In this document: positions 1-64,000 of the stretch, one piece after another
How positions within the stretch are numbered: position 1 is the stretch's first letter
How the letters are laid out: the number at the start of each line of letters is the position of its first letter
Source: Dehalococcoidales bacterium
GTDB taxonomy: Bacteria; Chloroflexota; Dehalococcoidia; Dehalococcoidales; W693
Assembly (NCBI GenBank): GCA_034431095.1
Contig: DAOUDM010000019.1
Location: forward strand, 13,653-77,652
Direction: 5' to 3'
DNA: 64,000 nucleotides
The notes under the pieces: model-generated
Databases searched by the model: none
What the model was told of the DNA's origin: nothing
The model's input: only the letters and a program-made list of their open reading frames with translations
Program-made: the position numbers and the translations under genes

Positions 1-786
<786 letters not shown>

Positions 787-798
787 AAAGGAGAGTTA

Positions 799-2007
799 AT
801 GAGTAGCAGTTTTGAAAGCTCCCCCAATTATTTGATTACCTCGGAATCGGTTACCGAGGGCCACCCGGACAAGATGTGCGACCAGATATCGGATGCCATC
901 CTGGATGCCATTCTCAAGCAAGACCCCTGCGGCAGGGTAGCCTGCGAGGTAGCCACCACCACCGGACTGGTAATAGTCCTGGGGGAGATTAGCACCAAGT
1001 GCTATGTCGAAATCCCCCGCATCGTACGGGATACGGTGCGTGATATAGGCTATACCAGGCCCGAGTACGGCTTCGATTGTCAGTCGTGCGGGGTGATGGT
1101 CTCCATTACCGAGCAGTCCAGCGATATCGATATGGGAGTAAGCAAGTCGGCGGAAGCCAAAACAAGCCGGACTACCGACGACCTGGACAGGGTCGGCGCC
1201 GGCGACCAGGGGATGATGGTCGGCTTCGCCTGCAACGAGACACCGGAGCTGATGCCCCTGCCCATCTCCCTGGCGCATAAACTGTGCCGCCGGCTGGCTC
1301 AGGTAAGAAAAGATAATACTCTGCCCTACCTCCGCCCCGACGGTAAATCGCAGGTGACGGTGGAATATCGCAACGGAAAACCAAGAAGGGTGGATAGCGT
1401 GGTGATTGGCGCCCAGCACGACGATAATGTCAACCACGACCAGATTGAACAGGATATTATAAAGCGCGTAATCAAGGAAATCGTTCCCCCGGAGTTGATA
1501 GACGATAAGACTAGATACTACGTCAATGCCACCGGACGGTTTGTCATCGGCGGCCCGATATCCGATACCGGCTTCACCGGTCGCAAGATCCTGGTCGATA
1601 CCTATGGCGGCGTCGCCCGTCACGGCGGCGGCGCCTTCTCCGGTAAAGACCCGACCAAGGTCGACCGCTCGGCGACCTATATGGCGCGCTACATCGCCAA
1701 GAACCTGGTCGCCGCCGGCATAGCCGAGCGGCTGGAAATACAGATTGCCTATGTTATCGGCGTCGCCCATCCGCTGTCCGTTTCCGTGGAGACCTTCGGC
1801 ACCGGTAAGATAGATACCCAGACTATCAAAGATCTGATTAAAAAGCACTTTGACCTCAGGCCGGCGGCTATCATCAAGACGCTTGACCTCCGCCGCCCGA
1901 TATACCGGCAGACCGCCGCCTACGGGCACTTCGGCAGAACCGATATTGATTTACCCTGGGAAAAGACTGACATGGCCGATATTTTAAGAAAAGAGGTTGG
2001 GCTTTAA
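799..2007 (+). CDS. metK: S-adenosylmethionine synthetase
   Basis: The 402-aa ORF carries MetK motifs ([29 protein letters not shown]). An AGGAG SD sits upstream at 788-793. Confidence 0.95.
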
Positions 2008-2043
2008 TCACTTTTTCTGAATAGTGCTAACAGGAGATAGCTT

Positions 2044-2562
2044 ATGGATGGGTGGCTATATGGATTATTCGCTCTAGCAGGAGTAATTGTAGGCGGTTTT
2101 TTCACTTTTTTAGGACTTGTTAAGCAACTAGGACAACAAAAGGAATTAGATTCTCGTCAATGGCAACGTAAGATTAGAAGCGAACCGTTACTTAAATTAA
2201 GGGATGAGTTAGCTATAATGGCAACTATGCAAAATAGAGTTGCTAACGCCGCAGAAAAACTATATAACATAGATAGCGATGGGATGGAAAAGGCAAATAT
2301 AGAACTAGAAGAAGCTATAAATGATTGGAATACCTATTTATCAAAGGGAAATCTATTTCAAACTTTGCTTATACAATACGATACAGAACTTTTTAACAAT
2401 GTGCTTAATATTCAGAAAAGTTATATTACCTCTTATCACACCCTACGGCATAAGGTATCTAAAAGAGATGAACGGGATAAAGCTATAGGACCACTAAGTA
2501 AAGTTTGGCAAAATGTAATTTCAGCTCAAGAACTAATCAACAAACGACTAGAGGAACTTTAA
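2044..2562 (+). CDS. hypothetical protein with N-terminal transmembrane helix (AT-rich orphan)
   Basis: 172-aa ORF with an SD (CAGGAG) upstream. The N-terminus is hydrophobic (WLYGLFALAGVIVGGFFTFLGL). It is visibly AT-richer than its flanks and I recognise no family. Confidence 0.5.
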   Translation: MDGWLYGLFALAGVIVGGFFTFLGLVKQLGQQKELDSRQWQRKIRSEPLLKLRDELAIMATMQNRVANAAEKLYNIDSDGMEKANIELEEAINDWNTYLSKGNLFQTLLIQYDTELFNNVLNIQKSYITSYHTLRHKVSKRDERDKAIGPLSKVWQNVISAQELINKRLEEL

Positions 2563-2565
2563 AAA

Positions 2566-2722
2566 GCGGGGAGTTTGAGGGGCGAAGCCCCTCATTAAAA
2601 AGCTTCCCCTTCCCCTTGGCAAGGGGAAGGGGATAAAGGGGATGGGGTTGATAAGAATAAGACACACTTCTATCTTTTCCCACCCGCCGCCCTTTAAGGA
2701 ATAAGATAAGGGGGTGAGGTAG
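2566..2722. repeat. intergenic hairpin-repeat cluster C1 (modules M1+M2+M6)
   Basis: Contains hairpin TGAGGGGC-GAA-GCCCCTCA (2576-2594) and a 13-bp perfect hairpin TCCCCTTCCCCTT-GGC-AAGGGGAAGGGGA (2605-2633) with tail TAAAGGGGATGGGGTTG. It then has TTCCCACCCGCCGCCCTTTAAGGAA. Near-identical copies occur at 39860-39945 and, inverted, at 50459-50545. Confidence 0.85.
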
Positions 2723-4147
2723 ATAAATCCTATAAAGTTTGGCACCGACGGCTGGCGAGCAATCATCGCCGAGGACTTCACCTTTGACAACGTTCGCCTC
2801 TGCGCCCAGGCGGTCGCCGTATATCTTAAAGACAGCGGGCTGGCACAAAGGGGGCTGGTCATCGGCTACGATACCCGCTTTGCCTCCGAAGACTTTGCCC
2901 GGGCCGCCGCCGAGGTAATCTGCGGCAACGGGATAAAGGTATACCTGTGCCCCAGAGCCGCCCCGACGCCGATGGTCAGCTATGGCGTCCTGGCAAAGCA
3001 AGCCGGCGGGGCTATCGTTATCACCGCCAGCCATAACCCGCCGCAATGGAACGGCTTCAAGTACAAGTCGGCAAACGGCACCAGCGCCCCGACGGAGGTC
3101 ATCGCCGAGCTGGAGAAGAGCATCGCCACTATTACCACTACGGGCAAGATAAGCCGAATACCGCTGGCTGAAGCTCAAAAACAAGGGCTGATAGAATACA
3201 CTGATCTGGCGCCAAGCTATGTAGAGCAGATAAAGAGCCTCATAGACCTTGACGGATTAAGAAAAGCCGGGCTCAAGATAGTGGTTGACTCTATGTACGG
3301 TGCCGGCGCTGGCTACTTTAAGATGCTTCTGGATGGAGGTGCCACAAAGCTCCTGGAGATAAACGACGAACGCAACCCTGTCTTCCCCGGCATAAAACAG
3401 CCGGAGCCGATTGCCGTCAATCTAGCTAAGTTATCAGACAGGGTCAGGCGGGAAAAGGCTGACATCGGTATCGCCACCGACGGCGATGCCGACCGTATCG
3501 GCATTATAGATGAAAAGGGCAACTTCCTGACCCAGCTCCAGGTCTTTGCCCTGCTGGCGCTATATCTTCTGGAAGTGCGTGGTGAGCGGGGCGCCATTGT
3601 TAAGACGATAACCACCACCAGCATGCTCTACCGTCTGGGCGAGATATTCAATGTGCCTGTCTATGAAACACCGGTGGGCTTTAAGTACGTCGCCCCGATA
3701 ATGCTCGCCCGGAACGCCCTCGTTGGTGGGGAGGAGAGCGGTGGCTATGGCTTCCGCGGGCATGTGCCCGAGCGCGATGCTATACTCAGCGGACTCTATT
3801 TCCTTGATCTGATGGCCAGGACGGGCAAGACGCCATCGCAGTTGCTGGACTACCTCTACAGCAGGGTAGGTCCTCACTACTACAGCCGTCTGGATATAGA
3901 GTTTGCCGAGGAGCAGAGAGAGAAAATAATCAGCCGCGTCCGGGATAGCTCTCCGGAGACGCTTGGCGGGGTTAAGGTGGCTAACAAAGACACCATCGAC
4001 GGTTTCCGCTTTACCCTGGCCGATTCCTCCTGGCTTCTCATCCGCTTTTCCGGCACCGAGCCACTGCTCCGCATCTATAGCGAAAGCAATAGCCAGTCCC
4101 GCGCCGAAAGACTGCTCGAACTGGGCCGGGAGATAGCCGGGGTCTAG
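2723..4147 (+). CDS. phosphoglucomutase/phosphomannomutase family protein (alpha-D-phosphohexomutase)
   Basis: Has the active-site TASHNP motif and the conserved N-terminus KFGTDGWR, which is encoded at 2735-2758. The frame is open from 2723. The first canonical start is ATG 2972, which would delete about 80 conserved residues. The proposed start is ATA 2723 (or 2732), downstream of AAGGGGGTGA (2708-2717). Confidence 0.8.
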   Translation: MNPIKFGTDGWRAIIAEDFTFDNVRLCAQAVAVYLKDSGLAQRGLVIGYDTRFASEDFARAAAEVICGNGIKVYLCPRAAPTPMVSYGVLAKQAGGAIVITASHNPPQWNGFKYKSANGTSAPTEVIAELEKSIATITTTGKISRIPLAEAQKQGLIEYTDLAPSYVEQIKSLIDLDGLRKAGLKIVVDSMYGAGAGYFKMLLDGGATKLLEINDERNPVFPGIKQPEPIAVNLAKLSDRVRREKADIGIATDGDADRIGIIDEKGNFLTQLQVFALLALYLLEVRGERGAIVKTITTTSMLYRLGEIFNVPVYETPVGFKYVAPIMLARNALVGGEESGGYGFRGHVPERDAILSGLYFLDLMARTGKTPSQLLDYLYSRVGPHYYSRLDIEFAEEQREKIISRVRDSSPETLGGVKVANKDTIDGFRFTLADSSWLLIRFSGTEPLLRIYSESNSQSRAERLLELGREIAGV

Positions 4148-4203
4148 CCATAGTCGGGGGCTGGCAAAGCAGAATCTGGAACTGTCGAATTCCCTGGAGC
4201 TTC

Positions 4204-4599
4204 TTACCGCTTGGTGTATTGTGGTGCTTTGCGGGCGCGCTTGAGGCCGGGCTTCTTCCTCTCTTTAGCCCGCGAGTCGCGGGTCAGCAGCCCGTCCTGG
4301 CGCAGTAGCAGCTTGAACCTCTCGTCTTCCTGTAGCAGGGCGCGGGCGATACCGTGAGCAATGGCGCCGCATTGCCCGGCTATGCCGCCGCCGGCTACCT
4401 TGACCAGGACATCGTATTTGCCTGCGGTCTCGGTCACCACCAGCGGTTTCATTATAGTCTGGAGGTGCGCAATGCGGGTGAACCGCTCATCGTAAGGCAT
4501 GCCATTTATCATGATAGTGCCGCTGCCTGGCATCAGCCTTACCTGGGCAACCGCTTCCTTGCGTTTTCCTGTCCCGTGAGAATAGGTTTTCTTTTTCAA
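4204..4599 (-). CDS. rpsI: 30S ribosomal protein S9
   Basis: 131-aa ORF ending in the typical S9 C-terminus ...RKAPQYTKR. It lies downstream of rplM. Confidence 0.95.
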   Translation of the reverse strand: MKKKTYSHGTGKRKEAVAQVRLMPGSGTIMINGMPYDERFTRIAHLQTIMKPLVVTETAGKYDVLVKVAGGGIAGQCGAIAHGIARALLQEDERFKLLLRQDGLLTRDSRAKERKKPGLKRARKAPQYTKR

Positions 4600-4623
4600 A
4601 TTACCCTCGCAAACTGCAACTGA

Positions 4624-5046
4624 TTATTTACCAGCCCCCGTCTGAGCCAGGTGGGGATGAGAGTCCCCGGCATAGACCTTGAGCTTTTTCATCATGCTGT
4701 TCCCCAGACGGTTCTTGGGCAACATACCCTTAACGGCATGCTCGATTACCCATGATGGCTTGGTCTTGAGCATCTCCTCCAGGGTGATGCTCTTGAAGCC
4801 GCCGGGATACCCGGAGTGCCGATAGTAGAGCTTCTGCTTCGCCTTGTTGCCGCTAACACGAACCTTTTTGGCGTTGACGATAACGACATAATCGCCGGTA
4901 TCCAGGTGGCGGCTGAACATCGGCTTGTTCTTGCCCATTAGCAGGCGGGCAACCTCGGTAGCCATCCGTCCCAGGACCTTATCTGTGGCGTCGATAACAT
5001 GCCACTGGTGCTCTATCTCGGAGGCTTTAACGCTATAGGTTTTCAC
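4624..5046 (-). CDS. rplM: 50S ribosomal protein L13
   Basis: 140-aa ORF with the L13 pattern (WHVIDA..VLGR.A..VA..L.GK). Confidence 0.95.
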
Positions 5047-5906
5047 TTATCTTCTTCCTCAAATGGTTTTTTGTAATTCACCTTTGTTAGGTATAAGCCG
5101 CAGGCGGGAGCCGCCGGCCCCGCCAGCCCGATTTTTTCCGCCTCCATTATACTATAAAACTCTCCGGGCGTCATCCTGCCCAGCCCAACCCTGATGAGAG
5201 CCCCGACCGTGTTGCGCACCTGGTGGGGCAGGAAGGAGTTGGCTGTTATGCTAAAGATGTTCATCTCTCCGTCCCTCGTTACTCCGGCGTGATACACCCT
5301 CCGCCGGGTACGCTTTATCTCTACCCCCAGATTGCTGGCAAACGAGGCGAGGTCGTGCTCACCGATGAGGGTCTGGCACGCCCGGTTCATAGCTTCGATG
5401 TCCAGCTCACCGGTGACCAGATGACAAAACCCATCCCAGACCGGAGAGCGGGTCGGGCTATTCAGTATGTAGTATTCGTATTCACGGCTGACGGCGTGGC
5501 TCCTGACATTGAATGAGTCGCCAGCTTTATAAGCCTCCTTGATGGCGATATCCCTGGGTAGATAGTAATTTAAGCCGTTAACAAATGTCTCCGGTGTAAG
5601 CGTTGACCTGGTCCTGAAGCTGACCACCTGCCCCCGGGCATGAACCCCGCTATCGGTGCGGCTGGCGGCCAGCAACCTGATTCTATCGCCGGTGAGCCTT
5701 TTCAGGGCTCTCTCTATCTCGCCCTGGATGGTGGGCAGTTCTGTCTGGAGCTGGAAACCGCAGTAACGGCTGCCGTTGTACTCGACGACCAGCACCATCT
5801 TGGTGATATTGCTCACCGAAGAAACGCTTTCAGGGTCTCCAGCTGGAGACCCTATCCCCTCTCTTGAGACCTTCTCTAGTCCTGTAGTTATAGAAATAGA
5901 TGCCAT
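5043..5906 (-). CDS. truA: tRNA pseudouridine(38-40) synthase
   Basis: Carries TruA motifs ([19 protein letters not shown]). The ATG at 5906 overlaps the rplQ stop as TAATG. An alternative internal start (MVLVVEY) is possible. Confidence 0.85.
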
Positions 5907-6259
5907 TACTCTACCAGCTTAAGCTGAACCATAGCCGCCCCGTCCCCCAGCCTGGGACCCAGCTTGGTGATGCGGGTATAACCGCCGGGGCGCTCGGCAA
6001 ACCTTACTGAAAGGTCATCGAATAGCTTGCCAACCACCTTTTCATCGTAAATAAAGGCTAGTGCCTGGCGCCGGGCATTAAGCCCGCCGTGCTTGGCCAG
6101 GGTTATCATCTTCTCGGCTATACCCTGCACTTCTTTAGCCTTGGCTTCGGTCGTTTTAATCTTCTCATAATCAAGAAGGTCGGCCACCAGGTTGCGGAAC
6201 AACGCCTTGCGGTGCCCTGTAGACCGCCCCAGACCTCTGCCAGCTATCTTATGCCTCAT
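5906..6259 (-). CDS. rplQ: 50S ribosomal protein L17
   Basis: 117-aa ORF with an L17 N-terminus (MRHK..GR.LGR...HR.A..RN). Confidence 0.95.
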
Positions 6260-6290
6260 TTCAACCTCACTTTAACTGATACCGGACTGC

Positions 6291-7292
6291 TCAAACGGAA
6301 TCTCTTTCCGGCTCTATCCCTGGCTGGGATTCACTATCTTCTACTTCGGGAGAGAGGGTCAGCCCCAATGCCTTGAGGCGTTCCTCTACCTCTTGCTTGG
6401 ACTTCTGCCCGAAGTTGCGTAGCGTCATCAGTTCCTTGTCCCCGGTGCTGATGAGCTCGCCAACAGTGGTAATACCACTGCGCCTCAGGCAATTTATAGC
6501 CCGCACCGACAGGTCTAGCTGTTCCACGGGCATATTGAATAAGTCCTTGGGTATGGAGGCACGCAGAGCCTTCTTCTCCTCCTCCGCCTGGGAAACCTGG
6601 CCGTAATCAACAAACGGGGCTAGCTGTTCTGTTAGCAGGCTGGCCGCATAGCTGATGGCACTTACCGGTGAGATTGTACCGTCGGTCCACACCTCCAGAT
6701 ACAACTGTTCGTGGCTGGTATCCTGGCCAATATGAATCGGCTCGACGGTAAAGTTGACCTTGCGTACCGGAGTAAAGATGGCATCGACCGGAATCGTCCC
6801 TACCGGCAAACTGTCACTCGATTTAGCCGGTTTGTAGCCTATCCCCAGCTCAACATCAATATCTACGTAGAGCTTTGCCTCCGGTGAATCCAGTGTCACC
6901 AGGTAAAGCTCCGGGTTAACGATTTCAACTTCAGACGATGGATTAATGTCAGCGGCGTAGACTTCTCCCTCGTTTTCTTTCTCTAGCGTCAACCTGGCCG
7001 GTCTATCGGAAAGGGGTTTCAGGCGCAGTGCTTTAAGATTGAGCAGGAACTCCAGTACGTCCTCTTTGACATGGGGGATTGGTGAAAATTCGTGTTGTAC
7101 CCCCTCGATATGAACGCGGGTTACTGCCGCCCCGGGAAGGTATTGGAGCAACACCCGCCGCATGGCATTACCCAGGGTAGTGCCGAACCCCTTTTCCAGG
7201 GGCTGGGTTAAAAAGCGCCCGTACTTATCACTGGAGTCAACACATTCAATCTTGGGAACTACTAAACCAAACAAAGATGACCTCCTTACCAA
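6291..7292 (-). CDS. rpoA: DNA-directed RNA polymerase subunit alpha
   Basis: 333-aa ORF with the alpha-NTD (PLE.GFG.TLGNA.RR.LL) and a C-terminal helix-hairpin-helix domain (LSVRA.NCL...I.TVGEL). Confidence 0.95.
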   Translation of the reverse strand: MVRRSSLFGLVVPKIECVDSSDKYGRFLTQPLEKGFGTTLGNAMRRVLLQYLPGAAVTRVHIEGVQHEFSPIPHVKEDVLEFLLNLKALRLKPLSDRPARLTLEKENEGEVYAADINPSSEVEIVNPELYLVTLDSPEAKLYVDIDVELGIGYKPAKSSDSLPVGTIPVDAIFTPVRKVNFTVEPIHIGQDTSHEQLYLEVWTDGTISPVSAISYAASLLTEQLAPFVDYGQVSQAEEEKKALRASIPKDLFNMPVEQLDLSVRAINCLRRSGITTVGELISTGDKELMTLRNFGQKSKQEVEERLKALGLTLSPEVEDSESQPGIEPERDSV

Positions 7293-7297
7293 TCAGC

Positions 7298-7924
7298 CTA
7301 CCGCGAGTAGTGCTCAACAACCGCCGCCACGTCAAATTTGGCTTCGACATCGTCCGGGGTGGGCAGGGATAAAACCCGGCCAACGAGTTTCTGCTTATCC
7401 AGGCTCAGCCAGCTGGGGATAACCTTGCCGCCGACCATCTGAGCCAGTTGTTTATAATATTCTTTCTTGGTGCTTCTCTCATGCCAGCTGATGACATCAC
7501 CCTCTTTGACCAGGCAGGAGGGGATATCGGTCTTGTGCCCGTTGAGCAGGATATGCCCGTGCTGTACTATCTGGCGGGCCTGTGCCCGGGAATCGCTGAA
7601 ACCCAGACGATAGATTACGTTGTCAAGCCGCCTTTCCAGCAGGACCAGCAGGTTTTCTCCGGTAATACCCGGCTGTCTGCCAGCCTGGGCGAAGAACCGC
7701 CGGAACTGCCTTTCCAGGATGCCATAGCTATAACGTACCTTTTGCTTTTCCCGGAGCTGTATCCCGCGGTCGGAGAGACGCCGCCGCCGCCGACCCAACT
7801 GTGGCCCTGGTGGTTTGGGGCGCTTGTCCAGTATACACTTGGTGATGCACTTGTTACCCTTGAGCATCAATTTATCGCCGCTACGGCGGCATAACCGGCA
7901 GACTGCTGCTGTGTACCTAGCCAT
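7298..7924 (-). CDS. rpsD: 30S ribosomal protein S4
   Basis: The S4 N-terminus [14 protein letters not shown] starts at ATG 7924. The ORF-track extension to 7963 overlaps the rpsK end. Confidence 0.9.
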
Positions 7925-7928
7925 ATCT

Positions 7929-8321
7929 CTAGACACGCCTCCTTTTAGGCGGACGGCAACCATTATGCGGGATGGGCGTCACATCGCGGATACTAGTAAT
8001 ATAGAGCCCCGAGCTCTGCAGGGAACGGATGGCGGCTTCGCGGCCGCTACCAGGTCCCTTGATATAGACCTCTACCTGTCTCAAGCCATGCTCCATAGCT
8101 TTCTGGGCGGCATTTTTAGCCGCCAGTTGCGCCGCATAGGGCGTGCTCTTGCGTGAACCCTTAAAGCCAACCGAACCCGAGCTCGCCCAGGCGATAACAT
8201 TTCCCTCCGGGTCGGTCAGGGTCACTATGGTATTGTTGAAGGTAGCCTGTATATAGGCTCTCCCGCTAACAATGGACTTACGTTCCCGTTTCCTCGTCTT
8301 TGTCTTTTTCTTCTGTGGCAT
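7929..8321 (-). CDS. rpsK: 30S ribosomal protein S11
   Basis: 130-aa ORF with the S11 pattern (G.A.I.ATFNNTI.T.TD..GN...W.S.G). Confidence 0.95.
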
Positions 8322-8335
8322 CTATCTCTCCCTTT

Positions 8336-8725
8336 TTACTTCTTAGACATACCGCGTCTCTGGCCCCTGCCGGCAACTGTCTTACGATCACCACGTTTGG
8401 TGCGGGCATTGGTCCGCGTTCGCTGTCCCTTAACCGGCAGATTGCGGCGGTGCCGTAAGCCCCGGTAACTGCCAATATCAAGTAGGCGCTTGATATTAAG
8501 GTTAACCTCTTTTCGGAGTTCGCCCTCGACCCGGTACTCGTGGGCAATAAGCTCGCGGAGACGGTTAACCTCGTCTTCAGTCAGTTTATCGACCCTGGTA
8601 TCGGGGTTTATACCAGCCTGTGCCAGTATCTTGTGGCTCAGGGTGGAACCAATACCATAGATATACTGTAGCGATACCCAGACCTGCTTTGTCTTGGGTA
8701 TATCTACTCCGGCGATACGTGCCAT
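8336..8725 (-). CDS. rpsM: 30S ribosomal protein S13
   Basis: 129-aa ORF beginning [10 protein letters not shown]. Confidence 0.95.
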
Positions 8726-8749
8726 CTACTCCTCCTTAAAGACATAAAG

Positions 8750-8863
8750 CTAGCCCTGCCGCTGTTTGTGCTTGGGGTTGGGACAGATATTTCTCACCAC
8801 CCCATGACGCTTCACTATCTTGCATTTTTCGCACCTGGTTTTAACCGATGCCCTAACTTTCAT
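8750..8863 (-). CDS. rpmJ: 50S ribosomal protein L36
   Basis: Not in the ORF track. I translated the reverse complement by hand to [37 protein letters not shown]. It lies between infA and rpsM as expected. Confidence 0.9.
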
Positions 8864-8912
8864 TATATCCTCTTATGTATCCTCTTAAAATGCCCCTGCC
8901 TATCACGGGCTG

Positions 8913-9131
8913 TTATTTCAGCCGGTAGGTAATCCGGCCGCGGCTCAGGTCATAAGGAGACAGCTCGACCAGTACCTTATCGCCAAGTAAAACCCTGATG
9001 TAATGCACCCTTATTTTACCAGAAATACGAGCCAATACTCTATGCCCGTTAGGTAGCTCGACACGAAAGGTAGCGTTGGGTAGTGCCTCAACTACCGTTC
9101 CCTCGACCTCTATAGCTTCCTTCTTGCCCAT
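8913..9131 (-). CDS. infA: translation initiation factor IF-1
   Basis: 72-aa ORF with the S1-like fold signature (EGTV.E.LPNA.FRV.L.NGH...A.ISGK.R). Confidence 0.95.
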
Positions 9132-9143
9132 AAATCACCCTAT

Positions 9144-9893
9144 TCAGACAACGGTGAGCACCTCGGGCTCACTGTCAGTAATGGCTATAGTGTGCTCAAA
9201 GTGTGCCGAAAGACTGCCATCGTCGGTGAGCACCACCCAGTTGTCGCTGCCGACCCGGGTGCGCCAGCTGCCGGCGCTGACCATAGGCTCCAAGGCTAGG
9301 GTCATACCCTTTTTAAGCTCTGGCCCTGTCCCCGCCCAGCCGAAGTTGGGGATCTGGGGTTCCTCGTGTAGTTCACGACCGATGCCGTGGCCGGTATACT
9401 CCCGCACCACCGAGTAGCCTCTCGACTCAACATAATTTTGGATAGCGGCTGATACATCCCCTAACCTTGCCCCATCGTGGGCGGCGCTAATACCAGCCCT
9501 GAGGGCGGCTTCGGTTGTTTCCATAAGCTGTCTTGCCTGGGAGATGGTCTTGCCCACCCCGACCGTTATGGCGGCATCACCCTGGAAACCATCAAAGGTT
9601 GCCCCCAGGTCGAGGGAGACGATATCACCCTCTTTTATAACCCGCTTCCCGGGAATGCCGTGCACTATCTCATCGTTTATTGAGACACAGAGACTGGCCG
9701 GAAAACAGCGGTAGCCCTTAAAAGAGGCTTTAGCCCCCAGTTTTTCCAGCTCCCTGGCAGCAATAACATCCAGTTCCTTGGTTTTTATACCCGGTCTTAG
9801 TTGCGACCTGAGCACCTCCAGCACCCTGGCTGCAATCCTGCTTGCCTGCCTCATAGCGGCAATCTCACGTTCCGATTTAATAATTATACTCAT
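9144..9893 (-). CDS. map: type I methionine aminopeptidase
   Basis: 249-aa ORF with MetAP metal-ligand motifs (D...GY.GD...T, HG.G...HE). Confidence 0.95.
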   Translation of the reverse strand: MSIIIKSEREIAAMRQASRIAARVLEVLRSQLRPGIKTKELDVIAARELEKLGAKASFKGYRCFPASLCVSINDEIVHGIPGKRVIKEGDIVSLDLGATFDGFQGDAAITVGVGKTISQARQLMETTEAALRAGISAAHDGARLGDVSAAIQNYVESRGYSVVREYTGHGIGRELHEEPQIPNFGWAGTGPELKKGMTLALEPMVSAGSWRTRVGSDNWVVLTDDGSLSAHFEHTIAITDSEPEVLTVV

Positions 9894-10546
9894 CCAGTTA
9901 TATATTCCCTCTCCCGCAGGACGCCGGTTATCCTGCGGGCAACTTTATCAACACTCCCCTCGCCATCTACCTCCAGTAGCTTGCCACTCTTCTTGTAGTA
10001 CTCGATGAGAGGGGCCGTTTCGTCAAAGTATACCTTGAGCCGTTCCTTAACCGTTTTGATACTATCATCGGGCCGCTGGTAGAGCTCACCGCCGCACTTC
10101 TGGCATTTGCCTTTGGTATAGGCGGTTTCTTTGCCGTAGGGAGTTTGGCATTGGCGACATACTAGACGCCCGCCCAACCGCTTTATGAGCTCCTTCTCAG
10201 AGACCTTGATATGAACCACCCAATCTAAATTTTTATTCTGCCGCTTGAGAGCCTTGTCCAGCACCTCAGCCTGCTTCAGGTTTCTGGGGAAGCCATCAAA
10301 GACGACCCCGTCCCGGCAGTCTGGAGACGACATCCTCTCCAGGACCACCTGTGCCGTTATCTCGTCGGGGACCAGAACCCCTTTCTCCAGATAATCTTTA
10401 ACCTTAAGCCCCAGCTCATCCCCTCGCTCTACGGCCTGCCGGAACAGGTCGCCGGAGGCAATAGCTTTCAGTTTGAGCTCCCGGGCTACGTTTGCCGCCT
10501 GGGTGCCCTTACCTGCCCCCGGAGCCCCTAAAAAAACGATAAACAC
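9890..10546 (-). CDS. adk: adenylate kinase (zinc-lid type)
   Basis: Has the P-loop GAPGAGKGTQA and a lid with CxxC...CxxC (CRQC...CQKC). Confidence 0.95.
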   Translation of the reverse strand: MFIVFLGAPGAGKGTQAANVARELKLKAIASGDLFRQAVERGDELGLKVKDYLEKGVLVPDEITAQVVLERMSSPDCRDGVVFDGFPRNLKQAEVLDKALKRQNKNLDWVVHIKVSEKELIKRLGGRLVCRQCQTPYGKETAYTKGKCQKCGGELYQRPDDSIKTVKERLKVYFDETAPLIEYYKKSGKLLEVDGEGSVDKVARRITGVLREREYITG

Positions 10547-10574
10547 TTTTCACCCCGGTTTACAGTTGCCATCT

Positions 10575-11897
10575 TTATTTAAGAAAGCCCTCGTAGCGAC
10601 GCATCGCTAGTTGTGCTTCCATCTGCTTCATAGTATCCAGAACAACACCAACGACGATAAGCATACCGAAGCTGGACATCTGGATTGTCTGGACATCGCT
10701 TACCTCACGTACGACAAAGGGCAGTATCGCCACAGAAGCCAGGAAAAGCGCCCCGGCCGCGGTTATACGGGTAATTACGCCGTTCAGGTAGCTGGATGTC
10801 TGTTTCCCCGGTCTGATGCCGGGGATGAATCCGCCCTGCCGCTGGAGAACACCGGGCAGGTCCTGCTGCTGGAAGATAACCATGGTATAGAAGAAGGCAA
10901 AACCGACTACCAGCAGGAAATAGAAGCCCCAGTAGAATAGGCCTAAAGGGAAATCAGCATTGGGGCTGAATATATTCATAATATGATTGGCCAGGTTGGG
11001 GTCGACAGAGGTGGGATTGGCAAAGTAGCTGGCGATAATACCGGGGAACATTACAAATGCCATACCAAAGATGAGGGGTATCATGCCGGCGGTGTTGACC
11101 CGGAGAGGTATATAGGTTGAACCCGACTGCCTGTACATCCGGCCGCCGCGAAAGGTGCTCTTGGCGTATTGCACCGGGATGCGGCGGTGCGCTTCGGTAA
11201 AGATGACAATAAGCAGAGTCGTTGCCAGGGCGATGAGAATAAGGACAACCAGACCCAATGTTTGCCCCTGCTCGCCGGCTAAAAATCCCTGCCCGACCAT
11301 CTCCGGCAGACTGGCCACGATGCCGGCAAAGATGATAATGGATATGCCGTTGCCTATGCCGTACTGGGTAATCTGTTCCCCCAGCCAGACCAGAAACATA
11401 GTGCCGGCTATTATGGCTAGAACTATAGCCACTGTTGGCAGCGTCTCAGTGCTGGCGATAGCCCCGGCGCGTTGTAATAAAACCAGCTGACCGTAACCAC
11501 CCAGACCGGCCATGGGTACCGTTAGCCAGTGGGTAATCATATTAATCTTATTCCGCCCGGCCTCCCCCTCTTTAGATAAAGCTTGTAGCTTGGGAATGAC
11601 GGGCGTCATTAGATTCATAACTATGCTCGCTGTGATATAGGGGTAGACCCCCATTGCCGCCACGCTGAAATTCCTCAGAGCACCACCGGAGAACAAGTCA
11701 AGCATGGGTAACAGGGCGTTGCTCTCAAACATCGCCCGCATGGCGTCGGCGTCTACTCCGGGAAGAGGCACGTGCGCCACCAGGCGAAATACCACCAGAA
11801 TGCCGAAGGTGATGAGAATGCGTCGCCTCAGGTCGGGCAGACTGAAGGCGTCAATCATCGCCTGGAGCAGTTTTGGCCTAGACTGCTTTGGGCTCAT
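10575..11897 (-). CDS. secY: preprotein translocase subunit SecY
   Basis: Multi-TM SecY pattern. I chose ATG 11897 because GAGGAGG lies 6 nt upstream. The ORF-track TTG at 11912 sits inside that SD. Confidence 0.9.
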
Positions 11898-12342
11898 AGC
11901 CGACCTCCTCAACCTTCCCCCCGGCGGCCTCTATCTTGGCCTTTGCCGCCGCTGAAAACCTGTTTGCTTTGACGGTGAGGGGGCGGTCTATGCTCCCCTC
12001 AGCCAGAACCTTGGTTGGCTTTCGCAGTGACTTGACCACTCCGGCGGCGACCAGTGCTTCGGTTGTTACCTCGCTGCCGGCTTCGAATACGTTGAGACTG
12101 CCCAGGTTAACGATGCTGTACTCCGTCTTGAAGATATTGACGAAGCCGCGCTTACGGGGCAGGCGCTTGATTAAGGGCAGTTGCCCTCCCTCGAAGCCAG
12201 GCCTCATCTTGAAGCCGGAACGGGACTTCTGCCCCTTACAGCCCCTGCCGGAGTAGGTGCCGTGGCCACTGCCGTCGCCACGCCCCACCCGTTTCCTGTC
12301 CTTCCGGGAACCCGGGGCTGGCGCCAGTCCATCCTGTCTCAC
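11878..12342 (-). CDS. rplO: 50S ribosomal protein L15
   Basis: 154-aa ORF with a Gly/Arg-rich N-terminus (RVGRG.GSG.G.T.GRG.KGQ). Confidence 0.95.
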
Positions 12343-12524
12343 TAGTTTACTGCCTCCACTTTAACCAGATGCCTTACCTTAATAACCATGCCCCGAAGCG
12401 ATGCCGAATCTTCGTGGATGACACTCTGATTCAGCCGCCCGAGACCGAGGGCCTTCAGCGTCTTCTTTTGATCTTCGGCATAGCCAATGCCGCTTTTAAC
12501 CATAGTAATACGGAGCTTAGCCAC
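12342..12524 (-). CDS. rpmD: 50S ribosomal protein L30
   Basis: 60-aa ORF beginning [14 protein letters not shown]. Its position between rpsE and rplO supports the call. Confidence 0.9.
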
Positions 12525-13068
12525 CTGTTACCGCCTCCGCCCCCGACTCCGGCTCTTTTAATTTTCCTTTACGCTTGGCTATCTCTAGCTTCGGGTCCTT
12601 GAACTGGCTCAGGGCGAGCATCGTTGCCTTGGCGGTATTAATCCGATTGGAACTGCCCAGTGATTTGGTCAGGATGTCCTTGATACCGGCGGCTTCGACC
12701 ACAGCCCGGACACTGCCACCGGCGATAATACCGGTGCCCATCGACGCCGGCTTCAGCAGCACCTTGGTCGCCCCGAACTTGATAAGCATTTCATAGGGTA
12801 TGGTGTTGCCGCTCAATTGTACTTTAACCAAATTCTTCCTGGCAACTACCCCCGCCTTGTTAATGGCTTCGGGTACCTCGTTGGACTTGCCCATACCGAT
12901 GCCGACATGACCGTTGCCGTCGCCGGTTACCACCAGGGCGCTGAAGCTGAGCCGCCTGCCCCCCTTGACCACCTTGGAGACGCGGTTGAGATAGATCAGC
13001 TTATCGGTCAAAGCCAGCTCTGTCGGGTCTATCTTGCTCTTTGCTATATTCTTAGCCTTCTTAGACAC
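12517..13068 (-). CDS. rpsE: 30S ribosomal protein S5
   Basis: 183-aa ORF with the S5 pattern (NRV.KVVKGGR..SF.ALVV.GD..G.VG.G.GK). Confidence 0.95.
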
Positions 13069-13083
13069 CTTAGACCATCCCTC

Positions 13084-13449
13084 CTAAAACTTCAGCCCAC
13101 CCTGTCGGGCTGCTTCTGCCAGGGACTTAACCCGGCCGTGATATTTGTAGCCGCCACGGTCGAAGACTACCTGGGTTATACCCATTTCCAGGACGCGCTT
13201 GGCGACCAGAGTGCCGACCAGCCCGGCATGCGCCGATTTATTCTTACCGTTCATCTCTCCCTTTATCTCCAGGGAAACGGTTGAGGCAGAGACCAGGGTA
13301 TGCCCCCTGTCGTCATCGATAACCTGAGCGTAGATATGATTCAGGCTGCGGAAGACAGATAGACGAGGCCTTGATTCTTTACCCTTAACCTTAGCCCTTA
13401 CCCGGGCATGCCGGTTACAGCGCGCCGCTTTTGGTTTATACTTAGCCAT
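13084..13449 (-). CDS. rplR: 50S ribosomal protein L18
   Basis: 121-aa ORF with the L18 pattern (RPRL.VFRS..HIYAQ.IDD). Confidence 0.95.
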
Positions 13450-14003
13450 TAAACACTGCCCCCTATAGCCCTACCTGCCTTGCCCGCCTTGAGGCGAACC
13501 ACCTCTCCGGCATATCTAATGCCCTTACCCTTGTAGGCATCGGGGGGGCGAACCGCTCGGATTTCAGCCGCCATCTGACCGACCGTCTCTTTATCAATGC
13601 CGCTAATTTTAATCTTATTAGTTCCCTCTACCGCCAGGGTGATGCCGGGCCGGGGTGATATGTTGACCTGGTGCGAAAACCCGATGCGCAGTATCAGCCC
13701 GTCGCCCGACTTTTCCGCCCGGTAGCCGACACCTACTATCTCAAGGGTCTTTTCAAAGCCCTCGGTTACCCCCTCAACCATATTAGCCAGGAGGCTTCGC
13801 GTCAGCCCGTGCAGGGAGCGGTGCTGTCTGTTATCACTCGGCCGCGATACATTAAGGGTACTATCATCCAAGGTGATAGCCATCTCGGGGCTGAAATGGC
13901 GGCGCAACTCCCCCTTGGGGCCGGTGACGGTAACCTCACCACCCTTGATATTGACCGCCACCCCCGGCGGCACTGCTATTGGCATTCGTCCTATCCTAGA
14001 CAT
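13449..14003 (-). CDS. rplF: 50S ribosomal protein L6
   Basis: 184-aa ORF beginning [13 protein letters not shown]. Confidence 0.95.
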
Positions 14004-14024
14004 AGATTATACCCCAATGCCCGT

Positions 14025-14423
14025 CTACCAGACATAACATAGTAGTTCACCACCAATTCCCTGATGCCAGGCTTTCTGTCCGGTCATCACTCCCTTGGAG
14101 GTGGAGATGATAGAAATGCCTAGACCGCCGTAGACACGGGGAATCTCCTTACCCTGAACGTATATCCTCAGACCCGGCTTGCTAATCCGCTTCAGTCCGG
14201 AGACAAACGGCTGGTTTTTCTCATCGTATTTCAATACCATCTTAATCTGTCGCCAGGAACGGTCGCTTATAACCTCGTAATCGGTAATAAAGCCCTCCTG
14301 CTTGAGGATTTTGGCGATATACAGCTTCATTCTTGAGGAAGGTATAAGCACTGAGTCATGCCGCGCCATAATGGCGTTGCGTATTCGAGTCAACATATCT
14401 GCTATTGGGTCTGTTATGGCCAT
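14025..14423 (-). CDS. rpsH: 30S ribosomal protein S8
   Basis: 132-aa ORF with an S8 N-terminus ([13 protein letters not shown]). Confidence 0.95.
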
Positions 14424-14458
14424 CCCCTATACTCCTTGGTCTATTTAATTAATCCGGA

Positions 14459-14644
14459 TTACCAGCTGGATTTTCTTACGCCCGGAATCTGCCCGGCAAG
14501 AGCCAGCTGCCGGAAACAGATGCGGCACAGGCCAAACAGGCGTATGAAAGCGCGCGGTCGGCCGCACAGGAGACAGCGGTTGTGTTGCTGTACTCTATAC
14601 TTTGCCGAGCGCTCCGATTTTATAATCTTCGACTTCTTAGCCAC
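14459..14644 (-). CDS. rpsN: 30S ribosomal protein S14, type Z (zinc-binding)
   Basis: 61-aa ORF with CLLCGR...CRIC. Confidence 0.95.
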
Positions 14645-14651
14645 TTCTACC

Positions 14652-15194
14652 TCAATCCTTGCTGAAAGGCATACCTAATAGCTCTAGCAGGTGTCTGCCT
14701 TCCTCGTTTGTTTTGGCTGTTGTAACAATCGCTATCTCAATACCCCGCAGCTTGTCTATATCATCATAGTTTATCTCGGGGAAGACGGACTGCTCCTTAA
14801 GCCCCAGGGTATAGTTGCCATAGCCGTCGAAGGAGTCCGGCGAGACCCCCTGGAACTCCCGAATCCGGGGCAGGACGATGTTCATCAGCTTATCGAGAAA
14901 GTGGTACATCCGCTCTCCGCGGAGGGTTACCTTCAAGCCGATGGGCATCCCGGTTCTCAGTTTGAAGGCGGCGATTGACCTCCGGGCGCGGGTAATCACC
15001 GGGTGCTGTCCGGAAATGGTCACCATGTCACGCTCAGCCGTTTCCAGGGCTTTGGCGTTTTGAATCGCCTCGCCAGCACCGATATTGAGCACCGCCTTTT
15101 CCAGACGGGGCACCTGCATTATATTCTTATAGCCATAGTGCTCCATCAGGCTGGAGACGACCTCATTCTTGTATTTTTCCTTGAGCCCCGGCAT
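14652..15194 (-). CDS. rplE: 50S ribosomal protein L5
   Basis: 180-aa ORF with the L5 pattern. Confidence 0.95.
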
Positions 15195-15512
15195 TTAATC
15201 AATCACCTCTTTACAGGATTTGCAGTAGCGGACCCTCTTGCCGTCCTCGAGAAAGCGAAAACCGATCCGCACCGGGTGGTGGCACTTGTCGCACAGGAAC
15301 ATCACGTCCGATATGTGAATCGGCGACTCGTGGTCTATGATGCCAGCCTGCCTGACCTGGCCGGTTGCTCGGACATGTTTCTTGATAAAGTTGATGCCTT
15401 CAATAATCAGCTTTTCATCTTTAGGATAGGCGAAACGAACCTTACCCTTCTTGCCCCTGTCCTTACCGGCAATCACCAATACAGTATCGTTCTTTCTGAT
15501 ATTCATTGTCAT
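15195..15512 (-). CDS. rplX: 50S ribosomal protein L24 (with CxxC...CxxC C-terminal part)
   Basis: 105-aa ORF with a KOW motif (GD.V.VIAGKD.GK.G.V). The C-terminal half carries CDKC...CKSC. Confidence 0.9.
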   Translation of the reverse strand: MTMNIRKNDTVLVIAGKDRGKKGKVRFAYPKDEKLIIEGINFIKKHVRATGQVRQAGIIDHESPIHISDVMFLCDKCHHPVRIGFRFLEDGKRVRYCKSCKEVID

Positions 15513-15542
15513 TAAAGCCGCCTTAAAAAGATTAACCGGCTC

Positions 15543-15788
15543 TTACTTTTTCCCCCTCAATCGGTTGTACTTCTCCTCGCCGAGGCATTCCCTGGCGGCA
15601 TGGCACCAGTCAATGCAGGAAGGAATAGCCTCCCTGAAGACCACAACGCCGCATTGGGTGCACTTAGCCTTCAGTTCGTCACTCCATATCTCCACTTCCT
15701 CCCCGCACTCGGGACATTTTTTCAGGGTGGGGACGGGAGTTCTGATATTTCCGCTTCCCGGGCATTTATCCAGCACTTCGTTTACCAC
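15543..15788 (-). CDS. cysteine-rich zinc-ribbon protein of unknown function embedded in the spc operon
   Basis: 81-aa ORF with a GTG start 1 nt after the rplN stop (TAA-G-GTG) and an end 30 nt before rplX. It has 8 Cys: CPECG...CTQCG plus CIDWCHAAREC. I recognise no family. Confidence 0.6.
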   Translation of the reverse strand: MVNEVLDKCPGSGNIRTPVPTLKKCPECGEEVEIWSDELKAKCTQCGVVVFREAIPSCIDWCHAARECLGEEKYNRLRGKK

Positions 15789-15789
15789 C

Positions 15790-16158
15790 TTATAAGACCT
15801 CTGGCGCCAGCGAGATAATCTTGGTGTAGTTCTTCTCTCTCAGCTCGCGGGCTACCGGTCCGAAGATTCTGGTTCCCTTCGGGTTGTTCTTGTCGGTAAG
15901 TATCACGGCGGCATTTTCATCAAATTTGATGTAGGAGCCATCAGGGCGCCGGTAGGGGCGGGCACAGCGCACGATAACCGCTCGCACTACCTCCCCCTTC
16001 TTGACTGTCGCCTCCGGAATCGACTTTTTCACCGAAGCCACGATGACATCGCCAATCCGGGCATATCTTCGCCTGGTGCCACCAAGTACATTGATGCACA
16101 TAATCTGTCTGGCACCGGTATTATCTGCTACTTTAAGTCTGGTATGGGTCTGAATCAT
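15790..16158 (-). CDS. rplN: 50S ribosomal protein L14
   Basis: 122-aa ORF beginning MIQ..T.L.VADNTGA. Confidence 0.95.
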
Positions 16159-16172
16159 ACGGGTCTATCCTT

Positions 16173-16454
16173 TTAGGTTATTTCCTGAGGTTTTACCTCT
16201 GCCATTTCTTCTCTGATTATTATCTCAGCCACTCGCCATCGCTTCTGACGGGAGAGCGGCCTGGTCTCGACAATCCTTACCTTGTCACCCGGCTTACACT
16301 GGTTATCTTCGTCGTGAGCTTTGTACTTGACCACCCTCTTGAAGGTCTTCCGATAAAGTGGGTGACGCTTCAAGGTTTCCACGGCGACAACCGCGGTCTT
16401 GTCCATCTTGGTGCTGACCACGTTGCCAATCCTGGTTTTGCGTTTCGTCTCCAT
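16173..16454 (-). CDS. rpsQ: 30S ribosomal protein S17
   Basis: 93-aa ORF with the S17 pattern (G.VVS.KM.KT.VV.VE....HP.Y.K). Confidence 0.95.
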
Positions 16455-16465
16455 AACTCTAAAAC

Positions 16466-16663
16466 CTACCTTATTCCCAGCTCCCTTTCCCTTATTATCG
16501 TCTTGAGCAGGGCAATCTTTCTCTTAGCTCTCGGAAGCTCACGGTGGTTTTTCAACTGCTTGGTAGCGGTACTGAGCCGGAGGTCGAAATACTCCTTGTG
16601 CGCCGCCTCCAGTTGCTTCTTCAGCTCATCGTCTCCGAGAGCCCGGACTTCCTTAACTTTCAA
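16466..16663 (-). CDS. rpmC: 50S ribosomal protein L29
   Basis: 65-aa ORF in the expected position with the L29 helical pattern. Confidence 0.9.
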
Positions 16664-17114
16664 CCTGCGTTAGCTCCTTCTTTGCTGAATCACTGCCGGC
16701 TTCACTGCCCTCTCTGACTACGAACCTGGTGCCGATAGGCAGTTTGTGTGACGCCAGACGCATCGCTTCCTTGGCCAGGTCGTGGTCGACGCCGCCCAGC
16801 TCAAAAAGAATCCGCCCCCGCTTGACCACGGCTACCCAGTGGTCGGGAGCCCCCTTGCCGCTGCCCATTCGGGTCTCGGCAGCTTTCTTGGTCACCGGCT
16901 TGTCGGGGAAGATGCGTATCCATACCTTGCCGCCGCGGCGAACGTGGTGAACGATAGCCCGCCGTGCCGCCTCAATCTGTCGGCTGGTAATCCAGGCTGA
17001 ATCCAGTGCCTGCAGTCCGAACTCACCAAAGACAACAGTAGCCCCCACCTGGGCTTTACCCCGGCGGTGCCCTTTATGACTCTTGCGATACTTAACCCGT
17101 TTCGGTTGTAACAT
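16653..17114 (-). CDS. rplP: 50S ribosomal protein L16
   Basis: 153-aa ORF beginning [11 protein letters not shown]. Confidence 0.95.
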
Positions 17115-18327
17115 CCGTCTCCTCGGTCTCTATGTCTGCTGCCGGCTTTGCTTTTGTTGTCTTCGTTGCCTTCTTGGCCTTAGTATCCTTTTCCTTTGGC
17201 TCTTTAGTGGCTTTAGTCTTCGCCTTTGTCTCCTTAACCGCCGCCGGCTTCGCCTTCGCCTTTCGCTTGGCCGGTGGTTTTTCAGCCTTCTCTGGCTTTG
17301 CGGCAGGCTCCTCCGCTTTTGCCCCAGCCTCTTCAGCCACCGCCGGTTTCGCCTTAGTGGCTCTCTTTGCTTTTGGTTTAGCCGGCTCGGCTTCCACCTC
17401 GGCAACCGCCGGTTTCGCCTTAGTGGCTCTCTTTGCTTTTGGTTTAGCCGGCTTGGCTTCCGCTTCGGCAACTGCCGGCTCCGCCTTTTTCTTTGCCCTC
17501 GGTTTTACCGGCTTGGCCTCTGGCTCGGCTTCCTCTTTTACTTCTTTTACTTCGGCTTTTATCTTCTCTTCTGCCGTTATTGCCTCTTCAGCTACCGGTG
17601 GCGCCGGTATTTCTTTTGGCTCGACTGCCGCCGGTTCCGCCTCAGTAGCTATGACGGCTTCTGGTTCGGCTGTTATCTCCTCGGCTATTACCTCCTTAAG
17701 CTCCGGCAGAATATCTCCCCGGTATATCCACACCTTGACCCCGATGCGGCCCAGGGTGGTACATGCCTCGGTGAAGCCATAGTCGATATCAGCCCGCAGC
17801 GTGTGTAGCGGTACCCGCCCCCGGTGCATCGTCTGGCGGCGGGCTATCTCGACACCACCCAGCCTGCCGGAACAGCTTATCTTCATTCCCTGGGCCCCAG
17901 CCTGCATGGTGCGGAAAAGCGCCTGTTTCATAGCTCTGCGATAGGCAAGACGACGCTCAATCTGCTCGGCTACCATCCGGGCTACCAGAAAAGCGTCCAG
18001 CTCGGGCTGTCGAATCTCCTGTATATTAAGCTGAACCCTCTTTTTGATAAGGCTCTCAAGGTAGTTCTTGACTTCGTCAACTCGCTGTCCGCCCCGCCCG
18101 ATAACGATGCCGGGCCGGGCGGTGTAGATAGATACCGATACCTTATGTGCCTGACGCTCAATCTCGACCAGAGAGACACCGGCATCGACATATTTATCGC
18201 TGATGGCGTTCCTTATCTTTATGTCCTCGTGGAGGAACTCCGAGTAGTGCTTGTCGGCATACCACTTTGCCTGCCAGTCGCGTATGATGCCAATCCTGAA
18301 CCCAAACGGGTGAACCTTACGTCCCAT
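17092..18327 (-). CDS. rpsC: 30S ribosomal protein S3 with a roughly 190-aa Lys/Ala/Pro/Glu-rich C-terminal extension
   Basis: The N-terminal ~215 aa is canonical S3 (MGRKVHP.GFR). The frame then stays open through a low-complexity tail that runs to, and overlaps by 23 nt, the rplP start. Confidence 0.85.
17339..17470. repeat. 66-bp tandem duplication (2 copies, 63/66 identical) inside the S3 tail
   Basis: 17339-17404 and 17405-17470 align with 3 mismatches. Each copy encodes the 22-aa unit [23 protein letters not shown] degenerate third copy follows. Confidence 0.9.
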
Positions 18328-18668
18328 TAGACCTCCTGCGCCTCGGCAACGATGACTGTAATATGGCTGGAGCGCTTAAGGATACGATGCGCCCGCCCCC
18401 GGGACACGGCACGGAATCTCTTCATCGGTCTTGCCTCATCGGCGTAGATATTAACCACCTTCAAATCTGCGGGCTCCATCTGGAAATTGTTCTCGGCGTT
18501 AGCCGCCGCCGATTTCACCACCTTGGCTACCACACGGGCTAGCGGCGATGGAGTAAAGCGGAGTATTGTCAGGGCTTCTTCGACCTTCTTGCCCCGCACC
18601 ATATCCACCAGCAGACGTATCTTCCGCGGTGATACGCCGGTATCCTTGGCTACTGCTCTAACTTCCAT
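18327..18668 (-). CDS. rplV: 50S ribosomal protein L22
   Basis: 113-aa ORF with the L22 pattern (SPRK.R...D..RG). Confidence 0.95.
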
Positions 18669-18699
18669 TATAACCCTTCTTGAAACAGACCTCTAATAC

Positions 18700-18990
18700 C
18701 TATCTCTTCTTGACCTGGGCAGTCTTTTCTCCCCTGGAGGTGTGCCCCCTGAAGGTTCTGGTGGGAGCGAACTCGCCCAGCTTGTGCCCGACCATGTTCT
18801 CGGTGATGAAAATGGGCACATGCCGGCGGCCATCGTGCACGCCGATATTGAGTCCCACCATCTGGGGCAGGATGGTAGACGCTCGCGCCCAGGTCTTGAT
18901 GACCACCTTTTGCTGAGAGCGGTTGGCCGCATCAACCTTCTTCAACAGCTTGGCACTAACGGCTGGTCCCTTTTTAACTGACCTTGACAT
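18700..18990 (-). CDS. rpsS: 30S ribosomal protein S19
   Basis: 96-aa ORF beginning MSRSVKKGP. Confidence 0.95.
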
Positions 18991-18995
18991 TTTAC

Positions 18996-19826
18996 CTACT
19001 TACCTCGACGTTTGACAATCATTTTATCCGAAGCCTTTGGCTTCTTCCGGGTTTTATAACCCAGTGCCGGCTTACCCCAGGGCGTTTTGGGCCCCGGCAT
19101 GCCTATCGGCGACCGGCCTTCACCACCGCCGTGGGGGTGGTCGCGCGGGGTCATTGCCGAACCCCTTACCGTGGGCCGCCAGCCCATCCATCGCTTACGG
19201 CCGGCCTTGCCCAGCTTGATATTCTGGTGGTCGACATTGCCCACCTGCCCGATGGTAGCCGTGCAATCACTGCGAAAACGCCTCATCTCACCGGATGGCA
19301 GTCGCACCAGGGCATAATCGCCCTCCTTAGCCATTAGCTGGGCGGCAGCTCCGGCACTGCGTACCAATTGACCGCCTTTACCACTCACCATCTCGATGTT
19401 ATGAATCATGGTTCCGCCCGGCATCGATTTCAAGGGCAGGGTATTGCCCGGTTTTAGTTCGGCACCCTCACCTGATTTTATAGTATCGTCGACGCCCAGC
19501 CCCAGAGGAGCCAGGATATAGCGCTTGTCGCCATCGGCGTAGAAGATAAGAGCCAGATACGCCGAGCGGTTGGGGTCGTATTCAATGGCGGCAACCCTGC
19601 CGGGGACACCGATTTTATCCCGCCTGAAGTCGATGATGCGCAGCCGCCGCTTGGCGCCGCTACCACGGTGACGAACGGTTATTCTGCCCTTATTGTTCCG
19701 CCCGGCGTTGCTTTTACGGGGCAGGAGCAGTGACTTTTCCGGCTTCTTCTTGGTTATCTCCTCAAAGGTAGAGCCGGTCATACCCCGCCTGCCGGGGGAA
19801 GTGGGGCGATATGTCTTCAGCGCCAT
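18996..19826 (-). CDS. rplB: 50S ribosomal protein L2
   Basis: 276-aa ORF with the L2 pattern ([15 protein letters not shown]). Confidence 0.95.
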
Positions 19827-19892
19827 TGCTATTTGGTCTCCTTATTTATTGCCACTATCATTTTCATAAACCCTAAAACTATTATAATTTAT

Positions 19893-19918
19893 ACAACCTC
19901 TTCCCATTAAGCCCCATC
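19893..19918. repeat. degenerate half-copy of repeat module M3 in the rplW-rplB spacer
   Basis: ACAACCTCTTCCCATTAAGCCCCATC resembles the M3 5' flank ACAACCTCTCCCCCTTAATCCCCCTC. No purine arm follows, so no hairpin can form. Confidence 0.5.
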
Positions 19919-19930
19919 TTTATTAAGATA

Positions 19931-20215
19931 CTAAACTCCCTCGAATAGCTCTATTTTATCTCCCGGTTTAAGGGTGACTATCGCCTTTTTCCAGGATGGG
20001 TTTTGTACCTCACGTCCCCTCATTCGTTTCTTCTTTCCCGGGACTGTCATAACATTGACTGCGGTCACGTTTACCTTAAACACCGTCTCGACCGCCTGCT
20101 TTACCTGCAGTTTGTTAGCCTTGCCGGCTACTTCAAAGACGTATTTACCCTGAGCCTGGAGAGATGTATTCTTCTCCGTTATCAACGGGCGGCGCAGGAC
20201 TTCATAGAGATGCAT
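19931..20215 (-). CDS. rplW: 50S ribosomal protein L23
   Basis: 94-aa ORF with the L23 pattern in the expected operon position. Confidence 0.95.
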   Translation of the reverse strand: MHLYEVLRRPLITEKNTSLQAQGKYVFEVAGKANKLQVKQAVETVFKVNVTAVNVMTVPGKKKRMRGREVQNPSWKKAIVTLKPGDKIELFEGV

Positions 20216-20858
20216 TGCTTGCCTCCTGGGGTAATCCCTCTCCCCATAGCTGTTCTACCTGGCGTACCGCCGCCTCGGTCATCAACAGATTCTTGTGCGA
20301 GGTAATATCGACTACATTGAGCAGTCGGGCGGGGATTGTCTTGACCCGGGGCAGATTGCGGGCTGATTTCACCAGGTTCGCCTCCGGGTTGCTTGTGGCA
20401 ATCAGTGCGGAGCCTTCTATCACCAGCGCTGATAGAACCTTTGCCATCTCTTTGGTCCTGGGTTCGTCGAACTTTAAATCATCCAGCACCATCAGCTCCT
20501 TGTCGCCAGCCTTGGCTGAAAGGACGCACCTGAGAGCCAGCCGTCGCATCCCCTTGGGCATTGCCTGGCGGTAACTCCTCGGTTTGGGCCCGAAGGCGAC
20601 GCCGCCACCACGGCGCAGTGGCGACCTTATGCTGCCAGCCCGGGCACGCCCGGTGCCTTTCTGGCGGTACATCTTCTGCTTACTGCCGGCGACTTCGCTG
20701 CGGGTCTTGGTGCTGGCAGTTCCCTGGCGTGCGTTCGCCAGCTGTCTTACCAGCGCCTGGTAGACTACCGCCTCATTGGCTGGCACGGCGAAGACGCTAT
20801 CGGCAATGTCGATATGTTTCACCACTTCACCGCTCATACTATAAACTGGAACCTGCAT
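20202..20858 (-). CDS. rplD: 50S ribosomal protein L4
   Basis: 218-aa ORF with the L4 pattern ([21 protein letters not shown]). Confidence 0.95.
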
Positions 20859-20861
20859 CTG

Positions 20862-21479
20862 TTACTTCCCCGATTTACCTATAAGTAATAATCCGTTTTT
20901 AGCGCCGGGTACAGCTCCCTTGACCAGCAACAGGTTGCGCTCGGGGTCGGTCTTGAGCACCTCAAGTTTTCGTACTGTGACCCGTTCGTCCCCCATGTGT
21001 CCGGACATACGTGTTCCTTTAAACACCCGGCCGGGTGAGGAGCCGGCCCCGATAGAGCCCGGAGCCCGGTGCCGGTCGGACTGGCCGTGTGTTTTCGGCC
21101 CACCGGCAAAGCCGTAGCGCTTGACGGTTCCGGCAAAGCCCTTCCCCTTGGACACGCCGGTAACATCAACCAGGTCGCCAGCCTGAAACAGGCTGACATC
21201 GACGCTATCTCCCACCTTGATACCCTCGGTATCATCCAGCCTGAACTCTCTTAGATATTTGAAGTCTCCCAGCTCTTTGAGGTGTCCCCGCTGGGGAGAC
21301 TTGAGCTTTTTCGCCCTGCCGAAGCCAAGCTGGGCGGCGTTATAGCCCTCCTTGGCTTCTGTCTTAACCTGTATCACAACGCACGGGCCGGCCTCGACGA
21401 CGGTTACCGCCTCGGCTTTGCCGTTGTCCCTGAATATCTGGGTCATGCCCAGCTTGCGTCCTATAATCTCCTGAATCAT
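20862..21479 (-). CDS. rplC: 50S ribosomal protein L3
   Basis: 205-aa ORF with the L3 pattern (G.KLGMTQIF, GKGFAG..KR). Confidence 0.95.
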   Translation of the reverse strand: MIQEIIGRKLGMTQIFRDNGKAEAVTVVEAGPCVVIQVKTEAKEGYNAAQLGFGRAKKLKSPQRGHLKELGDFKYLREFRLDDTEGIKVGDSVDVSLFQAGDLVDVTGVSKGKGFAGTVKRYGFAGGPKTHGQSDRHRAPGSIGAGSSPGRVFKGTRMSGHMGDERVTVRKLEVLKTDPERNLLLVKGAVPGAKNGLLLIGKSGK

Positions 21480-21490
21480 ACCGGTATAAC

Positions 21491-21808
21491 CTATGTACCT
21501 ATAGTCTTTATGTCTATGCCAACCCCGGCTGGTAGGTTGAGTTTGGTCAGAGCGTCTATCGTCTTCGAGGTCGTCTCTACAATATCAATAAAGCGCTTAT
21601 GTGTCCTGATTTCAAACTGCTCCTGCGAGTCCTTGTCGATAAAAGGTGAGCGGATGACACTGAACCTCTTGATGCGGGTTGGCAGTGGCACCGGGCCGAT
21701 AGTAATAGCCCCCGTTCTCTCCAGCGCCTCGACAATCTGCTGAGCCGCCTGGTCGAGTATCTTATGGTCAAAACCCTTTAGTTTGATGCGAATCTTCTGC
21801 TTTGGCAT
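21491..21808 (-). CDS. rpsJ: 30S ribosomal protein S10
   Basis: 105-aa ORF containing [13 protein letters not shown]. Confidence 0.95.
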
Positions 21809-21834
21809 ATATAAATCACCCTAATCCTGGATAA

Positions 21835-23916
<2,082 letters not shown>

Positions 23917-23992
23917 GACCATAGCCTCTCGTTTCAACCCTGCCGTTAGCGGCTTTTTTTCTATTATTCTGGTATTTATAGTCTGTAACCTC

Positions 23993-24463
23993 TCACCATC
24001 TATAGTGGGCAAAAGCCCGGTTAGCCTCGGCCATCTTATGAGTATCCTCACGCTTCTTGACCGCCGCTCCCTGTCCCTTTGAAGCATCGATAAGCTCCGA
24101 TGCCAGTTTTTCCGCCATAGACTTACCGGTTCTGGCTCGGGCTGATTTGAGCAGCCACCGTATAGCCAGGGCTATGTTGCGGCCCGGCCTGACCTCCACC
24201 GGCACCTGATAGGTAGCGCCGCCAACGCGACGCGGCTTTACCTCAAGTAAGGGGGTGGCATTGCGCACCGCCGCCTCCAGAATACTGACCGGCTCTCTAC
24301 CCTCGCTCTTCTCTATAATCTCCAGAGACTGGTAAACAATCTGCTCGGCGGTAGTCTTCTTACCGTTAAGCATTACTTTATTAACCAGCCTGGATACGGT
24401 TAGATTATTGTACTTGGCGTCAGGTATGACCTCTCTTTTCTTGACCGCTGCCCGCCTTGGCAT
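23993..24463 (-). CDS. rpsG: 30S ribosomal protein S7
   Basis: 156-aa ORF beginning MPRR, with the C-terminus [10 protein letters not shown]. Confidence 0.95.
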
Positions 24464-24471
24464 CTCTCCCC

Positions 24472-24909
24472 CTATACTTCGTCAGTCTCAGCCGTCTTTT
24501 TAGCCCGCTTACTGCCGTATTTACTGCGGCCCTGACGGCGATTGGCGACACCGCTGGTATCCAGCGTTCCCCTTACAATATGATAGCGGACGCCAGGCAA
24601 ATCTGGCACCCGCCCACCACGAATCAGCACCACGGAGTGCTCCTGAAGCTCATGTCCTTCTCCGGGGATATAAGCTGTCACCTCCATGCTATTGGACAAC
24701 CGCACCCTGGCTATCTTGCGCAGTGCCGAATTAGGCTTCTTGGGTGTGGCCGTCTTGACCTGTATGCAGACCCCCCGCTTTTGCGGCGAGCCAGCCCCGC
24801 GTACCACCTTGTTCTTCAAGGCGTTGTAGGTAAATCTGAGCGCCGGCGTCTTGGTCTTCTTGGCGACCTTCTTGCGCCCTTTACGAACCAGTTGATTAAC
24901 AGTGGGCAA
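24472..24909 (-). CDS. rpsL: 30S ribosomal protein S12
   Basis: The conserved N-terminus [11 protein letters not shown] follows TTG 24909, with a GGGGGAG SD just upstream. The ORF-track start at 24963 adds 18 non-conserved residues. Confidence 0.9.
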
Positions 24910-25034
24910 TTTCTCCCCCTTCTCCGGACAATTTCGAAGGATGAGCCTTAGCTCATCCTTCACAAGCCAAATGAATCGACTGGAACTTTAGCCCAATCAA
25001 TAACCATAGCTGAAGTGGCTATCAACAGCCGCTA

Positions 25035-25064
25035 AGTCTAGCACAAACAAAATATAGATGTCAA
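25035..25064 (-). promoter_or_regulatory. sigma-70-like promoter for rpsL-rpsG-fusA
   Basis: On the minus strand this reads TTGACA (25064-25059), N18, TAGACT (25040-25035), with TGC immediately 5' of the -10 (extended -10). Confidence 0.55.
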
Positions 25065-25092
25065 CAGCTATGATAGCCGATGATATTGCCGC

Positions 25093-25121
25093 TTGACAAG
25101 CGCCCCATCCCGTGCTATATT
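25093..25121 (+). promoter_or_regulatory. near-consensus sigma-70-like promoter for the aromatic amino acid operon
   Basis: TTGACA (25093-25098), N17, TATATT (25116-25121). It lies about 235 nt upstream of the DAHP synthase ATG. Confidence 0.65.
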
Positions 25122-25148
25122 TCTATAAAAGAAAGCTGTGATTTAAAG

Positions 25149-25235
25149 ATGTTAGTTACTGCCAGCCCCCGTGGAATGAATTATTACGCGTATTTTACAT
25201 TTTTCTGGCGCACCAGTGCGCCCGGGAGGTTTTGA
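25149..25235 (+). CDS. candidate aromatic-amino-acid leader peptide (28 aa; or 19 aa from ATG 25176)
   Basis: Hand translation gives MLVTASPRGMNYYAYFTFFWRTSAPGRF*. Seven of nine consecutive codons (25182-25208) are Tyr/Phe/Trp. The ORF lies between the promoter and a terminator hairpin. Its SD is weak. Confidence 0.55.
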   Translation: MLVTASPRGMNYYAYFTFFWRTSAPGRF

Positions 25236-25274
25236 TTTGAAATCCTAGAGAAGAAATCATCGTAAATCCTTAAA

Positions 25275-25301
25275 ATCCTCCCGCCGGGAGGATATTTTAT
25301 T
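25275..25301 (+). terminator. attenuator terminator in the aro leader
   Basis: ATCCTCCC-GCC-GGGAGGAT forms an 8-bp stem followed by ATTTTATT. The upstream duplicate CCGGGAGG (25222-25229, at the end of the leader ORF) can pair with the 5' arm CCTCCCG (25277-25283) as an antiterminator. Confidence 0.55.
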
Positions 25302-25357
25302 AATAAGGGAAAGCCAGGGGGCAATTTATTAAAATACAGGAATAACGGGGGGAGAAG

Positions 25358-26434
25358 ATGATTATAATGGAGAGAGACGCCACATCGGAGCAAATAAAAC
25401 ATGTTGTCAGCGAGATAAAAAAACACGGATTGAGGGCTGATATTTCCAAGGGGGAATTTAGAACGATTATCGGCCTGGTCGGAGATGAAAGCAGGATATC
25501 CTTTGCTCACCTGGCCGCTCTACCAGGAGTCAAGGAAGCCAGGATGGTGGAAACTCCCTATAAATTGATTAGCCGGGAGTACAGCGAATTGTTTGAGGGC
25601 AAAGACGAGAGCCGTATCGTTGAGGTGGGCGATGTTAGAATCGGCGGTAACGAGCCGATATTCATCGCTGGACCCTGTGCTATAGAGAGTAAAGCACAGC
25701 TATTCCGAATTGCAGAAGAGGTTAAAAGAGCCGGGGCTCATATTTTGAGGGGCGGCATCTTCAAGCCGAGGAGCTCGGTGCACTCCTTCCAGGGGCTGGG
25801 TGCCCAGGGTAATGAAGAAGCCAGGGAGGCACTGACCTGGCTGCGTGACGCCGGGCAGAGGTTCGGTATGCCGGTAGTGACCGAGGTGAGAGGGGAGTCA
25901 CAGGTTGACCTGATAGCCGAGTATGTCGACATTCTGCAGATTGGTGCTAGGAATATGTACCACCAGGATATGCTCAGCCGGGTAGCCAGGAAGGGCAAGC
26001 CGGTCCTTTTCAAGAGGCATTTTGGCGCCAGCGTAGAGGAGTTTCTCTCCTTTTCCGAGTATATTGCCGCCGAGGGCAACAAGGATATCATCCTTTGCGA
26101 GCGGGGAATAGTCCCCATCGGCAAGGGTAAGAGCTATACCAGATACACCCTTGACCTGGCGGCAGTCCCGGTCGTCCAGAAAGAGACCTATCTGCCGATA
26201 ATAGTCGACCCCAGCCACGCCGCCGGCCGCCGCGACCTCATCTTCAGCATGAGCTGTGCCGCTATCGCTATCGGTGCCAGCGGCCTGGTGATTGAGGTAC
26301 ACTATAATCCAGCCGAGGCGCTGGTTGACGCACAGCAGATGGTAACCCCCGAGGAACTGGGTAGGATTATCGCCACATGCAAGGGAATCAGCAAGATGGT
26401 GGCATCTGATAAGAAAAGGGTTAAAGCGGTATAG
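25358..26434 (+). CDS. aroF: 3-deoxy-7-phosphoheptulonate (DAHP) synthase, type I-beta with N-terminal regulatory domain
   Basis: 358-aa ORF with a KDO8PS-like core (IAGPCAIES, ILRGG.FKPR.S..SFQG). A ~90-aa N-terminal extra domain is present. A GGGGGGAG SD sits upstream. Confidence 0.9.
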   Translation: MIIMERDATSEQIKHVVSEIKKHGLRADISKGEFRTIIGLVGDESRISFAHLAALPGVKEARMVETPYKLISREYSELFEGKDESRIVEVGDVRIGGNEPIFIAGPCAIESKAQLFRIAEEVKRAGAHILRGGIFKPRSSVHSFQGLGAQGNEEAREALTWLRDAGQRFGMPVVTEVRGESQVDLIAEYVDILQIGARNMYHQDMLSRVARKGKPVLFKRHFGASVEEFLSFSEYIAAEGNKDIILCERGIVPIGKGKSYTRYTLDLAAVPVVQKETYLPIIVDPSHAAGRRDLIFSMSCAAIAIGASGLVIEVHYNPAEALVDAQQMVTPEELGRIIATCKGISKMVASDKKRVKAV

Positions 26435-27508
26435 ATGAGGACAGTAAAGGTAAACCTTGAAAATAGAAGCTATCAGGTTGTCGTCGGCGCCGGCATACTC
26501 GGGCAGGCAGGCAGTTGGCTGAAGGAGGTCGGTGCTGTTGATAGGCTGGTGATTATCACCAATCCTGTCGTGCAGGGGCTATACGGCGACGGGCTAAGGG
26601 AGAGCCTGTCGGCTGATGGTTTTAGGGTAGATGTCTTGACGGTCGCCGATGGGGAGGAGCAGAAGTCGCTTGATGTCGCCGGCAGGCTCTATAACGAGCT
26701 TACTGCTGTCTACGCCGAGCGGGCGACGCCCGTACTGGCTCTGGGTGGTGGTGTTATCGGCGACCTGGCTGGTTTTGTCGCCGCCACCTACCTGCGGGGA
26801 GTGCCGCTGGTGCAGATACCGACCACCCTGCTGGCGCAGGTCGACAGCAGTATCGGCGGCAAGGTGGCGGTAAACCACGGACAACTGAAGAACAAAATCG
26901 GCGCTTTCTACCAGCCACGGCTGGTGTTATCCGATACGGCGATACTGAGGACACTGCCGGTCGGGGAATTCGCCAACGGCATGGCTGAAGTCATCAAGAG
27001 CGCTGTTATCCGGGATGGAGGCTTCTTTGCCTTCATAGAAACAAACATTGATAAAATAAGAGAACTGGACGATACTACGATGGAAGAAGTCGTTTTCCGC
27101 TCGGCTGAGATTAAAGCCAGGGTGGTGGAGCAGGACGAAACCGACCTGGGCTTGAGAAACATCTTAAACTTTGGCCATACGGTAGGCCACGCCATTGAGA
27201 CCGTCTCCGATTTCGGGGTGGAGCATGGCCAGGCGGTTGCCATGGGCATGGTGGCGGCAGCTAGCATCGCCCGGAGGATGGACATTCTTGAAGACGGCGA
27301 GCTGGCAAGGCTGAGAAGTGTCATTGAGGGTGCCGGTCTGCCCGTGGATATGCCGCGGCTGGATACCGGAAAGGTTATTCAGGCGATGAAACACGACAAG
27401 AAGATAGTCGGCGGCAAAGTAAGATTTGTTTTGCCCCGGGCGATAGGCGATGTCTTTGTCACCGATGAGGTAAGCCTGTCGCTGGTCGAGGAGGTTCTGG
27501 GGGGCTAG
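26435..27508 (+). CDS. aroB: 3-dehydroquinate synthase
   Basis: 357-aa ORF with AroB motifs (LGGGVIGDLAGFVAATY.RG, GGKV.VN, LNFGHT.GHA.E). Confidence 0.95.
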   Translation: MRTVKVNLENRSYQVVVGAGILGQAGSWLKEVGAVDRLVIITNPVVQGLYGDGLRESLSADGFRVDVLTVADGEEQKSLDVAGRLYNELTAVYAERATPVLALGGGVIGDLAGFVAATYLRGVPLVQIPTTLLAQVDSSIGGKVAVNHGQLKNKIGAFYQPRLVLSDTAILRTLPVGEFANGMAEVIKSAVIRDGGFFAFIETNIDKIRELDDTTMEEVVFRSAEIKARVVEQDETDLGLRNILNFGHTVGHAIETVSDFGVEHGQAVAMGMVAAASIARRMDILEDGELARLRSVIEGAGLPVDMPRLDTGKVIQAMKHDKKIVGGKVRFVLPRAIGDVFVTDEVSLSLVEEVLGG

Positions 27509-27509
27509 C

Positions 27510-28166
27510 ATGAAGAAGCCGGTAATCTGTGGCGTCGTTGTCAACAGGGAAATGGCAGCGATAAGAGAGGTTGAGCCGTTGGTGGATATGTTCGAGGTTC
27601 GCATAGACCTTATCGGTAGCGGCTGGCAGGGTGTTGCCGGTCAGCTTGAAAAGCCCTGGATAGCCTGCAACCGTATAGTCCGGGAAGGGGGCAACTGGCA
27701 GGGTAGCGAAGCTAGGAGGAAAGAGGAACTGCTCAGGGCATGTGAGCTGGGTGCCAGCATGGTTGATATTGAGCTTAGCACCACCAACCTGGAGAGAGTG
27801 GTGCCGATTATAAAGAAGAAGGCGAAGTGCCTCATCTCTTTTCACGAGCTGGAGAAGACTCCCCCTCTGGGCAGCCTGAAAAAGATTGTAAAGATGCAGT
27901 TAGCCGCCGGTGCCGATATCTGCAAGGTGGTCACCACCGCCCAGAAGTTCGAGGATAACCTGACTTTGCTTGAGCTCGTTGGAGAGTTCCCCGAAACGAA
28001 TATAATTGCCTTTGCCATGGGGGCTCTGGGATTACCCAGCCGTGTTCTTATCCCGTTGGTCGGCGGTGGCATCGCCTATGCCGCCATTAGAGAGGGTGGT
28101 GAGTCGGCACCGGGACAGGTAACGGTAGCCGAATTGCATAAGCTGTATCGGATGATAAGCCGATGA
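27510..28166 (+). CDS. aroD: type I 3-dehydroquinate dehydratase
   Basis: 218-aa ORF with the type I DHQase pattern (E.R.D, S.H....TP, K.V..A). Operon context supports the call. Confidence 0.85.
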   Translation: MKKPVICGVVVNREMAAIREVEPLVDMFEVRIDLIGSGWQGVAGQLEKPWIACNRIVREGGNWQGSEARRKEELLRACELGASMVDIELSTTNLERVVPIIKKKAKCLISFHELEKTPPLGSLKKIVKMQLAAGADICKVVTTAQKFEDNLTLLELVGEFPETNIIAFAMGALGLPSRVLIPLVGGGIAYAAIREGGESAPGQVTVAELHKLYRMISR

Positions 28167-29029
28167 TATCAGCCAGGACCAGGGTCTGTGGGCTAATAGG
28201 CGACCCGGTCGAGCACAGCGTGTCGCCGGCGATGCACAATGCCGCCTTCAGCCACCTGAGGCTGGATTATATATATCTCCCCTTCAGAGTGGGGGGAAAG
28301 CATCTGACAGGGGCTATTGACGGTGCCAGAGCTCTTGGTATCAGGGGACTTAATGTAACCATTCCCCACAAGGTTGCCGTCATTCCTCTTCTGGATGAGC
28401 TTGACCCGCTGGCGGAGAAGATAGGCGCCGTCAACACCATAGTCAATGATAATGGCATTTTGAAGGGCTATAACACCGATGCCGGCGGTTTTTTGAAAGC
28501 ATTGTTACACAGGGGAGTTGAGCCTCAGAATAGAAGGGTGGTGCTGCTGGGTGCTGGTGGCGCTTCACGGGCTATTTCCTTCGCCCTTGCCGAGAACGGG
28601 GCTGAGCTTGTTATACTGAACCGGCAACAGGAGATAGACTGGGCGGTCGAGCTGGCTGGCAGTATCTCACGGCTTTCCGGTAAGGAAGTAAAGGCTTTTG
28701 AGCTTAACGAGCAGAACCTTAGAGCGGCGCTGGAGCCAGCCGATTTGCTGGTTAATGCTACCAGCGTCGGTATGAGCCCCAATACTGGCCAGACACCGGT
28801 TGCCAGAAAGCTGCTAAAGCCAGGTCTGGTTGTTTTCGATGTCGTCTATAATCCAATTAAGACCAGGTTACTAACTGAAGCCGAGGAGGCTGGCGCCAGG
28901 ACGATAGACGGCATCAATATGCTGGTATGGCAGGGGGCTTTAGCCTTTGAGATGTGGACCGGGCTTAAACCCCCGGTGGAAATAATGAAAGCGGCAGCAG
29001 TTAAGGCGTTAAAAGAGCATGAAGACTAA
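28163..29029 (+). CDS. aroE: shikimate dehydrogenase
   Basis: 288-aa ORF with SPAMHNAAF, NVT.PHK and GAGGA motifs. Confidence 0.95.
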   Translation: MISARTRVCGLIGDPVEHSVSPAMHNAAFSHLRLDYIYLPFRVGGKHLTGAIDGARALGIRGLNVTIPHKVAVIPLLDELDPLAEKIGAVNTIVNDNGILKGYNTDAGGFLKALLHRGVEPQNRRVVLLGAGGASRAISFALAENGAELVILNRQQEIDWAVELAGSISRLSGKEVKAFELNEQNLRAALEPADLLVNATSVGMSPNTGQTPVARKLLKPGLVVFDVVYNPIKTRLLTEAEEAGARTIDGINMLVWQGALAFEMWTGLKPPVEIMKAAAVKALKEHED

Positions 29030-29534
29030 TATCGCCCTGATAGGCTTTATGGGGGCGGGTAAGACTGCCGTCGGCAGGTTGCTGGCTAAAAAGCTGGGCA
29101 AAAAACTGGTAGAGCTGGACAACCTGATTGAGCTTAAGGCAGGGAAACCTATCCCCGATATCTTTCACGAGGACGGCGAGGCAGCCTTTCGCCAGCTTGA
29201 GATTGAGGTTACCAGGGAGGTAGCCAGTAGCAGAAACCAGGTTATCGCCTGTGGCGGTGGTGTAGTCCTTAACCAGATAAACATTGGCCGACTTAAAGAA
29301 GAAGGGATAGTAGTCTACCTTGCTGCTTCCCCGGAGGTGATACTGCAGAGGGTATCGGACGATAGCTCGGTAAGGCCTTTGCTTGAGAATAACAATAAAG
29401 CCCTGACTATACGGGAGCTTTTGAGATTCAGACAGCCTCTGTACGAGCGGGCGGCAGATATTAGGATAGACACCTCAGAGATGGATGTTGAGACAGTCGC
29501 AGAACAAATAATAGCCAGGCTTGAAGAATTATGA
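29019..29534 (+). CDS. aroK: shikimate kinase
   Basis: 171-aa ORF with the P-loop GFMGAGKT and FR..E motif. Confidence 0.9.
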   Translation: MKTNIALIGFMGAGKTAVGRLLAKKLGKKLVELDNLIELKAGKPIPDIFHEDGEAAFRQLEIEVTREVASSRNQVIACGGGVVLNQINIGRLKEEGIVVYLAASPEVILQRVSDDSSVRPLLENNNKALTIRELLRFRQPLYERAADIRIDTSEMDVETVAEQIIARLEEL

Positions 29535-30787
29535 AGGCAGTAATCGATAAGAGCGAGATAAGGGGCAAAACATCTGCCCCTCCCTCCAAGAGCTATACTA
29601 TCCGCGGGCTGATGTGTGCCGCTTTAGCTAGAGGCGACAGCCGCATAATAAATCCCTTGAGCTCGGATGATACCGAAGCCGCCGGTGAAGTGCTGGGACA
29701 GGTCGGGGTTGATATAAATAAAGCGGATAACTCGTGGCAGGTCCGGGGCGGCAATTTACACCAGCCGGAGAGAGACCTTTTCTGCCGTGATTCGGCGGCT
29801 ACCCTGAGGTTTATGACCGCTATCTCGTCGCTTATTCCCGGCAGGTGCCGCCTGACCCCGGGGCCGTCCCTCTCCAGGAGACCGATAAAGCCACTGCTCG
29901 AGGCGTTGGCGCAACTGGGAGTGGACTGTTACGACGATGGCGGCTCGGCGGTGGTTTACGGCGGCAAATTGAAGGGCGGCGCGGTGGAAATGCGAGGCGA
30001 TATCAGCTCGCAGTTTGTCTCCGCCCTGTTGCTAATATCACCACTGGCTGAGGTGGGGGCAACCATTCGTTTGACCACGCCGCCAGAATCGAAACCCTAC
30101 CTGAGGATGACGCTGGATTGCCTTAAAAGATTTGGTATAGAGGTAAAAGCCACGGAAGATTTAAGGCAGTTTGATATATCCAGGCAAGAATATAAGCCTG
30201 TTAGCTATGAGATTGAGGGAGACTGGTCGTCAGCTTCATATTTTTTAGCCCTGGGGGCTGTCTCGGGGCAGGTTGAAGTCATCAGCCTGAACGCGGAGAG
30301 TTTGCAGGGCGACAGGATAATGCTAAACTTACTGCAAGAGATGGGGGCCCAAGTTTCGGTGAGCAATAATTCGGTTACAGTCCGGCAGTCAAAGCTAAAG
30401 GCCCTCACTGCTGACCTGTCCGACTGCATAGACCTGTTGCCCACTCTTGCAGTTCTGGCGGCGGTCGCCGACGGACGGAGCAGTTTCACCGGCATCAGCC
30501 GGGCGCGGCTCAAGGAATCAAACCGGGTTATGGCTCTGAGGGGTGGGCTGGAAAGGATGGGCATACCGGTTACCGAGGAGGAGGATAGAATGACGATAAA
30601 AGGGATGAAACCATCTGGCTCGACTATAGACAGCTTTGGTGACCACCGCATAGCCATGGCTTTCAGCGTTTTGGGCTCGGTAGCTGGTAATACGATAATT
30701 GAAGGCGCCGAATGCGTTGCCAAGACATACCCCGAGTTCTGGCAGGTATTCGAAAGCCTGGGGGGTAAGGTGAAGCTGGATGTCTAA
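29531..30787 (+). CDS. aroA: 3-phosphoshikimate 1-carboxyvinyltransferase (EPSP synthase)
   Basis: 418-aa ORF with PPSKS, LKESNR and DHRIAMAF motifs. Confidence 0.95.
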
Positions 30788-31871
30788 CAGTCTGGGTAAG
30801 CTGTTTACCATAACCAGTTTCGGCGAGAGCCATGGCAACCTGGTCGGGGTGATTATAGACGGTTGCCCGGCGGGGCTGGCTATTAACGAGGAAGACATCC
30901 AGCGAGAGATGGAAAGGAGAAAGCCGGGAGCCAGCCCGCTGACTACGACAAGGAAGGAAGATGACCGGGTGGAGGTTCTCTCCGGCATCTTCAATGGTCA
31001 CACCACCGGCGCTCCCATCTGTCTGGCAGTATGGAATAAGGATATTGACTCCAGCGAATACGAAAAGGCAAGGTTTTTACCCCGGCCGGGACAGGCTGAC
31101 TACACCGCCTATACGAAATACGGAGGCTTTAACGACTACCGGGGCGGTGGTAGGTTCTCCGGCAGAATCACCGCCGGTTTCGTTATGGCCGGTGCCGTTG
31201 CCCTTAAACTGCTGGCTATCATCGGGACTGAGGTCTTAGCCCATACCGTTGAGATAGGCGGTATAGTCGCCCAACCCAGAGAATCCGATGAAATAAGGGG
31301 AAGCGCTGATAAAAACGCAGTTCACTGTGCCGACCCCGGAGCGGCAAAGAAAATGATAGCGGCTATCGAAGAAGCCAGACGACAGAGAGACAGCCTGGGT
31401 GGGGTTATAGAGGGCATCGCCCTCGGACTTCCGGTCGGGCTGGGCGAGCCGGTCTTCGATGCAATTGACGCCGAGCTGGCGAAAGCGCTCTTTGCCATCC
31501 CTGCGGTCAAGGGGGTAGAGTTCGGCGCCGGTTTTCAAGCCGCCAGAAAGAAAGGCTCGGAGAACAACGACCCGTTTACTGTAAAAGACGGCAAGATAAT
31601 AACCACCAGCAACAACGCCGGCGGTATACTCGGCGGCATAAGCAGCGGCATGCCACTGGTGGTCAGGGTAGCTGTAAAGCCGACGGCATCCATAGCCAGA
31701 GAACAGCTGACGGTGGATATCAGTAAAATGACCGAGGCTCGTTTAGCAGTCAAAGGAAGGCATGACGCCTGTATCGTGCCCAGAGCCGTGGTCGTGGTAG
31801 AATCAATGATGGCGGTAACCCTGTGCGACCTCGCTATGAGGGCCGGGCTGATACCGAGGGTAATAAGATGA
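30780..31871 (+). CDS. aroC: chorismate synthase
   Basis: 363-aa ORF with FGESHG, RPGQADY and GGRFSGR motifs. Confidence 0.95.
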
Positions 31872-32959
31872 AACTTGAAGAGCTGAGAAAGAAGATAGAC
31901 GATGTCGATACCAGTATCGTAAACCTCATCGCCGAGCGGATAGGGCTTGCCGAGCAGATAGGCAGGGTAAAAAGGGAGCAGGGGCAGCAGATAGAGGACG
32001 TTCAGAGGGAAGAGAGGATTCTGGGGCACATCAGAGGACTGGCTAAAGATAAAGGTATAAAACAGGCGGATATAGAGAATATCTACCACCAGATATTCAC
32101 CGCCGCCAAGAGTATCCAGGGGGGCATCGTTGCCTTTCAGGGGGAGCTGGGGGCCTACAGTGAGGAGGCGGCGGTCAACTTCTTCGGCGCCGGGGTTCAG
32201 GTCAAACCCTACGAGAGGCTGGAGGACGTCTTCCGGGCGGTAGAGCAGGACGAAGTGCAGTTCGGCATCGCCCCCATCGAGAACTCGCTTGAGGGCAGTA
32301 TCAGCAAGACCTATGATCTGCTTCTGGACTCGGACATCAAGGTCTGCGGGGAGATAGAGCTCAAGGTCTCCCACTGCCTGATAGTCAACCCCGGGGTAAC
32401 TCTGGATGCCATAAAGAAAATCTACTCCCACCCGCAGGCACTGGGGCAGTGCCAGGCTTTCATCAAGCACCTGGACTGCGAGCTGATACCGACCTACGAC
32501 ACCGCCGGCAGTGTCAAGATGATAAAGGAGAAGGGGATGTCCGACGGCGCCGCTATCGCCGGCATTAGAGCCGCCGATATATACCAGATGAAGATTATCG
32601 CCCGCGGCATCGAGGATAACCCGAACAACTTCACCAGATTCTTCATTCTGGCTAAAGAGGACGCTCCGCCCACCGGCAACGATAAGACATCTGTGGTCTT
32701 TTCGGTAAAGCACAAACCGGGGGCTTTGTTCGGCTTCCTCGAGGAGCTGGCGGCTAAGAAAGTCAACCTGACCAAGATAGAGTCCCGGCCGACCCGACAG
32801 AAGCCCTGGGACTATAATTTCTACCTTGACTTCGAGGGCCACCGTGAGGAGAAAGCACCCAGAGAAGCCCTGAAAAACCTGGAGGACTATGCCACCTTTA
32901 TCAAGGTGCTCGGCTCTTATCCCAAGGCGAATAAAAGCAACCAAGGAGCCGGCAGATGA
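31868..32959 (+). CDS. pheA: bifunctional chorismate mutase / prephenate dehydratase (P-protein) with ACT domain
   Basis: The start ATG 31868 overlaps the aroC stop as ATGA. The protein has an AroQ chorismate mutase N-terminus (LRKKID.VD..IV.L), a prephenate dehydratase core and a C-terminal ACT domain (TS..F...H.PGAL...L). Confidence 0.9.
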
Positions 32960-33825
32960 AGGTAGCCATAATCGGCGGCTCGGGTAAGATGGGGCGGTGG
33001 TTTGCCAAGTTTCTACTGGATGAGGGCAAGGAGGTAGTGTTAATTGGTAGGAGCAAGGCAAAGCTGGAAGAAGCCAAGCGCCAGCTCGGTGTTCCGGTAA
33101 CCACGGATATAGAGGCGACCAGAGGCGCCGATGTCGTCCTGATATCGGTGCCCGTAGACCATTTTGAGGAGGTCGTGGAGCAGGTTAGCCCTTGTACACA
33201 TTCCAATCAGATTATCTTGGACATTACCTCGGTGAAGGCATTGCCGGTAGCGGCTATGCACCGCCATATAAAAAAGGGTCAGGTGCTGGGAACACACCCG
33301 GTATTCGGCCCCGGCGCCAGGAGCTTCGCTAACCACAACTTCGTCCTGACGCCGACGAATCAGGCAGAGTCCGCCCTGGCGGAGAAAGTAAAGAGCTATC
33401 TGGAAACCAGAAGAGCCAAGGTCCATCTGATGACGCCGCAGGAACACGACGATATGATGGCTGTAATCCTGGGGCTGGCTCACTATATCGCCATCGTCTC
33501 CGCCGATAGCCTGACAAACTTCGAACGGCTGAAGGAGATGGAAGCCATCGGCGGTATTACCTACAAGGTATTGCTGACGCTGGTGGAGAGCGTTATCTCG
33601 GAGGACGCCGATTTTTACGCCTCACTGCAGATGAGTCTGCCCAACCTACCGCAGATTCAGAGGGGCTTCCAGAAAAGCTGCCAGGAATGGGCTGACCTGG
33701 TGGAGAAGAAGGACAGGCGGGAGTTTGCCACAAGAATAGAAGCTATAAGAAATAGGCTTGAAGCGAATAATCCCGACTTCGGCAAATCCTACGACAACAT
33801 GTACAAGATTGCCCAGGGGCTTTAG
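32956..33825 (+). CDS. tyrA: prephenate dehydrogenase
   Basis: 289-aa ORF with an N-terminal Rossmann motif IIGGSGKMG and HP.FGP. Its start overlaps the pheA stop. Confidence 0.85.
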   Translation: MKVAIIGGSGKMGRWFAKFLLDEGKEVVLIGRSKAKLEEAKRQLGVPVTTDIEATRGADVVLISVPVDHFEEVVEQVSPCTHSNQIILDITSVKALPVAAMHRHIKKGQVLGTHPVFGPGARSFANHNFVLTPTNQAESALAEKVKSYLETRRAKVHLMTPQEHDDMMAVILGLAHYIAIVSADSLTNFERLKEMEAIGGITYKVLLTLVESVISEDADFYASLQMSLPNLPQIQRGFQKSCQEWADLVEKKDRREFATRIEAIRNRLEANNPDFGKSYDNMYKIAQGL

Positions 33826-33884
33826 CGAGTCGCTGGGACTGCAGAGCCTCTTTTATACGCTATCGCCTGCTAGAACAGAATCCG

Positions 33885-34307
33885 CTATTTGCTCTCTACC
33901 AGCTCGAGCTTAAATGTCAGGTCTTTCCCGGCCATGGGGTGGTTGGCATCTATCGTTATCGCCTTTTCGGCAACTTCGGTAATGGTAACGATAGACATCT
34001 GGCCATTTGCCTTCTGCATCTGCAATCGCTGTCCAACCTCTGGGTTCAAGCCCTTGGGCAGCTGGCTTTTTTCGATTGGTACTAACAGGTCACTGCGGTG
34101 CGGTCCATAGGCTTCTTCCAACGGAATGGTGACCGTCTTCGATTGCCCGACCTCCATGCCTTTGACTGCCGCTTCAAAACCAGGGATTACCTTGCCCTCA
34201 CCCAGGGTAAACTCCAGCGGCTCGCGCTCTGAAGAGGTATCGAATACGGTACCGTCCTCAAGCGTACCCGTGTAGTGAACTTTTACCGTGCTCCCGTCTT
34301 CTACCAT
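33885..34307 (-). CDS. FKBP-type peptidyl-prolyl cis-trans isomerase (SlyD-like)
   Basis: 140-aa ORF with V.VHYTG.L.DG..FD.S and GF..A..GM..G motifs plus an insert-in-flap region. Confidence 0.85.
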   Translation of the reverse strand: MVEDGSTVKVHYTGTLEDGTVFDTSSEREPLEFTLGEGKVIPGFEAAVKGMEVGQSKTVTIPLEEAYGPHRSDLLVPIEKSQLPKGLNPEVGQRLQMQKANGQMSIVTITEVAEKAITIDANHPMAGKDLTFKLELVESK

Positions 34308-34433
34308 AACTAAGCCTACCTTTCTATTTTATAGGTCACCAGCTAAATCGTTTCCCCGGGTTGGGGGTGTAATTAAACTGCTGGATTATATCACAACGGC
34401 AAAGAATCAGCCAGGATTGCTATAGGAGATATA

Positions 34434-34468
34434 AACAGGGAGCTTGTTAAGAGGCTCCCTGTTTTATT
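34434..34468. terminator. bidirectional-looking intrinsic terminator downstream of the lipoprotein gene
   Basis: AACAGGGAGC-N10-GCTCCCTGTT forms a 10-bp stem. It is followed by TTTTATT on the plus strand and by TTTAT on the minus strand. Confidence 0.6.
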
Positions 34469-34508
34469 ATCAAAGATTGAGCTAGTGTACCGGATGTCCT
34501 TCACCAGT

Positions 34509-35261
34509 CTACATCCCCGGTATTTCCATTATCTCCACCCCTTCTGGGAGCTCAAACATACTGTCCGGGATATCGACGAACTCTATATTTTTATACTCTA
34601 TTATAACCGTACCTTCGGCAGTCGTCATCTCTACCCGGATAGGGAACCCGTTTTCTTTCCATATCCACATTTTAGTCGTTGTTACCTCGGCGGTATATTC
34701 GACTACCAGGCAGACCTTACCGTCGAGTGTCTCTGGGTCTAAAATCGTCGGATTGTAGTCCGTAATAGACTGGACTTCATCCATAACGCTTTCCACCGGC
34801 TCGTATGTCATTCCCGTAGCCATGTTCTGGTCTGGATAGTAAATATATATTGTCTGAGCATCCATATCCAGCAGCGAAATTATGGTTTGACCTTCGGCGG
34901 TCACTTCCATCCGCATCTTGTTATTTTTAATCCACATCTTCGTAGTCATTGTTGGCATCCCGGGAGAGGTCATCATCACATCGTATTTCACCGAGGTTAT
35001 GCCGGCTGAACGGCCTAAAATCTCACCCAGTGTTTCACCGGGCGTAGTCGTCGTAGTCGGTGTTGTGGTCGTAGGAGTAGTAGTCGTCGGTGCGGTCGTC
35101 GTTGGCGTTGTTGTAGTCGGTGTCGTGGTCGTTGGCGTTGTTGTAGTCGTCGGTGTGGTGGTCGTTGGCGTCGTCGTTGTCGTGGCACAGTTACAGGAAG
35201 CAATCAATAACACTGCGGTTACCAATGCCGCAATCAACAGCAATGACAGCGATTTCCTCAT
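34509..35261 (-). CDS. putative lipoprotein with Thr/Pro-rich linker and LolA-like/DUF4367-like beta domain
   Basis: The start ATG 35261 has a GGAGGGAGG SD. The signal peptide ends in LLIASC (lipobox-like). About 50 aa of (P)TTTT repeats follow. The C-terminal domain (MWIKNNKMRMEV, MWIWKENGFPIRVEM) is assigned to a family only tentatively. Confidence 0.7.
   Translation of the reverse strand: MRKSLSLLLIAALVTAVLLIASCNCATTTTTPTTTTPTTTTTPTTTTPTTTTPTTTAPTTTTPTTTTPTTTTTPGETLGEILGRSAGITSVKYDVMMTSPGMPTMTTKMWIKNNKMRMEVTAEGQTIISLLDMDAQTIYIYYPDQNMATGMTYEPVESVMDEVQSITDYNPTILDPETLDGKVCLVVEYTAEVTTTKMWIWKENGFPIRVEMTTAEGTVIIEYKNIEFVDIPDSMFELPEGVEIMEIPGM
35030..35185. repeat. short tandem codon repeats encoding the Thr/Pro linker
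   Basis: GGTGTYGTNGTCGTNGG-type units are reiterated about 10 times on the plus strand. This is the complement of the (ACN)4CCN codons. Confidence 0.8.
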
Positions 35262-35332
35262 ATTTAACCTCCCTCCTTGGGCTATACCTGCTGAGTCTAG
35301 TCTCGTCATACTCGATTGTCAATACCTTTTAT

Positions 35333-35355
35333 TGGTGGTGGGGGCTGGATTCGAA
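35333..35355 (-). pseudogene. tRNA 3'-end remnant (T-loop to CCA), similar to the tRNA-fMet 3' end
   Basis: The minus strand reads TTCGAATCCAGCCCCCACCACCA, against TTCGAATCCAACCCCCGCTACCA for tRNA-fMet (20/23 identical). No 5' half is present. Confidence 0.6.
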
Positions 35356-35476
35356 GGGGACGAAATCTCGGAAAACGTAATCACAGAAAATAAGCCCCTA
35401 GGCTTCAAGGGGTAGCTGCTAAGCGTTTTGATGAAATGCTTAAATCACATACTGAGTGATTTTTTTATTAGCAAAA

Positions 35477-35504
35477 AGTAAAAAGCCCCCCATTTGGGGG
35501 GGGC
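35477..35504 (-). terminator. intrinsic terminator of the tRNA transcription unit
   Basis: The minus strand reads GCCCCCC-CCAAAT-GGGGGGC followed by TTTTTACTTTTT. Confidence 0.75.
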
Positions 35505-35510
35505 TGATGA

Positions 35511-35600
35511 TTTCGTTGAGGGGGGTCGAACCCCTGCGAGTTTCCTCAACAGTTTGGCAAGCTACTGCGTATTCCAGTTCCGCCACAGCAGGACGTAGTC
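35511..35600 (-). pseudogene. class-II tRNA-like element (Leu/Ser-type D arm, variable arm and T arm) that does not fold into a canonical cloverleaf
   Basis: The minus strand has GTGGCGGAACTGGAATACGC (D arm as in tRNA-Leu), GAG-GAAA-CTC (variable arm) and AGGGG-TTCGACC-CCCCT (T arm). However, the acceptor strands pair at only 4/7 positions and the anticodon stem CAGT/ACTG encloses a 10-nt loop. Confidence 0.4.
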
Positions 35601-35608
35601 CCAAAAAT

Positions 35609-35683
<75 letters not shown>

Positions 35684-35771
35684 CTGATACTGTATAGTCC
35701 AGTATAGATTTTAGCGGGGGGTGGTGTCAAGGAGCTTTACGGGCTACCGGAACAGTAAAAGAGGCGGCGGC

Positions 35772-37103
35772 TTACTCTTTATCCTTCTCCTGCCACCAGC
35801 CTTTCAGCCGCTCCGAGACCTGCTTTTCGTACCCCTGGTCGCCGGGGGTGTAAAAACGCTTACCCTGCAATGAATCGGGCAGGTTCTGCTGCCTGACGAA
35901 GTGCCCCGGGTAGTCGTGGGCGTACTTGTAGCCCTTGCCGTAGCCGATATCCTTCATCAGAGAGGTCACTGGGTTGCGCAGGTGCAATGGGACCGATTCG
36001 CTGGAGCCTTGCTTAATCTCCTCCTGGACTTTGGTGTAGGCTTGATATAAGGAATTGCTCTTGGGTGCCGTCGCCAGGTAGACGGCTGCCTCAGCCAGAG
36101 CCAGCTTACCTTCCGGCATGCCGATAAAGTGCACCGCCTGCTGTGCCGCCATCGCCACCACCAGCGCCTGCGGGTCAGCCATGCCGACATCCTCGGAGGC
36201 GAAACGCACCAGACGGCGGGCGACGTAGAGCGGGTCTTCGCCGGCTTCCAGCATACGCCCCAGCCAGTAGAGGGATGCGTCCGGGTCGGAGCCGCGCATT
36301 GACTTGTGCAGTGCCGAGATGGTGCCGAAGTGTTGTTCGCCACCTTTGTCGTAGGCTAAAGCCCTCTGCTGAATTGTGTCTTCGATGGTAGCCAGCGAGA
36401 TATGCCGTTTGCCATTGGCGTCCACCGGCGTAGTCAGGGCGGACATTTCCAGTGTGTTGAGGGCCGACCTGGCGTCGTTATTGGACATAGCAATAAGGTG
36501 TTCCAGGGCATCGTCAGCCATCTCTACCTTCAAAGCGCCGAGACCGCGCAAGCCGTCCTTCATAGCGCGAAAGGCGATTATTCTTATTTCGTCACTGGTC
36601 AGCGGCTTGAGGGTGAACACCTGACAGCGGGATAACAGGGGCGAGATGACCTCAAAGGAGGGGTTCTCGGTGGTCGCCCCGATAAGGGTTATGGTGCCGT
36701 CCTCGACAAAGGGCAGGATGGCGTCCTGCTGTGACTTGTTGAAGCGGTGAATCTCGTCAATAAAGAGGATGGTTCGCTGGCGGTTCAGCTTGCGCCGCTC
36801 CTTGGCTTCCTCGATTATCCGCCGCAGGTCGGCGACGCCGGCGCTGACAGCGGACACCGGGCTGAAGTGGGAATCGGTGGTGCTGGCGATGATGTAAGCC
36901 AGGGTGGTCTTGCCACTGCCCGGCGGTCCCCACAGGACGATTGACGGCAGTTTATCGGATTCAATAGCTCTCCTGAGGACACGCCCCTTGCCGACTATAT
37001 GTTCCTGCCCGACGAACTCGTCGAAGCTGGTGGGTCTCATCCGCGCCGCCAGTGGTGCTTCTTTCAATCTATCTTTTTCAAACTGCTGCTCGAACATGTC
37101 CAT
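35772..37103 (-). CDS. rarA: replication-associated recombination protein A (AAA+ ATPase)
   Basis: 443-aa ORF with Walker [12 protein letters not shown], Walker [12 protein letters not shown], and a MgsA C-terminal domain. Confidence 0.9.
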
Positions 37104-37147
37104 AGGCTATCACCGCAACTGCTGTTTTATAATGTTCACTACCTCTA

Positions 37148-38473
37148 TCACTTATACCTCTTTACCTCAAAGCGGTAGAGCTCTACCGGCTCGTTGGGTA
37201 GAATGCCTGCCTTCTGGCGGCAGATGGCAATCTGCTGGTCGACGCTATCTACCCCGTCTAAATCAGGTAGCAGCAGCCCCTTTCTGTAGCCGCACTCTAC
37301 AATAACCCCATACTTCTTTGGGTTCAGTCTGCCTTTGTCTTTTACGGGCCTGGGCTTGGTCAGCACATCCACGCTGTACTCCAGGTTTTTAAGCTCCTTG
37401 GCGGTAACCGGGGGGAAGCGGGGGTCTCTGGTAGCCGAGCTGATGGCGTTGACGATGACTTCCCGGGCGACGGTTTCCTGGGTTGGCCCGAAGGTGCCGA
37501 TACAGCCCCTCAGCCGGCCTAGCTTGTGTAGTGAGACAAAGGTTCCAGCCTGCTTTTTCAGCTCGGGAGCGAGCTTGTCCGGCGGCGGGATGGTACTACC
37601 TTCTTTGATATAGGTCTCCACCGCTTCCTTTGCCAGCCTGACCAGGGGCGACATCTCAGCTGCTTTTATGGTTACTCCGGCGTAGCCGACCACAGCGCTG
37701 TAGTCGCCGGTGGTATCGCCGCTGGTCCGGTACTTCACCAGCTCCGTCTTACCTGCCCCCAACTCCTTAGCCGCCGTGATGAGGCTGACCGCCGGGGCAT
37801 AGCCGCACATTGATATATTAAGCTCTTCTATCCGCCTTAACAGCTCGTCTTCGTCCAGGTTCAGTATAGCCTCGATTGCTTGGTAGTCCTTTCTCTGGGC
37901 GGATTCCTGCGGCTCGTAATGGGTCATATCGCTGGAGGCTATGATGACGACCTCTCGATCCAAGTCTTTGGCCGCCATGGCTATTTCCCTGCCGATCTCT
38001 TTATAGATGGCGCTTGAAGCGTAGGAGAGCACGATGGGTACCAGCCTGAAGTTGCTGTTAAAATACTGTAGAAATGGTAACTGGACTTCAATAGAATGCT
38101 CAAACCGGTGAGCGTTATAGTCCTCCTCCAGGTGTTTTGATGAAGCCAGAATCCGCTTGCCCAGCTCCGAGTCTATCCTCAACTCCCCCAAGGGCGTCCG
38201 CCATATCCCTTCGGTCATAATGCTGAAGGGCTTGCCCAGCCCGGTGTGGTTGGGCCCCATTATAATAAAGGTATCCTTGAACTTGACCCTGGAGATGGCA
38301 GCCCCGGCGACCGAGCCGGAGTATATGTATCCGGCATGGGGCGACACTAGCCCGATTATCTCTTCTTTTATTGCCTTTTCGTCGACCATGCCGGCTATCA
38401 TTTCTCTAAGCTGTGTCGGTGAACCGGGGTAAAACTGTCCTGCCACAACCGCTTCTCTAATCATAAAGACCAC
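37148..38473 (-). CDS. fused AmmeMemoRadiSam system protein B (Memo-like) and protein A (AMMECR1)
   Basis: The N-terminal ~270 aa is Memo-like ([16 protein letters not shown]). The C-terminal ~165 aa is AMMECR1 ([16 protein letters not shown]). It lies directly downstream of the radical SAM partner. Confidence 0.8.
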
Positions 38474-38476
38474 CCC

Positions 38477-39487
38477 CTAAGCTGTCCTGAAATTGAGCTC
38501 GGCACCACAGAATCTGCACTTCGAGCTTGCCAAGCCTGTTACCTCTGCCTGGTAGCCGCACCGCTTAACGGCGGTCTTGCCGCATGAGTAGCAGACGGTG
38601 CTCTCACTGCCGTGCCCCGGGACGTTGCCGGCATAGATGAATTTAAGCCCGGCTTTCTTACCGATGTCGGCGGCATGCTCTAGGGTGGATACCGGGGTCG
38701 GTGGTAAATCGGCGAGGTAGTGGTGAGGATAGAACCTGGTTACATGCCAGGGCGTCAACTCGCCCAGCTCGTCGTGTATCCATCTGGCGATGCCCTCGAG
38801 CTGTTGGTCGTCATCGTTCATGGTAGGTATGATATTGGTAACAACCTCAATGTGCATCCGCCACTTGTCTTTAGCCCTCTTGGCGACATCGAGGATACCG
38901 CGCCAGTGGCTTATCTTCGCCAGTTTACGGTAGAAGGCATCGCTGAAGCCCTTGATATCAACCCGCCAGGCGTCCAGATAAGGACCTATGGTATCCAGCG
39001 CCTCGGGGGTTATGTAGCCGTTGGTAACATAGACGGTGTACAGGTTATTCTCCTTGGCCAGCTTGGCGGAGTCCAGTGTATACTCAAACCAGACGGTAGG
39101 TTCGTTATAGGTCCAGGCTATGCCCTGGCAGTGGTACTCCTTTGCCAGCCTGACCGCCTCTTCGGGTTGAAGCTGGCGCCCTGTCTGCGGCAGGTCGACG
39201 CACGATATCTCCCAGTTCTGGCAGTCCTGGCAGTGGAAGTTGCAGCCCCAGCCGCCGATGGAGAAAGCCAGGCTACCGGGGAAGAAGTGAAACAGGGGCT
39301 TCTTTTCGATGGGGTCAACGGCTACTGATGACGCCTGAGCATAGTTCATACTGTAGAGGGCGCCGTCTTCGTTGCGGTACATTCTGCAGACGCCGCTCTT
39401 ATCCAGCCCTATCCGGCAGCGCCACTGGCAGATGTTACATTGCACCCTGGAGCCAGGGAGTTTTTCATATAGCATCGCCTGGTGCAT
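38477..39487 (-). CDS. amrS: AmmeMemoRadiSam system radical SAM enzyme
   Basis: Has an N-terminal Cys cluster (CNICQWRC) and the radical SAM motif CNFHCQDCQN. The start ATG 39487 has an AAGGGG SD 6 nt upstream. The ORF track starts at TTG 39493. Confidence 0.85.
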   Translation of the reverse strand: MHQAMLYEKLPGSRVQCNICQWRCRIGLDKSGVCRMYRNEDGALYSMNYAQASSVAVDPIEKKPLFHFFPGSLAFSIGGWGCNFHCQDCQNWEISCVDLPQTGRQLQPEEAVRLAKEYHCQGIAWTYNEPTVWFEYTLDSAKLAKENNLYTVYVTNGYITPEALDTIGPYLDAWRVDIKGFSDAFYRKLAKISHWRGILDVAKRAKDKWRMHIEVVTNIIPTMNDDDQQLEGIARWIHDELGELTPWHVTRFYPHHYLADLPPTPVSTLEHAADIGKKAGLKFIYAGNVPGHGSESTVCYSCGKTAVKRCGYQAEVTGLASSKCRFCGAELNFRTA

Positions 39488-39547
39488 AGTCAACCCCTTG
39501 AGCTAATTATATCACTCGGTTGCCGTCAATTATAGGCTTCCTTGAAG

Positions 39548-39955
39548 GTTGGCGGGTGGCTATAGATAAATAAAAGAGAGATTATTTTTCTTAGCAACCT
39601 CTCCCTGCTTAATCCCCCTCTCCTATCAATGAGAGGGGGAAATATCTATAATGGAGGGACTGCGTCCCTCCAAGCCTCCCGCTTTTATAAATGCAAAGCC
39701 TTTCTTAAGCTCTCCAATTTATCGTTCTTCCCTCTCCCTTTAATGAAGGGAGAGGGATAGAGGGTGAGGGATTTATAATAGTTCGCCCCTCTCAAACTCC
39801 CCATTTAAGTCCGTGCCATCTTAAACAACCATCCTAAGCATCCCTGTTTTTCGTTTAAGGGGGGAGTTTGAGAGGGGCCAGCCCCCTCAAATAGAACTTC
39901 CCCTTCCCCTTATTAAGGGGAAGGGGATAAAGGGGATAGGGTTGGTGAAGAAATA
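39548..39955. repeat. intergenic hairpin-repeat cluster C2 (M6-M3-M4-M5 followed by M1-M2)
   Basis: Hairpins lie at 39613-39640, 39653-39671 (GGAGGGAC-TGC-GTCCCTCC) and 39730-39756. A long-range inverted pair lies at 39781-39802 / 39861-39885. M2 with its tail spans 39897-39944. The left part is collinear with C8 and the right part with C1. Confidence 0.9.
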
Positions 39956-39971
39956 AGGCGGGGTTACATTA

Positions 39972-40901
39972 TCAAGCAAGATAGATGATAGCTATACCGC
40001 CGGCTATCATAGCGGTGGCGATGAGCCTTATTGCCAGCACCCCCCTGCCAGTTTGCCCCTTCAGGAGAAAATCGGGCAGGAGGCGGTTAAGGATAAGAGC
40101 CAGGATAAAGACGAATAGGGGGCGGCACCCGCTTATGGTGGCAACCAGAGATACCGGTCCCGACTCCATCGCCCGGAAAATGAGCACGATTCCTGCCATC
40201 GCCAGCGTTTCGTTGACCGTTATTAAAGCCATGGTCGAGTTCCGCCTTGGCATGTTGATTAGCTCCCTGAGAACACCGGAGCGCAATGTAAAAACCAGAT
40301 AAATCCCCGCTAAACAGAGGGAGCCAATCCAGTACATATTCCAGAAGGAGATATAGGACAGGGCATACTTGCTGGCAACGTCCGCTACCGCCATCAGCAA
40401 TCCAGAGCCAAGGAGAAGGAAGAATGTCTTGCCCGGCCAGGTGGTTGAGCCACCCGAACCCCGTTTAATCGAGATGATTACCGCCCCGGTGACCACGACA
40501 ACGATAGCCAGCCACTGCATATAACCCAGCACCTCTCCCAGCAGAGGCGCTGCCATAATGGCGACGAAGACGGGATAGGTGTGGAGCAAGGGAATAGCCC
40601 ATGATACCTCTTCTGTCTTCAGGATATAGATAAAAATCGCTACTGCCACAGCCCGCAGTACCCCGGAAGCTACTGCCACCAGCAACGGCTGGATGCCAAT
40701 ATCCTCGGGCAGTGGGAAAAGGAAGAAGGTAACCAGACCATAGACCAGGATAACGATGCTCACCGGTAGCAGGTAAGCCCGTAAACCGGGCATTCGCCGG
40801 GAGATAAGGTGGCTATCGAGGATGCTCACCAGCGCCAGGGCAACGGTGCCCAGTATAGCTGTGCTGACCCAATCAATTGTCATTAATATACTCTTTACCA
40901 A
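39972..40901 (-). CDS. DMT superfamily (EamA-like) transporter
   Basis: 309-aa ORF with about 10 predicted TM helices and a two-EamA-repeat architecture. Confidence 0.75.
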   Translation of the reverse strand: MVKSILMTIDWVSTAILGTVALALVSILDSHLISRRMPGLRAYLLPVSIVILVYGLVTFFLFPLPEDIGIQPLLVAVASGVLRAVAVAIFIYILKTEEVSWAIPLLHTYPVFVAIMAAPLLGEVLGYMQWLAIVVVVTGAVIISIKRGSGGSTTWPGKTFFLLLGSGLLMAVADVASKYALSYISFWNMYWIGSLCLAGIYLVFTLRSGVLRELINMPRRNSTMALITVNETLAMAGIVLIFRAMESGPVSLVATISGCRPLFVFILALILNRLLPDFLLKGQTGRGVLAIRLIATAMIAGGIAIIYLA

Positions 40902-40984
40902 GTATAAGCAGAACCCAGTTTACACCAAAACGGGCATAGAACTAAACCTTGACTACCCGATTATTAGTAGCTAGACTTGGTGGC

Positions 40985-41572
40985 ATGAAGGTTATCGGTC
41001 TTACCGGCGGTATCGGTAGCGGCAAGAGCACGGTAGCCGGGTTTCTGGTCGGGTTGGGGGTGGTTGTCATTGACGCCGACAAGGTCGGGCACGAGGTTCT
41101 CGAAGGTGATGGCGAAGCCCAACGGCAGGTTGTGGCTGTTTTCGGTCAGCATATCGTTACCCCCGACGGCAAGGTTGACCGTAAGAAGCTGAGCAGTATA
41201 GTTTTTGGCAGCCCTGAGGCACTGTCCCGGCTGAACCGCATTATGCACCCGAGGATTAGTGAGGCGGTAAAAGTACAGCTTGAGCAGTATCGGCAGCAGG
41301 GGGTGGATATAGTCGTCATTGAAGCCCCACTGCTTATTGAGGCCGGCTGGGCGGCAAAGGTTGACGAGGTCTGGGTTACCACTGCTCCCCGGGTGGCAAT
41401 ACTCAAGCGGCTTGAGCAATTGGGGCTGTCTCGTACCGAAGCTATGGCGCGCATTCGTTCCCAGTTGCCAGACAGGGAGCGGGTGAAGCAGGCCAATGTG
41501 GTCATCAACACTGACTGTAGCCTTGATGAGCTTAAAGAAAGAGTGGAGGAGCTGTGGGAGGGATTGTGCTAG
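40985..41572 (+). CDS. coaE: dephospho-CoA kinase
   Basis: MKVIGLTGGIGSGKST starts at ATG 40985. The ORF-track start at 40949 adds 12 non-conserved residues. Confidence 0.9.
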   Translation: MKVIGLTGGIGSGKSTVAGFLVGLGVVVIDADKVGHEVLEGDGEAQRQVVAVFGQHIVTPDGKVDRKKLSSIVFGSPEALSRLNRIMHPRISEAVKVQLEQYRQQGVDIVVIEAPLLIEAGWAAKVDEVWVTTAPRVAILKRLEQLGLSRTEAMARIRSQLPDRERVKQANVVINTDCSLDELKERVEELWEGLC

Positions 41573-41647
41573 GGCAGAAAGTCAAGATATTTAAATGTGT
41601 TAAGCAATGTTAGATGTTCCTGTGCATTCCTGTAAGAGTATAAACGT

Positions 41648-41677
41648 TTGACACCTATAAACGGTTGCTGATAGAAT
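41648..41677 (+). promoter_or_regulatory. sigma-70-like promoter for rplU-rpmA-rpmE
   Basis: TTGACA (41648-41653), N18, TAGAAT (41672-41677), with TGA immediately upstream (extended -10). Confidence 0.6.
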
Positions 41678-41705
41678 ATAGTGTTTTGATTGATGGAGGC
41701 CTGTT

Positions 41706-42086
41706 ATTTACGCTGTTGTTGAAACCGGTGGCAAGCAGTATAAAGTAGCCCCCGGTCAGACCATAGATGTCGAGCGCCTGGGGGTAGCCGAGGGCGATAC
41801 CGTCGAGCTGGACAGGGTATTGCTTATTGCCGACGGCGATAGTGTAACGGTAGGCAAGCCCACCATTCCCGGGGCTAAGGTAGTGGCTACTGTAAAGGGA
41901 GAGGGCAAGGGCGATAAGGTTATCGTCTTCAAGTACAAGCCCAAGGTACGTTACCGTAAGAAGACAGGTCATCGTCAGTTCTACACCAGGCTGTCCATTG
42001 ATAAGATAAGCCAGCCGGGGGATCAAGGAGAGAAGCCCAAGAAACCCCGGCGGAGTAAGAAAGAGGTAACCGAAGGTGGCGCATAA
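41706..42086 (+). CDS. rplU: 50S ribosomal protein L21 (apparent ATT start codon)
   Basis: The conserved N-terminus (I/M)[13 protein letters not shown] is encoded from ATT 41706. An in-frame TGA lies at 41691, and no ATG/GTG/TTG occurs before ATG 41820. A GGAGG SD at 41695-41699 sits 6 nt upstream of the ATT. Confidence 0.8.
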
Positions 42087-42330
42087 GAAGGGTGGCGGCT
42101 CGACACGATATGGCCGCGATAGCAATGCCAAGCGGCTCGGGGTAAAGAGATACGCCGGGCAGAGGGTAAATGCCGGAACCATCCTGGTGCGGCAGCGGGG
42201 GACATATATCCACGCGGGTAACAATGTCGGTGTCGGCAGGGACCATACCCTCTTCGCCCTTATTGACGGCGTCGTCAAGTTCGAGCCAGCGACCAAGAAC
42301 AGGAGGAAGGTCAGCATCTGTGCTGGCTAA
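42076..42330 (+). CDS. rpmA: 50S ribosomal protein L27
   Basis: 84-aa ORF beginning MAHKKGGGS. Confidence 0.95.
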
Positions 42331-42335
42331 AGGCT

Positions 42336-42542
42336 GTGAAGGATAAGATTCATCCCAAATACTATAACGATGCCAGTGTAGTCTGTTCCTGTGGTAACAC
42401 CATTACCATTGGTTCGACCAAAAAAATGATGAAGGTCGAGCTGTGCAGTGCCTGTCATCCGTTCTTTACCGGCGAGCGCCGGATGGTGGATACCGCCGGG
42501 CGCGTGGAGCGGTTCAGGCGACGCTACAAGATAAAGGACTGA
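42336..42542 (+). CDS. rpmE: 50S ribosomal protein L31 (zinc-binding type)
   Basis: 68-aa ORF with a GTG start, IHPKY, and CSCG...CSACHPF. Confidence 0.9.
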   Translation: MKDKIHPKYYNDASVVCSCGNTITIGSTKKMMKVELCSACHPFFTGERRMVDTAGRVERFRRRYKIKD

Positions 42543-42568
42543 GAGGTTATACGGTTGGCCGAAAGCGG

Positions 42569-42598
42569 GGAGCGGGCTTGACTGACCGCTCCTTTTTT
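42569..42598 (+). terminator. intrinsic terminator after rpmE
   Basis: GGAGCGG-N10-CCGCTCC followed by TTTTTT. Confidence 0.75.
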
Positions 42599-42614
42599 GT
42601 TAGGAGCTTTTATT

Positions 42615-43517
42615 ATGGCGGGTAAACTCCATTATGGTGGACAGGCGGTTATGGAGGGGGTGATGATGCGCGGGCAGAAGACCGTAGCCACTGCGGTACG
42701 CCGCCCCAACGGCGAGCTGATTATTCAGAATAAACCTCTATCCTCCATCTATACCGGCCGGATGCGAAAAGCCCCGTTTATACGGGGTGTTATCGTCCTG
42801 CTGGAATCGATGGTGCTCGGCATCGGCAGCCTGATATACTCGGCTAATGTGGCGCTGGAAGAAGAGGAAGAGAAGATATCGGGCGGCTCGGTCTGGTTGA
42901 TGCTGCTGTTTTCACTGGTACTTGCCGTCGGTCTGTTCTTCCTGGCTCCCCTTTTCCTTACCAAGCTACTAGACCCCTATATCGGTTCGTCGCTGGTCTT
43001 TCACCTGATAGAGGGCGGGATACGGCTGGCTATCTTCCTGGGCTACCTGTGGCTGATGTCTTTGCTGCCCGATATAAAACGGGTCTTTGCCTATCACGGC
43101 GCCGAGCACAAGACGATTAACGCCTACGAAGACGGGGCGCCGCTGGAAGTAAAAGCAATCGGTAAATACAGCACCGCCCACGCCCGTTGTGGCACCGCTT
43201 TCCTGCTGGCGGTGCTGATTATAGCCATCCTCGTTTTTGCCCTCGTTGGCCGCCAGGAGGTATGGCTGATGGTGCTGTCACGGGTTCTCCTGCTGCCGGT
43301 TATAGCTTCTCTGGGCTACGAGGTAACCCAGTTCGGTGCCAGGCATTTGAAAAATGGCTTCGTCCGGGCGATGATGGCTCCGGGGCTATGGTTGCAGAAA
43401 CTGACTACGCGTGAGCCGGATGACAGACAGGTAGAGGTCGCTATCGCCGCCCTGGAATCGGTGCTAGCCAGCGACCGGGAAGCGGCTCAAGCGGTGTCTT
43501 CCCCGGACAACCTCTGA
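42615..43517 (+). CDS. DUF1385 (YqhQ-like) membrane protein
   Basis: Has the [15 protein letters not shown]-terminus and HGAEHK motif. ATG 42615 has an AGGAG SD 8 nt upstream. Confidence 0.8.
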
Positions 43518-43807
43518 AAGAAGCAGCTTCTTTCGCCGGTGTGGCAGGTCGGGCCCAGTGGTTTTGCCTTGACCAGGATGGCATCGCCATCGCAGTCCCG
43601 CCATAGCTCTCTTACCATCAGGCGGTTGCCCGAGGTAGCCCCCTTGTGCCACAGCTCCTGACGGCTGCGGCTGTAAAACCAGACCTCGCCGCTGGACAGA
43701 GTGCGCTCTATGGACTCCCGGTTCATATAGCCCAGCATCAGCACCTCGCCGGTATCGGCGTCCTGGACTATAGCCGGTATGAGCCCCTTTTCGTTAAACT
43801 TTAGATT
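43487..43807 (-). CDS. hisI: phosphoribosyl-AMP cyclohydrolase (start codon unresolved)
   Basis: HisI motifs are present ([31 protein letters not shown]). The frame is open only from 43807. The first canonical start, GTG 43744, would remove the conserved GLIPAIVQD strand. In-frame ATG-GGG-TTA-TTG-TAA lies immediately upstream (43822-43808). Confidence 0.75.
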
Positions 43808-43810
43808 TTA

Positions 43811-44055
43811 CAATAACCCCATCCCTCTATTTATTTTGTTAATCTCTCCCCCTTAATCCCCCTCTCTTTAATAAAGAGAGGGGGAAGAGGATTAGAGGGG
43901 CTTCGCTCCTCTAAAACACCCTGTAATACTTTAAGATTTTGTATCTCTTAGACACCCTGTAATATATTTATAGGTTTCACCTCTTTTAAACACTCCTTTT
44001 ATCCCCCCTTCCTTTGGCAAAGGAAGGGGGTCAGGGGGATGGATTTTCCCAGCTT
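43811..44055. repeat. intergenic hairpin-repeat cluster C3 between hisA and hisI
   Basis: Contains an M2-tail complement (AACCCCATCCC), an M3 hairpin (TCCCCCTCTCT-TTAATAA-AGAGAGGGGGA), a degenerate M1 (GAGGGGCTTCGCTCCTC) and an M2 variant. That variant reads CCCCCTTCCTTT-GGC-AAAGGAAGGGGG with tail TCAGGGGGATGG. Confidence 0.85.
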
Positions 44056-44063
44056 TCTCTCTC

Positions 44064-44777
44064 CTAGCTAACGGTGTCCAGTGCCTGTTTTAGATTGATG
44101 TCTCCGGTATAGAGCGCCTTGCCCAGTATGGCGCCGGCGGCGCCGAGCTTCTTCAATACCTTGAGGTGAATCAGGGACGAGATGCCGCCGGAGGCGATAA
44201 CGGGAAACTTGGTTGAGTCAATCAGCTCAAAGATAGCGCAGAAGTTGGGCTCGGTCAGGGTGCCGTCACGGCCGATATCGGTATAGATGAAACGCTTCGC
44301 CCCGAGCTTTACCATAGAGTGGACGAACTCCACCACCCCCAGCTCTGTATCCTGCTGCCAGCCGTGGGTTGCCAGACAGCCCTCTCTGGCATCGATGCTG
44401 ATTAAGACGGACTTGTTGAAGCGGCGGCAGGCTTCTTTAACCATCTCTGGGTCTTCTACCGCCGACGTGCCCAGAATGACACGGTCAACCCCTGCTTTGA
44501 ATAGCTTCTCAATCGTCTTTATATCACGGATGCCGCCGCCTACCTGGATGGGAATTAGCAGTGAGTCGGCTATCTCCGTGATGATGTTCAGGTTCTGGAG
44601 ATTGCCGCTGGCGGCGCCATCGAGGTCGACGATATGCAGTCTCATCGCCCCCAGCGACTGCCACTTCATAGCCGTGCCCACCGGGTCGTTGGAGAACACC
44701 GTCTCCATACCGTAGTCGCCCTGATACAGGCGGACGCACCTGCCATCTCTCAGGTCTATAGCCGGAATAACTTCCAT
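44064..44777 (-). CDS. hisA: 1-(5-phosphoribosyl)-5-[(5-phosphoribosylamino)methylideneamino]imidazole-4-carboxamide isomerase
   Basis: 237-aa ORF with MEVIPAIDL.DG.CVRL.QGD and the (beta/alpha)8 HisA pattern. Confidence 0.9.
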   Translation of the reverse strand: MEVIPAIDLRDGRCVRLYQGDYGMETVFSNDPVGTAMKWQSLGAMRLHIVDLDGAASGNLQNLNIITEIADSLLIPIQVGGGIRDIKTIEKLFKAGVDRVILGTSAVEDPEMVKEACRRFNKSVLISIDAREGCLATHGWQQDTELGVVEFVHSMVKLGAKRFIYTDIGRDGTLTEPNFCAIFELIDSTKFPVIASGGISSLIHLKVLKKLGAAGAILGKALYTGDINLKQALDTVS

Positions 44778-44869
44778 TTTAGTCTACTGCTTCCTGTTTT
44801 GCTTAGGGGTAATCATTATAACACCTCTGCTGATGACTAACAATAATAAAAACTAGGTGTATACCTTTG

Positions 44870-45253
44870 TCAGTCGCTGGAGCGGACAGTAAGCACGGTG
44901 CTGACCTGCTTGACTACGGTAACTTCCTCGCCGACGTCTATCCTGCTTCCCGTCGACTTCGCCCGCCACAGCTCGCCACCGATTTTGATCAGGCCATCCG
45001 GGTCTAGAGGGTGGACCACCTTGCCTTTCATACCAATCATAGCCTCCGGGCCAACCATCGGCTTTACTCTCAGGGCATGACTGCCCGCCCGGTAGACGAT
45101 AACCGCTACGACCGCCCATCCTATCATCAGGACTATGAGGACGGCTAGAGGGAGCCGGATACCCAGCTCGGGTAAGCCGACCAGCACCACCACCGCCAGG
45201 GCTGTTTCCTCCAGCAGGGTGCTCAATATAGCCAGTATAAGTCTACCGCTCAT
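44870..45253 (-). CDS. NfeD-family membrane protein (OB-fold C-terminus)
   Basis: Two or three TM helices are followed by G..G.V......G.I...GE.W.A. The start is ATG 45253, or 45313 in the longer ORF. Confidence 0.7.
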   Translation of the reverse strand: MSGRLILAILSTLLEETALAVVVLVGLPELGIRLPLAVLIVLMIGWAVVAVIVYRAGSHALRVKPMVGPEAMIGMKGKVVHPLDPDGLIKIGGELWRAKSTGSRIDVGEEVTVVKQVSTVLTVRSSD

Positions 45254-45299
45254 CCTATCGCCCGGATTATCTCTCCCCAGATTATAGCACGAAGCTCTG

Positions 45300-45329
45300 T
45301 TGCCGATGGTCAAATGCGGGTGCTATAAT
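45300..45329 (+). promoter_or_regulatory. candidate promoter for gatC
   Basis: TTGCCG (45300-45305), N18, TATAAT (45324-45329), with TGC immediately upstream (extended -10). Confidence 0.5.
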
Positions 45330-45359
45330 AGCGATGCGGAAAATAGATATGGAGCAACG

Positions 45360-45647
45360 ATGAAACTAAGCCGCGAGGAAATACTGCATATCGCCCGCCT
45401 GGCACGGCTGGGCATGACCGATGATGAAGTGGACAGGATGAGCGAGCAGTTATCCCACATACTAGAGAACTTCGAGGTGTTACAGCAGGTAGATACCGCT
45501 GGTGTTCCGCCTACGGCACAACCCAATACGTTGCAAAATGTATTAAAGGCAGACGAAGCAAGACCTTCACTACCGCAGGGCGAGGTGCTGGCTAACGCCC
45601 CCTGCAGGGAAGGGGACTTCTTTAGAGTGAGGGCTGTACTGGAATAG
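45360..45647 (+). CDS. gatC: Asp-tRNA(Asn)/Glu-tRNA(Gln) amidotransferase subunit C
   Basis: MKLSREEILHIARLARL starts at ATG 45360, with a GGAG SD 5 nt upstream. Confidence 0.9.
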   Translation: MKLSREEILHIARLARLGMTDDEVDRMSEQLSHILENFEVLQQVDTAGVPPTAQPNTLQNVLKADEARPSLPQGEVLANAPCREGDFFRVRAVLE

Positions 45648-45657
45648 AGGAGATTGG

Positions 45658-46362
45658 GTGGTGGTTAAGCCAAAGTGGTTGGCTGGTCTGGCGCTTCTGC
45701 TTCTGGCTATAAAGTCGGCCTGCAGTTCGGCTGATAGTGAGATATTGATGACCGAGAACGGCGTTACCATAATACTGCCCGAGCCGAAATATGACGGCGA
45801 TGCCCCTGTAGAAGAGGCTCTGCTTAAAAGAAGGTCAGTCAGGGAATACAGCGGCCAGGCTTTGACCCTTCAGGAATTAACCCAGCTCCTCTGGGCAGCC
45901 CAGGGAATCACCGACAAAAGAGGCCTCAGGACAGCGCCCTCAGCGGGGGCTACCTATCCTCTTGAGGTATATGCCGTTGTGGGTGATGTGAAGGGTGTTG
46001 CCGAGGGAATCTACCGCTATAAGCCGCAAGAGCATCAGCTGCTGAGGGTGGTTTCGGGTGAGTGGAGAGAGGCTCTGGCGCGAGCGGTTTTAGACCAGCA
46101 GTGGGTGACCCAGGGGGCGGTAAATATCGTGATTACCGCTATCTACGAAAGGACAACGGGGCATTACGGTAAAAGGGGAGTCCGCTACGTCGATATGGAA
46201 GCGGGACACGCCGCCCAGGATGTCTATCTCCAGGCGGTTGCTCTGAACCTAGGTACAGTGGCCATCGGAGCCTTTCATGACAACCAGGTGGCCGAGATAC
46301 TGGAGCTACCCGATAACGAGATACCCCTTTACATAATGCCAGTAGGCAGGATAACAGATTGA
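45658..46362 (+). CDS. SagB/ThcOx-type nitroreductase-family protein with N-terminal signal/anchor sequence
   Basis: 234-aa ORF with a GTG start and a hydrophobic N-terminus ([16 protein letters not shown]). The SagB-type pattern is present ([39 protein letters not shown]). Confidence 0.75.
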
Positions 46363-46372
46363 GGAGTGCAAG

Positions 46373-47833
46373 TTGATAGAAGATAGACGGTTGACTATAC
46401 ACGAAGCGTATCAGCTTCTAAAGACGAAACAGGTGTCGTCGGTTGAGCTGACAAAGGCATCGCTGGAGAGAATAAGAACGCTGGAACCCGATGTCAAAGC
46501 CATCGTCACCGTTACCGAGGGGCTTGCCCTCAAGCAGGCTCGTAGCGCTGATGACAGGCTCGCTTCTGGCAACGGCAGCCCTCTCAACGGCATTCCGGTA
46601 TTGATAAAGGACGTTATTTGCACCCGGGGGGTGAAGACCACCTGCTCGTCAAGGATGCTGGAGAACTTCATACCCCCCTACGACGCTGCGGTAATGGAGA
46701 GGCTGAATGACTGCGGCGCCGTGGTTGTCGGTAAGACCAATATGGACGAGTTCGCTATGGGCTCGTCCACCGAGAACTCGGCCTTCTTTACCACCCGCAA
46801 TCCATGGGATTTAGAGCGTGTCCCCGGTGGCTCCAGCGGCGGCTCGGCGGCGGCGGTAGCCGCCGGTGAAGCTATCTATGCCTTGGGCTCCGATACCGGC
46901 GGCAGTATCCGCCAGCCGGCCAGCTTCTGCAGTGTCACCGGTCTGAAACCCACCTACGGGCGGGTCAGCCGCTACGGGCTAGTCGCCTTCGCCAGCTCTC
47001 TCGACCAGATTGGGCCGCTTACCCGGGACGTTACCGATGCCGCCCTGGTGCTGAACGCCATCGCCGGCTATGATACGAGAGACTCCACCTCGGTGGATAT
47101 GCCAGTCCCAGATTATACCAAGTGTCTCACCGGTGATATAAAGGGACTGCGTCTCGGTGTCCCCAGGGAATACTTTGTCGAGGGGATACAGCCGGGGGTA
47201 GCCGATGCCGTTAATAACGCCATCGCCAAACTTGAAGGGCTAGGGGCGAACGTAGACCGGGAGGTATCCCTGCCCCACACCCCCTATGCCCTGGCGGTGT
47301 ATTACATCATCGCCCCGTCCGAAGCCTCGGCTAACCTGGCTCGCTACGACGGCGTCAAATACGGCTATTCCTACCAGGATGCCGATAGTATGTGGGAGGC
47401 GATGGAAAAGACGAGGCAGTACGGCTTCGGCGCCGAGGTCAAGAGACGCATAATGCTGGGCACCTACGCCCTGTCCGCCGGCTACTACGACGCCTGGTAT
47501 CTCAAGGCGCAGAAGGTGCGCACCTTGATTCGGCGGGAGTTCGACGCCGCCTTTGAGAAATACGACGCCCTGATAACCCCCACCTCGCCCACCGTCCCCT
47601 TCAAGATTGGGGAGAAGACTGACGACCCATTGCAGATGTACCTTTCTGATGTCTGCACCCTGCCGGTGAACATCGCCGGGCTGCCGGCAATCTCCATCCC
47701 GGCGGGATTTGCCGACGGACTGCCGGTGGGCTTGCAGATTATCGCCAAGCCCTTCGCCGAGGAGACCATCCTCAAAATCGCCCACGCCTTTCAGCAGGCG
47801 ACAGACTGGCATAAACGGAGGGCTGGGATTTAG
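46373..47833 (+). CDS. gatA: Asp-tRNA(Asn)/Glu-tRNA(Gln) amidotransferase subunit A
   Basis: 486-aa ORF with the amidase signature ([24 protein letters not shown]). Confidence 0.95.
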
Positions 47834-47848
47834 GGTAAGGAGGTTGTT

Positions 47849-48277
47849 ATGGGATTATCAAATAAAGAGTCTGAGGCCAAACCATCTCAAGTTACTGATG
47901 TGTATTGGATTCATGCTGATAGAAGGAAAGGTAGCTATCCAATGCCTACCTCAAGAAATGGAAAATGGCTTATATTTGTAAAGGATAGAGACATAGATGA
48001 AGTATGGGATAAAATTAGAAAGGCTACAGAGGATGGTAAGTTAGGTAGTGGTGCGAAGGTAGCAACGGCTAAGCCTAGTCTACTAGGAGAATCGGGCACG
48101 AAGGTTATTTGTGTTTATACTTATGATTGGACAGACGAAAAAGATGTAAAGAGAGTTCGTGAAGAGCTTAAAAAACTTGGCATAACCAATAAGATACCTT
48201 ATAAATCGGATGAAGATACGCTAAGTGGGAAGTATATAGCAACTGGACACACAAGAATTAGTAAGTACTATGAATGA
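47849..48277 (+). CDS. AT-rich hypothetical protein (tentatively DUF1917/Bles03-like fold)
   Basis: 142-aa ORF with a GGAGG SD upstream. The pattern GKWLIF....IDEVW.KI..A...G.LG..AKV.T......VICVYT.DW.D..DV.RV...L resembles that family from memory only. Confidence 0.55.
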   Translation: MGLSNKESEAKPSQVTDVYWIHADRRKGSYPMPTSRNGKWLIFVKDRDIDEVWDKIRKATEDGKLGSGAKVATAKPSLLGESGTKVICVYTYDWTDEKDVKRVREELKKLGITNKIPYKSDEDTLSGKYIATGHTRISKYYE

Positions 48278-48289
48278 TTGTCTGCTCAT

Positions 48290-48507
48290 TTAGGGAGTCT
48301 AAGAGAGGCGAAGCCTCTCTTAGACTCCCTTCCCCCTCCCTTATCAAGGGAGGGGGATACAGGGGGAGGGTTGTATTGAAAATCAAAGGGGAGTGGATGG
48401 GGAAGGCTCTTATAATAGAACTCTTTCTTTCCCACCCAAGCCCGCCCTCGTCAGCTTCTTTAAAATATCGGGGGGGTAGCCCCACCGCCCCTTAAGGAAG
48501 GATAGGG
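48290..48507. repeat. intergenic hairpin-repeat cluster C4
   Basis: Contains a 17-bp perfect hairpin GGGAGTCTAAGAGAGGC-GAA-GCCTCTCTTAGACTCCC (48293-48329) and an M2 variant TCCCCCTCCCTT-ATCA-AAGGGAGGGGGA with tail TACAGGGGGAGGGTTG. M6 complements (TTTCCCACCC, CCCCACCGCCCCTTAAGGAAGG) follow, and the cluster ends in GGATAGGGTTG. Confidence 0.85.
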
Positions 48508-48735
48508 TTGGATGATATAAAAGTAAGGTGCTATTCCGGCTATACCTATGCCGAAAGACCCGTTTCTTTTACCTGGCAGAGGGTAGATTACGAGGTCGAA
48601 AGCATAGAGAAAGAGTGGCGGGGAGAGGGGGTAAAATGTTTCCTGGTCAGGACAGGGGATAACAAACGCCTCCAACTCTGCTATAATGAAGCCCAAGATA
48701 ACTGGTCTATAACAGAGCCAGCTAAGGAGCAGTGA
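48508..48735 (+). CDS. small hypothetical protein upstream of the Lrp-family regulator
   Basis: 75-aa ORF whose TTG start is the last 3 nt of the repeat tail GGATAGGGTTG. Its stop lies 1 nt before the next gene. The composition looks coding-like. Confidence 0.5.
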   Translation: MDDIKVRCYSGYTYAERPVSFTWQRVDYEVESIEKEWRGEGVKCFLVRTGDNKRLQLCYNEAQDNWSITEPAKEQ

Positions 48736-48736
48736 G

Positions 48737-49219
48737 ATGCTAAAGGAAATACTTAAGATACTGGAAGATAATGCCTGCACCACCACCAAACAGCTCGCCA
48801 CCATGACCGGCAGCTCTGAAGGCGAGGTCAAAAGCCTCATCAAGAAGGCGGAAGAAGAGAAGGTTATCCTGAAGTACAAGACGCTGGTCAACTGGGACAA
48901 GGTGGGCGACGAGCACGTCTGGGCGTTGATAGAGGTCAAGATTACCCCCCAGCGGGATGTCGGCTTCGACTCCATCGCCGAGCGTATCTACCGCTTCCCC
49001 CAGGCGCGCACCGTCTATCTGGTATCGGGGACCTATGACCTGGCAGTATTGATTATGGGTAAGTCCATGCACGAGATAGCCGACTTCGTCACCCAGAAAG
49101 TCGCCCCCATCGAGGGGGTGCGGGGGACGACCACTCACTTCCTGCTCAAGCGCTACAAAGAGGATGGCGAGATACTGGAGGGCGGGGAGGGCAACAAGAG
49201 GCAACCGGTGGTGCTCTAA
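48737..49219 (+). CDS. Lrp/AsnC family transcriptional regulator
   Basis: 160-aa ORF with an N-terminal HTH (ILKILEDNA..T.KQLA..TG.S...V) and a C-terminal RAM/ACT-like domain. Confidence 0.85.
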   Translation: MLKEILKILEDNACTTTKQLATMTGSSEGEVKSLIKKAEEEKVILKYKTLVNWDKVGDEHVWALIEVKITPQRDVGFDSIAERIYRFPQARTVYLVSGTYDLAVLIMGKSMHEIADFVTQKVAPIEGVRGTTTHFLLKRYKEDGEILEGGEGNKRQPVVL

Positions 49220-49243
49220 TACTCTTGCCGTTGAGAGATTGTT

Positions 49244-50437
49244 ATGACGATGGATAAACTGGCCAAGCTGGATAAACACGCCAGCCCGATATCGTACCGG
49301 GTGAGGCAGGTATCGCCCTCCGGCATACGCAAGTTCTTCGACCTGCTGGCTTCTATGGAGGGTGTAATCTCGCTCGGCGTCGGCGAGCCGGACTACACCA
49401 CCCCGTGGCACATAAGAGAGGCGGCTATCTACTCCGTAGAGAAGGGCTTTACCATGTATACCTCCAACCTGGGTATGCCGGAACTGCGGCAGGGGCTGGC
49501 TAGTTATCTCAATGACAGCTATGGATTGGATTACGACCCGGAAAGCGAACTGCTGGTTACCGTCGGTGTCAGCGAAGCACTGGACCTGGCTATGAGGGCC
49601 GTAATCGACCCCGGCGACGAGGTCATCATGCCCGACCCGTGCTATGTATCGTATAACGCCTGTGCCATCCTCGCCGGCGGCACACCGGTTATGGTGCCCA
49701 CCAGCGAGGAAAACGGTTTTGAAATTGATGCCGCCGGTATCGAAGCCAGGATTACGGATAAGACCAAGGCTATCTTGCTGGGCTATCCGGCAAACCCCAC
49801 CGGCGCCGTTATGCCCAGAGACAAGCTGGTACAGATAGCCGTGGTAGCCCGTAAGAACAACCTGATTGTAATCTCGGATGAAATCTACGCCCGCCTGGTC
49901 TACGGCGTGGAGCATACCTGCTTGGCGGCTCTGCCCGGCATGAGAGATAAGACGATACTGCTGGGCGGTTTCTCCAAGTCCTACGCCATGACCGGCTGGC
50001 GCATCGGCTATGCGGCGGCTAGCCGGGATATAATCGCCGCCATGACCAAGATTCACCAGTACACCATAATGAGCGCCCCGACGATGGGGCAGGTAGCCGC
50101 CATTGAGGCGCTGGAATCGGGTGATGACAGCGTCGCCGAAATGGTCGAGGACTACAACCGACGGCGGCTGGTTATGGTCAAGGGGCTGCGCGACATCGGC
50201 TTATCCTGCTTCGAGCCGAAGGGAGCCTTCTACGCCTTCCCTTCGATAAAGAGCACCGGTATGGCCTCGGAGGATTTTGCCGAGAAGCTGCTGGTGGAGG
50301 AGAAGGTAGCCGTCGTCCCCGGTAGTGCCTTCGGCAGTTGCGGCGAGGGGTATGTCCGCTGCTGCTATGCCACCTCGCTGGACGATATTGAGGAAGCGCT
50401 GGAGAGAATAAGGCGTTTCGTCAATAAGTATAAGTAA
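49244..50437 (+). CDS. class I/II PLP-dependent aminotransferase (aspartate/aromatic aminotransferase-like)
   Basis: 397-aa ORF with NPTG and the SFSKSYAMTGWRIGY (PLP lysine) motif. Confidence 0.9.
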   Translation: MTMDKLAKLDKHASPISYRVRQVSPSGIRKFFDLLASMEGVISLGVGEPDYTTPWHIREAAIYSVEKGFTMYTSNLGMPELRQGLASYLNDSYGLDYDPESELLVTVGVSEALDLAMRAVIDPGDEVIMPDPCYVSYNACAILAGGTPVMVPTSEENGFEIDAAGIEARITDKTKAILLGYPANPTGAVMPRDKLVQIAVVARKNNLIVISDEIYARLVYGVEHTCLAALPGMRDKTILLGGFSKSYAMTGWRIGYAAASRDIIAAMTKIHQYTIMSAPTMGQVAAIEALESGDDSVAEMVEDYNRRRLVMVKGLRDIGLSCFEPKGAFYAFPSIKSTGMASEDFAEKLLVEEKVAVVPGSAFGSCGEGYVRCCYATSLDDIEEALERIRRFVNKYK

Positions 50438-50454
50438 GGCTTAGTGTTTTAGTC

Positions 50455-50548
50455 TTAACAACCCTATCCCCTGTATCCCCTTCCCCTTACAAGGGGAAGG
50501 GGAATATTTTTATAAGAGGGGCTTCGCCCCTCTCGGACTCTCGATTTA
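50455..50548. repeat. intergenic hairpin-repeat cluster C5 (M2+M1 in inverted orientation)
   Basis: CAACCCTATCCCCTGTATCCCCTTCCCCTT-ACA-AGGGGAAGGGGAA is followed by GAGGGGC-TTC-GCCCCTC. This is the reverse-orientation counterpart of C1. Confidence 0.9.
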
Positions 50549-50571
50549 CTTATTGAGGCTTGTAAAAGGGA

Positions 50572-50600
50572 TTGACAAAACAGTAAATAAATGTTACACT
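50572..50600 (+). promoter_or_regulatory. sigma-70-like promoter of the AT-rich ORF
   Basis: TTGACA (50572-50577), N17, TACACT (50595-50600), with TGT immediately upstream. Confidence 0.55.
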
Positions 50601-50636
50601 AATAACAATCTTACTAATAATACTATGGAGGTAAAT

Positions 50637-51119
50637 ATGTCACCGGTTATACGCATTGATGACGAGGTAATGAAGGCTCTAAAGGAGAGAGCAGTAAAAT
50701 TAGGGTTAGTTTTTAGTACTCCAAATGAGGTACTAAGGGCCTTATTTGAGTTGGATAAGCGAAATAATATATGTAGTGATAAGTTCGTAGATATACAAAT
50801 AAAAAATATATATACTCCACAACGGTGGGCTCTCATCCCTATACCTAGAAGGAAAAGGCGGTTTTTCCCTGGTTTTAAGCTACCATTCTTATTAGAAACA
50901 GACTTAGGTGATATTAGAACGCATGTTACATCTGCTCTAAGAGGAACACGTATAGGTGACCCAGATGGTGGGGCATATATACAGACTAAACTTCGCAGGT
51001 GGTTTGACGAACATGAATCGCAACTGGTAGATGGAGTCACTCTTCGCTTCGAAGCTCTAGAACAGGGGAAACGATATAAGCTTTCCATAGTAGGCGGCGA
51101 GTCAAAGAAGGGTGTTTAA
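50637..51119 (+). CDS. AT-rich hypothetical protein (possible RHH-like N-terminus plus beta-barrel DNA-binding-like domain)
   Basis: ATG 50637 has a GGAGG SD 5 nt upstream. The protein begins MSPVIRIDDEVMKALKERAVKLG. The remainder (FFPGFKLPFLLETDLGDI, LRRWF, GVTLRFE) only loosely resembles B3/AbrB-type barrels. Confidence 0.5.
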   Translation: MSPVIRIDDEVMKALKERAVKLGLVFSTPNEVLRALFELDKRNNICSDKFVDIQIKNIYTPQRWALIPIPRRKRRFFPGFKLPFLLETDLGDIRTHVTSALRGTRIGDPDGGAYIQTKLRRWFDEHESQLVDGVTLRFEALEQGKRYKLSIVGGESKKGV

Positions 51120-51205
51120 GGGGGGGTCAACCCCCTCTTTCTATGTTTCCCCTTTTACGATATTATAACTGGTATCGTTTTCGGGGGTCAGGGGGATGGA
51201 TTCAA
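51120..51205. repeat. intergenic repeat cluster C6
   Basis: A GGGGG-TCAA-CCCCC hairpin sits directly after the stop codon. An ACGATA-N10-TATCGT hairpin follows, then the M2-variant tail CGGGGGTCAGGGGGATGGATT, as in C3. Confidence 0.7.
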
Positions 51206-51210
51206 AGAGG

Positions 51211-52188
51211 CTATATAAGCCTCATATTCTTCTTGACTTCTGCCATTGTCTCCCGGGCGATGACCCGTGCCCTCTCGGCGCCGTCAGCCAGCACCTCGGC
51301 TATGTATTTGGGATTTGCCGCCAGCTCGGCTCTTTTTTCTCTTATCGGCTTGAGGGCGGTATTAATTACCTCGGCCAGCAGCATCTTGCATTCGACACAG
51401 CCGATTTCGGCTTTTCGGCACTTCTCGGCGACGTCGCCTGCCCTGGTGGAGTTGAAGTATCCCATCAGCTTATGGACGTTGCACTTATCCGGGTGGCCCG
51501 GGTCGGAGCGGTAGCGTCGGGCGGGGTCGGTATAGGCTGTCTTTATCTTTTCTATCGTCTCCTTTGGAGATAGGGCTATCTCGATGTCGTTGCCGGCCTG
51601 TTTGCTCATCTTGTCCTTGCCGTCCAGCCCGATGACCAGCGGGTATCTGGTCAATTTAGCTTGGGGCTCAGGGAAGGTATCGCCGAAGAGGCTGTTGAAG
51701 CGGCGGGCAATCTCCCGGGTAAGCTCCAGGTGGGGCAACTGGTCCTCGCCGACGGGCACCACCGTGGCTTTATAGAGCACTATATCCGACGCCATCAGCA
51801 CCGGATAGCCGACCAGCCCGTAGTTCACGTTTTCCGGCTGAAGCTTCACCTTCTCCTTGAAGGTGGGCACCCGCATCAGCCAGCTCAGCGGGGTTATCAT
51901 GCTGAGCAGGGTATGTAGCTCCATCACCTCGGGGACGTGGGACTGGACAAAGAGAATGCACTTTCTGGGGTCGAGCCCGACTGCCAGCCAGTCGAGTATC
52001 ATCTCGTGGATGTTGCTCTGGAGCTGGCTGGTGTCTGTCATAGAGGTCAGGGCGTGAATGTCAACGGTGCAGTAGATGCAGTCGTATTCGTCCTGAAGCC
52101 TCGCCCAGTTCTGTAAAGCCCCCAGATAGTTGCCTATATGCTGACGGCCCGTGGGGCGGGCTCCGGAAAAGATGCGCCCTTTTTTCAT
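51211..52188 (-). CDS. trpS: tryptophan--tRNA ligase
   Basis: 325-aa ORF with a HIGH-type motif (GRQHIGNY) and a KMSKS-type motif (KMSKQ). Confidence 0.95.
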   Translation of the reverse strand: MKKGRIFSGARPTGRQHIGNYLGALQNWARLQDEYDCIYCTVDIHALTSMTDTSQLQSNIHEMILDWLAVGLDPRKCILFVQSHVPEVMELHTLLSMITPLSWLMRVPTFKEKVKLQPENVNYGLVGYPVLMASDIVLYKATVVPVGEDQLPHLELTREIARRFNSLFGDTFPEPQAKLTRYPLVIGLDGKDKMSKQAGNDIEIALSPKETIEKIKTAYTDPARRYRSDPGHPDKCNVHKLMGYFNSTRAGDVAEKCRKAEIGCVECKMLLAEVINTALKPIREKRAELAANPKYIAEVLADGAERARVIARETMAEVKKNMRLI

Positions 52189-52252
52189 AGTTATTCAGGT
52201 ATGAAGTTTAGCATAAACGGCGAGGCGATAACAAATTGATGCCGCTTAAGGC

Positions 52253-53104
52253 TCAGGATAGTGTTTCCAACCTGGCGACCACTTTATCTATGGTCTGCTC
52301 GTCGGTGGAAGCCCCCGAGGTTACACCGATGCAGCGCTGACCTTCCAGCCAGGAAGATTGAATCTCATCGGCGGTTTCCACCAGATATGTTTTGGTCAGC
52401 GTGGAGCACAGCTCGACCAGGTGGCGGCTGTTGGCGCTGGTGTGCCCGCCGACAACAATAACCAGGTCTGATTCTTTAGCCAGATTGAGAGCGGCGGCTT
52501 GGCGTTGCCTGATATCGTGGCAGATGGTATCGATAATACGTAGCTCGGTGTCCTTAAAGGACGGAGATTCGACCAGCCCCCTGACGAACTCGGCGAAGCA
52601 GGCTGGTATCTGGGTTGTCTGAGAGAGGACACCCAGACGGCGAGGCAATTTATTAAGTCGGGTTATTTCCCCGGCATCCAGCGTCGCTATTCCCTTGCCA
52701 TTAGCCCAACCGAGTATACCCCTGACCTCGGGGTGGTCGACATCACCGTAGACAATGGTGTAGAACCCACACTCGGTTAGCCTTTGGGCGGCGACCTGGG
52801 CTCGCTTGACGAAAGGGCAGGTGGTATCGACCACTTCTATATTACGCGACCTGATTTCCTCTATAACCTGCGGGCTTACCCCGTGGGAGCTGGTTACCAC
52901 CACATCGCCCTGTATATCGGGCACGGTTTTGACCACCTTCACCCCGATATCAGCCAGACGGCGCAACACCTGCTGGTTATGCACAACCGCTCCCAGAGTC
53001 TCTACCCCGCCGCGCTCGGTAGCGACCCGCTCTAGGATATCGATGGCTCGCCTGACACCCAGGCAGAAGCCTATGCCGGCCGCCTTTTTAATCTCTAGTG
53101 CCAT
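52253..53104 (-). CDS. ispH: 4-hydroxy-3-methylbut-2-enyl diphosphate reductase
   Basis: 283-aa ORF with GFCLGV, TTCPFV and HTSANS motifs. Confidence 0.9.
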   Translation of the reverse strand: MALEIKKAAGIGFCLGVRRAIDILERVATERGGVETLGAVVHNQQVLRRLADIGVKVVKTVPDIQGDVVVTSSHGVSPQVIEEIRSRNIEVVDTTCPFVKRAQVAAQRLTECGFYTIVYGDVDHPEVRGILGWANGKGIATLDAGEITRLNKLPRRLGVLSQTTQIPACFAEFVRGLVESPSFKDTELRIIDTICHDIRQRQAAALNLAKESDLVIVVGGHTSANSRHLVELCSTLTKTYLVETADEIQSSWLEGQRCIGVTSGASTDEQTIDKVVARLETLS

Positions 53105-53742
53105 TCCGTCTCCTTGCTGGCGTAGTAGCCTCCGCGGTATTTCGGTGGTACTAGCTCGGCGATACGCACCATAATAACATCAGTAAGTCGGGAAAGCCCG
53201 TCTTTAGTCAATTTACCACTAATCGGCGGCAGGGTAAAGGTTTTGCCGATGGTGACTGTTATCTCGGGGCGGTGCCATAACCAGGATAAGCCCTTTATCC
53301 TTTCCGTGCCGCTGATGCCTATCGGGATTAGCGGGGCGCCACTGCGCAAAGCTACCAGTGCCGCTCCCGGGAAGGCGAGCCCGAGCCGCCCGCTTTTACT
53401 CCTCATTCCCTCGGGGAAGATGACCAGGGCTTGCCCATCAGCCAGCACCTGCATTGCCCTGTGCAATGCCCTTCTATCCGGCTGTCCTTTGTTAACCGGG
53501 AAGGCGCCAAGACCGCCCGTAATGTAGCCGGTTATCCTGGAGCGGAATAGCTCTTCTTTAGCCATAAACGCCGCTCTCCGACCGAGAATAGAGTCGACAA
53601 GCGGCGGGTCAATTAAGCTAAGGTGGTTGGCGACGACTATGAGCGGCCCCTGTCTCGGGATGTTGTCCCTGCCCCTCACCCGACGGCGAGTGAACATCAG
53701 GAGCAGTATGGCTACTATCACCCGGCTGATGCGGTAAAGCAA
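53095..53742 (-). CDS. plsC: 1-acyl-sn-glycerol-3-phosphate acyltransferase
   Basis: 215-aa ORF with NHLSLIDP (HX4D) and FPEG motifs. It has a TTG start. Confidence 0.85.
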   Translation of the reverse strand: MLYRISRVIVAILLLMFTRRRVRGRDNIPRQGPLIVVANHLSLIDPPLVDSILGRRAAFMAKEELFRSRITGYITGGLGAFPVNKGQPDRRALHRAMQVLADGQALVIFPEGMRSKSGRLGLAFPGAALVALRSGAPLIPIGISGTERIKGLSWLWHRPEITVTIGKTFTLPPISGKLTKDGLSRLTDVIMVRIAELVPPKYRGGYYASKETEWH

Positions 53743-53879
53743 ATTACTACTAATCCTGCCAGATTGAGCTTGGCCTGGTAATTATAGCCTGTGGCTGGAT
53801 ACCAGACAAACCGCCCCGTTCCGGTGAGGATTTAGCTGTCGGCTGACAAGCGATATTTATCTACGGTTTCGCTCTCTTT

Positions 53880-53945
53880 TGGTTGAGGACTACCTCACCC
53901 CCTGTGTCCCCCTCTCCTAACAAGGGAAGGGGTAGGGGATAGGTT
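53880..53945. repeat. intergenic repeat cluster C7 (degenerate M2/M3)
   Basis: CACCCCCTGTGTCCCCCTCTCC-TAACA-AGGGAAGGGGTAGGGGATAGGTTG. The hairpin is imperfect and carries a G-tract tail. Confidence 0.7.
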
Positions 53946-53970
53946 GTTTACAACCAAGTTAGAACGTTAT

Positions 53971-54396
53971 CTATCTATTCGTCTTGTTAAGGCTCTTAAG
54001 TATGGAAAGTATAGTGAGGACGGCGAACTGTATCTCGATGGGCTCTTTTGCCAGTACCCGGGCGACATGGGGGCTCAGATTAGCATGGTCATAGCCTGGA
54101 TTTGCCTCGGCTATAGTATCGGGCTGTGGTGGAAGATAGCCAGCCAGGATGAATAACTCGTTCTCGTTAAAACTTAGGGGCTGGGCAATCTTTCTCAGGA
54201 TAGACGCTGAGGGGAAACGCTCATTCTTTTCTATGCGACCCAGATATGACGGGGATATCCCGGATATCTGGGCGAGCTCTTGTAGCGTCAGCGGTATCAA
54301 CACTCTATGCTGTCTGATAATCCTACCCAAGCCATCACTTTTATTGACGGATATCTCTGTTGTGGTTCCCTTTCTAACTATTACTGTGTTAGCCAA
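53971..54396 (-). CDS. XRE-family helix-turn-helix transcriptional regulator
   Basis: 141-aa ORF with the HTH LTLQELAQISGISPSYLGRIEKNERFPS. Confidence 0.8.
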   Translation of the reverse strand: MANTVIVRKGTTTEISVNKSDGLGRIIRQHRVLIPLTLQELAQISGISPSYLGRIEKNERFPSASILRKIAQPLSFNENELFILAGYLPPQPDTIAEANPGYDHANLSPHVARVLAKEPIEIQFAVLTILSILKSLNKTNR

Positions 54397-55073
54397 TGCT
54401 CAAACTCTTCACTGTTTTGTTGCGTTCCTCCATTGGCTTCGTCTTCTGTGATACCTGTTAGCTCCTGCTCGACTTCTATCTCAAAGCCCGGTTTTGCTTT
54501 GCCAGCTACTTCTTCCGGTTTCTGTTGATTCTGTTGCCCGCCTGCGGCTGACATAGCCTCGCCTTCGGCTACACCTTTCCGGGCGGCATTGCTGTTATCG
54601 CCGCTTCCAATACCGCTTTCCACCCCGGCCTTGACTCCGGTCAATGCCTGTTCAGCTTCCTTACCGGCTGTCTCCTGCAGTGTCTGGGTGAGCCGCTCGG
54701 CTTTTTTACTGAACTCGGCGACCGCATCGGCGACCGCCTCGGTCGAGGACTTCTCGATTCTCATCATAATGGCTTCGCCCAGCCTGCTGGCGATTTCTAC
54801 AGTCCTGGATTTCGCCTCCTCCCTGATTTTCAGGACAATCTGCCTGGTTTTTTGCTCGTATTCACGGAGAGCCTTCTCCAGTTCCTGCTCTGCCTCTCGC
54901 TTGGCTGCCTCGCAGGCTTTGATGATGACCTGTTCCGTCTCCCGGGCTACTATCTCGATTATATCGGCCGATTCGGCCTCGGACTTATTATCCTCGGTGG
55001 CTTTCACTTCCGTCTCCTGCCTGAATAAACCTCTCCTTTTATTCTTGTTTATTTTGGACTGGATTACAATCAC
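54381..55073 (-). CDS. Glu/Ala-rich coiled-coil hypothetical protein
   Basis: 230-aa ORF with a long heptad-like acidic helical region. It overlaps the XRE gene start by 16 nt. I recognise no family. Confidence 0.5.
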   Translation of the reverse strand: MIVIQSKINKNKRRGLFRQETEVKATEDNKSEAESADIIEIVARETEQVIIKACEAAKREAEQELEKALREYEQKTRQIVLKIREEAKSRTVEIASRLGEAIMMRIEKSSTEAVADAVAEFSKKAERLTQTLQETAGKEAEQALTGVKAGVESGIGSGDNSNAARKGVAEGEAMSAAGGQQNQQKPEEVAGKAKPGFEIEVEQELTGITEDEANGGTQQNSEEFEHWLTQ

Positions 55074-55205
55074 CCGATAGTAACTTATTGCTGGTAATAT
55101 AGTACCGGGTCTGGCACGGGGGAGAGGCTTTGCAGGAAAGACCTTGAAGGACTGTTCGGGAAGGGTGGCGATACAGCTCAGGTCATGATGATTATGATGG
55201 TCGAG

Positions 55206-56828
55206 CTACAGTTCAAGTGTTTGCCCCACAACGGGAAGGGTGACGCTTATACTGGTGCTACTTAGGGATGGGAGGTAGAGTTCGGGGTGTTCACTGTGGA
55301 TGGGGATGAGAATCTCCGGGTTTATCTCTTTTGCCAGCCGGATAAGGTCGCTACTGCAGGCGTGCCCCGAGGCGTGCAGTCCCCTTTCGGCATCAGGTAT
55401 CTGCCATCCACGGTCCGTCTCCAGGGGTAGCCCGAAGCCCTTGAAGCCGAAGTGTTTCAGCCACTGGTGCAGGCGGCGGAAGTCGATCTCCTGTTCCTCA
55501 TCGTGGGGCTCGCTGGAGCTGTAGACATAGAGGCTGTCCGGTCGGGGGCGGATGCTGGGCAGTTCGTTCAGGTCGAAAAAGCTGAAGCAGAGTATAAAAC
55601 GGTCCGGTGCCGATGCTACGTCGTCAGCGAGGACAATCTTGCTCTGGTATTCCTGGTATATATTACGTTGCCAGTAGTCGGGAGATTTGCTGGCGGTGGT
55701 TTTCTGGTAGATAACGATGCAGTCTTCCCGGGCGATATCGGGAATCTGCGGCTCCAGCAAGCGCACCGTCTTCAGCAGATAAGCATCCTTGGGCAGTATC
55801 GCCAGCTTCCGGCCTGTGTCCCTGGCTATTTGAAGGAAGGTGAGCAGGCGGTCGATATCTCTGGGCGAGAAATCGGCGATGACCAGGCCATCACAGCCGG
55901 CGATGGCTTTGAGGCCATTTTCGTATACCTCCTGCTCGCTGACATTCTTCTGGCTGAAACTGGACTCGTCGTGCAGATTGGTGCCTTCGAGTATAAGAGC
56001 TCTGGGCTTCAGTCTGGCGGCGTCTGCGATAAACCTTTCGGTCAGATGGGAGCGCTTGCCGTGGAGACGCAGGTCGCCGCTGTAGATAATCCAGCCGGAC
56101 TCACTCTCGATACCCCAGGCGCAGGCGCCGGGTATGGAATGGTCGACGGGGAAACAACGCAGTTTAAGGTTACAATCACTGTAAACAGACAGAGGAGCGC
56201 AGGCGAACTCTCCCTGTCTGGCTGTCCTCTCCCAGAAGCCGTCCTCCCAGAAGCGGGTCGCCTTCGGGCTGAGGTCTTGCGGGTCGATGTCAGCCGGGCA
56301 GAACTGCCGCTGTATCCTCTTCCTGCTGTCGCTGAGGCAAGCCATCTGCCGCCAGCCGGAAGGGCAGTCGTAGGAGACCGGATTAAAATAGCACACCTGC
56401 TGGTCGAAGCCCGCTCTACCGGAGTCCTGGTTTGCCTTGGCGATGAATGCGGTAACGGCGGTAGCCAGCACCGGGATACCCTCACTAAGGAAGGGGATAT
56501 AGCCGGAGTGGTCTAGATGAGCATGGGATAGCAGGACTGCGTCAACTCCATCGAGTTCCCGGTAGAGCGGGCTGGTGTGAAAGCGCTGCCATAGCCCTGG
56601 TATCGTCAGCTCCTCCCGGTAAAGCCCTTCCAGTGGCGGTAACAGCCCCATTGCCAGGGGGTCGAGCAGGCCGGCGCCGCCGCGCGGTCTCAGGTATTCC
56701 TCGTAGAACAGCTTGTTTCCCTTGAAGGGAAAGCCGAAGTCCAGAAACAGCCGCCGCCTCCCGTCCTCCATAAGGACCTTGTTGCCACCGATTTCATTAA
56801 TGCCGCCGTAGAACGTCAGCTTTGCCAT
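55206..56828 (-). CDS. MBL-fold / beta-CASP (RNase J-like) metallo-hydrolase
   Basis: The start MAKLTFYGG at ATG 56828 has a GAGGTGAGG SD. Motifs SHAHLDHSG, VDHS, SGD and HASGHA are present. The ORF-track extension to 57218 overlaps the upstream gene and is rejected. Confidence 0.8.
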   Translation of the reverse strand: MAKLTFYGGINEIGGNKVLMEDGRRRLFLDFGFPFKGNKLFYEEYLRPRGGAGLLDPLAMGLLPPLEGLYREELTIPGLWQRFHTSPLYRELDGVDAVLLSHAHLDHSGYIPFLSEGIPVLATAVTAFIAKANQDSGRAGFDQQVCYFNPVSYDCPSGWRQMACLSDSRKRIQRQFCPADIDPQDLSPKATRFWEDGFWERTARQGEFACAPLSVYSDCNLKLRCFPVDHSIPGACAWGIESESGWIIYSGDLRLHGKRSHLTERFIADAARLKPRALILEGTNLHDESSFSQKNVSEQEVYENGLKAIAGCDGLVIADFSPRDIDRLLTFLQIARDTGRKLAILPKDAYLLKTVRLLEPQIPDIAREDCIVIYQKTTASKSPDYWQRNIYQEYQSKIVLADDVASAPDRFILCFSFFDLNELPSIRPRPDSLYVYSSSEPHDEEQEIDFRRLHQWLKHFGFKGFGLPLETDRGWQIPDAERGLHASGHACSSDLIRLAKEINPEILIPIHSEHPELYLPSLSSTSISVTLPVVGQTLEL

Positions 56829-57274
56829 CGCCTCACCTCTCTGGCTGTCTTTTGCTGCTTCAATGTTTTTATAGACAGGATATGTATCGAAACGCCGACG
56901 GCTATTAGAACGAGTATGATTCTGACCGTTAAAGACTGAACCGCGAATACAACCGAAACCCCGATGGTTAACCAAAGCAATGCCACAGTCACTATCTTTA
57001 TCTTTAACGGCATCCCCCGTTTCTGCCTGTAGTTGTCTATATAAGCACCGAACCACCTGTTGCTCAACAGCCAGTGGTAGAACCTTTGAGAGCCTCTGGC
57101 GTAGCAGGTGGCCGCCAGTAAGAGGAATGGGGTGGCGGGCAATATGGGGATAAATATGCCGACAATGCCCAGGCCGAGAAAAATAGTGCCGGCTATAATA
57201 AACAGCGGCCTGAGCCATTTTCCGGCAAGCGTCTTTTTATGTGTCATTGAATAATCGGTATGTTCGACTCTCAT
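56816..57274 (-). CDS. DUF454 (YbaN-like) inner membrane protein
   Basis: Has G.P..P..PF.LLAA.C..R.S.RF..WL pattern and several TM helices. An alternative start is ATG 57247. Confidence 0.7.
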   Translation of the reverse strand: MRVEHTDYSMTHKKTLAGKWLRPLFIIAGTIFLGLGIVGIFIPILPATPFLLLAATCYARGSQRFYHWLLSNRWFGAYIDNYRQKRGMPLKIKIVTVALLWLTIGVSVVFAVQSLTVRIILVLIAVGVSIHILSIKTLKQQKTAREVRRWQS

Positions 57275-57307
57275 TTCTACGATAGCTAGTTCGGTTTACT
57301 GAACGCC

Positions 57308-58174
57308 CTATGTTTTTGGCTCAAGCTCAAGGCTGAAGTCCAGCGCCTTCGCCGAGTGGGTTATAGCGCCAACGGAGATGGTATCGACCCCGGCCAGAGC
57401 CACCGTGCGGACGTTATCCAGTGTTATGCCTCCCGAGGCTTCGGTCTTTACCTTCGCCGGCATTAACTCCATCACCCGTTTTATCTGGTCAGGGGGTATA
57501 TTGTCCAGCATAACTATATCGGCGCCGGCATTAGCGGCTTCTATCGCCTCGGCAGTGGTATCGACCTCTATTTCAATTTTTAAGCCCTCGGGGGCATTCT
57601 TTCTGGCCCTGGTTATTATGTCTGCCAGGCTCATACCCAGCGCCCGTAGTGCCGCTATATGATTGTCCTTGATAAGAATCCCGTCGCCGAGGTGGAGGCG
57701 GTGGTTCTGCCCGCCGCCGATGCGTACCGCATATTTGTCGAGCAGTCTCATACCCGGTGCCGTCTTGCGGGTATCGGTTATGATGGTGGCAAATCCCTTT
57801 ACCCGGGCGACGTATCTGGCTGTCTCGGAGGCGACGCCGCTCAGGCGGCTCAGGAAGTTGAGGGCGACCCGCTCCGCCCTGAGAATACCTGCCACGTTAC
57901 CGGCGATGGTGGCTACCCTGTCCCCCGCTTTTAGCCCTTCTCCATCCGGGATAAGTAGCTCTACCGCCAGCGATGGCTCAGCCCTGACAAACACCAGCCT
58001 GGCGATGTCACCGCCAGCCAGTATGCCTTCTTCTTTAGCCACTATGGCTGCCCTGCCGGCGAGGTCGGCTGGTATCAGTATCTGGCTGGTTATATCACCA
58101 CCGCCGGTATCCTCGGCCAGCGCCAGGTCTATGATTCTATCAACCTGCTCTTCGGATAGTTGAAGTTTATCCAT
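57308..58174 (-). CDS. nadC: nicotinate-nucleotide diphosphorylase (carboxylating)
   Basis: 288-aa ORF with the QPRTase pattern (AL.ED.G.GD.T, RKT.PG.R, IMLDN). Confidence 0.9.
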   Translation of the reverse strand: MDKLQLSEEQVDRIIDLALAEDTGGGDITSQILIPADLAGRAAIVAKEEGILAGGDIARLVFVRAEPSLAVELLIPDGEGLKAGDRVATIAGNVAGILRAERVALNFLSRLSGVASETARYVARVKGFATIITDTRKTAPGMRLLDKYAVRIGGGQNHRLHLGDGILIKDNHIAALRALGMSLADIITRARKNAPEGLKIEIEVDTTAEAIEAANAGADIVMLDNIPPDQIKRVMELMPAKVKTEASGGITLDNVRTVALAGVDTISVGAITHSAKALDFSLELEPKT

Positions 58175-58194
58175 CTACCTCACCCCTGTAACAT

Positions 58195-58512
58195 TCTCTT
58201 GGAGGGTGGTGGGTGGGTATAGATACTAAAAGAAAAATTACTATTCATAACAACCTCTCCCCCTTAATCCCCCTCTCCTTGTAAGGAGAGGGGGAGGGTT
58301 AATATGGAGGGACTGCGTCCCTCCAAACCTCCCTCTATTATGTTTTATATGGGTTATATTCCCCTAAACCTCACTCTATTGTGTTTATATGGGCTGTATC
58401 CCCCAAACTTCCCTTTCGAGCTTTGCCCCTCTTAAACATTCCTTTTATTCCATTTATTCCCTCTCCCTTTATTACAAGGGAGAGGGATAGAGGGAGAGGG
58501 ATTTATATAATT
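58195..58512. repeat. intergenic hairpin-repeat cluster C8 (M6-M3-M4-spacer-M5) between nadB and nadC
   Basis: Holds GGGTGGTGGGTGGGTATAGA, an 11-bp hairpin at 58268-58295, GGAGGGAC-TGC-GTCCCTCC at 58306-58324, and an 11-bp hairpin at 58459-58486 with tail ATAGAGGGAGAGGGATTTATA. It is collinear with the left part of C2. Confidence 0.9.
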
Positions 58513-58515
58513 ATG

Positions 58516-60060
58516 CTAATCATTATTTATCACGATGTGCTTGCGCCACTCGGGTGAAGTCTCGGGGAAATCGGAGCGGAAGTGAGCGCCACGGCTCTCC
58601 TGTCTCAGGATAGCCGCCTCGGTCAGCAGGCGTCCGGTCAAGACCAGGTTTGCCATCTCGTACGAAGGACGGTCTTTCGGCTGGGGCAGGGACTCCTGCC
58701 AGCCAGCCAGTGTCTCGGCGGCTTCGACCAGCCCTTCTTCGTTCCGGATGATGCCTGCTTTATCCCAGAGGAGCCGTTGCAGGGTGGGAAGGCTGGGTGA
58801 AATCTTCCTCTTGGGTGGCTGTCTCCGCTCGAGCGAGAGGTGGATGTCTGCATCCTGACCGGGGACGGTCGCTGTCGGTTTGTCCGGCCTGCCGGTCTTT
58901 TCTATAATCCTCTTACCGAAAATCAGCACCTCCAGCAGTGAGTTCGAAGCCAGTCGGTTTGCCCCGTGGGCTCCGGTGCAGGCAACTTCGCCGGCGGCGA
59001 ACAGCCCGGTTATGCTGGTTTCGCCCCAGGTGTTGACCCTGACGCCGCCTATGGTGTAGTGGGCGGCTGGTGCCACCGGTATCGGTTGCTTGGTTATATC
59101 CAGGCCGTGGTCGAGGCAGAAGCAGTATATCTGGGGGAATCTGGTGGCGGTAATGTGGGGTGGTAGATGGGTGACGTCGAGCAGGACATTGTCCGCCCCG
59201 GTCTTTTCCATTTCGTGTAAAATACTGCGGGCGACGATGTCTCGCGGCGCCAGCTCGGCCTGCGGTGTATAGTCGGGCATAAAGCGGTAGCCTTCTATGT
59301 TGCGCAGTATTCCCCCCTCGCCCCTTACCGACTCCGAGATGAGGAAAGGGATTACCCCGGGAAGACACAGTGCGGTGGGGTGGAACTGGAAAAACTCCAT
59401 GTCTACTATCTCGGCGCCAGCCCGGAAAGCCAGGGCTATGCCGTCGCCGGTGGCTATCGGGGGGTTGGTGCTGAACTTAAATAGCTGTCCGGCGCCGCCG
59501 GTAGCCAGCATCAAGAAGTGGCCGCCGAACTCTTCGGTGGAGTTGTTCTCGCAGTCGAGGACTCTTACCCCGTTGACCCTGCCCTTCTCCACGATGATAT
59601 CGGTCGCCAGGTGGTGCTCCATGACCCGTATTTCAGTTGAGAGCACCCTTTTACTCAGCGTTAGCTCGATATGTTCACCGGTGGTATCGCCTCCGGCGTG
59701 GAGGATACGGGGCAGGCTGTGTGCCGCCTCCAGGGTGAGGTCAATCTCTCCGTCTAGTGTATCGAAGGGCACGCCCAGGTTGACTAGGTCAGCGATGCGG
59801 TCGGGGGCTTCGTTGACCAGGATACTCACCGCCTCTTCGTTGCACAGACCATCGCCGGCGGTTATGGTATCCTTGAAGTGTAGCTCCGGCGAGTCGCTTT
59901 TGCCTATAGCGGCGGCGATGCCCCCCTGGGCTAACCTGGTATTGCAGTCGTCGATACTGCCCTTGGTTATCAGGAGCACGCTTCCCTGCTCCTGTGCCAG
60001 CAGGGCACAATACAGCCCGGCAATACCACTGCCGACTATGATGTAATCATAGCGATAAAT
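58516..60060 (-). CDS. nadB: L-aspartate oxidase (apparent ATT start codon)
   Basis: The FAD-binding N-terminus YDYIIVGSGIAGL is encoded upstream of the first canonical start, GTG 59979. The frame is open from 60117. ATT 60060 has GGGAGG 7 nt upstream. Confidence 0.8.
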   Translation of the reverse strand: MYRYDYIIVGSGIAGLYCALLAQEQGSVLLITKGSIDDCNTRLAQGGIAAAIGKSDSPELHFKDTITAGDGLCNEEAVSILVNEAPDRIADLVNLGVPFDTLDGEIDLTLEAAHSLPRILHAGGDTTGEHIELTLSKRVLSTEIRVMEHHLATDIIVEKGRVNGVRVLDCENNSTEEFGGHFLMLATGGAGQLFKFSTNPPIATGDGIALAFRAGAEIVDMEFFQFHPTALCLPGVIPFLISESVRGEGGILRNIEGYRFMPDYTPQAELAPRDIVARSILHEMEKTGADNVLLDVTHLPPHITATRFPQIYCFCLDHGLDITKQPIPVAPAAHYTIGGVRVNTWGETSITGLFAAGEVACTGAHGANRLASNSLLEVLIFGKRIIEKTGRPDKPTATVPGQDADIHLSLERRQPPKRKISPSLPTLQRLLWDKAGIIRNEEGLVEAAETLAGWQESLPQPKDRPSYEMANLVLTGRLLTEAAILRQESRGAHFRSDFPETSPEWRKHIVINND

Positions 60061-60117
60061 TGGGCTACCTCCCAGACCATATAGTTGACTTTGGTTAGGG
60101 GTATGGCGAACGGGTCT

Positions 60118-60477
60118 CTACCTGGTTTCTTCCTGTTTGCCGGCGATGCCGTTTCTGGCGACCCTTATTGTTGCCCCCGATTCCACCTTCAGGACGACAC
60201 TGTCCTCCTGGACGCTTTCAATGCGACCGTAGATACCGCCTACGGTGATTACCCTGTCGCCCTGGCTCAGCCCTTCGGCAAGCTCCTGGTGCTCCTTTTG
60301 TCTTTTACGCTGTGGTCGGATGATAAGAAAATAGAAGATACCAAAAAGCAATGCCATGAAGACTACCAGATAGATGGTGCTGGTGGTGTCTCCACCTTCC
60401 GTCGTGGTACAACCGCCCATAAGTGCCAGACCTAGCGCCAGCAATAGTACCAGGGCTAGAGATGCTACCTTTGCCAT
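60118..60477 (-). CDS. yajC: preprotein translocase subunit YajC with N-terminal signal/lipobox-like extension
   Basis: The YajC core is present (FYFLIIRPQRKRQKEHQ, GD.V.T.GGI.G). It is preceded by a signal-like LALMGGC segment. Confidence 0.8.
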   Translation of the reverse strand: MAKVASLALVLLLALGLALMGGCTTTEGGDTTSTIYLVVFMALLFGIFYFLIIRPQRKRQKEHQELAEGLSQGDRVITVGGIYGRIESVQEDSVVLKVESGATIRVARNGIAGKQEETR

Positions 60478-60501
60478 TTTTCCTCCTTAGACTAGTCAGT
60501 G

Positions 60502-61749
60502 CTATCTATGTATTCTTCCCTGGAGCGACCAGGGGCTTGTTTTTTCAATCTTCACTTTCACTAATTTCCCCAGCAGTTCGTCGTTTTCGCTGAAGAACAC
60601 CAGTTTACCACTTTGGCTTCTGCCGTGCCACCTGCCCTTCCTCCTACCCTCTACCAGGACTTCAACTGTTTTGCCCAGAAGCTGACTGTTTATCTCGGTG
60701 GCTATCTTCTCCTGTAGTTGCTCGATAGTATCCAGCCTCTCCTTTTTAACCGATGGCGGGACGTTATCTTCAAGATTTCGGGCGGCGATGGTGTCCGGCC
60801 GGGGTGAATAGGCGGCGACGTGTACGTTATCAAACCTCAGCTCGCGGAGCAGGTCGACCGTTGCCCGGAACTGCTCTTCGCTCTCCAAGGGGAAGCCGAC
60901 GATAACATCGGTGCTCAGGGAGATTGCTGGCACCTGGCTCCGTATTCGGCTGACCAGGTGACGGTATTGCCTGGAGGTATAGCCCCGCCCCATCGTCTTC
61001 AGAACCTCATCGTCTCCCGCCTGGACGGGCAGGTTTATCTGCTGGCATACCTTGTCCAGCTTGGCTATTGCCTCGATAAGCCGGTCGCTCATATCCTTGG
61101 GGTGGTTGGTCAGGAAGCGGATGCGGGCGATGCCGTCTATGCCATTCAGCTCGTAGAGCAGGTGGGCGAGGTCGGGCTTATCGGGCAGGTCGTGGCCGTA
61201 AGAGTCCACGTTCTGCCCCAGCAGGATAACCTCCTTCACCCCGCGCTGTGCCAGCTCTTTTACCTCGTCGACTATTTTAGAGACCGCTCGGCTCTTCTCC
61301 CGCCCGCGGCGGTTGGGGACGACGCAATAGGAACAGAAGTTATCACAGCCCTGGATGATGGGGACGTAGGCGCTCGGCGACGGTTGCTGTGGCAACATCG
61401 GGAACGGCTCGTTTTTTGCCAGCCAATCCGGGTATTCACCGGGCTTGAAGAAGTGGTCGACGTGGGGGAATCGCCGCTTGAGCCTGGCGGTGTCAGAGTT
61501 GACGAGGCAGCCGGTGACGGCCAGCATCGGCGGTCGGGGCGACCTCTTTAGTGTCTTCAGGGCGTTGATTTTGTTTACAATACGGTCTTCAGCATGCTGG
61601 CGCACGACACAGCTATTGAGCACGATGAGGTCGGCTTCCCCGGCGATAGCCGTCGGCTGGTAGCCGAGGTGCTGGAACAGGCTCTCCAGCCGCTCCGACT
61701 CCGCCTTGTTCATCTGACAGCCGATAGTCCAGATATGATATAGGGGCAT
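60502..61749 (-). CDS. miaB: MiaB-family radical SAM methylthiotransferase
   Basis: 415-aa ORF with an N-terminal UPF0004 domain (IWTIGCQMN), radical SAM motif CDNFCSYCVVP, and a C-terminal TRAM domain. Confidence 0.85.
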   Translation of the reverse strand: MPLYHIWTIGCQMNKAESERLESLFQHLGYQPTAIAGEADLIVLNSCVVRQHAEDRIVNKINALKTLKRSPRPPMLAVTGCLVNSDTARLKRRFPHVDHFFKPGEYPDWLAKNEPFPMLPQQPSPSAYVPIIQGCDNFCSYCVVPNRRGREKSRAVSKIVDEVKELAQRGVKEVILLGQNVDSYGHDLPDKPDLAHLLYELNGIDGIARIRFLTNHPKDMSDRLIEAIAKLDKVCQQINLPVQAGDDEVLKTMGRGYTSRQYRHLVSRIRSQVPAISLSTDVIVGFPLESEEQFRATVDLLRELRFDNVHVAAYSPRPDTIAARNLEDNVPPSVKKERLDTIEQLQEKIATEINSQLLGKTVEVLVEGRRKGRWHGRSQSGKLVFFSENDELLGKLVKVKIEKTSPWSLQGRIHR

Positions 61750-61771
61750 AAAAACTAACCTATATTTTTAG

Positions 61772-61963
61772 CTATAAGAACCAAAGTTGGAATTGTTGAT
61801 AAGTCTCTTTATCGTGAAAATCCATGTCTTTGTCATCTTCCCAGACTAATTCAGTAAAGTTGTCATAATCTTCACCGTATCCTTTGCACATGACGAATAT
61901 TCGCCTAAAAGGATTGAGTTTTAAAATAACTCTTGCTAAAAACGGATTAATTGTTGTTGACAT
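61772..61963 (-). CDS. small AT-rich hypothetical ORF downstream of the DpnI-like gene
   Basis: A 63-aa ORF from ATG 61963, which lies 4 nt after the upstream stop, or 74 aa from TTG 61996. No SD is evident and I recognise no family. Confidence 0.35.
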   Translation of the reverse strand: MSTTINPFLARVILKLNPFRRIFVMCKGYGEDYDNFTELVWEDDKDMDFHDKETYQQFQLWFL

Positions 61964-61967
61964 GCTT

Positions 61968-62738
61968 TTATGCAAGGCGGTAAAGTCCTCGTTCAATAAA
62001 CTCCAGATAGCCTTTATCTCTTAAAATCTGTAACTGTTGGCGGATTTTATCTTTAATGTGCTTGTTATCTGGATGTTTTTTGCTTAATACGTTTTCGAAA
62101 GCGTAGACTTCATCAAGGGAAAATTCTTCATTCCCAAGTTCTTCAACACATTTCATGACGTCCAAAAGCCAGCCTTTTGCGTATATCTCCTTTTCTTCTC
62201 TTAAGAAAAGAGTCTTTTGCCATGTTGCAAGAACTTTATCCTTAGGCTCAACTTGGCTGTTTTTAATAAAGAATATTTTCCCTGTTTGAGGAATGCTTTT
62301 CAGTATAATATTACATCCGACCCAACCAGCACGTCGTGCAGTTTGTGCTAACGCTTTTCTTTTTTCTATTATCTCAGGAATAAAGAAGTGTTTGGGTATA
62401 ACGAAAAGATTTAAAACCATAAGATTTTTTAAGTCGTAATTTAACAGAAAGAAGTTTGGATTATTGCTATCCAGCAATCTTTCAATCATGGTACTGTATG
62501 CGCCATTGACTATTTTATTTCCAAATTTATCCCTCTTGCTTTTTAATTCATAAACCTCCTTACAGTTAGAACAGAAAAAATCGGAGACAGGTTTATTGTT
62601 CGCATATTTATTGATGTCAATATTCCCGCAGTTAGGACAATAAACATGATTGCCAACCCAACTCTCAGTTAGAACTCTAATTCTTTGAGATGGATTTTTA
62701 TAATCCTGGGCTAAATCTATTTGAAAGGATAGATTCAT
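61968..62738 (-). CDS. DpnI-like (Dam-replacing family) methyl-directed type IIM restriction endonuclease
   Basis: 256-aa AT-rich ORF. It closely parallels remembered DpnI features: SQRIRVLTE.W....YCPNCG, PV.DF.C..C.E.YELKS, NNPNFF.L.Y, ARRAGW.GCNI, and a C-terminal winged helix with HIK.KIRQQLQILRDK. Confidence 0.85.
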   Translation of the reverse strand: MNLSFQIDLAQDYKNPSQRIRVLTESWVGNHVYCPNCGNIDINKYANNKPVSDFFCSNCKEVYELKSKRDKFGNKIVNGAYSTMIERLLDSNNPNFFLLNYDLKNLMVLNLFVIPKHFFIPEIIEKRKALAQTARRAGWVGCNIILKSIPQTGKIFFIKNSQVEPKDKVLATWQKTLFLREEKEIYAKGWLLDVMKCVEELGNEEFSLDEVYAFENVLSKKHPDNKHIKDKIRQQLQILRDKGYLEFIERGLYRLA

Positions 62739-62802
62739 ATTTCCAGATAGAGCTTTAAGTGTGGTACTTCATAGTAAGGAGTTTTCATTTTTTATCTTTC
62801 TC

Positions 62803-62894
62803 TGGCGGAGGGGGAGGGATTCGAACCCTCGACCCCGGTTTCCCGGGGTAAGCGCTTAGCAGGCGCCCGCACTAGGCCACTATGCGACCCCTCC
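62803..62894 (-). tRNA. tRNA-Ser (anticodon GCT), CCA encoded
   Basis: The reverse complement is GGAGGGGTCGCATAGTGGCCTAGTGCGGGCGCCTGCTAAGCGCTTACCCCGGGAAACCGGGGTCGAGGGTTCGAATCCCTCCCCCTCCGCCA. It forms a class II cloverleaf with a long variable arm and anticodon loop CTGCTAA. Confidence 0.92.
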
Positions 62895-62974
62895 TCGCCT
62901 TGTAGTATCTCAGAGCCCTGGTTGACACCTTTAATATATCATATCAACCTTGATAGCTCAAAGATATTTTAAGT

Positions 62975-63185
62975 CTTTAACAACCTTTCCCCTTAGCCCT
63001 CTTCCTTAAGGGTGGTGGGTGGGAATAGACAGTAAGAGAGGGATTTATATTTGCTACCAACCTCACCCCCTTAATCCCCCTCTCCTTATAAGGAGAGGGG
63101 GAGATATAAGAAAGAGGGGGCATAAGCCCCCTCTAAACACCCCCTTCCAGGTGCTGGTTAGGGGAGAGAGATAAAAAGAAATAGG
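62975..63185. repeat. intergenic hairpin-repeat cluster C9
   Basis: Contains M6 (GGGTGGTGGGTGGGAATAGA), an M5 tail fragment (AGAGGGATTTATA) and an M3 11-bp hairpin at 63075-63102. An M1-type hairpin AGAGGGGGC-ATAA-GCCCCCTCT lies at 63113-63134. Confidence 0.85.
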
Positions 63186-63249
63186 GGCTACACTCTTCAT
63201 GGGCTCCCTATTTGAGGGCTACTCAACGCTATGCTATGATGAGATACAC

Positions 63250-63723
63250 ATGGAAATCAACGTTCTGTTCGATGAAGGCTTCGAGGACTGCCTTGGCGCC
63301 GAATGGCTTCAGGGGATAGCCGGGGCGGTGCTGGTTGCTCAGGGTATCGGGGACGATGTCGAGATGGGGCTGGTGATTGCCAGCCAGCAAAGGGTGCAGG
63401 AGCTGAATAAGACCTACCGGGGCAAAGATAAGCCCACCGATGTTCTCGCCTTTGCCCTGCTACCCGAAACCGATACAGAGCCGGATTTATCGTTCACCGC
63501 ACCGCCTGATGGGGTAAAGCACCTGGGAGAGGTGATTATCAGCTACCCGCAGGCTGTCCGACAGGCGGAGGAGCACCAGCATTCGCTAAAGAGGGAGGTG
63601 GCTATCCTCGCCATCCATGGGGTGCTTCACCTGCTGGGCTATGACCATATCGGATCTGATGAAGCAGCTTTGATGTCAGCTAAAGAGGCAGAAATACTGA
63701 AGGTGGTTGAGGCAGAGCTGTAA
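63250..63723 (+). CDS. ybeY: rRNA maturation endoribonuclease YbeY
   Basis: Has the zinc motif HGVLHLLGYDH. The start is ATG 63250. The ORF-track start at 63199 adds 17 non-conserved residues. Confidence 0.9.
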   Translation: MEINVLFDEGFEDCLGAEWLQGIAGAVLVAQGIGDDVEMGLVIASQQRVQELNKTYRGKDKPTDVLAFALLPETDTEPDLSFTAPPDGVKHLGEVIISYPQAVRQAEEHQHSLKREVAILAIHGVLHLLGYDHIGSDEAALMSAKEAEILKVVEAEL

Positions 63724-64000
63724 TGAAGGTGCTGGGGATTGCCGGCAGTCCGCGGCGGGGTGGCAATACCGACCGGCTGCTGGCTGAGGTTATGAAGGGT
63801 GCCGCCAGCAGGGGGGCTGAGGCCGAGACCATCGTCCTCAATGACCTGAATATTGCTCCCTGCCAGCACTGCAATACCTGCTATGAGGCAGGCAAATGTA
63901 AGTACGATGACGATATGCAGATGGTCTACCGGAAGCTGGCCAATGCCGACCGGATTGTGCTGGCTTCGCCGATACACTTTATGGGGGTGACCGCCCAGGC
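63723..64000 (+). CDS. flavodoxin-like / NADPH-dependent FMN reductase family protein (iron-sulfur flavoprotein-like), 3' end outside window
   Basis: Hand translation gives MKVLGIAGSPRRGGNTDRLL...CQHCNTCYEAGKCKYDD...SPIHFMGVTAQ. The ATG overlaps the ybeY stop as TAATG. It is absent from the ORF track because no stop falls inside the window. Confidence 0.75.
   Translation, partial: MKVLGIAGSPRRGGNTDRLLAEVMKGAASRGAEAETIVLNDLNIAPCQHCNTCYEAGKCKYDDDMQMVYRKLANADRIVLASPIHFMGVTAQ

What the first reader, a model, noticed from the sequence alone, without database searches (positions are those of the whole stretch)
43744..43825. hisI: conserved N-terminus lies behind an in-frame stop that follows a repeat-derived ATG
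On the minus strand the frame reads ATG GGG TTA TTG TAA AAT CTA AAG TTT AAC GAA AAG GGG CTC ATA CCG GCT ATA GTC CAG GAC (43822 down to 43760). That translates as [20 protein letters not shown]. The segment [15 protein letters not shown] is the normal HisI N-terminal strand, yet the only canonical starts are upstream of the TAA (ATG 43822, TTG 43813) or far downstream (GTG 43744). The ATG belongs to the repeat tail motif GGGATGGGGTT. The sequence AAATCTAAAGTTT after the stop resembles AAATCCTATAAAGTTT at the pgm-like 5' end (2725-2740). This suggests both 5' ends were rebuilt by the same repeat terminus. Possible explanations are a nonsense mutation or pseudogene, stop read-through, reinitiation after a 4-codon uORF, ATA 43780 initiation, or a sequencing error.
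Basis: seen in the sequence. Interest (0 to 1): 0.55.

Follow-up and report, generated by a model that had tools for sequence, protein, structure and literature searches.

The report
One-base stop in hisI codon 2
The histidine-biosynthesis gene hisI in this genome carries a single-base change that puts a stop codon straight after its start codon, a change a near-identical sister assembly lacks, so it is an ordinary very recent knockout or a base-calling error rather than an unusual way of making the protein.

Summary
The sequence reads exactly as described: ATG GGG TTA TTG TAA AAT CTA AAG TTT… on the minus strand, 43822 down to 43799.

- **What the stop is.** Relatives with the same gene order carry the same leader, with TTG GAA or TTG AAA where the window has TTG TAA. 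TTG (43813-43811) is the ancestral start. TAA is a one-base nonsense change at base 43810, in codon 2.
- **It is private to this assembly.** The remaining 106 codons are 100% identical to an intact 108-aa HisI (MENLKF…) on a public 145-kb contig. That contig also carries the window's exact HisA, L27 and GatC. The truncated 83-aa call exists on only one public contig (84.9 kb).
- **It is not recoding.** No relative conserves the stop, and none of the 120 closest homologues starts at GTG 43744.
- **Likely consequence.** Canonical-start products would lose strand β1. The allele is probably a young loss-of-function variant, or else a consensus error. Only reads can decide.
- **The repeat idea is partly right.** The hisI and pgm leaders do end in the terminus of one repeat family. 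This is old and shared with relatives, and it did not cause the stop.
- **Side observation.** In related metagenome contigs this terminus often leaves ATA as the only possible start of intact housekeeping genes.

The parts
43808..43810 (-). In-frame TAA at codon 2 of hisI. The variant base is 43810: T on the coding strand, where relatives have G or A.
   Evidence: sequence. L081/L082 have TTG GAA and L083 has TTG AAA at the same position; the nearest proteins begin M/L-E-N-L-K-F or MGLLKNLKF.
43811..43813 (-). TTG, the ancestral start codon of hisI.
   Evidence: in L081/L082 the upstream ATG is ATA, so TTG is the only start there. JGI gene calls P0006 and P0010 begin with the TTG-encoded L. 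A Shine-Dalgarno-like GAGGG lies 9 nt upstream.
43820..43822 (-). Incidental in-frame ATG inside the G-rich leader. It is not the conserved start.
   Evidence: this ATG is ATA in L081/L082 and ATG in L083. The G-run abuts the ATG with no spacer.
43815..43828 (-). Second repeat tail and Shine-Dalgarno region (GAGGGATGGGGTT). It is the positional homologue of …AAGGGGGnGAGGT in relatives.
43836..43919 (-). Copy of the intergenic repeat (hairpin 1 GAGGAGCGAAGCCCCTC, hairpin 2 CCCCCTCTCTTTA/TAAAGAGAGGGGG, tail GGGGGATTAAGGGGGAGAGATTAAC). It is also present at this place in relatives.
   Evidence: nhmmer hit 43919-43847, E=8e-11.; the block is present in L081-L083.
43487..43807 (-). Remaining hisI reading frame: 106 sense codons plus TGA. 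It is intact and holds the complete PRA-CH domain and the conserved N-terminal strand.
   Evidence: 100% identity to P0001 residues 3-108. PF01502, E=5e-33. PDB matches; structure model.
43736..43744 (-). First canonical in-frame starts after the stop: GTG 43744-42 (V24) and ATG 43738-36 (M26). ATG 43738 is the start of the public 83-aa call.
   Evidence: P0138, 83 aa, one NCBI contig of 84,923 nt; these codons lie inside strand β2, after β1.
43961..43990 (-). Promoter-like site (TTTAAA-18-TATATT) in a spacer block conserved in relatives.
   Evidence: conserved columns about 98-131.
44000..44060 (-). Window-specific 61-nt insertion in the hisA-hisI spacer. It is a partial repeat copy consisting of a hairpin and a tail.
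   Evidence: gap in all three relatives; inverted repeat I3; partial nhmmer hits.
43910..43944 (-). Window-specific 35-nt duplication in the spacer (a second TATTACAGGGTGT…TAGAG).
44064..44777 (-). hisA, the intact upstream neighbour (237 aa).
   Evidence: PF00977 on the orthologue; the exact protein is on two public contigs.
2569..2722 (+). Long-form repeat upstream of the pgm-like gene. Module 1 ends in GGGATGGGGTTG (TTG at 2648-2650). A 72-nt second module then ends in AAGGGGGTGAGGTAG.
2723..4147 (+). pgm-like gene whose first sense codon is ATA (2723-2725). No canonical start occurs for 83 codons.
   Evidence: the truncated 391-aa call is on both sister contigs.

Best explanation
hisI in this assembly carries a one-base nonsense substitution (GAA to TAA, base 43810) in codon 2, immediately after the gene's ancestral TTG start at 43813-43811. 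A ribosome starting at TTG, or at the incidental upstream ATG, terminates at once. Nothing else in the gene, its repeat-derived leader or its neighbourhood is altered. The allele is therefore very young. It is most likely a real loss-of-function or strongly leaky variant segregating in a population whose other members keep the intact gene.

Shown: the change is a single base, it is absent from relatives and from a sister assembly, and the rest of the gene is intact. Inferred: the base is real rather than a consensus error, and the protein is not made in useful amounts.
For: - **Relatives have a sense codon at this position.** The DNA alignment with three loci of the same gene order (gatC-nfeD-hisA-hisI-DUF1385-L31-L27-coaE) shows an identical leader and N-terminal codons, with GAA, GAA or AAA where the window has TAA.
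- **No wider relative has a stop there.** Twenty-two further relatives all have a sense codon at this position.
- **Close homologues keep the full N-terminus.** All 120 closest homologues cover 95-100% of a query that includes the N-terminus. The nearest ones begin MENLKF, LENLKF or MGLLKNLKF.
- **An intact allele exists in a near-identical assembly.** P0001 (108 aa) matches the window's 106 post-stop codons at 100%. It sits on one public contig of 145,298 nt.
- **The two assemblies are otherwise the same at this locus.** The window's exact HisA, L27, GatC and truncated pgm product are each on two public contigs, the longest being 145,298 nt. The truncated 83-aa HisI is on one contig of 84,923 nt.
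- **The gene lineage was under purifying selection.** dN/dS against L081 is 0.084, and there is no second lesion.
- **The assembly does not look error-prone.** The window is 91% coding with no visibly split genes.
- **Canonical-start products would lack core structure.** Products from GTG 43744 or ATG 43738 would lack strand β1 and the start of β2, which are modelled at pLDDT of about 90. These are conserved in solved structures. In the PRA-CH β-grasp fold the first strand lies in the centre of the sheet (PMC8102479).
Against: - No reads are available, so a consensus error cannot be separated from a real variant.
- The sister contig's DNA could not be retrieved. The GAA there is inferred from its protein.
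- The four proteins identical between the two assemblies (about 800 aa) mean they are extremely close. That lowers the expected number of real differences and raises the relative weight of an artefact.
- The 83-aa product still contains the entire Pfam PRA-CH model, so residual activity is not formally excluded.
Confidence: 0.5

Rival explanations
1. The T at 43810 is an assembly, consensus or library artefact. The organism really has TTG GAA and a normal hisI.
For: The intact allele exists in an otherwise protein-identical sister assembly. The remaining 106 codons are untouched. A stop in codon 2 of a gene under strong purifying selection is unexpected a priori. G-to-T changes are the classic signature of oxidative damage during library preparation (own knowledge).
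Against: The window looks well assembled, with 91% coding density and no split genes. No paralogous repeat copy carrying TTGTAAAATC exists in the window or in 1.2 Mb of related DNA that could have misled polishing. Consensus substitution errors are rare at normal coverage (own knowledge).
Confidence: 0.33
2. The allele is real but hisI is still expressed by a non-standard route. Candidates are reinitiation after the TTG-TAA start-stop (or after the 4-codon ATG uORF), initiation at a non-canonical codon such as ATA 43780, or low-level read-through of TAA.
For: In this clade, intact genes whose only possible start is ATA are common behind the same type of leader. They include hisI in L005 and L008, the window's pgm, and purD, cobU, ahcY and pgm in metagenome contigs. 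The L005 and L008 hisI genes are under strong purifying selection, with dN/dS 0.04-0.09. In E. coli every codon tested supports some initiation, and AUA reaches 0.02-3% of AUG (10.1101/063800). A product starting at ATA 43780 would keep most of strand β1.
Against: The codons right after the stop (AAT, CTA, AAG) are not near-cognate starts at the leader's start position. ATA 43780 lies 30 nt downstream, with its G-run only 2-3 nt away, against 8 nt in the working leaders. The stop is not conserved in any relative, so there is no sign of selection for such a mechanism. TAA is used as an ordinary stop in the window.
Confidence: 0.1
3. A recent insertion of the repeat rebuilt the hisI 5' end in this genome, bringing in the ATG and cutting off the true start.
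For: hisI's leader contains a repeat copy and a tail motif identical to that of the pgm-upstream copy. The window does have two lineage-specific insertions in the spacer.
Against: The repeat copy, the second tail, the TTG and the first codons are all present at the same place in relatives of 83-93% nucleotide identity. More distant Dehalococcoidales have them in variant form. The window-specific insertions lie 100-250 nt upstream of the start. The only difference at the start is one base.
Confidence: 0.03
4. A short HisI starting at GTG 43744 or ATG 43738 is the normal, functional form.
For: The 83-aa product contains the complete Pfam PRA-CH model, profile positions 1-74 of 74.
Against: None of the 120 best homologues is truncated there. 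The N-terminal 25 residues are conserved through to solved structures. They form β1 and part of β2 of the core sheet. The synonymous-heavy divergence pattern covers these codons too.
Confidence: 0.02

Closest known systems
Young nonsense allele (nascent unitary pseudogene) or consensus error in a metagenome-assembled genome
   Same: A single premature stop in an otherwise intact, conserved gene. The stop is absent from the nearest relatives and from a sister assembly. There are no accompanying lesions.
   Different: The stop falls in codon 2, directly after the start. The gene therefore looks start-less rather than truncated.
Start-stop minimal ORFs and short uORFs with termination-reinitiation in bacteria
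   Same: TTG-TAA is formally a start-stop, and ATG GGG TTA TTG TAA is formally a 4-codon uORF in front of the coding body.
   Different: Known cases are conserved and have a usable start codon near the stop. Here the arrangement is unique to one assembly, and no start codon lies nearby.
Small intergenic repeats that contribute expression signals or coding sequence to neighbouring genes (REP/BIME, Neisseria Correia elements, Rickettsia palindromic elements, MITEs; own knowledge)
   Same: The window holds a multi-copy family of 90-165 nt with two GC hairpins. It is intergenic. Its end abuts gene starts and supplies the Shine-Dalgarno run, the start codon and about 3 codons to hisI, pgm and nadC here, and to several other gene families in related contigs.
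   Different: No transposase partner, terminal inverted repeats or clear target-site duplications were shown. The directional terminus of Shine-Dalgarno run plus start codon, often with ATA as the start, is not a described property of those families as far as I know. Two literature searches found nothing for this clade.
Genes with non-canonical start codons (e.g. E. coli infC AUU; own knowledge; Hecht et al., 10.1101/063800)
   Same: The window's pgm, and hisI in L005 and L008, have ATA at the initiator position behind a strong Shine-Dalgarno run.
   Different: This applies to the relatives and to pgm, not to the window's hisI, which has a canonical TTG followed by a stop.

Membership tests
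HisI, phosphoribosyl-AMP cyclohydrolase (PF01502 PRA-CH) | Significant match to the PRA-CH profile over its full length | tested here: met
   E=5e-33, 113 bits against a cut-off of 27, profile positions 1-74 of 74. PDB 6j22, 7bgm and 1zps at E of 1e-29 or better.
HisI, phosphoribosyl-AMP cyclohydrolase (PF01502 PRA-CH) | Conserved metal-binding residues (DCDxD aspartates and cysteine, CHTG cysteine and histidine, and a later cysteine) | tested here: met
   DCDGD, CHTG and SCFF are all present in the window frame and invariant in alignment A3. Their roles are described in PMC8102479.
HisI, phosphoribosyl-AMP cyclohydrolase (PF01502 PRA-CH) | A translatable full-length ORF: a start codon in frame with the N-terminal strand β1 | tested here: not met
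   TAA 43810-08 separates TTG and ATG from the coding body. The next canonical start is V24.
Programmed stop-codon read-through or recoding | The in-frame stop is conserved among relatives | tested here: not met
   there are sense codons (GAA, AAA, AAC, AGC, GAC, GAT…) at this position in all 25 relatives inspected; the TAA variant is unique among 1.2 Mb of held sequence.
Programmed stop-codon read-through or recoding | The stop is of a recodable type with a dedicated signal (UGA with SECIS, UAG for pyrrolysine) | tested here: not met
   The stop is TAA. All three stop codons end ordinary genes in the window. No Rfam element lies at the locus.
uORF or start-stop with termination-reinitiation | A usable start codon close to the uORF stop | tested here: not met
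   the codons after TAA are AAT CTA AAG TTT AAC… The first near-cognate in frame is ATA, 30 nt downstream. The first canonical start is 66 nt downstream.
uORF or start-stop with termination-reinitiation | Conservation of the uORF architecture | tested here: not met
   relatives have one continuous ORF from the TTG.
Decayed pseudogene | Multiple disabling lesions or relaxed constraint | tested here: not met
   106 of 106 residues are identical to the intact allele; dN/dS is 0.084 against L081. There is only the one stop, so if real it is very young.
Intergenic repeat or MITE-like family (the leader) | Multiple similar copies in one genome, in intergenic positions | tested here: met
   eight full-length nhmmer hits (E from 1e-27 to 1e-8) plus partial ones in 64 kb; all fall in gaps between ORFs.
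Intergenic repeat or MITE-like family (the leader) | Internal hairpins or inverted repeats | tested here: met
   two GC-rich hairpins in each copy.
Intergenic repeat or MITE-like family (the leader) | Evidence of mobility (target-site duplication, empty sites) | tested here: inconclusive
   relatives L084 and L085 lack the 72-nt second module found before the window's pgm, and GATAA flanks both sides; window-specific insertions lie in the hisI spacer. No systematic comparison of empty and filled sites was made.
Genes initiated at ATA (side observation: window pgm, hisI of L005 and L008) | ATA occupies the initiator position of a conserved protein, with no canonical start available | tested here: met
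   Pfam profiles start at residues 2-5 after the ATA in purD (two contigs), cobU, ahcY and pgm, while the first canonical start is 23-109 codons inside. Searches give the sequence contexts.
Genes initiated at ATA (side observation: window pgm, hisI of L005 and L008) | Direct evidence that translation starts at ATA | not testable with these tools
   This needs N-terminal proteomics, ribosome profiling or reporter assays.

The most novel reading that the evidence does not exclude
The hisI 5' end is one instance of a directional intergenic repeat that is widespread in Dehalococcoidales. Its terminus (…AAGGGGGnGAGGT[T/A]G ATA AnA ATC T) acts as a portable translation-initiation module. It donates the Shine-Dalgarno run, the start codon and the first 3 or so codons to many unrelated housekeeping genes: hisI, hisG, pgm, nadC, purD, cobU and ahcY. 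In its TAG-ATA form it leaves ATA as the only possible start codon of genes that remain under purifying selection.

On this reading the window's TAA is a mutation inside that repeat-derived segment. It is much less likely (about 0.05-0.1) that the same permissive initiation still rescues this allele.
Probability: 0.45. Interest if true: 0.65.

Novelty: already known. Interest (0 to 1): 0.3.

Why it matters
For hisI itself the result matters little. It flags one base (43810) that should be checked against reads before anyone infers histidine auxotrophy for this organism. It also shows that the gene should be annotated as a disrupted hisI with a TTG start, rather than as an 83-aa protein.

The by-product is more useful. 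Gene callers that allow only ATG, GTG and TTG systematically truncate genes sitting behind this repeat leader. An example is the 391-aa pgm call in both sister assemblies. If ATA initiation behind this leader is real, it would be a natural system in which a repeat element distributes a translation start site with a weak start codon across a genome.

Tried and rejected
- **Retrieving the source and sister contigs failed.** Exact-protein look-ups of HisA, P0001 and the 83-aa product returned nothing. The sister's codon 2 is therefore known only from its protein.
- **The junction scan found nothing.** A metagenome scan for the junction with N at the variable base gave no matches. That collection evidently lacks this lineage, including L083.
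- **I first read the pgm TAG (2720-22) as a mutated TTG start and rejected this.** The same GGTGAGGTAG leader precedes an ATG in the nadC-like gene. It also precedes ATA in 90 metagenome sites. So TAG belongs to the leader, and ATA occupies the start position.
- **A paralogous donor was looked for and not found.** No repeat copy carrying TTGTAAAATC exists that could explain gene conversion or mis-polishing.
- **tRNA hopping over the stop (TTG to CTA) was dismissed.** The two codons are not read by the same tRNA (inference).
- **A-to-I editing was considered early and dropped.** It cannot turn TAA into a sense codon that would restore hisI.
- **Rfam found only two tRNAs** in the window.
- **Literature searches found nothing** on repeats or non-canonical starts in Dehalococcoidia.
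- **The spread of start-less upstream stretches across window ORFs is as chance predicts,** apart from pgm. There is no sign of a genome-wide annotation anomaly in canonical genes.

Full report
**Observation**

The minus strand reads ATG(43822) GGG TTA TTG(43813) TAA(43810-08) AAT CTA AAG TTT AAC GAA AAG GGG CTC ATA CCG GCT ATA GTC CAG GAC. The first canonical start after the stop is GTG 43744, followed by ATG 43738. The motif GGGATGGGGTT occurs exactly at 43815-43825 (-) and 2639-2649 (+). The pgm-like gene reads TAG(2720) ATA(2723) AAT CCT ATA AAG TTT GGC. The description is accurate.

**What the stop is**

- A protein search with the post-stop frame returned thousands of HisI proteins. The 120 best all cover 95-100% of the query, N-terminus included.
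- The nearest proteins begin MENLKF… (P0001, P0002), LENLKF… (P0006, a TTG-encoded first residue kept as L) or MGLLKNLKF… (P0017).
- Contigs encoding P0002 and P0017 have the same gene order as the window: gatA, nitroreductase, gatC, nfeD, hisA, hisI, DUF1385, L31, L27, coaE.
- In the DNA alignment of the hisA-hisI junction the whole leader is orthologous. L081 and L082 read GGATAGGGTTATTG GAA AAT CTA AAG. L083 reads GGATGGGGTTATTG AAA AAT CTA AAA. The window reads GGATGGGGTTATTG TAA AAT CTA AAG.
- TTG 43813-11 is therefore the ancestral start. In L081 and L082 the upstream ATG is ATA, so TTG is the only option there.
- The TAA is a one-base change at 43810 in codon 2. Twenty-two more distant relatives also have a sense codon at that position.

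**The stop is private to this assembly**

- P0001 (108 aa, MENLKF…) matches window 43807-43490 at 100% over residues 3-108. It is recorded on one public contig of 145,298 nt.
- The window's exact HisA, L27, GatC and the truncated 391-aa pgm product are each recorded on two contigs, the longest being 145,298 nt.
- The 83-aa product that a gene caller makes from the TAA allele (ATG 43738) is recorded on one NCBI contig of 84,923 nt.
- So two near-identical assemblies span this locus. One has the intact gene, and one, presumably the window's source, has the stop.
- The DNA of neither contig could be retrieved.

**Consequence for the protein**

- The 83-aa product retains the full Pfam PRA-CH model, which covers residues 26-99 of the 108-aa protein. 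It loses 25 residues that align with solved HisI structures 6j22, 7bgm and 1zps.
- An AlphaFold model of the window protein has mean pLDDT 78.6, and about 90 over the first 40 residues. It places β1 at IPAIVQD (ancestral residues 12-18) and β2 at VLMLGYM (residues 24-30).
- The structural paper on HISN2 describes the PRA-CH core as a β-grasp in which the first and last strands lie in the middle of the sheet (PMC8102479).
- A product from V24 or M26 would lack a central strand and is probably inactive. This last step is inference.

**Real variant or artefact**

- The window is 91% coding, with an intact ribosomal-protein cluster and no obviously split genes. All three stop codons are in ordinary use.
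- No paralogous repeat copy carries the T variant that could explain mis-polishing or gene conversion.
- hisI in this lineage shows dN/dS of 0.08.
- These points make a random error unlikely a priori. But the two assemblies are so close (about 800 aa identical) that few true differences are expected either.
- My estimates are: real young loss-of-function or leaky allele about 0.5, artefact about 0.33, functional rescue about 0.1. Only reads can decide.

**Recoding and reinitiation**

- The stop is not conserved. It is TAA, and no RNA element is detected at the locus.
- The codons after the stop are AAT CTA AAG. The first near-cognate in frame is ATA 43780, 30 nt downstream, and its G-run is only 2-3 nt away.
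- In E. coli near-cognate codons initiate at 0.02-3% of AUG and other codons at 0.01-0.2% (10.1101/063800). Trace expression cannot be excluded, but there is no evidence for a mechanism.

**The repeat**

- A profile built from three clear copies finds eight full-length copies in the window: 2569-2659 (+), 39864-39954 (+), 50449-50540 (-), 48295-48377 (+), 58242-58330 (-), 43847-43919 (-), 63054-63136 (-) and 39586-39677 (-).
- Each copy has a GAGGGGCGAAGCCCCTC-type hairpin, a second CTTCCCC…GGGGAAG hairpin, and a tail GGGGAT·AAGGGG···GGTTG.
- Four copies continue into a second module (…CCCACCCnCCnCCC…). In the two that abut genes, pgm and the nadC-like gene, that module ends in AAGGGGGTGAGGTAG.
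- In the hisI leader the first tail aligns to GGGGGAGAGATTAAC (about 43849-43836). The GAGGGATGGGGTTATTG next to the gene is a second tail.
- In L002, L003, L005, L008 and L013, hisI is likewise preceded by the repeat and a second tail: TAAGGGGGnGAGGT[T/A]G ATA AnC AAn CTA AAG TTT. The window's TTA TTG aligns with their TTG ATA.
- The association of hisI with the repeat terminus is therefore old and shared, not a recent rebuilding.

**The pgm-like gene**

- In relatives the gene starts at the TTG that ends module 1: GGGATAGGGTTG AAA AAT AAT CCT ATT AAA TTT in L084, and GGGTTG ATA AAC AAT CCC in L085.
- In the window, the 72-nt second module lies between that TTG (2648-2650) and the coding body. 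This leaves GGTGAGG TAG ATA(2723) AAT CCT ATA AAG with no canonical start for 83 codons.
- The same leader precedes the ATG of the nadC-like gene at 58174.
- The truncated pgm call is present in both sister assemblies. Unlike the hisI stop, this state is reproducible.

**Side observation: ATA at the start position**

- hisI in L005 and L008 also reads GGTGAGG TAG ATA…, with no canonical start before the conserved N-terminus.
- These two genes are only 79% identical to each other at the nucleotide level. Each is closer to TTG-ATA relatives than to the other, and both show dN/dS of 0.04-0.09.
Most ATA sites carry the repeat tail upstream. The sequence after TAG tends to be ATA AnA ATC T whether or not a gene follows.
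- Twenty-one ATA sites lead into long ORFs.
- In purD (two contigs), cobU, ahcY and pgm, the Pfam profiles begin at residues 2-5 after the ATA, while the first canonical start lies 23-109 codons inside the domain.
- ATA therefore sits at the initiator position in several unrelated families. Whether it is used directly, or through a GTG-AGG-TAG mini-ORF followed by reinitiation, is not known.
- Two literature searches for this clade found nothing on it.

**Verdict**

The finding is a correctly observed but ordinary event: a private one-base stop in codon 2 of an otherwise perfect hisI. It is either a young knockout or a consensus error. The repeat leader with ATA at start positions is the part worth following up.

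Noticed in passing
window 2569-2725 (+) and pgm-like ORF 2723-4147: The pgm-like gene has ATA (2723-2725) at its initiator position behind the leader AAGGGGGTGAGGTAG. No canonical start follows for 83 codons. In relatives the gene starts at the TTG that ends repeat module 1, but here a 72-nt second repeat module lies in between. The truncated 391-aa gene call is present in both public sister assemblies.
   Followed up: yes
window 2569-2659, 39864-39954, 48295-48377 (+); 39586-39677, 43847-43919, 50449-50540, 58242-58330, 63054-63136 (-): The window holds an intergenic repeat family with two GC hairpins and a G-rich directional tail ending in GGTTG or GGTAG. There are eight full copies in 64 kb plus partial ones. 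Four copies carry a second module with the core CCCACCCnCCnCCC (2680-2692, 39547-39559, 58204-58216, 63010-63022). Rfam has no match.
   Followed up: partly
L005:2986 and L008:244 (hisI); metagenome loci L086-L205, e.g. L159:3218, L133:88 (purD), L147:871 (cobU), L101:8053 (ahcY), L154:7752 (pgm), L194/L189/L146 (hisG): Many intact housekeeping genes in related contigs begin with ATA directly after GGGGTGAGGTAG and have no canonical start nearby. Pfam profiles begin 2-5 residues after the ATA. After this leader ATA outnumbers ATG by 90 to 37. This suggests ATA is used as a start codon in this clade, or that reinitiation follows a GTG-AGG-TAG mini-ORF.
   Followed up: partly
window 58172-58186 (-): The nadC-like gene (57308-58174) uses the same second-module leader CAGGGGTGAGGTAG, followed by ATG. 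This shows that the position after TAG is a working start position.
   Followed up: yes
window 44000-44060 and 43910-43944 (-): The hisA-hisI spacer has two insertions that three close relatives lack: a 61-nt partial repeat (hairpin plus tail) and a 35-nt local duplication. The spacer appears to be a hot spot for repeat growth.
   Followed up: partly
L085:1135 (GCA_016183505.1): The NCBI annotation of this pgm homologue (P0144, MNNPIKF…) appears to use ATA as its start, although an in-frame TTG lies one codon upstream (GGGTTG ATA AAC AAT CCC).
   Followed up: no
window 43487-43517: The 3' end of hisI overlaps the 3' end of the convergent DUF1385 gene (42597-43517, +) by 31 nt. The same overlap is seen in L081 and L082.
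   Followed up: no
L005:~2890-2930: Upstream of hisI in L005 a second repeat terminus carries GGTGAGGTAG ATG AGC AAT CTA, followed only by a short open frame. This is an ATG version of the terminus that does not sit in front of a recognisable gene.
   Followed up: no

Follow-up and report, generated by a model that had tools for sequence, protein, structure and literature searches.

To our knowledge, experimental documentation of initiation at AUU-type codons is limited to a few genes (infC, pcnB and ebpA). AUU, AUC and AUA are non-canonical starts discriminated by IF3, and mRNAs that begin with AUU compete poorly (PMC5499595). In E. coli reporters, non-canonical codons initiate at 0.01-2% of the level of AUG (bioRxiv 10.1101/063800). 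The infC gene of E. coli and many other bacteria is an operon-internal housekeeping gene with a conserved AUU, replaced by AUC or AUA in some lineages, which is read by the initiator tRNA and discriminated by IF3 (PMC5499595, PMC2830850). As the product of infC is IF3 itself, this AUU or AUC closes an autoregulatory loop (PMC5499595). In pcnB of E. coli, encoding poly(A) polymerase I, the AUU is backed by mutagenesis and holds down an enzyme needed in small amounts (cited in PMC2830850). The dnaA (ATC) and rpsL (CTG) genes of Deinococcus and ebpA (ATT) of Enterococcus faecalis have lineage-conserved non-canonical starts that automatic annotation misplaced, with several such genes in one Deinococcus genome; these starts were proven by N-terminal proteomics or mutagenesis (PMC2830850, PMC4447247). 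Literature searches on ATT starts, whether in nadB or in Dehalococcoidia or Chloroflexi, brought up no relevant paper.

Here we describe nadB, the L-aspartate oxidase gene, in a 64-kb stretch of a Dehalococcoidales genome (hereafter the window). Similar to infC, it is a housekeeping gene, probably internal to an operon, with a conserved AUU, and similar to the Deinococcus and ebpA genes, its start is misplaced by automatic annotation. Whereas the latter starts were proven by experiment, that of nadB is known from sequence comparison. The best explanation as a whole is that nadB is very probably translated from AUU 60060-60058 (minus strand) behind a near-perfect Shine-Dalgarno (SD) sequence. 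The features of the locus are as follows.

58516..60060, minus strand: corrected nadB coding sequence, 514 codons from ATT 60060 to the stop TAA 58518-58516
60058..60060, minus strand: putative ATT initiation codon, aligned with the start Met of orthologues
60067..60073, minus strand: SD sequence GGGAGGT; its GGAGGT part, 6 nt ahead of ATT, is the complement of ACCUCC at the 16S 3' end
59980..60057, minus strand: 26 codons lying between ATT and the first canonical start, which encode strand beta-1 of the Rossmann fold and the dinucleotide-binding loop GSGIAG
59977..59979, minus strand: GTG, the first canonical start and an internal Val codon, chosen as start in the public gene call (487 aa, P0361)
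60061..60117, minus strand: yajC-nadB spacer of 57 nt, without a promoter-like or terminator-like site

The first-pass annotation had proposed the ATT start from the arrangement of the reading frame, and its description of the locus was borne out in every part. The nadB frame is open from 60117, because the yajC stop TAG (60120-60118) lies in this frame, and no canonical start occurs in frame between the stop at 60118 and ATT 60060. The coordinates given for GGGAGG (60073-60068), the 7-nt spacer (60067-60061) and ATT (60060-60058) on the minus strand are exact, and YRYDYIIVGSGIAG directly follows the ATT. The FAD fingerprint YDYIIVGSGIAGLYCALLAQEQG is encoded at 60051-59983, upstream of the first in-frame ATG, GTG or TTG, which is GTG 59979, 27 codons 3' of the ATT and past the GxGxxG motif. 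The open reading frame listing of the window gives nadB only as the 487-aa frame 58516-59979.

The protein read from the ATT belongs to the NadB family. It scores 543.3 bits against TIGR00551 (NCBIfam), for which the curated equivalog cut-off is 452.75, and the match extends over residues 5-499 and profile positions 4-489 of 489. Both Pfam FAD_binding_2 (positions 1-414) and Succ_DH_flav_C match, with position 1 of FAD_binding_2 falling on the Asp encoded at 60048, 23 codons upstream of GTG 59979. From its residue 4 on, the ATT reading aligns with the E. coli NadB structure 1CHU, through DVLIIGSGAAGL. The four motifs FHPTAL, LAPRDIVAR, PAAHYT and HGANRLASNSL, which we take to be active-site motifs of the NadB family, are all identical or nearly so in 1CHU. 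GSGIAG is encoded at 60033-60016 (minus strand). For the N-terminal beta-alpha-beta FAD fold with its GxGxxG to be complete, translation must begin no later than about 60048. On the basis of the domain and structure alignments, the 27 N-terminal residues are indispensable.

We compared the start region with those of relatives, all of them uncultured MAGs from NCBI, ENA, JGI and Logan. The evidence on the start is comparative; the identity of the codon, its SD, their conservation in the clade and the coding constraint downstream are direct observations. At the homologous codon, 11 further independent assemblies have ATT (L081, L082, L083, L084, L205, L206, L207, L209, L027, L036 and L158, the last from a second lineage) and one has ATC (L208), giving ATT in 12 of 13 and ATC in 1 of 13 sequences with the window included. 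No clade member read at the DNA level has ATG, GTG or TTG at this codon. In a neighbor-joining (NJ) tree, ten full-length ATT/ATC-type sequences form one clade; its sister group (L016, L197) has TTG, and the outgroups have ATG or GTG. More distant Dehalococcoidia use ATG, GTG or TTG at the homologous or an adjacent codon (L003-L026, metagenome sample), and the orthologue N-termini MSYYDY (P0009), MSRYDY (P0016) and MGNYDY (P0017) align to the ATT. Thus orthologues begin at the same position, and the different upstream start that might have overturned the proposal was not found as a shared alternative, since in three relatives (L205, L084 and L027) the frame is closed by a stop 8 codons before the ATT; the seven codons in between include not even a near-cognate start in L084. 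In two proteins, P0364 (MIYRYDY) and P0007 (MINHYDY), the called start lies one codon upstream of the Ile codon, so some members of the lineage may use codon -1.

The 27 codons from the ATT evolve like coding sequence. Among 12 clade members, variation is purely synonymous in 16 of the 27 columns counted from the start codon; 9 columns show amino acid changes and 2 show no variation at all. Divergence from the window at four-fold sites is 18-45% within the clade, indicating that the ATT was kept through extensive synonymous turnover and never turned into ATG. Conservation of its third-position T is not by itself above the background of ordinary Ile codons, as 8 of the 22 conserved Ile columns likewise have a single codon in at least 9 of 10 sequences. 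The case for the ATT rests on the absence of an alternative start and not on this T.

The SD is unusually strong. GGAGGT, 6 nt upstream of the start, is invariant in the clade except for GGGGGT in L027, and the predicted pairing with the anti-SD has a mean of -11.35 kcal/mol (range -9.8 to -13.8), compared with means of -5.8, -6.7 and -7.0 kcal/mol for orthologues starting with ATG, GTG and TTG, respectively. As the correlation comes from one clade, it represents effectively one evolutionary event. Counted from GGAGG the spacing to ATT is 7 nt, slightly above the 4-6 nt usual for canonical genes with GGAGG in the window; counted from GGAGGT it is 6 nt. We scanned the window in six frames for a full GGAGG located 4-10 nt before an in-frame ATT, ATC, ATA or CTG, upstream of the first canonical start and with at least 70 codons of open frame left. 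The 64 kb contain just two such sites, nadB 60060 and rplU 41706, and each coincides exactly with the N-terminus of a conserved protein. The SD-ATT arrangement of nadB is more than chance.

The gene probably belongs to a methylthiotransferase-yajC-nadB-nadC operon as an internal cistron, because no site resembling a promoter or a terminator was detected on the minus strand in the 57-nt spacer behind yajC. The nadC gene (QRPTase_N and QRPTase_C), which also serves de novo NAD synthesis, lies immediately downstream at 57308-58174, and the same gene order is found in L081, L083, L205, L206 and L208. At gathering thresholds, Rfam detected two tRNAs only in the whole window and nothing at the nadB start, and the region from -40 to +40 folds no better than its shuffles (z = -0.76). 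RNAalifold proposed a hairpin of 4 bp that covers part of the SD, and a stem of 8 bp (CTATGAT/ATCATAG) lying within the YDYII codons. The latter was rejected as a regulatory element; it is broken in L036, L206 and L082 with no compensatory change, and it arises because Tyr/Ile and Asp/Ile codons are reverse complements. The initiator tRNA of the window looks standard, with three G:C pairs.

Several other readings of the start were weighed. A single T/G difference in the one assembly behind the window would suffice to hide a true ATG at 60060, the error on which the proposal would have fallen, and a search via P0361 for a second copy of the contig found none on record; however, the same ATT or ATC in twelve independent assemblies, without one ATG in the DNA of the clade, leaves a sequencing or assembly error hardly credible. 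Initiation at GTG 59979, with the open frame upstream as an untranslated leader, is the choice of Prodigal-type callers in this genome and in L082, L083, L084 and L206. As the first-pass annotation had argued, a protein started there would lack the GxGxxG motif, since strand beta-1 and the loop lie upstream in the Pfam and 1CHU alignments. Moreover, the 27 upstream codons vary almost only synonymously at structurally fixed positions and the GTG itself is GTC in L081, L207 and L208, making this start highly improbable. In-frame near-cognate codons also occur upstream (CTG 60075) and downstream (ATC 60044 and ATA 60041), and the equivalent of the ATA is the start given by NCBI for L209. The CTG overlaps the SD, has no SD of its own and is CTT, CCG, GCG, TTT or CCT in seven clade members, whereas ATC and ATA are 23-26 nt away from the SD, and a start at either would drop YRYDY(I) of strand beta-1. 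The orthologue N-termini fall on the ATT codon and on none of these three, and we consider another non-canonical start very unlikely, though a little less so than the GTG. Recoding would require either readthrough of the yajC TAG (60120-60118), which in the window does lie in the nadB frame, or a frameshift from the out-of-frame ATG 60080, which opens a 14-codon ORF in the +1 frame across the nadB start. Against this, yajC and nadB are in different frames in L081 and L205, extra in-frame stops intervene in L083 and L205, and ATG 60080 is ATA or GTA in relatives; neither the folding score nor Rfam points to a recoding element, and its chance is close to negligible.

A further possibility accepts the same start site and differs from the best explanation only on why it is there: ATG (or a shifted start) may have drifted to ATT and become fixed without regulatory meaning, little NadB being needed and the strong SD making the ATT tolerable. 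Weak starts are indeed common at nadB (among 152 Dehalococcoidia-type loci, 24 have GTG, 13 have TTG and 18 have no canonical start), the T is no better conserved than in ordinary Ile codons, and one member (L208) has ATC. On the other hand, with 18-45% four-fold divergence a neutral site that is a single step away from the optimal ATG should have reverted in some clade member, yet none has done so, and L158 together with L173 represents an independent second origin of ATT, which points to a recurrent outcome at nadB. We regard such drift as a tentative possibility of some weight, less probable than not.

For the AUU start itself, we propose the following course of initiation. The SD GGGAGGU (60073-60067) would pair with the 3' end of 16S rRNA and bring the AUU, which follows after 6-7 nt, into the P site, where, by analogy with E. 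coli work, initiator fMet-tRNA would decode it with a third-position mismatch. NadB would then begin Met-Tyr-Arg-Tyr-Asp-Tyr-Ile-Ile-Val-Gly-Ser-Gly, with (M)YRYDYIIVGSGIAGLYCALLAQEQGSVLLITK as the predicted N-terminal peptide. Because IF3 proofreads against AUU in the bacteria studied, initiation should be of low efficiency and should respond to the level of IF3 and to growth state, and the unusually strong SD may partly offset the weak codon. The net result would be a low output of NadB, set independently of the yajC and nadC cistrons on the same transcript. Judged from these analogies, weak, IF3-sensitive translation offset by a strong SD is the most likely account, and low NadB output is presumably what selection maintains. 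In contrast to the product of infC, NadB has no link to translation, and any dependence on IF3 would therefore be passive; infC itself is absent from the window. While the AUU of pcnB is backed by mutagenesis, nadB combines an AUU and a near-perfect SD that are conserved over a clade of uncultured Dehalococcoidia. nadB is a new, well-supported case of the known kind of AUU start represented by infC and pcnB, to which it adds a clade-conserved AUU with an exceptionally strong SD in a biosynthetic gene.

Such starts are not confined to nadB. The first-pass annotation had counted nadB as the second ATT start with a good SD in the window, and rplU indeed has ATT 41706 with GGAGG 6 nt upstream. Three of about 60 genes in the 64 kb have no canonical start, namely nadB (ATT), rplU (ATT) and a phosphoglucomutase-family gene (ATA 2723). 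Both ATT starts recur in the related MAG GCA_011170385.1, and other Dehalococcoidia nadB genes have ATT, ATC and possibly ACG starts. Taken with nadB, rplU and the phosphoglucomutase-family gene suggest that annotation pipelines underestimate the frequency of non-canonical starts in this lineage. A broader reading, in which this lineage of Dehalococcoidia as a whole tolerates or favours AUH (AUU/AUA/AUC) initiation to a far greater extent than model bacteria and nadB is one case of a genome-wide relaxed or re-tuned start selection, seems doubtful to us.

Public records treat the gene unevenly. In at least two relatives, the start annotated by NCBI coincides with the ATT (L081, MFC2026973.1; L205; P0363), and the proteins MFC2026973.1, MFC1875146.1 and P0003 of GCA_011170385.1 are 513-514 aa long from the ATT. 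These PGAP entries concern the same gene, ATT and SD as in the window, and their starts are homology-driven, without accompanying analysis. NCBI is inconsistent, as nadB of L209 begins at the ATA six codons downstream of the ATT (YDYI-I-VGSG). Where the GTG is lost, callers slide to other internal codons and give products of 488, 483 or 436 aa.

Standard gene callers thus cut 27 essential residues including the FAD-binding motif, and the public call for the genome of the window is affected. As a result of truncated NadB calls, metabolic reconstructions of uncultured Dehalococcoidia may score de novo NAD synthesis as damaged. If AUH initiation did prove to be lineage-wide, gene catalogues of the class would systematically truncate proteins, and its IF3 and ribosome system would be worth study. 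In addition, nadB offers a natural test of compensation between a weak start and a strong SD.

Reading and translating the minus strand over 60120-58516 gave a stop followed by RPVRHTPNQSQLYGLGGSPIYRYDYIIVGSGIAGLYCALLAQEQGSVLLITKG..., and the start region of nadB contains the following features.

60118-60477, minus strand, yajC ORF with a Pfam YajC match
60120-60118, minus strand, yajC stop codon TAG, which happens to share the nadB frame
60073-60068, minus strand, Shine-Dalgarno (SD) core GGGAGG
60067-60061, minus strand, spacer TAGCCCA
60060-60058, minus strand, candidate nadB start codon ATT

The earliest in-frame ATG, GTG or TTG is GTG 59979, and the ORF listing gives a 487-aa ORF only. 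Strand read, translation and ORF listing confirmed all coordinates assigned to the nadB frame, SD, ATT and GTG by the first-pass annotation. The AUU is placed 6 nt past GGAGGU, equal to 7 nt past GGAGG, which is among the longer spacings in the window, where genes with a canonical start and GGAGG mostly show a spacing of 4-6 nt.

The nadB product matches L-aspartate oxidase (TIGR00551, 543 bits against a cut-off of 452.75), with profile position 4 paired with residue 5, numbering from the ATT. Position 1 of Pfam FAD_binding_2 falls 23 codons before the GTG, on the Asp encoded at 60048, and the alignment with E. coli NadB (PDB 1CHU) begins at residue 4 and runs through the DVLIIGSGAAGL strand-loop. 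These three alignments bear out the earlier argument that a start at GTG 59979 deletes the FAD-binding motif. Judging from them, initiation at the GTG would cost NadB strand β1 and the dinucleotide-binding loop.

The protein search revealed close homologues of two kinds, one of 513-516 aa starting M-x-x-YDYIIVGSG and the other of 483-488 aa starting where the window has its GTG or at an adjacent internal codon. The DNA around the nadB start was examined for both length kinds, and the relatives' loci (L numbers) read as follows.

L081 (GCA_042579985.1; protein MFC2026973.1, 92% identical), ctgGGAGGTagcctgATTtatcac, NCBI start ATT, gene 1906-3447
L205 (GCA_011170385.1), GGGAGGTAGCCCG ATT AAT CGC, NCBI start ATT too
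L082, L083, L084, L206, L207 and L209, same pattern, GGAGGT before ATT
L027 and L036 (from the genome scan), same pattern, GGGGGT in L027
L208, same pattern, homologous codon ATC

Annotation of this clade is inconsistent, the curated NCBI pipeline included (protein clusters P0361-P0369). At least three relatives (three MAGs) have the ATT as their NCBI start, P0363 (MFC1875146.1) starts at ATT, and the NCBI start of L209:961 (GCA_036482475.1) is an ATA six codons downstream of the ATT. Prodigal-type calls are truncations of 487, 488, 483 or 436 aa, depending on the internal GTG or TTG that survives; the public call for the window's genome (P0361) is the 487-aa form, and five other proteins in the same 90% cluster are shortened to 436 aa.

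An NJ tree was built from 103 full-length NadB sequences, and in it one clade holds all ten full-length ATT/ATC sequences. Its sister group (L016 and L197) has TTG one codon upstream, and ATG is found in the next outgroups beyond. Divergence from the window at four-fold-degenerate sites ranges from 18% (L081) to 45% (L083 and L208), and therefore the ATT has outlasted extensive synonymous turnover. None of the clade members read as DNA carries ATG, GTG or TTG at the homologous codon. An ATG misread as ATT is thereby excluded, as the relatives' DNA itself carries ATT (ATC in L208).

A metagenome scan with the pattern YD/EYIIVGSGI[AG]G and an unconstrained start codon found, three codons before YDY, ATG in 52 and GTG in 9 of the 80 tabulated loci, together with a second ATT pair (L158 and L173) unrelated to the clade. 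Of all 152 loci, 97 have ATG as their nearest usable start, 24 have GTG, 13 have TTG and 18 have none. Loci lacking a usable canonical start include 13 members of the ATT clade (the window counted in) and the L158/L173 pair, whose ATT is independent of the clade. L029 lacks one too and has ATC following AGGAG, while L014 (2990-3010), L115 and L131 have no canonical start and show a GGAGG-type SD, then ACG at 6-8 nt; in L131, ATG, GTG and TTG are absent back to the upstream stop. On these comparisons, odd or weak starts seem to recur at Dehalococcoidia nadB.

Only the ATT fits as the start of a full-length protein. A start further upstream is opposed by in-frame stops at codon -8 from the ATT in L205, L084 and L027, and the seven codons between stop and ATT in L084 (CAT AGC CCG GGA GGT AGC CCG) hold no near-cognate start. 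CTG 60075 overlaps the SD and is CTT, CCG, GCG, TTT or CCT in seven relatives. Readthrough from yajC is incompatible with the differing frames of yajC and nadB in L081 and L205 and with extra stops in L083 and L205, and at the +1-frame ATG 60080 relatives have ATA or GTA. No Rfam match and no significant predicted fold was found for an RNA element at the nadB start. The 27 codons from ATT to GTG, compared over 12 clade members, evolve in a coding manner, with 16 columns synonymous-only, 2 invariant and 9 with an amino-acid change. The absence of alternatives, the clade-wide ATT and the coding-type codons downstream all support the first-pass claim, and we consider ATT very probably the nadB start codon.

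The YDYII codons TAT GAT TAC ATC ATA (60034-60052, minus strand) make up a perfect inverted repeat of 7-8 bp, CTATGAT-TAC-ATCATAG, which begins 9 nt past the ATT. It exists because the Tyr/Ile and Asp/Ile codons are complementary, and it is retained in most clade members with no compensatory changes. An 8-bp stem here was therefore rejected as a product of codon reverse-complementarity with covariation absent; the repeat may hinder initiation mildly at most.

All six frames of the window were scanned for full GGAGG 4-10 nt 5' of an in-frame ATT, ATC, ATA or CTG upstream of the first canonical start, in an open frame that still had 70 codons or more to run. Exactly two sites matched, nadB 60060 and rplU 41706, and at each of them a conserved protein has its N-terminus; hits with a weaker 4-mer SD proved to be shadow ORFs or sat beside an obvious canonical start. 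The ATT of rplU (41691-42086, plus strand) has GGAGG 6 nt upstream, in agreement with the earlier claim that nadB is the second SD-ATT start in the window, and an in-frame TGA lies at 41691, five codons before it. The preceding codon is GTT in the window, GTA in L210 (same MAG as L205, NCBI rplU start ATT) and GTG in L211; this implies either two losses of an adjoining GTG start or genuine initiation at ATT in all of them. A further gene is of the same kind.

2723-4147 (open frame region 2710-4147), plus strand, phosphoglucomutase/phosphomannomutase-family gene, Pfam PGM_PMM_I

Its domain I match runs from open-frame residue 4, and its earliest canonical start is residue 84 (ATG 2972). ATA 2723 stands directly 3' of an in-frame TAG, 5 nt past GGGGGTGA (2710-2717); the relatives' N-terminus is MKNNPIKFGTDGWR, and the public call for the window's genome is truncated to 391 aa (P0249). 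This ATA is probably a third non-canonical start, on one assembly. Three in roughly 60 genes is high; a lineage-wide shift in start-codon usage appears unlikely.

Elsewhere in the window, a DpnI-type methyl-directed restriction endonuclease gene (61968-62738; Pfam DpnI and DpnI_C; low GC3, 0.32) adjoins tRNA-Ser(GCT) at 62803-62894, and the region (61772-62894, minus strand) was probably acquired as a small island. The following ORFs are low in GC3 as well.

2041-2562, GC3 0.24
47834-48277, Bles03-like, GC3 0.28
50445-51119, GC3 0.35

The nadB-nadC spacer (58175-58515, minus strand) measures 341 nt, and its counterpart in L081 93 nt. A 24-nt direct repeat lies within the additional ~250 nt (especially 58254-58501), which are bounded on either side by a perfect GA/CT-rich hairpin of 12-13 bp.

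58268-58295, minus strand, GA/CT-rich hairpin
58458-58487, minus strand, GA/CT-rich hairpin

The extra segment resembles a short MITE- or REP-like repeat element that has inserted here; a second copy of its core was not found in the window.

Established examples of AUU starts are infC and pcnB of E. coli and ebpA of Enterococcus, and several core genes of Deinococcus start at ATC or CTG (PMC2830850, PMC4447247). The Deinococcus starts were proven by N-terminal proteomics, whereas the nadB ATT is supported by comparison. We found no literature on ATT starts of nadB, or on ATT starts in Dehalococcoidia or Chloroflexi. Since AUU starts are already established and NCBI annotates the ATT, nadB is a comparatively well-supported further case and not a new mechanism.

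The yajC-nadB interval has no promoter-like or terminator-like site and the order methylthiotransferase-yajC-nadB-nadC is conserved; therefore, nadB is an internal cistron. Predicted anti-SD pairing in the ATT clade is -9.8 to -13.8 kcal/mol (mean -11.35), and orthologues average -5.8 (ATG), -6.7 (GTG) and -7.0 kcal/mol (TTG). The strong SD would probably compensate for the weak AUU. By analogy with E. coli, the AUU would be decoded by initiator tRNA and handled by IF3 as non-canonical. Such treatment underlies infC autoregulation in E. coli, and AUU mRNAs are poor competitors, above all at low temperature or when ppGpp is present (PMC5499595); reporter output from non-canonical codons in E. 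coli is 0.01-2% of AUG (10.1101/063800). The window's tRNA-Met (35609-35683, minus strand) is of initiator type, with an anticodon arm, TCGGGCTCATAACCCGA, equal to that of E. coli tRNA-fMet, and retains the three G:C pairs inspected by IF3. The usual C1xA72 mismatch is replaced by C1xU72, and the CCA end is encoded. The resulting NadB level may be either selected or merely tolerated. The T of ATT is no more conserved than in ordinary Ile codons, and the link with a strong SD goes back to one evolutionary event. On the E. coli analogy, the likely outcome would be that NadB synthesis is low and IF3-sensitive, uncoupled from its operon neighbours.

Follow-up and report, generated by a model that had tools for sequence, protein, structure and literature searches.

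A low-GC DpnI-type nuclease cassette beside tRNA-Ser in Dehalococcoidia and the probable replacement of a GATC restriction-modification operon

Complementary DpnI and DpnII cassettes are so far known as a textbook example from pneumococcus, echoed by drg and dam of Neisseria. In Streptococcus pneumoniae, the DpnI (dpnC-dpnD), DpnII (dpnM-dpnA-dpnB) and DpnIII cassettes alternate at one chromosomal site (PMC4471560, PMC3573125), and a second, small gene of undefined function comes after dpnC (PMC4471560). The product of dpnC, R.DpnI (PDB 4ESJ/4KYW), is a type IIM enzyme. In Neisseria, the low-GC DpnI-family gene drg ('dam-replacing gene', NmeBII/Drg), grouped here with the 'minimal mobile elements', is inserted in dam, which it truncates (PMC4269198). 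The disrupted gene codes for a Dam (D12-class) methylase and lies next to leuS, while a DpnIIB-like methylase sequence is found 280 nt downstream of drg. The DpnII type of GATC restriction-modification (R-M) system is also represented by LlaDCHI of pSRQ700, a plasmid on which the second methylase has a Dam-like methylase on one side and a type II nuclease on the other.

The locus described here is part of a 64-kb stretch of DNA (the window) from an uncultivated member of the Dehalococcoidia. Its features are listed in Table 1. The cassette between tRNA-Ser(GCT) and miaB comprises three ORFs only, coding for a short leader peptide, a DpnI-family nuclease and a 63-aa protein, and is flanked by ybeY and miaB-yajC-nadB. 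Probably, this low-GC cassette with a functional DpnI-type nuclease was acquired horizontally and replaced a resident GATC R-M operon.

Table 1. Features of the cassette and its flanks (positions in the window)
Feature	Positions	Strand	Remarks
miaB (radical-SAM methylthiotransferase)	60502..61749	-	right flank, host gene; Pfam UPF0004, Radical_SAM, TRAM
Whole inserted cassette	61750..62802	-	1053 nt, 33.8% GC, zero GATC sites; from empty-site alignment, spacer lengths and composition
Junction, stop of 63-aa ORF to miaB ATG	61750..61771	-	22 nt; native spacer hairpin missing
63-aa partner gene	61772..61963	-	begins 4 nt past the DpnI stop; acidic C-terminal half
DpnI-family type IIM restriction endonuclease (predicted m6A-GATC dependent)	61968..62738	-	256 aa, intact ORF
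17-codon leader ORF	62735..62788	-	MKTPYYEVPHLKLYLEI followed by a stop (translation); N-terminal methyltransferase remnant
tRNA-Ser(GCT)	62803..62894	-	left flank; CCA encoded; ARAGORN and Rfam tRNA, 53.8 bits
Promoter-like site, TTGAGC-17-TATATT with TG extension	62933..62961	-	about 39 nt upstream of the tRNA; consensus scan, candidate

The MiaB protein of the window shares 58-80% identity with the MiaB proteins of 80 Dehalococcoidia loci, and tRNA-Ser(GCT) precedes miaB in about 64 loci of this class. Comparison of the interval across these relatives, recommended by the initial annotation, revealed a spacer of only 36-120 nt in about 50 of about 64, which identifies the 1053 nt present in the window as an insertion. 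Its boundaries were set by alignment with the empty sites L001, L003 and L004 and by the spacer lengths of the relatives: the insert extends from approximately 14 nt past the tRNA to 22 nt before miaB, and the native spacer has been lost. The initial annotation had also described the DpnI gene as an AT-rich insertion lying 64 nt from the 3' end of the tRNA, and both the distance (to the DpnI ATG) and the composition hold. The GC content is 0.33-0.36 across 61700-62750 and about 0.6 in miaB, or 0.34 in the cassette versus 0.54 in host DNA, and GC3 is 0.33 for the DpnI gene versus 0.73 for miaB; together with the insertion relative to the short spacer of relatives, these values support a foreign origin. 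Apart from the tRNA, the only Rfam match was an antisense hit to 'Plastid-psbl-rps4', which scores under the gathering threshold, overlaps the tRNA and was discarded as spurious.

Membership of the DpnI family, initially proposed from sequence motifs, extends along the whole ORF. The Pfam models DpnI (PF06044; 1.7e-77, 259.6 bits, cut-off 26.7) and DpnI_C (PF17726; 2e-33, 114.8 bits, cut-off 23) match residues 1-181 and 187-254, respectively, the PADLOC model mREase_II matches at 4.6e-113, and R.DpnI (PDB 4esj) is matched over its full length at 3.3e-80 with 48% identity. The protein shares the two-domain architecture of R.DpnI, with an N-terminal PD-(D/E)XK domain that carries a Cys4 zinc site and a winged-helix domain at the C-terminus, and the motifs YCPNCG / FCSNC and the recognition helix KIRQQLQILRDK are indeed present. 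The roles of individual residues were taken from PMC3424567 and PMC4117772 and mapped by alignment to R.DpnI/4esj. The catalytic residues E25, D53, E64 and K66 are conserved at the same positions as in R.DpnI, and the zinc ligands C34/C37/C56/C59 form the same two CXXC pairs. The methyl cleft and guanine contacts are retained as N48 (same number in R.DpnI), R127, L130, R136, W139 and G141, equivalent to R126, L129, R135, W138 and G140 of R.DpnI. In the winged-helix pocket, K231, R233, Q234 and Q237 are identical to K229, R231, Q232 and Q235 of R.DpnI, while D230 replaces E228, so that four of the five residues are kept. The window enzyme is thus probably a DpnI-type nuclease cutting only adenine-methylated GATC. 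It would act as a monomer in which the PD-(D/E)XK and winged-helix domains each read G(m6A)TC, with cleavage only when the adenines are methylated, and in the cell it would destroy incoming phage or plasmid DNA replicated in GATC-methylating cells. Unlike its pneumococcal counterpart, the gene resides in a host whose GC content is far above its own, is preceded by a methylase-derived leader ORF and is followed by a 63-aa gene that is not detectably DpnD-like.

The distribution of GATC sites agrees with this specificity. Host DNA contains 20 GATC sites versus 262 expected (O/E 0.08, about 12-fold depleted), and 74 DpnI ORFs together contain 17 versus 183 expected (O/E 0.09, about 10-fold depleted); control palindromes are less depleted in both. 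Pooled over 80 relatives, the O/E ratio is 0.30 for GATC and about 0.8 for the CATG control. A tenfold avoidance of GATC in the DpnI genes is understandable only if the enzyme acts on this site. That the DpnI fold has here been turned to another specificity, either a different m6A context or methylation-independent cleavage, could be argued from the identity of only 48%, the change of E228 to D in the pocket and the star activity of R.DpnI itself on other m6A contexts (PMC3424567). It is nevertheless very improbable, because the base-contacting and methyl-pocket residues and most of the winged-helix residues are kept, GATC in particular is avoided by the gene family and the host, and the replaced operon was of the DpnII/LlaDCHI type. 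Since a DpnI-type enzyme cuts methylated GATC, the host would have to keep its own very rare GATC sites unmethylated, a state that we infer as a biological necessity. No ORF with a DPPY/NPPY-type motif IV was found in the 64-kb window, where the broader pattern [DNS]PP[YFWH] yielded one match only, a candidate SPPF at 47243-47854(-).

Across Dehalococcoidia lineages, the dN/dS ratio of the DpnI gene is 0.06-0.16 at dS values up to 1-2, indicating purifying selection. This bears on whether the gene might be a silent or decaying passenger, or might have been recruited to a role outside defence, instead of encoding an active anti-invader nuclease. Such a fate would fit the strong AT-richness in comparison with the host, a property that could promote silencing, the lack of an obvious promoter of its own, the truncated DpnI gene in the related locus L110, and the altered gene expression and biofilm formation of Neisseria drg mutants (PMC4269198). 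It is quite unlikely, given the intact ORF with its full set of conserved catalytic and recognition residues, the selection acting on it, the conserved overlap of the leader stop with the DpnI ATG, and the avoidance of GATC in the DpnI genes. An enzymatically active nuclease therefore remains the preferred reading.

The third ORF of the cassette lies within the 64 nt upstream of the DpnI gene, and its TGA overlaps the DpnI ATG (ATATGA), an arrangement that may provide translational coupling. Homologous ORFs of 17-88 aa in other loci terminate, without exception, at the DpnI ATG or across it, and methylase fragments of 53-131 aa were found in 160 protein clusters. As judged from its sequence, the leader ORF is a remnant of a beta-class (N6_N4, DPPY) DNA methyltransferase similar to DpnA/LlaDCHIB; the corresponding remnant of L085 shares 83% identity with the N-terminus of the methylase (P0243) of locus L169. 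An intact version of the displaced operon is present in L169 at the same site, in the order tRNA-Ser, 19 nt, N6_N4 methylase, 142-aa ORF, DpnII-family nuclease, 17 nt and miaB. The nuclease matches Pfam DpnII at 4e-90 and is 40% identical to the type II nuclease of pSRQ700. The methylase shares 52% identity with the second methylase of pSRQ700 and matches N6_N4_Mtase at 2.8e-58 when read with one extra T taken out of a T-run; as deposited, it carries a 1-nt frameshift there, explicable either by an error of sequencing or by genuine inactivation. The GATC specificity of this DpnII-type version would follow from its family membership. Among the loci compared, the miaB gene of the L169 host is nearest to that of the DpnI-bearing locus L113 (85% nucleotide identity). 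In the hybrid locus L175, residues 1-110 of the methylase (81% identity with L169) are followed by DpnI, a 77-aa ORF and then a 114-aa C-terminal fragment of DpnII, which is 74% identical to L169 residues 196-305.

The intact L169 allele at the same site and the presence of both fragments in L175 show that DpnI took the place of a GATC R-M operon. The DpnI and 63-aa genes would have replaced the interior of an operon encoding a DpnA/LlaDCHIB-like methylase and a DpnII-type nuclease, leaving only the first 17 methylase codons in the window as the leader ORF with its stop over the DpnI start. As at the pneumococcal dpn locus, methyl-dependent and methyl-sensitive GATC alleles (the window and L169) occupy the interval between the same flanks without mobility genes, and the initial annotation's parallel with the pneumococcal two-gene DpnI cassette gains from the DpnII-type allele, although the small gene itself is not detectably DpnD-like. 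The DpnI allele of the window differs from the dpn locus in retaining a DpnA-like methylase 5' fragment, to which L175 adds the DpnII 3' fragment, and in the L169 allele a single methylase and an additional 142-aa ORF stand where pneumococcal DpnII has dpnM plus dpnA. The cassette likewise resembles Neisseria drg, which is 47% identical, as a low-GC DpnI-family gene located between conserved genes without mobility functions and leaving a truncated methylase; unlike in Neisseria, the remnant is of the beta-class DpnA-like type and lies upstream as an overlapping leader ORF. These molecular fossils give the direction of the exchange, from a methylating R-M operon to a methyl-dependent nuclease.

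Locus L091 provides a separate observation: a segment of about 440 nt past the 63-aa ORF resembles the C-terminal half of a MutH/Sau3AI-type GATC nuclease, a likeness that is suggestive only because the matches fall below threshold (Pfam MutH, E 0.0036, 17.6 bits, cut-off 23; PDB MutH, E 0.06).

The position of the cassette beside a tRNA gene raises the question of an integrative island, in which an integrase would have placed an element at the tRNA-Ser 3' end, the larger part of which was deleted later. The cassette abuts the tRNA 3' end, and the site is a hotspot, as initially suggested, with varied cargo in other species (GNAT, DUF1801, HNH, MazEF and 23S-IVP genes). The L175 hybrid is separated by 110 nt from the 3' end of a tRNA-Ser(tga), and on the unrelated contig L177 a DpnI and 63-aa pair adjoins a phage-type integrase. 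Against this origin, which we hold to be unlikely, there is no integrase in or beside the cassette in the window or in any Dehalococcoidia locus examined, and no att repeat or direct repeat of the tRNA 3' end in 61650-63250; for the window, both absences had been noticed initially. The tRNA is intact and of a type identical to that at the empty sites, the insert fills the spacer almost from end to end, and the methylase and DpnII fragments indicate gene replacement in place. Replacement of an R-M operon is thus favoured over tRNA-directed integration by the methylase remnant, by the missing integrase and att repeat and by the disappearance of the native spacer, and homologous recombination in the conserved flanks is the likely route. 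Natural transformation is, to our knowledge, not known for these Dehalococcoidia.

Further Dehalococcoidia carry this DpnI cassette at the corresponding site (loci L022, L081-L091, L098 and L113), and its presence is patchy among close lineages. The dS values of DpnI and miaB disagree. The GC3 of the cassette has not shifted towards the host value despite dS of 0.5-0.9 between host lineages, which a simple history as an old resident does not account for. In L022, codons 1-24 of the methylase fragment share 85% nucleotide identity with the Dehalococcoidia type, whereas codons 25-35 are nearer to the non-Dehalococcoidia type (76-82% versus 64-70%), a chimaera consistent with recombination, whose breakpoint rests on only 33 nt; the DpnI gene of this locus is also nearer to non-Dehalococcoidia genes (73% versus 61-69%). 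A single vertical acquisition in Dehalococcoidia was judged insufficient in view of these identities, the disagreement in dS and the DpnI tree, a neighbour-joining tree without bootstrap support. The most likely means of spread between lineages is homologous recombination, with crossovers in the methylase fragment or the conserved flanks, rather than the action of an integrase. Searches of phage records for DpnI relatives returned winged-helix-domain matches only, and none were found in viral contigs.

Transcription would probably start at the tRNA-Ser promoter and read through into miaB. The candidate promoter upstream of the tRNA possibly drives a tRNA-leader-DpnI-63aa-miaB transcript; the site is a candidate only because promoter-like sites are no more frequent in the consensus scan than in shuffled sequence. 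The same scan detected none on the minus strand inside the cassette, and no terminator was predicted between the 63-aa ORF and miaB (z-score 0.17).

The small ORF that the initial annotation placed after DpnI as a 63-74-aa frame exists in its 63-aa ATG form. The 74-aa version starting at TTG was rejected, as the homologues are 63 aa long and conservation begins at the ATG. More than 120 homologues, mostly of this length, show 57-87% identity with 10 invariant alignment columns, and the dN/dS ratio is 0.05-0.21, so that the ORF encodes a real protein. In 40 of 77 loci the gene follows immediately 3' of DpnI, a position that it also has in each context inspected; its absence from about half of the related DpnI loci implies that it is not needed for DpnI function. 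The protein has no match in Pfam, NCBIfam, PADLOC or PHROGs. Neither it nor ten divergent relatives gave a significant Pfam match at E <= 1, and there was likewise no match at that level to DpnD-PcfM, a model presumed to be in the Pfam library; in this comparison of Pfam models, the protein is not detectably DpnD and resembles it in position only. An AlphaFold2 model with a pLDDT of 86 gave a best E value of 1 in a Foldseek search against PDB, and a profile search run exhaustively against 1.84 billion representatives recovered only 61 small relatives and one 167-aa protein, the latter unannotated. Our best guess, held with low confidence, is that the protein is a modulator of DpnI.

A more elaborate reading, which we consider doubtful, is that the methylase fragment and the 63-aa protein are working parts of a self-propagating 'methylase-replacing' module rather than a mere relic and a passive neighbour. 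The conserved methylase 5' fragments, with DpnII 3' fragments in some loci, would serve as homology arms steering DpnI into GATC R-M operons, where one recombination event would both knock out the incompatible methylase and install the nuclease. The methylase fragment would further be translated as a leader, coupling DpnI translation to its own and holding it down, and the acidic 63-aa protein, as an inhibitor or DNA mimic, would transiently restrain DpnI while the old GATC methylation is diluted. If so, repeated switching between DpnI and DpnII would have led to the extreme depletion of GATC across the Dehalococcoidia clade.

Under the simpler replacement history that we prefer, the DpnI/DpnII alternation known from pneumococcus extends to uncultivated Dehalococcoidia; the methylase remnant, the alternative alleles L169 and L175 and the conserved 63-aa protein are additions to the initial annotation. 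The sources of GATC-methylated DNA would include sister lineages with the DpnII-type R-M cassette at the same locus. Sister lineages are predicted to differ in GATC methylation and hence to restrict DNA and phages coming from one another. The arrangement also offers a possible reason for the near-absence of GATC in these genomes. The widespread 63-aa partner of DpnI and the methylase-derived leader ORF, which is under purifying selection, are inexpensive targets for further work. Related cassettes also occur on low-GC contigs, some of which are annotated as Patescibacteria.

The 256-aa ORF beside tRNA-Ser(GCT), which the initial annotation had likened to DpnI along its whole length, is matched by PF06044 (DpnI) at residues 1-181 (1.7e-77) and by PF17726 (DpnI_C) at residues 187-254 (2e-33) in Pfam, by the PADLOC type II methyl-directed restriction enzyme model (4.6e-113), and over its full length by the crystal structure entry of Streptococcus pneumoniae R.DpnI (PDB 4esj; 3.3e-80, 48% identity). 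Residues were assigned by comparing the alignment to R.DpnI with structural papers (PMC3424567, PMC4117772). The catalytic residues E25, D53, E64 and K66 and all four zinc-binding cysteines (C34, C37, C56 and C59) are kept, as are the guanine contacts and methyl cleft, formed by N48, R127, L130, R136, W139 and G141, the last five corresponding to R126, L129, R135, W138 and G140 of DpnI. Four of the five residues of the winged-helix pocket are identical, E228 being replaced by D. The protein is predicted to be enzymatically active, and the gene is under purifying selection among the Dehalococcoidia copies (dN/dS 0.06-0.16). One copy (L110:497-) is interrupted after 126 codons, and is probably a pseudogene or an assembly error.

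Features of the cassette, its surroundings and the DpnII-type allele of contig L169
Feature	Coordinates	Strand	Remarks
Leader ORF	62735-62788	-	17 codons, within the 64 nt upstream of DpnI; translation MKTPYYEVPHLKLYLEI, stop
DpnI-family ORF	61968-62738	-	256 aa; Pfam, PADLOC and PDB matches
63-aa gene, ATG form	61772-61963	-	conserved form of the small ORF
tRNA-Ser(GCT)	62803-62894	-	64 nt upstream of the DpnI ATG
Repeat cluster C9 copies	63075-63102, 39613-39640, 43857-43885, 58268-58295
L169 N6_N4 methylase			270 aa; 2.8e-58 after removal of an extra T from a T-run
L169 142-aa ORF	L169:4811-5239		between methylase and DpnII-family nuclease
L169 DpnII-family endonuclease			PF04556, 4e-90

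MiaB, encoded on the other side of the cassette, identifies the host by sequence as a Dehalococcoidia bacterium, its best match among GTDB species representatives being an 80% identical protein from this group. Of the approximately 64 relatives in which tRNA-Ser still precedes miaB, about 50 have a spacer of 36-120 nt between the two genes, compared with 1053 nt in the window. Aligned with such empty sites, the insert begins about 14 nt past the tRNA and stops 22 nt short of the miaB ATG. As had been proposed, the site is a real hotspot: its cargo in other species consists of GNAT acetyltransferases, DUF1801 proteins, an HNH nuclease, a 23S-IVP protein or a MazEF pair. The cassette of DpnI and the 63-aa gene occupies the same site in other Dehalococcoidia lineages (L022, L081-L091, L098 and L113), whose DpnI proteins are 65-86% identical to that of the window. 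Immediately 3' of the tRNA, a short G+C hairpin (CCCCTTAGTTAAGGGG or CCCCTGAAAAGGGG) is common to the empty sites L003, L004, L007, L009 and L012; the empty spacer of L001 shows just a weaker pairing, CTCC...GGAG. Neither form of the hairpin occurs at the occupied sites examined; therefore empty sites cannot derive from occupied ones by simple deletion.

The distance to the tRNA and the AT-richness relative to the neighbouring genes were also borne out, GC being 0.33-0.36 across the cassette segment against about 0.6 in miaB, and GC3 0.33 in DpnI against 0.73 in miaB. Comparison of the window with L081, L085 and L087 gave cassette GC3 values of 0.32-0.34 in hosts with miaB GC3 of 0.55-0.73, with no sign of amelioration toward the host; DpnI dS among these lineages reaches 0.5-0.9, GC3 still being low. 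The finding is real and its initial interpretation essentially right.

The TGA of the leader ORF overlaps the ATG of DpnI. Its equivalents in relatives are longer (38-88 aa), reading ...LYLDNCLDVLAEIPEESIDMIFADPPYFLSNG..., and include motif IV (DPPY), which identifies the leader, at the level of sequence, as the N-terminus of a beta-class N6/N4 DNA methyltransferase. In each of the 16 loci with a recognisable remnant, this ORF stops at or just past the start codon of DpnI; decay has gone further in L090 and L113. A 75-aa remnant used as a database query matched 160 protein clusters, all of 53-131 aa, with no full-length methylase among them. Nonsynonymous changes in the methylase fragments are far fewer than synonymous ones (pN 0.07-0.3, pS 0.4-0.9); the explanation is either that the peptide has a role or that intact alleles keep renewing the 5' arm.

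One of the fragments matched in that database search (P0243) comes from contig L169, which retains the downstream synteny of the window (tRNA-Ser, miaB, yajC, nadB) and carries serpin genes upstream, like L081. Its site comprises, in order, tRNA-Ser, 19 nt, a methylase, a 142-aa ORF that has no match in Pfam, PADLOC or PHROG, a DpnII-family endonuclease, 17 nt and miaB. The extra T, located at about 4290-4300, splits the methylase into two called genes, and represents either a sequencing error or genuine inactivation. Compared along its entire length, the methylase shares 52% identity with the second methylase of the Lactococcus plasmid pSRQ700, which is flanked there by a Dam-like methylase on one side and a type II endonuclease on the other. 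These plasmid genes make up LlaDCHI, a GATC-specific system related to DpnII. Contig L175 (32% GC) encodes a hybrid consisting of methylase residues 1-110, DpnI, a 77-aa ORF and the C-terminal 114 residues of a DpnII nuclease; the methylase part is 81% identical to that of L169 and the DpnII part 74% identical to L169 residues 196-305. The hybrid displays the replacement directly. DpnI therefore replaced the interior of a GATC operon encoding methylase and nuclease, of which the window keeps only the first 17 codons. The family name 'Dam-replacing' fits almost literally, the replaced methylase being DpnA-like, not Dam. The L175 hybrid, too, is found 3' of a tRNA-Ser, at a distance of 110 nt (anticodon TGA; L175:3802-3891); this may be chance, or it may hint that tRNA-Ser genes were the target of the ancestral restriction-modification cassette. 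In L091 the 63-aa ORF and miaB are separated by some 440 additional nt (1229-1665), which seem to encode the C-terminal half of a GATC nuclease of the MutH/Sau3AI type (Pfam MutH, E 0.0036, below its cut-off; PDB MutH, E 0.06) and may stand for another type of GATC nuclease that was replaced.

In agreement with the initial annotation, no integrase, att repeat or duplicated tRNA end was found at the window cassette. Close lineages differ in whether they carry it: the nearest species representative of the window (L001) is empty, occupied L091 stands next to empty L003, and the miaB genes of L113 (DpnI allele) and L169 (DpnII allele) share 85% nucleotide identity. Cassette and host divergences disagree: dS from the window to L081 is 0.60 in DpnI against 1.38 in miaB, and to L022 it is saturated in DpnI against 1.13 in miaB. 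The L022 DpnI is 73% identical to non-Dehalococcoidia genes versus 61-69% to other Dehalococcoidia copies, and codons 1-24 of its methylase fragment are of Dehalococcoidia type (85% nucleotide identity) while the next 11 are of foreign type. Taken together, these observations suggest, without deciding the matter, that alleles are replaced through homologous recombination, either in the flanks or inside the methylase fragment.

The pneumococcal dpn locus likewise holds alternative cassettes (PMC4471560, PMC3573125), and Neisseria drg, which truncates dam and has a GC content below that of the genome, has been likened to a minimal mobile element (PMC4269198); the N. gonorrhoeae drg is followed, 280 nt downstream, by a DpnIIB-like methylase sequence. 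The window cassette represents the same type of DpnI/DpnII polymorphism, with three additions: a leader ORF derived from a methylase, a conserved partner gene of 63 aa and an extreme avoidance of GATC.

The small ORF, initially given as 63-74 aa and compared to the dpnC-dpnD pair, is a real gene conserved in its 63-aa form; its likeness to pneumococcal DpnD is confined to position. More than 120 homologues (57-87% identity, nearly all of 63 aa) share 10 invariant columns, and dN/dS is 0.05-0.21. The gene directly follows DpnI in every context examined, including one beside an integrase and one beside a LexA-like gene, at 1-16 nt in most loci having it and about 235-280 nt in four. Being present at only 40 of 77 related DpnI loci, it is an accessory gene. 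The protein, strongly acidic in its C-terminal half, has no match in Pfam, NCBIfam, PADLOC or PHROG, and an exhaustive profile search returned only 61 small relatives. Its AlphaFold2 model (beta-alpha-beta-beta-alpha-beta, pLDDT 86) has no fold match in PDB. Modulation of DpnI would be a guess at its function.

Within the cassette the coding strand has no promoter-like site, and no terminator was found between the 63-aa ORF and miaB; one candidate promoter-like site lies upstream of tRNA-Ser. A read-through transcript may run from tRNA-Ser through the cassette into miaB, with DpnI translated by coupling to the leader ORF. A terminator-like hairpin, AGAGGGGGCTTATGCCCCCTCT, with a T-rich tail (63113-63134, minus strand) is located between ybeY and the tRNA-Ser promoter region.

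Outside 61750-62894, the window contains 20 GATC sites versus 262 expected from trinucleotide frequencies (O/E 0.08); GGCC (0.31) and CGCG (0.41) are also low, but none of the other 4-mer palindromes comes near this depletion. In 80 related Dehalococcoidia miaB loci GATC O/E is 0.30 pooled (median 0.20), against about 0.8 for the CATG control; the clade therefore seems to have been long exposed to GATC-directed restriction. The 74 distinct DpnI ORFs (L081-L168) contain 17 sites versus 183 expected (O/E 0.09; flanks 0.67), which fits a mobile gene whose product, or DpnII-type rivals, act on GATC. Speculatively, scarce GATC would make switching between methylating and methyl-cutting alleles less lethal.

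No link to the cassette was found for the C9 repeats, in which paired inverted copies of GGAGAGGGGGA start 17-18 nt apart (e.g. TCCCCCTCTCCTTA/TAAGGAGAGGGGGA). With 11 matches in the window versus 2.3 expected, C9 looks like a dispersed small palindromic intergenic repeat.
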